From assembly GCA_038245295.1 (NCBI GenBank), contig JBBRSP010000052.1:1-20552 (forward strand): a DNA stretch of 20,552 nucleotides. The letters run 5' to 3'. Of this stretch, positions 1-20,552 are shown piece after piece; within the stretch, counting starts at the first letter, position 1; the number at the start of each line of letters is the position of its first letter. The notes beneath the pieces are model-generated. The model did not search any database. It had not been told where the DNA came from and worked only from the letters and a program-made list of their open reading frames with translations. A program made the position numbers and the translations under genes. This stretch comes from Candidatus Binatia bacterium. Lineage in GTDB: Bacteria; Desulfobacterota; Binatia; HRBIN30.

Positions 1-18
1 CATGTGGTTACTCTCCTT
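1..18 (-). CDS. SD and start codon of a gene that runs off the left edge of the window
   Basis: Minus strand reads AAGGAG-agtaaccac-ATG, with the ATG at 3..1. No product can be inferred. Confidence 0.6.
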
Positions 19-21
19 AGC

Positions 22-49
22 AGTATACGCCCGGTTACGAGCGGGTGAA
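22..49 (-). promoter_or_regulatory. Possible sigma70-type promoter for the off-window gene
   Basis: TTCACC (49-44), 16-nt spacer, TATACT (27-22). The -10 box lies only 3 nt from the SD, so the geometry is marginal. Confidence 0.25.
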
Positions 50-133
50 GCGCCGGCTGAACCGCCCCCGCAGATACGCCCGTACGAGCGACGGGTGCGT
101 GACGGCGAGCCGAATCATCTGATAGCGGCTCAT
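35..133 (-). CDS. 32-aa Arg-rich hypothetical peptide MSRYQMIRLAVTHPSLVRAYLRGRFSRRFTRS
   Basis: Hand translation. ATGA overlap with the upstream stop at 130-133, GAAGGG upstream, TAA at 35-37. Confidence 0.5.
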   Translation of the reverse strand: MSRYQMIRLAVTHPSLVRAYLRGRFSRRFTRS

Positions 134-213
134 GGCTGCCCTTCTGGCCAGATAGCGACCTGTGGATCGAACTGCACGGCGTCAATCGTAATGGGCAATT
201 TTTGGTATTTCAT
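130..213 (-). pseudogene. 27-aa ORF MKYQKLPITIDAVQFDPQVAIWPEGQP, probably an N-terminal remnant of a common phage hypothetical protein
   Basis: ATGA overlaps at both ends. Resembles the MKYRKKPVVIEAVQ(F/W) N-terminus of a phage family that I recall being roughly 80-100 aa. Confidence 0.5.
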
Positions 214-539
214 TTCCTAATCAGACCTCCGCTGCCTGTCGGCGGCAGATGTGGTGTCGGGCTCGGCGTACGCGGCTCCGATGTAACCACTGGCGTAACT
301 GTTGGCGTTGGCGTAGTGGTGGGGCTCGGGAGTGCAGTCGCAGACGGTGAAGGTGACGGGGATGCGGTCACTGGCGGCGGTGTCGGCGGTGCCGTTACCG
401 TGCGGACAGGTGCCGTCGCTGTGGCTGTCGGCGAACTCGACGGCCCAGGTTTGGGCCCGTCGCAGAACGCCGCCATCACGATCAGGTACAGCCCGCCGAT
501 TGCCAGCGCCGCGAGGAGTCCGAGTGCGCGCCATTTCAC
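210..539 (-). CDS. 109-aa membrane-anchored or secreted Pro/Thr/Ser-rich protein ending LPPTGSGGLIRK
   Basis: GTG at 539 overlaps the holin stop (GTGA). MKWR is followed by about 20 hydrophobic residues and then a PT-rich stalk. The track start at 641 is probably too far upstream. Confidence 0.75.
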   Translation of the reverse strand: MKWRALGLLAALAIGGLYLIVMAAFCDGPKPGPSSSPTATATAPVRTVTAPPTPPPVTASPSPSPSATALPSPTTTPTPTVTPVVTSEPRTPSPTPHLPPTGSGGLIRK

Positions 540-881
540 CGCCTCACCACGCTCGCCTGAGCTTTCACCGTAGCCGTGCCCAGGATTGCGTTGACGACCT
601 GGTACACAACGATCAGCACCGCAATGATGCCGCCGCTCCACTCAGCCGGCAGGATGCCGCCTAAGCCCGCGATCAGCGCTCCGAGCACGCCTGCCAGCGT
701 CAGCAGGAACTTGCGGGAGGTTATGCGCGTGATAAACGACTCGTTACCCGCGACAACACCGGAGTCCGGAGCGGTGACGAGCGCGGCCAGGTCATGCACC
801 AGTTGCTCGAGCGCGGCCAGACGGTCGGCCTCATCGAGGCGAACCGGCTGCACCGGCGCAACGGTGACCGTCAGGCCGCCA

Positions 882-1978
<1,097 letters not shown>

Positions 1979-1982
<4 letters not shown>

Positions 1983-2089
1983 ATCTCATCCCTAACCGCG
2001 TTGACGCAGCCGGGCCGCACGCACACCGCCCGGTGCCATCGCTCCGACCAGACCAAACGATCTCGACAACTAATGCAGCAATGGTTCAT
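1979..2089 (-). CDS. 36-aa Cys-rich peptide MNHCCISCRDRLVWSERWHRAVCVRPGCVNAVRDEI, putative Zn ribbon
   Basis: GGGAGG SD 8 nt upstream. ATGA overlaps with both the upstream ORF and the endolysin start. CxxC...CxxxxC pattern. Confidence 0.7.
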
Positions 2090-2241
2090 GCCAACAACCT
2101 CCCAATCACTCCGGCCAGCCGGGTAAATTCGTTCAGCGTGGCTCGCTCCACCGCTTCCTGCGAGCGGACAATCTCAGCCAGCACGGCGGCTTTGACCGCC
2201 GCCTGCAGCTCTGGATGGGCATCGAGCCGTTGCGGGTTCAC
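2086..2241 (-). CDS. 51-aa helical hypothetical protein MNPQRLDAHPELQAAVKAAVLAEIVRSQEAVERATLNEFTRLAGVIGRLLA
   Basis: GTGA overlap with the upstream stop, GGAAGGGG upstream, ATGA overlap downstream. Confidence 0.7.
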   Translation of the reverse strand: MNPQRLDAHPELQAAVKAAVLAEIVRSQEAVERATLNEFTRLAGVIGRLLA

Positions 2242-3269
2242 GAGAACGTCGCCCCTTCCACTGCCGTTCCCGCCGCCTGTGCGCCGATCAGATGGGCGCG
2301 GGCATTGATCGAGCGCGGATGCCGGGACAGCTCCGCCGCGTAGGCGTCAACGACCGGGGCGATGGCTGCGAGGGCGATTGCCTTTGGGTCGCCCTGCAGC
2401 CCCGGCTGCGGCCCCGGCTGTGGCGTCGGATCTCCGACCGGCACGTACTCGCCGACCACGTTTACCCACTTGTCAGACGGATAGCCCTGCAACATCCACG
2501 GTCCCCACTGCAGGAAGTGCCACGCCGTCTCATCGGCCCCCTCCATACCCGTCTGATTGTTGTACCAGCCGCGGCCGTGAGCATCGGTGAAGGTCTCGCT
2601 CGCTTCATGTGAGCAAACTGCTTGGACTGCGGCCCGATAGTCCTGATCGCTCGTGCCCTGGTTACAGCCGGAGCAGCGCGGCGAGAACTGCGTCGAGTAC
2701 ACCAGTGGACCGGCCGACGGGTGGCTGAAGCTAGAGTGGTAGCCGCAGAAGCTGGTGCAGTTCGCCTCGCTCGTGCCGTCGAATTTGACCGTGATTCCGT
2801 CCGGCATCATGCACATGTACAGTGTCTGCGGGTCACCCAGCAGGACACCGGCCGGGCTGGTTGCCAGCCAGTCACCCAGTAGCTTCTGTACCTCGGAGTC
2901 GTACATCTCGCGGCCCGGCGTTGGCCCCTGAAACGAGCCGTACCATTTGCCCGCGCCGACTCCGAACGGCCGGAGCTTGGAGAGGTAACCGAACTCCATC
3001 ATCTCGTACAAAAAGCGGTCATGCGTGGCCTTGTCGCCCCAGTAGTTGCCGAGGTAGACGGTGACGAGCTTCGGTGCCGTCCAGGTCGGCTCGCCGTGGA
3101 ACTGGAGCGGCTGTACCGTGCCGTCTGCCGACATCGAAACCGGAACCGCGACGAGATCACTGTCGAGCACCGGCGGCGCGGCGAGTTGCCACGCAGGGTG
3201 CGGCCCGATTGCTCGCAGTCGCTCATGCACTTGCTGCTGCGCCGGTGTGTAGAGCTGTGGCGTGGTCAT
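2238..3269 (-). CDS. 343-aa EXORDIUM/Phi-1-like protein with HExxE motif, PQPG linker and C-terminal helical module
   Basis: LQFHGEP..VTVYLGNYW, LYMCMMPDGITV, FCGYH and SHEASETFTD..GRGWY..EGAD motifs. AAAGGA SD upstream. Confidence 0.7.
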   Translation of the reverse strand: MTTPQLYTPAQQQVHERLRAIGPHPAWQLAAPPVLDSDLVAVPVSMSADGTVQPLQFHGEPTWTAPKLVTVYLGNYWGDKATHDRFLYEMMEFGYLSKLRPFGVGAGKWYGSFQGPTPGREMYDSEVQKLLGDWLATSPAGVLLGDPQTLYMCMMPDGITVKFDGTSEANCTSFCGYHSSFSHPSAGPLVYSTQFSPRCSGCNQGTSDQDYRAAVQAVCSHEASETFTDAHGRGWYNNQTGMEGADETAWHFLQWGPWMLQGYPSDKWVNVVGEYVPVGDPTPQPGPQPGLQGDPKAIALAAIAPVVDAYAAELSRHPRSINARAHLIGAQAAGTAVEGATFS

Positions 3270-3300
3270 CTAGTGGTCCTTTCTCAGGTGAATGAAGAAG

Positions 3301-3402
3301 TTAACTGCCGCCAGCGCCGTCGAACATGGGAGGCTTGCGCTCATACTCGCGTCTGGGGCTCTCAGCGGTATGACCGAGCCAGATATCGCCAATGCCCGCC
3401 AT
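3301..3402 (-). CDS. 33-aa hypothetical peptide MAGIGDIWLGHTAESPRREYERKPPMFDGAGGS (alternative frame 3270..3407)
   Basis: AAGGAG lies 5 nt before ATG3402; TAA at 3301-3303. Confidence 0.45.
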   Translation of the reverse strand: MAGIGDIWLGHTAESPRREYERKPPMFDGAGGS

Positions 3403-3403
3403 T

Positions 3404-4033
3404 TCAACTCCTTCCCTCTAAGCCAAAGCGGCAGGTGCCTTCTACCCAGTACCCTGGTAGCCAGATCTTCTCTTCTGTGTCATACGGTGCTGAGACCGTC
3501 TCGCAGTAGTCGGCAAGTTCGCCGGGCGCTGCCATCTCTGCAATCTCATGCGCGACCGCGCTGAGCACAGCGTTCCTATCGGTGTTGAAGTTAATCACCG
3601 CATAGGGCACGTCTCCTAAGCGGCTGTGATAGCTCAGATAGCTGCCTGGTCGATAGGGGTCGGGCAGCTCAGTGCCCTGCACGTCGAACGGCACCATGAA
3701 CACCCAGACCGTATCGGGTAGACGGACGCCGGTGATCAATGCCTGAGCAGCCAGGTTCAACAAAATCGGGTCGTACACCACCACGTCGAGCGGTGGCAGC
3801 ATCGTCCCCGGCCCAGACTCCGGCAGGAAGCGAAAGTAGCCGTTCTCCACGATCCGCCTGATGTCCTCTGTGAGGCTCTCAGACGCCCGTGGCTGGCCCA
3901 CAAGTGAGAGGAATACCAGCTGTACGAGCGGGTGGGCAATCGCCACGCAGGTAGCGCGTGTGTCGGCGGGAGCGCAGCTTCGTACGATTGCAGGTGGTGG
4001 CGGCGGAGGGAACATGACCGTTTCTTTCGTCAC
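3404..4033 (-). CDS. 209-aa shorter homologue of the HExxE EXORDIUM/Phi-1-like protein
   Basis: GYFRFL, TVWVFMVPFDV, YLSYHS, VPYAVI, AHEIAEMA, ELADYC and LPGYW occur in the same order as the equivalent motifs in 2238..3269. GTGA overlap at the start. Confidence 0.65.
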   Translation of the reverse strand: MTKETVMFPPPPPPAIVRSCAPADTRATCVAIAHPLVQLVFLSLVGQPRASESLTEDIRRIVENGYFRFLPESGPGTMLPPLDVVVYDPILLNLAAQALITGVRLPDTVWVFMVPFDVQGTELPDPYRPGSYLSYHSRLGDVPYAVINFNTDRNAVLSAVAHEIAEMAAPGELADYCETVSAPYDTEEKIWLPGYWVEGTCRFGLEGRS

Positions 4034-4773
4034 TTAACGAACCTGATCCCGATCGAGATCGCAAGCACGACGACCCCCCACACGAGCGTCAACATCTGGT
4101 TGCGCCCCTGCGCGGTAGCCATCGCCGTTTCCAAGAGCCTGATCCGCTCGGGTAACTGAGACAGCCCAGCCGTGTTGATCGTGACCTCTACGGCGACCAC
4201 TCCCGTCGCTAACCCCAAGACCTGAGCACTGGCGAAGCTCGTCTCGATGCCCGTTACCCGGCCTTCGAGCGTCTTTAGCTCTGACGAAAGCTCGCGCCGC
4301 ATTGACTCGACCTCGTTCTCAACCCGTTGCTGTATCCCCGCCAGTTCAGCCCGTCCCGACTCTCGCTCCCACATGCGCTTGTTCTGGTCATCGAGCGTGG
4401 CGCGGAACTCGTTGGCGACCTGATTGCGAAGCTCCTGCGCCCGCTCGGCTTTATCGACGGCTTTCTCGGCGGCGATCAACGCGGCGGCAACCGCCTCTTT
4501 AGCGGCAGCAAGCGCCGCCTCCAACGCCCGCTGCCGGAGCACGTCAGCGCCGGTCTGAGCCTCCCAGCGGGTATCCTCGCGCAGGGCAATCGACTCGATG
4601 CGGGCCTCAAGCAGCTTTTGCAAAGCATCGAGGCCATGCTCCATCCGCGTGTTGAGAGCAGCGAGCCCTTGTGCCGAGAAGTCCTTGTCCGACTGGCGCA
4701 GCGTTGCCAGGATAGCCAGCGTTTGGCTATCGTCTATACGCTGAGACTGTGGAGTGATGCCAGAATCAGCCAT
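4030..4773 (-). CDS. 247-aa coiled-coil protein with a single C-terminal transmembrane anchor
   Basis: Long heptad-like helices (ALAAAKEAVAAALIAAEKAVDKAE..NEFRATLDDQ) and terminal MLTLVWGVVVLAISIGIRFVK. Confidence 0.8.
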   Translation of the reverse strand: MADSGITPQSQRIDDSQTLAILATLRQSDKDFSAQGLAALNTRMEHGLDALQKLLEARIESIALREDTRWEAQTGADVLRQRALEAALAAAKEAVAAALIAAEKAVDKAERAQELRNQVANEFRATLDDQNKRMWERESGRAELAGIQQRVENEVESMRRELSSELKTLEGRVTGIETSFASAQVLGLATGVVAVEVTINTAGLSQLPERIRLLETAMATAQGRNQMLTLVWGVVVLAISIGIRFVK

Positions 4774-4990
4774 AGGGGTTCTCGTTGTCCTTTTCGAGAA
4801 TCGCGGTCGATATCGCTATGTCCTGGTCAAACGCCGCCTCCAGGCTCTCCATGCGCCCCCGGAAACGGTTGGCCTGATCTGTCAGATCGAGCAGCTCCTG
4901 AATCGCCCGGTTATCGCGGGCAATCGACTGCTGCCGAGCCTGCTCTTGCAGCCACGCAGCGGTAAGCGGCGTGATATGTAGCGCGGTCAT
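4766..4990 (-). CDS. 74-aa helical hypothetical protein
   Basis: Starts 1 nt after the upstream stop and overlaps the next start by 8 nt. Confidence 0.7.
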   Translation of the reverse strand: MTALHITPLTAAWLQEQARQQSIARDNRAIQELLDLTDQANRFRGRMESLEAAFDQDIAISTAILEKDNENPYG

Positions 4991-4991
4991 C

Positions 4992-5180
4992 TCAGCCCCC
5001 CGCCGCCGCTGCCAGCGCTTCGTTCACAGCGGCCCGGAGCAGCTTCGGCATCGGCATCGTCGTCTCTGTTTCGCGGCAGTAGCAGCGCAAACAGATGCAG
5101 CGGTTGCTTGCCGGCGAACCACGCACGACCGAATCGTCGAGCTCTGTTTCAAAGTGACAAATGATGCAGATCAGGTCCAT
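4992..5180 (-). CDS. 62-aa Zn-finger-like protein
   Basis: CIIC...CICLRC pattern; GAGGAGG SD before GTG-ATG (5183/5180). Confidence 0.8.
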   Translation of the reverse strand: MDLICIICHFETELDDSVVRGSPASNRCICLRCYCRETETTMPMPKLLRAAVNEALAAAAGG

Positions 5181-5190
5181 CACGGCCTCC

Positions 5191-5322
5191 TCACCTTCGA
5201 AAGACGCCGTAGCCGCCCAGCAGCAGCAGGAAGATCAGCAGCATGACCATGACAACGTGCGGGATATCCCAGCCGCCGGAGTTGTCAGCGGCAGCCGCCG
5301 CGAGGATGGCAAGTGCAAGCAT
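5191..5322 (-). CDS. 43-aa membrane micropeptide MLALAILAAAAADNSGGWDIPHVVMVMLLIFLLLLGGYGVFRR
   Basis: AGGAGGG SD 7 nt upstream; hydrophobic segment followed by a basic C-terminus. Confidence 0.8.
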   Translation of the reverse strand: MLALAILAAAAADNSGGWDIPHVVMVMLLIFLLLLGGYGVFRR

Positions 5323-5334
5323 GTCCGTTCCCTC

Positions 5335-5400
5335 CTAAAGCAAAATGACCAGCAGGATGATCAGCAGAATTGCGACTAGCAGACCACCACCTATGAACAC
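5335..5400 (-). CDS. 21-aa uncharged hydrophobic micropeptide MFIGGGLLVAILLIILLVILL
   Basis: AAGGAG lies 6 nt before GTG5400. Its TAG stop overlaps the SD of the next gene. Confidence 0.7.
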   Translation of the reverse strand: MFIGGGLLVAILLIILLVILL

Positions 5401-5428
5401 CTGCGACTCCTTCTTAGTTGCGCTTGAT

Positions 5429-5551
5429 CTAGCACCGTCTCGACCTTTCGTCCCGCGTCGCAGCCCACGCTTCGAGCCACCAGATGAACCCGACGGCCGC
5501 TACAGCGAACACTCCGATTGCAAACGCAGAAGCCATTACACAACCTGTCAT
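5429..5551 (-). CDS. 40-aa single-transmembrane micropeptide MTGCVMASAFAIGVFAVAAVGFIWWLEAWAATRDERSRRC
   Basis: ATGA overlap with the Tal-like gene stop; hydrophobic N-terminus and charged tail. Confidence 0.65.
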   Translation of the reverse strand: MTGCVMASAFAIGVFAVAAVGFIWWLEAWAATRDERSRRC

Positions 5552-6723
5552 AGCGGTGCCCCCGTCGCCGGGCTCAACTGCCTGGCAATCGCGTCAAGGA
5601 CGATCCCCATGTCGGCAAGCGTCGTGTCCAGTGACGGCGGCGGGTTGCCGAGATGGAGCACCAACTGGCCACGATTTCCCGCTGTGTCTCCCCCCTGGTT
5701 GCTGTCGAAGCTCACGTCAATCACGAAGTACGGCCCTTCGCCGTCCACCGTGGCCCAGGTACAGGCTCTAACCTCGTCCGGCTCACATTCGAGCTGTGTA
5801 CCGGCGACAATCAGCCCGCGGCCGCCGTCGCGCGTGACCGTAATCGCCGGTAGCGGCTCCGCGTGGACGGCAAGCCAGGTCTCTGCTTTCTGCGCCGCCG
5901 CGGCGTCGTCCATCGTGCCGCCGTCGATGATCTTGCGTTTGATTACCCCACTGCTCAGCGCCGTCGCCGCGCGGCTGGCGGTGTGGCGGGAGTCCACACC
6001 ACCGACCTGTGGCGGCCCGACCGCCGTGATCGGCGTCGTGTATTTGACCACCACCAACGCCGCCGATTCCACGTCTGAAAAATGCTTCTGCACGCCGCCA
6101 TCGGCCGAATAGATCTCGTAGTCCGGCGACTCCGGTGCTATGCGCGGCAGGAAGCGTGCCTTCTGCCCTTCCCAGACTGAGAAATCCCAGAGCAGGTTGC
6201 CGTCGCCGCCGATGTTCGAGACGAAGGCGATAATCTCGCTCGGAAACTTATCCCGCTGGCTCGCCTCGGTGATTGGCACCAGCGGATCGGACCATAACGC
6301 CCCCGGCTCAGGCAGAATCAGCGGCGCGGCAAGGCCGAGAACCTGCTTGAGAAACACGCCCGAAGTCGCATCGGCGGCACCGGATTCATAGAAATCGTCC
6401 GTGGTTGCCACGACTCCGTAGCCGGCCGCGGTAAAGCCGTGGATCTGCTGACCGGGGTCGTCCCAGTCGGTCAGACGGCCTTCCCAGCAGATGCGTCCCA
6501 GCCGAGAGATAACGACGTGCATGTTGCGGCGGAATTCGACCGGGCTCTCCAGCGGCCCGAACTCCGGCAGGTCCGGGTCGAGGATGCCGATCTGGGCTGC
6601 GTTGAAGCCGAGCGCGGTTGAACTCCAGGTCAACCGCGTCACCTGCGGGTCGATCTGGATCGTGGTCAGCGCATTCCCGCCCACGCCCACGGGCGCATAG
6701 CAGTTGAGGTTGTACATCACCAT
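5548..6723 (-). CDS. Tail tip / baseplate hub (Tal-like) minor tail protein, about 391 aa
   Basis: Second gene after the TMP, beta-rich, with an ICWEGRL motif. GGAGG before ATG6723 indicates a start downstream of the track's 6765. Confidence 0.65.
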   Translation of the reverse strand: MVMYNLNCYAPVGVGGNALTTIQIDPQVTRLTWSSTALGFNAAQIGILDPDLPEFGPLESPVEFRRNMHVVISRLGRICWEGRLTDWDDPGQQIHGFTAAGYGVVATTDDFYESGAADATSGVFLKQVLGLAAPLILPEPGALWSDPLVPITEASQRDKFPSEIIAFVSNIGGDGNLLWDFSVWEGQKARFLPRIAPESPDYEIYSADGGVQKHFSDVESAALVVVKYTTPITAVGPPQVGGVDSRHTASRAATALSSGVIKRKIIDGGTMDDAAAAQKAETWLAVHAEPLPAITVTRDGGRGLIVAGTQLECEPDEVRACTWATVDGEGPYFVIDVSFDSNQGGDTAGNRGQLVLHLGNPPPSLDTTLADMGIVLDAIARQLSPATGAPL

Positions 6724-8807
6724 GCCGGCCTCCCCGCATGGCGATAGCGCGGCGTGATATCGCATTTCACACGCAGCTTGGAGCCGATCACGTCGAATGA
6801 GCCATCGACGTTTTCCGGCACAAACAGCAGCTTGTTGGAACCGGGCTCGAGCGTCAGTTGCGAGACGGCATCGGCCTGTCCCAGCAAGGCGTTGTCGGAG
6901 GAGCGGTATATCAGCGCCGTGGTGCGTCCATCGGGACGATGGGTAATCACCCAGTAACGCTGCACCGGCACCGGGTCATCGGCCACGGCCACGCCAACGT
7001 AGCTCGCTTCTGCCTCGTGTGGCACGGTGAGGATGATATCCGCGTCGATCAGCGGCGCGCCGTTTAACGCCTGTGCCGACAGCAACGCTCGCCAGGGCAG
7101 CGCCACGCCCTGCGGTAGGCCCGTTGGCGGCAGGTGGAAGGTGCCCAGCGGCAGCAGTGCCCAACTGTTGGCCACGGCCGGCATGGAGACCGGGCCGCCG
7201 CTCTGGTACTGCGGGTTGGCCGTGTCCAGTGCCACGCTCGCGACCACGATCGGCGGCACTGAAGCGGCGATGTTCAGGCCACCGTAGCCGCCGGCACTGT
7301 AGCCGCCGGTCGAATCGAGCGTGAACGTGTACGACGTCGCCGTGACGGTGTGATCCAGATACTTCCAAACGCTGGTCGAGGCTTCGAGCCAGTAGGCGCG
7401 GAACTTGCTCGCCACAAACGTGCCGCTGTCAATCGTGACGTAGACGATCGACGGCTGCGAGAGGTAGAACACCTGCTGTAGACTGGCGGCTGACTCGGCA
7501 CCACCGGCGTTGAAGACGCTGCCACGCAGGGTCAGGTTTTGCAGCGGTGCGAAGTAGCTGCCAGATCCCGCCGCGGTGGGCATCGCCGTGAGCGTTGGTG
7601 TCGGTGGCCCGGCGATGCTGGTACGCATGCGGGCCAGTAGCGCCATACGGCCGTTGTTCAAAGCGGCACCTGTCGAAGCGGCCACGCCGATCGGCAGGTA
7701 GGTGGACGACAGTGACATCTCAGCCGTGGCACCGCCGGAGGCGGTCGCGTCGTTGAGCGCAAGTCCGGTTTGCCGCGCCTGAATCAGCGAGTTGCTCGCC
7801 GTCCAGCCGGTGAGTGCGATCGTGAAGCTCGCCTGTGGTGCCGCAGCGAGCGATCCTGCGAACGTGACCACGTACGGGTCGCCACCGGTGCCGGTGCCTG
7901 TCACGGTGGCCTTGCCGGAGCCGATCGAGGCGAGTCCCTGCAGTGCCGTTTGCAGGCTGGCAGCGGAGACGTTGTACGCCTGTGCAGCGGTCGTGTTGGC
8001 GCCGAAGGTCAGCGTAAACGTACCGGCCGCGGTGCCAGAGGTGCGATAGAGCCAGATCACGGTTGGCGACTGGGCTGCCACCTCGTAGCCGCAGGCCCAG
8101 TCGGCGTCGGCCATGCCGTCGTAGGCGCGGCGCCAGGTGCGCAGGCTTGTCCAGCGTCCCGTCGTGGAGAGGTCTTCCGCGGTCAGCTTCGGCAGCGCCG
8201 GTGCATCGCCGGGCACGTTGGGGATGTAGAGCGTACAGCCGATGCCGGCGGTCAGCGTGCCGGACCAGGTGCCGGGGATGGTGTCACCACGGGCGAACTG
8301 CCGGCAGTTGAGCGTGAGCATACCGCGGCGGATCGGCGTCTCCTTGAACTCCTCATCGAGTTTCACCGTCAGCAGCAGATGACCGGAGACGACATCGAAG
8401 TACACCCATTCCGAGGTATGCAAGGAAGCGTCACGCGAGGTCATCATTTTGACCCAGAGGCAGACCGGAAGCCCGCCGCCCTGTGCCGTCGACGCCTCGC
8501 GCGCCCGCTTGAGCCAGCGCTCGATCGCATCCACGTTCTGCCAGAGGTCATCAGGCGAGTCGCCCCAGATACGCAGCTCGATCTCGATCGTGCGGCCGGT
8601 ATCGCTGATCGCCTTGTCGAAATCGGGGGTAGACGCCTCATAGGCGCCCGGCCCCGCCGAGAGGTCGAGATAGTCGCCGGGCAGCCCGCCGGGCCAGTCG
8701 TCGCCGGTGCCAGCGGCGATCAACAGATGGCCGCCGGGCGCGTACTGGTCGCCGCGAGAATCGGTCAGAAAGCGCTGGCTGTAGTACGGCGCGATTGCGG
8801 TGGTCAT
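6717..8807 (-). CDS. Expanded distal tail (Dit-like) protein, 696 aa, with inserted accessory domains
   Basis: First gene after the TMP (ATGA overlap). Dit-like termini (RTIEIELRIWG; LTLNCRQFARG; NVPGDAPALPKL; LTLEPGSNKL..ITPRY) enclose about 400 aa of insertions. Confidence 0.7.
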   Translation of the reverse strand: MTTAIAPYYSQRFLTDSRGDQYAPGGHLLIAAGTGDDWPGGLPGDYLDLSAGPGAYEASTPDFDKAISDTGRTIEIELRIWGDSPDDLWQNVDAIERWLKRAREASTAQGGGLPVCLWVKMMTSRDASLHTSEWVYFDVVSGHLLLTVKLDEEFKETPIRRGMLTLNCRQFARGDTIPGTWSGTLTAGIGCTLYIPNVPGDAPALPKLTAEDLSTTGRWTSLRTWRRAYDGMADADWACGYEVAAQSPTVIWLYRTSGTAAGTFTLTFGANTTAAQAYNVSAASLQTALQGLASIGSGKATVTGTGTGGDPYVVTFAGSLAAAPQASFTIALTGWTASNSLIQARQTGLALNDATASGGATAEMSLSSTYLPIGVAASTGAALNNGRMALLARMRTSIAGPPTPTLTAMPTAAGSGSYFAPLQNLTLRGSVFNAGGAESAASLQQVFYLSQPSIVYVTIDSGTFVASKFRAYWLEASTSVWKYLDHTVTATSYTFTLDSTGGYSAGGYGGLNIAASVPPIVVASVALDTANPQYQSGGPVSMPAVANSWALLPLGTFHLPPTGLPQGVALPWRALLSAQALNGAPLIDADIILTVPHEAEASYVGVAVADDPVPVQRYWVITHRPDGRTTALIYRSSDNALLGQADAVSQLTLEPGSNKLLFVPENVDGSFDVIGSKLRVKCDITPRYRHAGRPAW

Positions 8808-11800
8808 CGTGTGAACCTCACAATCGGCCGGAGGTTGAGCGAGATCTTGCGCTGAATCGCCCGCCCCGCGGCTGAGCCGATCAGGTAGCTATCGATGTAC
8901 AGGTTCGTCTGCTGTTGCTGCTGCGACAGCGCCGTAACCGCTGCCGTGGTGTCCTGCACAGCCGCCTGTGTCTCCTGCAGCACCGGCACGATCGCGCTCG
9001 TGTTCTGTGCGATCGTGGCGAGCTGCACATTCGTGTTCGACGGGCTGGCAGACGCGAAAAAGCCGCCTTGAATATCGCCCGACTGCCGTCCCTCGGGGCC
9101 GAAACTACTGCCGCCCAACGAACCGAGGCTACTCGCCGTTCTGCCCGTGTTTTGAGCCGTAGCGGCGGTATTCTGAGCCGTGGCGGCGGTATTCTGCAGG
9201 ACAGCGTTAAGATCTTCGCTGTCCTTACCAGAGAGCCGCATCACGCCCGGATGCGCGGCGGTGAAGGCGGCTGCCACGGCATCTTCCTGCTGCTTAAGGA
9301 TTGTCCCCACTGCGGCCGCCCACAGACCCGGCTCGCTCCTTTGGAAAATCGCTAAGTACTGCCTGGCGAAGTTGTCGTACTGGTCCTGAGCGATACCGGC
9401 AGGGGCAGTGCCCCCTAGCCCAGCAACCCCACCGCCGGCACCACCGGTGCCAATCCTGCCCGCTGCTGCTGCCAGCGCCTTGCCGCCGGCAGACACATCA
9501 CCGGCACCGGAGCCGAGCGCCGTCGCGGAGGTTGCCACCATGCCGGAGGCGTTAATCGAGTAGGTGACGCCCTGTGCGGTGGTGATCGTCTGGGTGACTG
9601 CGGCCTGTCCCTGTGCCGTGGCAGCCGCTACCCCGGCAGCGTTCGCCGGGGCAAGCGCACCGCTAACCGACGCACTCACCGCCCCCGGAATCGCGCTGCC
9701 GCCGGGCGAGAGTGCGTTGTAAACCATCGACGGCACGGGATCGAGCGCGTCAAAGACCATCGACGGCACGGGCTCGAGCGCCGTGCCGATCGTCTTGGTG
9801 AGGTGCTCAGACAGGGCCGGGTCGGGCACCGTAATCCCTGTACCGGCGCCGCCCTGCTGTGACGGCATGCCGCCGGGGAAGGGCCCACCGGTGCCGGCGC
9901 CGCCCTGCATGGCAGACGTATTCGCGTTAAGCGCCGCCGTGTTCAGTTCGGTCGCCGTAGTCTGTGCCGTGAGAAACGGCTGGCTTTCGGTCAGCGCTTT
10001 GGCAACGGCGCCGTTAGCGTTGACCACGGCATCGCTTGCCTGTTGTTCTTTCAGCGCTGCAGGGCTGGTCGCGTTCATGCCGGCAAGCACCGACGCAGCC
10101 ACACTACCGCCTGCACCCGGCTCGCCCGCAGCGAGCGCAGCCTGATTCCTTCCGAACGCCTCCCAGAAGGCGGCCACGGCGGCCGACGGCACTTCGTCGG
10201 CCTGCATGATGTGCGGGCCGCCGCCGGGCAGACCCATGCCTGAAAGGCCCGCGTTGATCGTCTTGATGTCGATGGCAGAGAGCGCGGTGCCGGCGATACC
10301 TGCGGCCGTGCCGAGCGCCGTAATCGCCCGCGCAGTCAGGTTCAGCGCGATCGTGGTATCGCCAATGGACTGCAGCAGTTGATGCGCCTGGTCGCTGCCA
10401 GCCGGGGCGAACTGCTGCTGCGTGCGCAACTGCGCCAGATTGGCGGTGAGCTGCGACTGTTGCCCCATCAGCCCCGGCAGCAGGTCGGACTCGTGTTGCA
10501 GTGCCGCCCGCTGCGAGCCCACGACGTTCGGATCGGCCAGTTGCAACTGGATCGCGTACTGGGCGTTGCCGAGGCTTATCTGCGCGTTGATACCGGTCTC
10601 GTAGTCCGCAAGCACGCTCTTATTGGCGGCGATCAGATCCTGTGCGGCTTTCTGTGCGATGGCCACTTCATCGTTGGCCGTGGTTTGGGCGAGTCCGAGC
10701 CGCTTCTGGGCTATATCCACGGCGGACTGGTAGACCTGCAGATCGTTGCCCACCAGATGCCGGGCCTTGGCGTCATCGAGGGCTTGCACGGCATCGTTAT
10801 AGACTCCCTGCGCCGTGATCTGATCGCCTATCCCTCCGAGCGCCGTCTGTCTCGTGCGGTCAAGCACGGCCTGATCGTGAATCGCCGTCTGCTCAGTAAT
10901 CTGCTCATGGCCCTTTGCCGTGCCCAGATCGAGCACCTCGAAGAATTGCTTGTACTCCTGGCTGAGGGCTCGTTTGCCGTTGTCAGCATCGATGGCCGAC
11001 TGTACGCTTGCGGCGTCAGCCGCCTGCGTCTGTTGCGTGTTGGCGGTCAGATCCTTGTCGTACTCGCCGGCAGACTTACGCCAAGCGGCGGTCTTTTCGC
11101 CAGCCGCATCGTTGGCCGACTTGGCGATATCCTGGTCCGCCTTGAGCGTGGCGGGCTCAACGTTGTTCTGAATATCGTCAAGTACCTGCTGATTGGCGCG
11201 GCCGGCCTCAGAGATGGCGGCCAGCGCAGCGTCGTGATCGGCGTCAGCCTGTGTCTTCGCGCCCGCAAGTGTGGCATCCGTCACCGTCTGTACACCGTTG
11301 ACAATGCCCTTATTGACATCGTTCCATTCGGTGCCAAGCGTGACCAACGCCTTGCGTGCCGTCTCAGCGGCCGCGTCGATGCTGACGGGCGTCTCTGGTG
11401 CCGGTGAGGGGAGTTGGCCGTTGACATCAGAGCCGGCGGCGCCGGGTGCGAACGTGCCGGGAGTGCCGGGAGTACCTGTTCCTGCGAAGGCGGCAGGGTT
11501 ACCAGTGCCGAGCGTGGGCTTCGATGAGGTTGCAGTTCCGAGCCACTCACCCGGTCCCGCATAGCCGTGGTGTTTCAGAGCCTCAAGAAACGCATTGAAA
11601 TCGCCCGCGTTAGCGGCAGCCACCGCGTCGGGGTATCTCTGCCACCACGCGTCGAGCGAGCCGACACCGGCTGCTATCGACGGGAAGAGCGACTGATTGG
11701 TGTAGCCGGCCGGAGCACCCACGCCCGCGGACCCGGCCGCTGTCCCGCCGGACTTGAACATCTTTGAGCCAACGCTGTTCAGCGCCCCCGGTGCAAAGCC

Positions 11801-14800
11801 GAACATCGGTTCATTATCGCCGGGCGATGGCAACGGCAATGTCGATTCGTGCGCCTGAATCGCCGCGTACCACGCCGGCGGCAGTCCACCAATGGAGCCG
11901 CCCACCACGGTGACGGGTACGGGGCCGCCGGCAGCGCCCGCCAAGCCGCCGCCGGGGCCGAGTAGCGTCAGCGGGTCAACCAACTGGCCGGCTGGATTGC
12001 GGATCTGGATTTCCGTGTGCGGGCCGGTCGTTACGCCGGATGTCGGCGAACCGACTTCGCCGCCGGAAAGTCCCACGGTAACGCCGGCAGCGATCTTATC
12101 GCCTACGGACACCAAGGCCTTGTCCAGATGGCCGATCGTCTCTTCAAAGCCGCTGTCGAGTTTGATCGTGACCGAGAGGCCGATGCCGCCCTGTCCTTCG
12201 TTGGTGACCTTCGTAACGATGCCTGGGCCGCCTGAGATCAGCGGCGATCCGACCGTGGGAATGCCGAAATCGACACCCTGCTCCCCCTTGACGCCGAACT
12301 TCTGCGTCACCGCCACGTCAGAGCCGAGCTGCGCGACCGGGGAGAGAATGCCGCCGCCAGCCGACCCCGGCACTCCCGCGCCGGCCGCCGCAATCCCCGC
12401 TGCGATCGTCGGTCCCAGGTTCTTCACCGCCGCGCCGAACGAGCCGAGCTTGCTGATCGAGCCGTCGATCTTCGCTGTGATATCGTCCCAGGCCGTGGCG
12501 ATCGGCTTGAGCGAGCCGGGAACGTCCCTGCCAGCGGTAGCTGACGCCGTGGTGAAGCCTTCGGTTGCGTTCTTGGCGTCTTTGGCCGGCTGTACCGTGC
12601 TCCCGATCGCCACAGCAAGCGGCGGCATCACGGCGAGTTGATGATCAAAGTGCGGATTGCCGGCTGCCACGGCCAGCGCGTGCGCCTCGGTTGCGTTCTT
12701 GGCGTCCACCAGCGGCGTGAGCTGGTCCTGCAGCCCCTTGCGTGTCGGCTCCAACTGGTCAAGCCGGATCTGTGTGGCGGCCGCGTCAGCCCCCGCCGGT
12801 CCCGTCTGCGACAGCGCCAGATCGAGCGTTGCCTTTGCCTTTGTCTGGTCCGACATCTTAGCGCCGGTAAGCACGGACTGGTCATAGATGCGCTGCAGAT
12901 CGGCGACATGTCGCGCGGCCGGGCTGGAGTTGGAGAGCGCCGCATGCAGTTGATCGATGGTCAGGGTGACATCGGCGATTTTCGCCTTGACGTCGAGCTC
13001 TTCCTGCGACGGGATATGCAGCATCCCGGCCCAGTCGTCGTGCAGCTTCTTGACCTTGATATCCGCGTTGCCAAGCTCGCCCTGAAAGGCGGTGAGCATG
13101 GCTCCCCAGTCGCCGTTATCTTTGGCCTCGGTGAAGGCGTCAGAGAGCGCCTGGGCTTGCCGGGCGGTTTCGGCGGCGGCGGGCCCCAGCGTAGCCACAG
13201 CCTCGTATAGCGCCTTCGTGCTGGTCACCGCTGCCGTCTGGCTCGGGTCGAGGCTGTTCTTGATGATGTCGTCAAGGCCGGCGATCTTCGCTCGCTGGTC
13301 ACTGGCAGAGAGACCGGCAAAGGCGAGCGCTCCAGCCCAGTCGTGCTGAAAGACCGCCGCGTCCTGTGTCGATTTACTGGCCGTGGTGACGGCGGTGTTG
13401 AGTAGGCCAAGTGCGCCAGCATGGGAGCCGAGCCCAGCAGTAGACAGGCCCAGCGAGGCTGCCATCGTATCGACGTGATCTTTCATGCCAGCCGCGGCAG
13501 CGGACGCCTCGCCGATCTGCCCCATCCAGCGGCCTTGCGCCGCACGATCCTTGTCGATCGCGTCGCTCAGATAACGGGTGGCGTCTGTGGTCTTTTCCAC
13601 CTCCGTCGTGACCTGATTGAGAGGACTCTTGGCCCATTCGGTATTAAGTGCCGCCAAGGCCTTATGCGTGGCGTCGTACTGGCCCTGAAGTTTGGCGATC
13701 TCCTCTTTGAGCTTGGTGATCTCATCACGCAGGGATTTCGACTGTTGCGACTGGACACCGTGAGCGTCGTTGGATTTAGCGAGCGCCGTGTACAGCCCTT
13801 CGAGTTGGTCTTTCTCCTCGGCTAGCTTGATCCCGAGGTCATAGGTCGCGGTGTAGGCGGTTTGCAGCTTTGCCGGCAGATCGGTCGCTGCCGCAAGTAG
13901 TTTATTGAGCCCATCCGTCGCCTCTTTGGCGCCGCCGTCATGCAGCTTGTGCAGGCTGCCGTCGAGGTCGCTTGCATCCTGCGATAGATGCTGGATCGCA
14001 AGTCCGGCCGCCACCGCAATCAGACCAATCGGACCGAGTGCAATCGCGGCAGCACCACCAGTCGCGGCAGCGCTGCCGGCCGCCGCCGCAAGGCCGCCCT
14101 GAGCCACGGCCAGCGCCTCAGTGGGCGCGACCGCCGCGCCCGTCGCGGCTTCGAACTCCAGCACACCAGCCGCCGCCGCTGTCTCGCTTGCCGCCACGGC
14201 GGTGCTGCCGCCCACGAGCGACGTGAGACTGCCGAGGGTGGACATCGCCCCCTCACCAAGCTTGAGCAGCGCCGACGCCCCAAGCAGCGTGCCGCCCGCC
14301 AGCAACGGCAGCGTCACGACCAGATCCTTGACCGGACCCGGCAGCTTGTTCAGCGCGTCGGTGGCCGCAGTAACGCCGCCGACGATAGCGGTAAAGGTCG
14401 GCGCCACGTCGGAGCCGATCGAGGCACCAAGCGCTTGCAGCTCCAGATGCAGTTCGGCGCTCTTCTGCTTGAACGCTTCGATATGAGCGACCTGTTCCTC
14501 GGAGCCGAGTCCCAGCGTTTTCGCCTTATCCGTCCAGTTCTGGAGTCCGGCGGAGCCTTGCTCCAAAAGCGGCACGAGCTGCGGGCCGAGTCGCGCACCG
14601 AACAATTGCGCCGCAAGTCCGGCCGCATTGAAGGCTTCGCCGCCCCCTTTTGCCCGCTCCGCCCCCTGCTGAAAGGCGTCGGCAATCGAAGGCAGCAGTT
14701 CGGCCAGCGGTCGAATATTGCCGTCAGCACCCTGCGCCTGCACACCGAGATCGGCGAACGCCTTTGCCAGATTGCCGGTTAATGGCTTGCCGGCATCAAG

Positions 14801-15358
14801 CTCCTGCTGCATGGTCTGCAAGCCGAGATTGACCCGCATCAGGGCGCGATCGGCAGAACCCGCCGGCTGGCCAATCGACTCCAGTTCAGCGTTCAGACCG
14901 GCAATGGCCGTGGTCGTCAGGCCGGTTTGCAGCGCGGTCAGATGCAGGGTTTCGATGCCAGTCTCGAAACTGTGAAAGGAGATACCGGCGGCAGCCACGC
15001 CGATACCGGCGATCCCCGTGCCTAGTAGCGCGAGTTGGCCCACGCCAGACTCAGACGCCTTGCCCATCGTTTGGATTGCGTCAGCGGCGATGTGGATCGC
15101 GTTGGAGAGACCGGGGATCTGCTCGCCGGCAAGCTCCTGCGCTTTGGCGCCCAGTTCGTGCAGCGACTTGGTGCTCTCGCTGGCTTTAGCGGCGTGGTCT
15201 TCGTGGGCCTTGCCGAGCTTGTCGGTCGGGCCGGCTAGCGCGTCTGATGCGTCTTTCGCTGTCTGCAGCGCCTCACGATAGGCGAGCGCCTGCTGGGTTC
15301 CGGCCTCGAAGCCTTCCGTGCTCAAAATCGAGCGAAGCACACTTGCATCGACGGACAA
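8804..15358 (-). CDS. Tape measure protein, 2184 aa, with internal M23-like and GH73-like domains
   Basis: Very long Ala/Gly-rich helical ORF after the chaperone. TMP-type segment AFADLGVQ..DGNIRP..AAQLFG..LVPLL. TTG start with GAGGGG SD. Confidence 0.93.
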   Translation of the reverse strand: MSVDASVLRSILSTEGFEAGTQQALAYREALQTAKDASDALAGPTDKLGKAHEDHAAKASESTKSLHELGAKAQELAGEQIPGLSNAIHIAADAIQTMGKASESGVGQLALLGTGIAGIGVAAAGISFHSFETGIETLHLTALQTGLTTTAIAGLNAELESIGQPAGSADRALMRVNLGLQTMQQELDAGKPLTGNLAKAFADLGVQAQGADGNIRPLAELLPSIADAFQQGAERAKGGGEAFNAAGLAAQLFGARLGPQLVPLLEQGSAGLQNWTDKAKTLGLGSEEQVAHIEAFKQKSAELHLELQALGASIGSDVAPTFTAIVGGVTAATDALNKLPGPVKDLVVTLPLLAGGTLLGASALLKLGEGAMSTLGSLTSLVGGSTAVAASETAAAAGVLEFEAATGAAVAPTEALAVAQGGLAAAAGSAAATGGAAAIALGPIGLIAVAAGLAIQHLSQDASDLDGSLHKLHDGGAKEATDGLNKLLAAATDLPAKLQTAYTATYDLGIKLAEEKDQLEGLYTALAKSNDAHGVQSQQSKSLRDEITKLKEEIAKLQGQYDATHKALAALNTEWAKSPLNQVTTEVEKTTDATRYLSDAIDKDRAAQGRWMGQIGEASAAAAGMKDHVDTMAASLGLSTAGLGSHAGALGLLNTAVTTASKSTQDAAVFQHDWAGALAFAGLSASDQRAKIAGLDDIIKNSLDPSQTAAVTSTKALYEAVATLGPAAAETARQAQALSDAFTEAKDNGDWGAMLTAFQGELGNADIKVKKLHDDWAGMLHIPSQEELDVKAKIADVTLTIDQLHAALSNSSPAARHVADLQRIYDQSVLTGAKMSDQTKAKATLDLALSQTGPAGADAAATQIRLDQLEPTRKGLQDQLTPLVDAKNATEAHALAVAAGNPHFDHQLAVMPPLAVAIGSTVQPAKDAKNATEGFTTASATAGRDVPGSLKPIATAWDDITAKIDGSISKLGSFGAAVKNLGPTIAAGIAAAGAGVPGSAGGGILSPVAQLGSDVAVTQKFGVKGEQGVDFGIPTVGSPLISGGPGIVTKVTNEGQGGIGLSVTIKLDSGFEETIGHLDKALVSVGDKIAAGVTVGLSGGEVGSPTSGVTTGPHTEIQIRNPAGQLVDPLTLLGPGGGLAGAAGGPVPVTVVGGSIGGLPPAWYAAIQAHESTLPLPSPGDNEPMFGFAPGALNSVGSKMFKSGGTAAGSAGVGAPAGYTNQSLFPSIAAGVGSLDAWWQRYPDAVAAANAGDFNAFLEALKHHGYAGPGEWLGTATSSKPTLGTGNPAAFAGTGTPGTPGTFAPGAAGSDVNGQLPSPAPETPVSIDAAAETARKALVTLGTEWNDVNKGIVNGVQTVTDATLAGAKTQADADHDAALAAISEAGRANQQVLDDIQNNVEPATLKADQDIAKSANDAAGEKTAAWRKSAGEYDKDLTANTQQTQAADAASVQSAIDADNGKRALSQEYKQFFEVLDLGTAKGHEQITEQTAIHDQAVLDRTRQTALGGIGDQITAQGVYNDAVQALDDAKARHLVGNDLQVYQSAVDIAQKRLGLAQTTANDEVAIAQKAAQDLIAANKSVLADYETGINAQISLGNAQYAIQLQLADPNVVGSQRAALQHESDLLPGLMGQQSQLTANLAQLRTQQQFAPAGSDQAHQLLQSIGDTTIALNLTARAITALGTAAGIAGTALSAIDIKTINAGLSGMGLPGGGPHIMQADEVPSAAVAAFWEAFGRNQAALAAGEPGAGGSVAASVLAGMNATSPAALKEQQASDAVVNANGAVAKALTESQPFLTAQTTATELNTAALNANTSAMQGGAGTGGPFPGGMPSQQGGAGTGITVPDPALSEHLTKTIGTALEPVPSMVFDALDPVPSMVYNALSPGGSAIPGAVSASVSGALAPANAAGVAAATAQGQAAVTQTITTAQGVTYSINASGMVATSATALGSGAGDVSAGGKALAAAAGRIGTGGAGGGVAGLGGTAPAGIAQDQYDNFARQYLAIFQRSEPGLWAAAVGTILKQQEDAVAAAFTAAHPGVMRLSGKDSEDLNAVLQNTAATAQNTAATAQNTGRTASSLGSLGGSSFGPEGRQSGDIQGGFFASASPSNTNVQLATIAQNTSAIVPVLQETQAAVQDTTAAVTALSQQQQQTNLYIDSYLIGSAAGRAIQRKISLNLRPIVRFTR
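9149..9196. repeat. 21-bp period imperfect tandem repeat in the TMP (QNTAATA units)
   Basis: tgagccgt(a/g)gcggcggtattc repeated; protein reads QNTAATAQNTAATAQNT. Confidence 0.85.
9723..9781. repeat. 33-bp period repeat in the TMP (11-aa unit AL(E/D)PVPSMV)
   Basis: accatcgacggcacggg(a/c)tcgagcgc at 9723 and 9756. Confidence 0.9.
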
Positions 15359-15371
15359 TCGAACCCCTCAC

Positions 15372-15988
15372 CTATCTGCCACCAGAGAACTCTTTGTTTT
15401 TTCGCTCAATCCAGGCATCCAACTCCGCCTGTCGTTCCCCTGCCTGGTACAGAGCGCTCAGCTGCGCCTCATAGCGATGGCGCCAGTATTCCGGCATCGA
15501 CTCGAACTCTGGCGCCGTGCAGCCTGCGAACTGGGACAACTCGATCAGCCAGTCGTGCGGCGGGCGTTTGCCCTTTACCCCACGAGAGACAAGCCACTTG
15601 GCGTGCTCGTCGACTTGTCCCTGAGCGAGTTTGGGTTCACGTCCTCCTGAATCGCGGCCACAATCTCGACCAGGAACCGATCCGGCTCTTTACGCAGGGA
15701 CTCGGGGCGCAGCGATACCGGCTTGCCGTTGTCCTCGTAATCCCACTCGACCACCAGCGCCGCTACCATGTCGGCGCGGAACTCGTGAGCGGAAAACGGC
15801 GTGCCTTCCTTTTTGTTCTCGCCCTCACCGACCGTCTTGGCTGCCTCGGTGTGTTTGGCCGCTACCTCATCCCAAATGCGGGAGTAGTCCATCGCCCGGT
15901 AATGGGCGTGGAGCGTACCGGCCACGTCCTGAAAGTCGATCGGCAAGATGCGGATGTACTCGTGGATGGCCTTGCGCTGGAGTGCCAT
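15372..15988 (-). CDS. Tail assembly chaperone, -1 frameshifted long form (lambda gpGT analogue), about 205 aa
   Basis: The -1 frame is open from the slippery site to TAG at 15372-15374 (LAQGQVDEHAKW...GCTAPEFESMPEYW...FSGGR) and fills the gap before the TMP. Confidence 0.85.
15575..15988 (-). CDS. Tail assembly chaperone, short form (lambda gpG analogue), 137 aa
   Basis: Lies between the tail tube gene and the TMP; LVVEWDYED..G.PV motif; GAGGT SD. Confidence 0.88.
   Translation of the reverse strand: MALQRKAIHEYIRILPIDFQDVAGTLHAHYRAMDYSRIWDEVAAKHTEAAKTVGEGENKKEGTPFSAHEFRADMVAALVVEWDYEDNGKPVSLRPESLRKEPDRFLVEIVAAIQEDVNPNSLRDKSTSTPSGLSLVG
15629..15635 (-). other. Programmed -1 ribosomal frameshift heptamer C CCA AAC
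   Basis: X XXY YYZ pattern in the correct phase (AAC CCA AAC, codons 118-120). Confidence 0.85.
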
Positions 15989-16004
15989 AAACTACCTCTA
16001 CGAA

Positions 16005-16994
16005 CTACAAAGCTGCGATGAGGTTCTCAACGACCACCAGCAGCCCCTTGCCCCAGGTGGCGTCATGCTGAATCTTCAGCGGGAACTGCAGTGCCTCGGC
16101 GCCCATGACCGCTGTTGCCCGTGGCTGGCCATTGACGGCCACGCAGAAGTCGCCGGTGAATTTGAAGTAGTGGTTCGGGGCGCCCGTGTCGATCAGGTCG
16201 CCCTGGCTGACAACGCGGATGAAGAACGGCGTGCCGCTCCGCATCTTGGTGATCTGCGCTGAGCTCACGCTGTCATCGGAAATCGTCAGCGTCGCCGTCG
16301 CGCCGGGCTTCAACTTGACCGTGGCGGCGTAGCCGTTGTTGGCCGAGTTCATCGCGTTCAAGGGGCCGGCGATCTTGCTGATGCCCCAATCGAACTCGAA
16401 CGCCAACAGCAGCTTGGTCGTGCCGAGTGTGGCCGCCGACGGATCGAGGTAGACATCGAACGTCTTGGGCACCATCGGCCGCACGGCCACTTCGGTCACG
16501 CCGGTAGGGGTCATCGTGATGCCGCGTTGAATCGCCCCGCCGATACCGCCGCCGGTCCAACTGGCCTCGTCCGGCGTCATTTTCATGCTGAAGTCGGTAA
16601 AGCGAGCGCCGGCGATCTTCTCGGCTGCGACCGTCTGCCCCTTTTCGAAGCAATAGGTCTGAAAGGCGTTGGCGCCGAAGTCGGTCCAGTCGAAGGTCCA
16701 GATCTTGGAGGTAGCGCCGCCGGACGAGGCGCTGACCTTTTTCAGCAGCGAGTTGAGCGGGTAGACGATGCCGTTGTACGAGCCCTGCCCGCCGCCGGTG
16801 AAGGTGCCCCACTCCTGACCAGGAGAGGTGCCAAGATCGAGCGAGTAGCCGGAGCCCTGGATGTCTTTGAAGGTGGCATTGTAGCCGAAGGCGATATTGA
16901 GGTCGGGAACACGCTTCGTACTCGCTGCCCCATCTCCTTCGGTCGCTTCAGGGGCCAACTGTACGAGATCGTCAATCAGTGGTCGAACAGCCAT
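16005..16994 (-). CDS. Major tail (tube) protein, 329 aa
   Basis: Position between tail terminator and chaperone, beta-rich, strong AAAAGGAG SD. Confidence 0.85.
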   Translation of the reverse strand: MAVRPLIDDLVQLAPEATEGDGAASTKRVPDLNIAFGYNATFKDIQGSGYSLDLGTSPGQEWGTFTGGGQGSYNGIVYPLNSLLKKVSASSGGATSKIWTFDWTDFGANAFQTYCFEKGQTVAAEKIAGARFTDFSMKMTPDEASWTGGGIGGAIQRGITMTPTGVTEVAVRPMVPKTFDVYLDPSAATLGTTKLLLAFEFDWGISKIAGPLNAMNSANNGYAATVKLKPGATATLTISDDSVSSAQITKMRSGTPFFIRVVSQGDLIDTGAPNHYFKFTGDFCVAVNGQPRATAVMGAEALQFPLKIQHDATWGKGLLVVVENLIAAL

Positions 16995-17020
16995 GATATG
17001 GACTCCTTTTACGCCTTAGC

Positions 17021-17449
17021 TCAGGCAAACACCGTCTGCTGAACGTACAGTTGGTATTCCGACAGTAGTTGGTCGTAGATGCCGCTTGCCTTCACGTCCG
17101 GCGGCAAGGGCGGGCTGCCGATATAGTTGCAGGTCAGAATCTCGCCGTTCGTGATACTGCCCTTCTGCCGGTCCAGTAGCAGGCGTATGCGGTCCATAAC
17201 CGCCTCAAGCACGCTTTGCGGCGAGTTCGATCCCCACACTTTTACTTGCAGCCTCACCGCCGAATCGAAGACCGTGCCGCTCATGGTCACGCCGGGCGTA
17301 TCGGCGTAGGGGCCGTACTCCACGTAGGGAAACGGCGTCCCCTCTGGCGCCTTGCCCCACTGATACAGCCGGTTGCCAATCAGGTTCATCAGCGTTGCGT
17401 CGCTTGAGAGCCGGTCGTACACAAACGCTCTAGCCCGTAAGGTCTCCAT
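17021..17449 (-). CDS. Tail terminator / tail completion protein (SPP1 gp17, DUF3168-like)
   Basis: VYDRLSSDATLMNLIGNRLY..APEGTPFPYV..LQVKVW motifs; gene order. Confidence 0.88.
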   Translation of the reverse strand: METLRARAFVYDRLSSDATLMNLIGNRLYQWGKAPEGTPFPYVEYGPYADTPGVTMSGTVFDSAVRLQVKVWGSNSPQSVLEAVMDRIRLLLDRQKGSITNGEILTCNYIGSPPLPPDVKASGIYDQLLSEYQLYVQQTVFA

Positions 17450-17808
17450 CAGCCCACCAATGCCGCGGCAACGGCCGCAAAGAACTCCTCACGGTGCGCC
17501 TCAGTCGCCTGCCGCAACTGGCCGCCGTCGCCGGGGTCATGTTCGCCGCCGTACTCGCGTACGATCGCCCAGCTCACATCGACGTAGGCTGCCGAGCTGT
17601 TCTCGTCGATGTCATCGGCGCGAATCGCCATGTCCTCATCGACACGGCCTGCTGGTGCATCGACGCTCGACTTCTCCGCGTCACGTACGCCTTCCGCCCA
17701 CTCCACGGCAATCAGCTCGGCTTCATCGAGTCGCGCCTTTGCCACCCGCGGCGGGCAGGCGATGAACAGGTCGAGGCCCGTGGTATCGAGCGTGGTGATT
17801 ATCGGCAT
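17449..17808 (-). CDS. HK97 gp10-like neck / tail completion protein
   Basis: Gene order; AAYVDVSWAIVREYGG resembles the YAxxVEYGT motif; TGATG coupling. Confidence 0.6.
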   Translation of the reverse strand: MPIITTLDTTGLDLFIACPPRVAKARLDEAELIAVEWAEGVRDAEKSSVDAPAGRVDEDMAIRADDIDENSSAAYVDVSWAIVREYGGEHDPGDGGQLRQATEAHREEFFAAVAAALVG

Positions 17809-18179
17809 CAGGGCACCACCTGTTCGTCCATGACGACTTGCCGCCTTATGGCAAGGTTCCCCCGCTGGCCTACGTCCATCACCTTGAACAGGCGTGTGCC
17901 GTTCACTCGCAGCCGGTCGGTTGGTGTGATATCAGCGTCCACCGCCACGTAGAGCACTGCCGGTCGGCTGATGGCGAGTCGGTCTGCGATCACCTGCTGG
18001 TCGCTGCCCGCGGCGATCTGCTGGAGGTCGCCTGTGCCTGAGCTCGTCACGGCTTCCGTGTAGGTATTGCCGCCTTCGCCGTCCGGCACCGACACCTGAC
18101 GCAGTACCTCATAGCTATCGGTAAAGGACATGGCTGCGACCACGCCTCGCAGTGCCGGAATGGTATCGAGCACGCTCAC
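17808..18179 (-). CDS. Head closure (stopper) protein, SPP1 gp16-like
   Basis: VLRQVSVPDGEGG..ADITPTDRLRVNG..FKV motifs; gene order. Confidence 0.8.
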   Translation of the reverse strand: MSVLDTIPALRGVVAAMSFTDSYEVLRQVSVPDGEGGNTYTEAVTSSGTGDLQQIAAGSDQQVIADRLAISRPAVLYVAVDADITPTDRLRVNGTRLFKVMDVGQRGNLAIRRQVVMDEQVVP

Positions 18180-18352
18180 TTCTTGACTGCCTCTGTCTCA
18201 GCGGTGGCCTTCTTGGTCAGAGGCGTTCCGTCCTCATGGGAAACCGCTTTGAAGCCGTCGTACTGACCGCCCGGATTGCGGGCGAAATCGGATTCGAGTA
18301 CGGCATACTCTTCGCCATTTTTGTGCACGATCTTGACGAACTTGTCAGACAT
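18176..18352 (-). CDS. 58-aa hypothetical protein MSDKFVKIVHKNGEEYAVLESDFARNPGGQYDGFKAVSHEDGTPLTKKATAETEAVKK
   Basis: AAGGAG lies 6 nt before ATG18352; GTGA overlap with the stopper gene. Absent from the ORF track. Confidence 0.85.
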   Translation of the reverse strand: MSDKFVKIVHKNGEEYAVLESDFARNPGGQYDGFKAVSHEDGTPLTKKATAETEAVKK

Positions 18353-18363
18353 TGGAATCTCCT

Positions 18364-18990
18364 TCAGGCGAACACCATTTTTCGGTAACCGGCCAGTATC
18401 TCCGTTACCAGCGCCGGCACGGCCCGGTCTGCCATCGTCACACTGACCGCGCCACTGATGCTTATCTGCTTATAGCCGCTCATCTCCGGCGTCATCGTCG
18501 GTTGCAGCCAGTCAGCGGCGATCATCGTGGCGGCGAGTACGATATCCTTTGGCACGGCCTCCGAAGTCGTGTAGTCCACTGAGACGAGCTTGCCGAGGTG
18601 ACTGCCGGCGATATCACGGATCGTGTCGCGGTTATTCGTAATCCACAGGTTCCACCAGTTCATCATCGTAACCATGCCGGCGGCCGCATCGACGAGGCGA
18701 TAATCCACGCCTGACACCAGCGGCAGCACCGGCGCTGAGACGCTGATATCCTGGGCGGTCATGTTGGTAATCGCTACGACGGGCCGGTGTTTGAGGAAGA
18801 TAAACGGTCCCTCAACGCCGACCAGCTCGCTCGCGACCGAGCCCGTGTTCTGCCAGGTGCGATGCGTCAGGCGATCGCAGTGTTCCGTCGCGGCAGCCGC
18901 CAGTACGTCCGCCTCGATTAGCTGAGAAGCCGAGAGGGTTTTACCCAGGTAGTCCTGGATTTGCTGGCTGGTGCAATAACTAAGTGTCAT
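18364..18990 (-). CDS. Head-tail adaptor (HK97 gp6 / SPP1 gp15-like), 208 aa
   Basis: YCTSQQIQDYLG, AATEHCDRLTHRTW, RPVVAIT and VPKDIVLAATMIAADW motifs. Confidence 0.85.
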   Translation of the reverse strand: MTLSYCTSQQIQDYLGKTLSASQLIEADVLAAAATEHCDRLTHRTWQNTGSVASELVGVEGPFIFLKHRPVVAITNMTAQDISVSAPVLPLVSGVDYRLVDAAAGMVTMMNWWNLWITNNRDTIRDIAGSHLGKLVSVDYTTSEAVPKDIVLAATMIAADWLQPTMTPEMSGYKQISISGAVSVTMADRAVPALVTEILAGYRKMVFA

Positions 18991-19040
18991 CGCTGCCCTG
19001 TCCGTCGCATCACGCCCGACACCCGATCAAACTTCGTCAT
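18987..19040 (-). CDS. Possible 17-aa micro-ORF MTKFDRVSGVMRRTGQR
   Basis: Its stop overlaps the adaptor start (ATGA); weak GAGG SD. Confidence 0.3.
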   Translation of the reverse strand: MTKFDRVSGVMRRTGQR

Positions 19041-19071
19041 GCCCGCTTTCGCCTCGGTGAACACGTTCGGA

Positions 19072-19326
19072 TCAGTCGCGGGGTCCGCGAAGGCTTTTAT
19101 CCGACACCTCAGTCGAGTGGAGCGCCTTGCTGGCCGCCTTTGGCTTCTCTTCGGCGTCCGCTGCCTCGTGCTTCGCGCCTTTCAACCCGTACTTCTTGGC
19201 GTCCTCTTCGCTGACCTCGGCACCCTCACCGGCCAGCAGGAACGCGGCCTGGTCGGAGTCCTCGCCCACGACGGCGCTGCGATCGGCGTTGAGGTAGATA
19301 CGTTTATCGCTGACGAATCCGGGCAT
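19072..19326 (-). CDS. 84-aa hypothetical head-region protein with a charged, disordered tail
   Basis: AAGGAGG SD; located after the capsid genes. Confidence 0.8.
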   Translation of the reverse strand: MPGFVSDKRIYLNADRSAVVGEDSDQAAFLLAGEGAEVSEEDAKKYGLKGAKHEAADAEEKPKAASKALHSTEVSDKSLRGPRD

Positions 19327-19338
19327 CGGTTAGCCTCC

Positions 19339-19827
19339 TTAGGCGCTGGTGACCAGCCGCCAGTCGGGGGCCAGTGGCGTGCCCGCCTGGACGTAGATCT
19401 TCCCATTGGTCGTGTCGATCGTGCGGGCGCCCTTCGGTGCTCCGCGTCCGTGGGCAGCAACGCCGGGGGTCGTGTTGGCGATTGCCGCCGTGCCGCCCGT
19501 GGCAGCGCTGTTATCGACGCCAATCACGGAGACGGGACGCAGGGCAAGGTTGCCGCCAAAGGTGATCATCCACGGTCCTGTACCCGTAAGAGCCACGCCG
19601 GCCGCGCCGATCGTCGGTAGGGCAATGAGTGCAGCCTGAATCGTGGCGGCGGCGGCGCCGAAAGCCAGCGCCGTCGTACGTGCGCCCTCGTAGCTGAGCA
19701 CGTAGGTGCCGCCAGTGGCGGTGACGGTGAGCGTTTGCACGGCGTTGGTACCGGCAGCCGGCACGCCAGCACTGAAGTAACCCTCGAAGAGCCCATCCAA
19801 AGCGTGGAAACCCGTGATTGCTGCCAT
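19339..19827 (-). CDS. Probable capsid decoration or head-fibre protein, 162 aa
   Basis: Directly after the major capsid gene, AGGAG SD, A/G/T-rich, with a NAVQTLTV..GGTYVLSY..IQAALIAL..PWMITF module. Confidence 0.65.
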   Translation of the reverse strand: MAAITGFHALDGLFEGYFSAGVPAAGTNAVQTLTVTATGGTYVLSYEGARTTALAFGAAAATIQAALIALPTIGAAGVALTGTGPWMITFGGNLALRPVSVIGVDNSAATGGTAAIANTTPGVAAHGRGAPKGARTIDTTNGKIYVQAGTPLAPDWRLVTSA

Positions 19828-19852
19828 CGGTTAGAACTCCTGTCTGGCACAT

Positions 19853-19890
19853 AGCCGGCGGCGGTAGGTGAGGAAGTACCGCCGCCGACT
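19853..19890 (-). terminator. Strong GC hairpin after the major capsid gene (attenuator or mRNA stabiliser; no U-tract)
   Basis: CGGCGGCGGTA, 10-nt loop, TACCGCCGCCG (arms at 19856-19866 and 19877-19887). Extendable to 14 bp with one G-U pair on the minus strand. Confidence 0.55.
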
Positions 19891-19918
19891 CGAATACTTC
19901 GCATTCCGGTTACCGTGC

Positions 19919-20551
19919 CTAAAGCAACCCTGTGACTGTGGCGAAGGCCAGCGGACGGTAAACCGTAAGAGCAAGACGCTCTTCGTCGCGGATGGCGATC
20001 AGATTGCGCCGGAAGTCGTCCTCGTTGCTATTCGTCGCCTCGATTGCGCCCTCGTCACGCCGCCAGAGCTGCGCGCCGAGCTTGTAGGCGCCGACCAGCG
20101 CCGTACCGCTGGTCATCGCTGTGGTGGTGACCACCGTGAGACCCCACAGCCGCTCAGGCGCGGTATCGGCCGGGTTGCCGAACAAGTACGAGCCGGTAGT
20201 CGTGGTCAGCAGGCGAATCGCCTGCCAGTTGAGCGGATTCATCACGATGCCATCGGGATCGAAGTAGCCGACGGTCATCACCTTCACCATCGCTTTGTAA
20301 ACCGCATCGGGTCCGGGATCGCCACCGCGCGCCTGCGTCTGGATGCCGCTCACGTTGAGCAGACCGAGAATATGTGGTGCTGTGCCGGTGCCGCTCAGCA
20401 ACTCAACGTCTTCGCGCAGTTCGAGCATGTTATCGAGGCGGTTGTTGATGTAGTCCCGCAGCATGGCGTAGTCAGCGAACAGCTCGTCTGTGACCTTAGC
20501 CGTGACGGCGATCTTGCGCACCGGCGCATCAACCTCTTTGGTGTCGAACAC
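19919..20551 (-). CDS. Major capsid protein, HK97 fold (C-terminal part; 5' end outside the window)
   Basis: VRKIAVTAKVTDEL, ELLSGTGT, IVMNPLNWQAIRLL..GSYLFG, RLWGLTVV and FRRNLIAIRDEERLALTVYRPLAF motifs. Confidence 0.97.
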   Translation of the reverse strand: MFDTKEVDAPVRKIAVTAKVTDELFADYAMLRDYINNRLDNMLELREDVELLSGTGTAPHILGLLNVSGIQTQARGGDPGPDAVYKAMVKVMTVGYFDPDGIVMNPLNWQAIRLLTTTTGSYLFGNPADTAPERLWGLTVVTTTAMTSGTALVGAYKLGAQLWRRDEGAIEATNSNEDDFRRNLIAIRDEERLALTVYRPLAFATVTGLL

Positions 20552-20552
20552 G

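Follow-up and report, generated by a model that had tools for sequence, protein, structure and literature searches.

Phage-encoded relatives of Phi_1/EXORDIUM proteins as candidate zincin-type lysis enzymes

Two neighbouring genes in the late operon of an uncultured phage encode proteins of 343 and 209 aa that are distant relatives of the Phi_1/EXORDIUM family (PF04674, IPR006766) rather than members above its cut-off. The window analysed here is the entire 20,552-bp contig that carries them (C52 of bin G000). We propose, at about even odds, that the two are zincin-type metallopeptidases, released by the holin, that cleave peptide bonds of the host envelope during lysis, in most cases together with a muramidase. 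This metallopeptidase reading is based on homology, the predicted fold of the 343-aa protein (P0001), invariant residues, operon position and a repeated linkage to lysin and holin genes; by position and architecture, the window proteins resemble accessory lysis enzymes.

The P0001 gene occupies positions 2238-3269 of the minus strand and has the ribosome-binding site GAAAGGA. The second gene (P0002/P0008) lies at 3404-4033 on the same strand and starts with GTG; its entry in the protein collection, P0008, is the 203-aa form starting at ATG 4015. Both ORFs were confirmed where the initial annotation had placed them, with normal coding bias (GC3 of 0.80 for P0001 and 0.71 for the 209-aa gene; other late genes are similar at 0.75-0.78). 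The minus strand of the contig is a phage late operon with capsid, head-tail adaptor, tail terminator and tail-type genes and a 2,184-aa tape-measure-like protein (8804-15358, minus strand) that contains an internal M23 peptidase domain (E 8.5e-11). A phrog_10909/2839 tail-type module occurs twice in the window, in a small post-capsid protein (19339-19827, minus strand) and inside a tail protein (6717-8807, minus strand), and is also found in L001 and in the tail protein of phage G005. One end of the contig (20190-20552) overlaps a second phage contig of the bin, C66 (1-8625), over 363 bp at 96% identity; the ORFs of the latter resemble, by inspection, the remaining capsid gene, prohead protease, portal and terminase, and the two contigs appear to belong to the same phage or a close variant.

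The two proteins had been described as homologues sharing a series of ordered motifs, and all of these motifs are present, in the same order, in both. Their homology was established by profile comparison, although BLASTP between P0001 and the 209-aa protein was not significant (E 0.75): the family profile aligned to P0008 over 148 columns with 96% probability (E 3e-9), scoring 60.8 versus at most 19.7 in 60 shuffles and at most 16.9 in eight other window proteins. The 209-aa protein is a reduced, fast-evolving homologue; it retains YH, HExxE (162-166) and ExxD (172-175) and lacks the four Cys, the TDP..GW loop, the linker and the tail; its hydrophobic stretch aligns, on hydropathy, to strand 1 of the domain. 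We propose that it is either a second, pared-down enzyme or a copy in decay.

P0001 consists of a low-confidence leader of about 40 aa, a Phi_1-related zincin-fold domain (about 41-280), a Pro-rich linker and a two-helix tail. The lysin-like arrangement of domain, linker and tail was borne out as a trait of a phage-like lineage, with a Pro linker in 35 of 44 proteins of this assemblage versus 12 of 92 others, counts taken over related and hence non-independent proteins. The tail of P0001 matches no recognised family in Pfam, PHROG or NCBIfam and shows no significant match to lysin tails. The claim that neither protein has a signal peptide stood as far as hydropathy goes, with no hydrophobic stretch at the P0001 N-terminus, but it is weak evidence because most cellular members (73 of 92) also lack one; a hydrophobic N-terminus occurs in 1 of 44 assemblage proteins versus 19 of 92 others, again among kin that are not independent. 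In P0001 (residues 1-45) and its homologues the leader contains a conserved motif resembling (Q/R)IVP, and DSDL or HELL comes between this motif and the domain. Leaders of this type occur in phage and cellular members alike, and that of P0001 is a candidate latency pro-segment.

The predicted structure of P0001 adopts a zincin fold, as had been suspected from its motifs, and its best structural matches are peptidases: archaemetzincin (PDB 2x7m, 3zvs and 3lmc), reprolysins/ADAMs and Bacteroides MPII (4on1), at 8-12% identity, with no sequence-level match in the PDB. The HExxE motif (H221-E222-x-x-E225; 2595..2609, minus strand) lies on the predicted active-site helix 208-228 and is invariant in 98/98 rows of the family alignment. 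H178 of the CGYH motif (2736..2738, minus strand), equally invariant (98/98), lies on strand 176-183, which probably takes the position of the zincin upper-rim strand. The ExxD motif (E243 and D246; 2532..2543, minus strand), conserved in 97/98 rows for Glu and 96/98 for Asp, would supply the candidate third metal ligand; the conserved His, Glu and Asp residues singled out in the initial annotation are thus those retained across the family. ExxD falls 17 residues past HExxE in 89 proteins, the commonest spacing, and only 5 past it in P0008. In gluzincins the site is HExxH...E, with the distal Glu third ligand about 20 residues beyond the motif. Unlike canonical zincins, the family has HExxE rather than HExxH in all 98 rows; it also differs from metzincins in its consensus, HExxEAxTDPxGxGW instead of HExxHxxGxx(H/D), and no conserved Met that could form a Met-turn was found in the 98-row alignment. 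The window proteins would be zincins by predicted fold, not by canonical motif.

Kinship with Phi-1/EXORDIUM, proposed from a few motifs, was supported through homologues and plant motifs. Neither window protein matches PF04674 (gathering cut-off 25 bits), P0001 not even at E 10, whereas 4 of 67 scanned homologues (P0013, P0026, P0060 and P0061) pass the cut-off and four of the six members of alignment A1 match weakly. The top cluster in the Atlas carries Phi_1 on 10% of its members, and a six-sequence profile matched 5,815 clusters at E<=0.001. The ordered motifs YHxG, CxxxCG(F/Y)H, CxxxC, HExxE..(D/N)P..W and ExxD are held in common with PF04674; in contrast to the plant members, which are secreted with a signal peptide, the window proteins are phage-encoded and lack one, and P0001 adds its Pro linker and helical tail. 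Sequences of Sorghum, poplar, moss, grape, rice and spruce in supplement 2 of PMC2661892, as far as that source was available, carry CGFH...HE(L/I)(A/S)E..NP..AWY...E(I)(A/G)DLC. One plant clade there retains HELAE/HEIAE and EIADLC, whereas a second has IATVLAG and EAVSAC in their place; therefore, part of the plant family has kept the motif. In their available parts, the same paper and PMC13103426 (2026) describe EXORDIUM-family proteins as unlike anything of known function and their biochemical activity as unknown. Bacterial members are reported as absent in the portion of bioRxiv 2022.06.01.492581 at hand. In other bacteria, the domain occurs fused to DyP peroxidase, PPC, LGFP or DUF4214 modules (P0068, P0076, P0105, P0060 and P0094).

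Both genes lie in a chain of genes that ends with the presumed lysin. The chain begins with a coiled-coil-like protein of 247 aa (4030..4773, minus strand), which has a membrane helix at its C-terminus and whose gene runs into the GTG start of the 209-aa one; four stop/start overlaps of 4 nt each and two short gaps join the members. The space separating the two genes does measure 134 nt, as first described, but it is not empty: a 33-aa ORF with a strong ribosome-binding site and no PHROG match (3301-3402, minus strand) sits inside. Proximity to the endolysin and holin likewise held by position, except that two small ORFs intervene, one of 51 aa (2086..2241, minus strand) with a 4-nt overlap with the P0001 stop, and one of 36 aa (1979..2089, minus strand) that bridges to the presumed lysin by 4-nt overlaps. 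That lysin is a 366-aa, GH25-like protein with a (PV)n linker and helical tail (882..1982, minus strand), and the holin-like ORF encodes 150 aa with two predicted membrane helices (536..988, minus strand). The endolysin and holin had been named outright; neither matches Pfam, PHROG or NCBIfam, and we infer their roles from those helices and from weak PF01183 (GH25) matches in two of the six alignment members of the 366-aa protein (best E 0.012). The latter belongs to a divergent GH25-like family with five homologues at 43-50% identity; a 6-bp tandem repeat near 1103-1180 codes for its (PV)n linker, and its tail weakly resembles that of the GH25 lysin of L001 (E 0.25). The 209-aa gene contains one weak terminator-like hairpin, fewer than chance alone would produce.

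Five phage sequences besides the window upheld the linkage of homologues to lysis genes. Nine scans, eight of viral and one of metagenome contigs, yielded eight further distinct elements, and in 6/9 elements, including the window, the homologue is coupled to lysin or holin genes. In L001, a GH25 lysin and a holin-like ORF lie ~0.5 kb downstream of the homologue (P0007), and L003 has two copies, the second ~0.5 kb upstream of a GH25-like lysin. The order in L006 is a GH25+amidase lysin, an LL-H holin, the homologue (1-nt overlap) and a phosphoesterase; in L008 an LL-H holin precedes the homologue (8-nt overlap), and in L012/L013 a phrog_291 lysin, a 69-aa membrane ORF and the homologue follow one another with 4-nt overlaps. 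The unlinked elements are L004/L005, where the holin is 5 kb from the homologue, and L007 and L130, which encode long fused, host-like forms. A quick tree placed P0001, P0007, both L003 copies and L012 in the fast-evolving assemblage, separated from the cellular group with support 88, and L006/L008 and L005 within or beside that group. In L006 (8010-8864), L008 (7962-8816) and L005 (5176-6063), a Pro-rich insertion lies inside the domain, not after it.

These contexts also bear on the possibility that the genes are moron-like late-operon cargo, that is, a host-type metalloenzyme from the variable tail-lysis region with no part in envelope breakage and useful to the lysogen or after release. 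We regard this as unlikely, yet it is the alternative that survives best: co-oriented secreted cargo genes flank the homologue in L001, L006 and L008, a separate lysin or presumed lysin is present in five of the six linked phages, the homologue in L005 shows no linkage, and the family is common on chromosomes, with at least 560 confirmed stretches and members in 8/31 genomes of the bin and its relatives (7/30 for the relatives). The stop/start overlaps that join the homologue to holin or membrane genes in L006, L008, L012/L013 and the window chain argue against it, as do the lack of a promoter-like site upstream of either window gene, the distinct, fast-evolving lineage with its Pro linker and variable tail, and G005, of which half was read and in which no other lysin was found. 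The chromosomal loci, at least 560 of which match the cellular sub-alignment A6 (mostly in Dormibacterota, Chloroflexota and Acidobacteriota), were picked for the cellular clade and are uninformative on the phage-like lineage. The best 80 of them have housekeeping neighbours; among the 80 of 88 representative adjacent ORFs that were scanned (8 short or antisense-looking ones were left out), 55 had Pfam matches and none belonged to lysis or virion families.

G005 is a complete 63.4-kb phage with a holin-homologue gene pair. It gave no match in 19 lysin-family searches, three of which matched no control either, and PHROG scans identified no lysin among 24 ORFs from the terminase to just past the holin, half of the phage having been read; the same seeded search overlooked PF04674 in 4/6 records carrying the gene. 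The related G004 has a lysin at the corresponding place. That G005 does without a conventional lysin is thus a lead, not proof.

According to the metallopeptidase reading, the late transcript would be translated into both proteins in the cytoplasm. H221, E225 and E243 (or D229/D246) would bind the metal, with E222 as the general base, as in a gluzincin HExxH...E site whose second His is changed to Glu. The holin would then release both proteins, the Pro linker and helical tail may tether the 343-aa enzyme to the envelope, and the enzymes would cut peptide stems or cross-bridges or, instead, proteins of the surface layer. The mycobacteriophage LysA/LysB/holin system is a holin-endolysin cassette with an accessory enzyme, LysB, an alpha/beta-hydrolase esterase. 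Like the window, it has a late operon in which the gene of a second enzyme, also without a signal peptide, is coupled to those of lysin and holin, and a catalytic domain followed by linker and tail, but the esterase fold of LysB differs from the predicted zincin fold of P0001.

The initial annotation had suggested a LysB-like attack on a non-peptidoglycan layer. We do not favour such a target over peptide bonds, because the predicted fold is that of a peptidase and G005 pairs a homologue with a holin, with no recognisable muralytic lysin in the half that was read. A lysis-associated, non-peptidase metallohydrolase that would cut a wall glycopolymer at an ester, amide or phosphodiester bond is improbable in our estimate; the best structural matches are peptidases, a PPC fusion exists, and most of the phosphoesterase-linked loci belong to one related genome group and are not independent. 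Least probable is a protease of the virion or of tail maturation, encoded where the tail module ends: an overlap of 4 nt joins one L003 copy to the last tail-type gene, and both window genes follow tail genes within one transcript, but the homologue comes after the lysin or holin gene in L006, L008 and L012/L013, and there is no match to a PHROG structural family, to GenBank phages or, at E<=0.001, to BFVD.

No NCBIfam or PHROG family covers the window proteins. The full-text literature search returned nothing that joins endolysin, holin and zincin, and in the sources available in part neither the family's presence in phages nor its zincin fold is described, in line with the novelty first claimed. 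If the metallopeptidase reading is true, a new catalytic domain, invisible to Pfam, PHROG and NCBIfam, would join the lysin repertoire and may explain phages seemingly without an endolysin. More speculatively, and with appreciably less confidence, Phi_1/EXORDIUM might be an unrecognised HExxE zincin peptidase class, recruited several times by phages as an endolysin class and possibly the sole lytic enzyme in G005; the HExxE...ExxD plant EXO clade would then be wall metallopeptidases and the motif-less clade pseudo-enzymes. The window proteins are a testable lead on what EXORDIUM, which mediates brassinosteroid-driven cell expansion, does, since the predicted zincin fold and the named candidate catalytic residues permit a direct single-mutant test of EXORDIUM biochemistry, in plants and bacteria alike.

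The host of the phage is uncertain: of 36 mid-sized contigs, this one has the second most deviant tetranucleotide usage, and it carries no flanking host gene. A 143-aa Pro/Thr-rich membrane protein of the window (210..641, minus strand) ends in LPPTGSGG and has a counterpart near the homologue in L001 (4533-5045); in these related phages, no membrane helix follows the motif. No sortase was found in the bin, and therefore the contig may be mis-binned; the LPxTG-like ORF may point to another host, a monoderm one. The family member on the bin's own chromosome (C10, 35711-37198; L002, 6712-8199) carries a signal peptide and, at its C-terminus, a Cys-rich extension. A PF04185 phosphoesterase is encoded near the Phi_1-like gene in 22 of the best 80 of at least 560 chromosomal loci (L014-L093), mostly from one related genome group and hence not independent, and directly after it in phage L006 (8922-11957), a neighbourhood that is curious given the family name, phosphate-induced protein.
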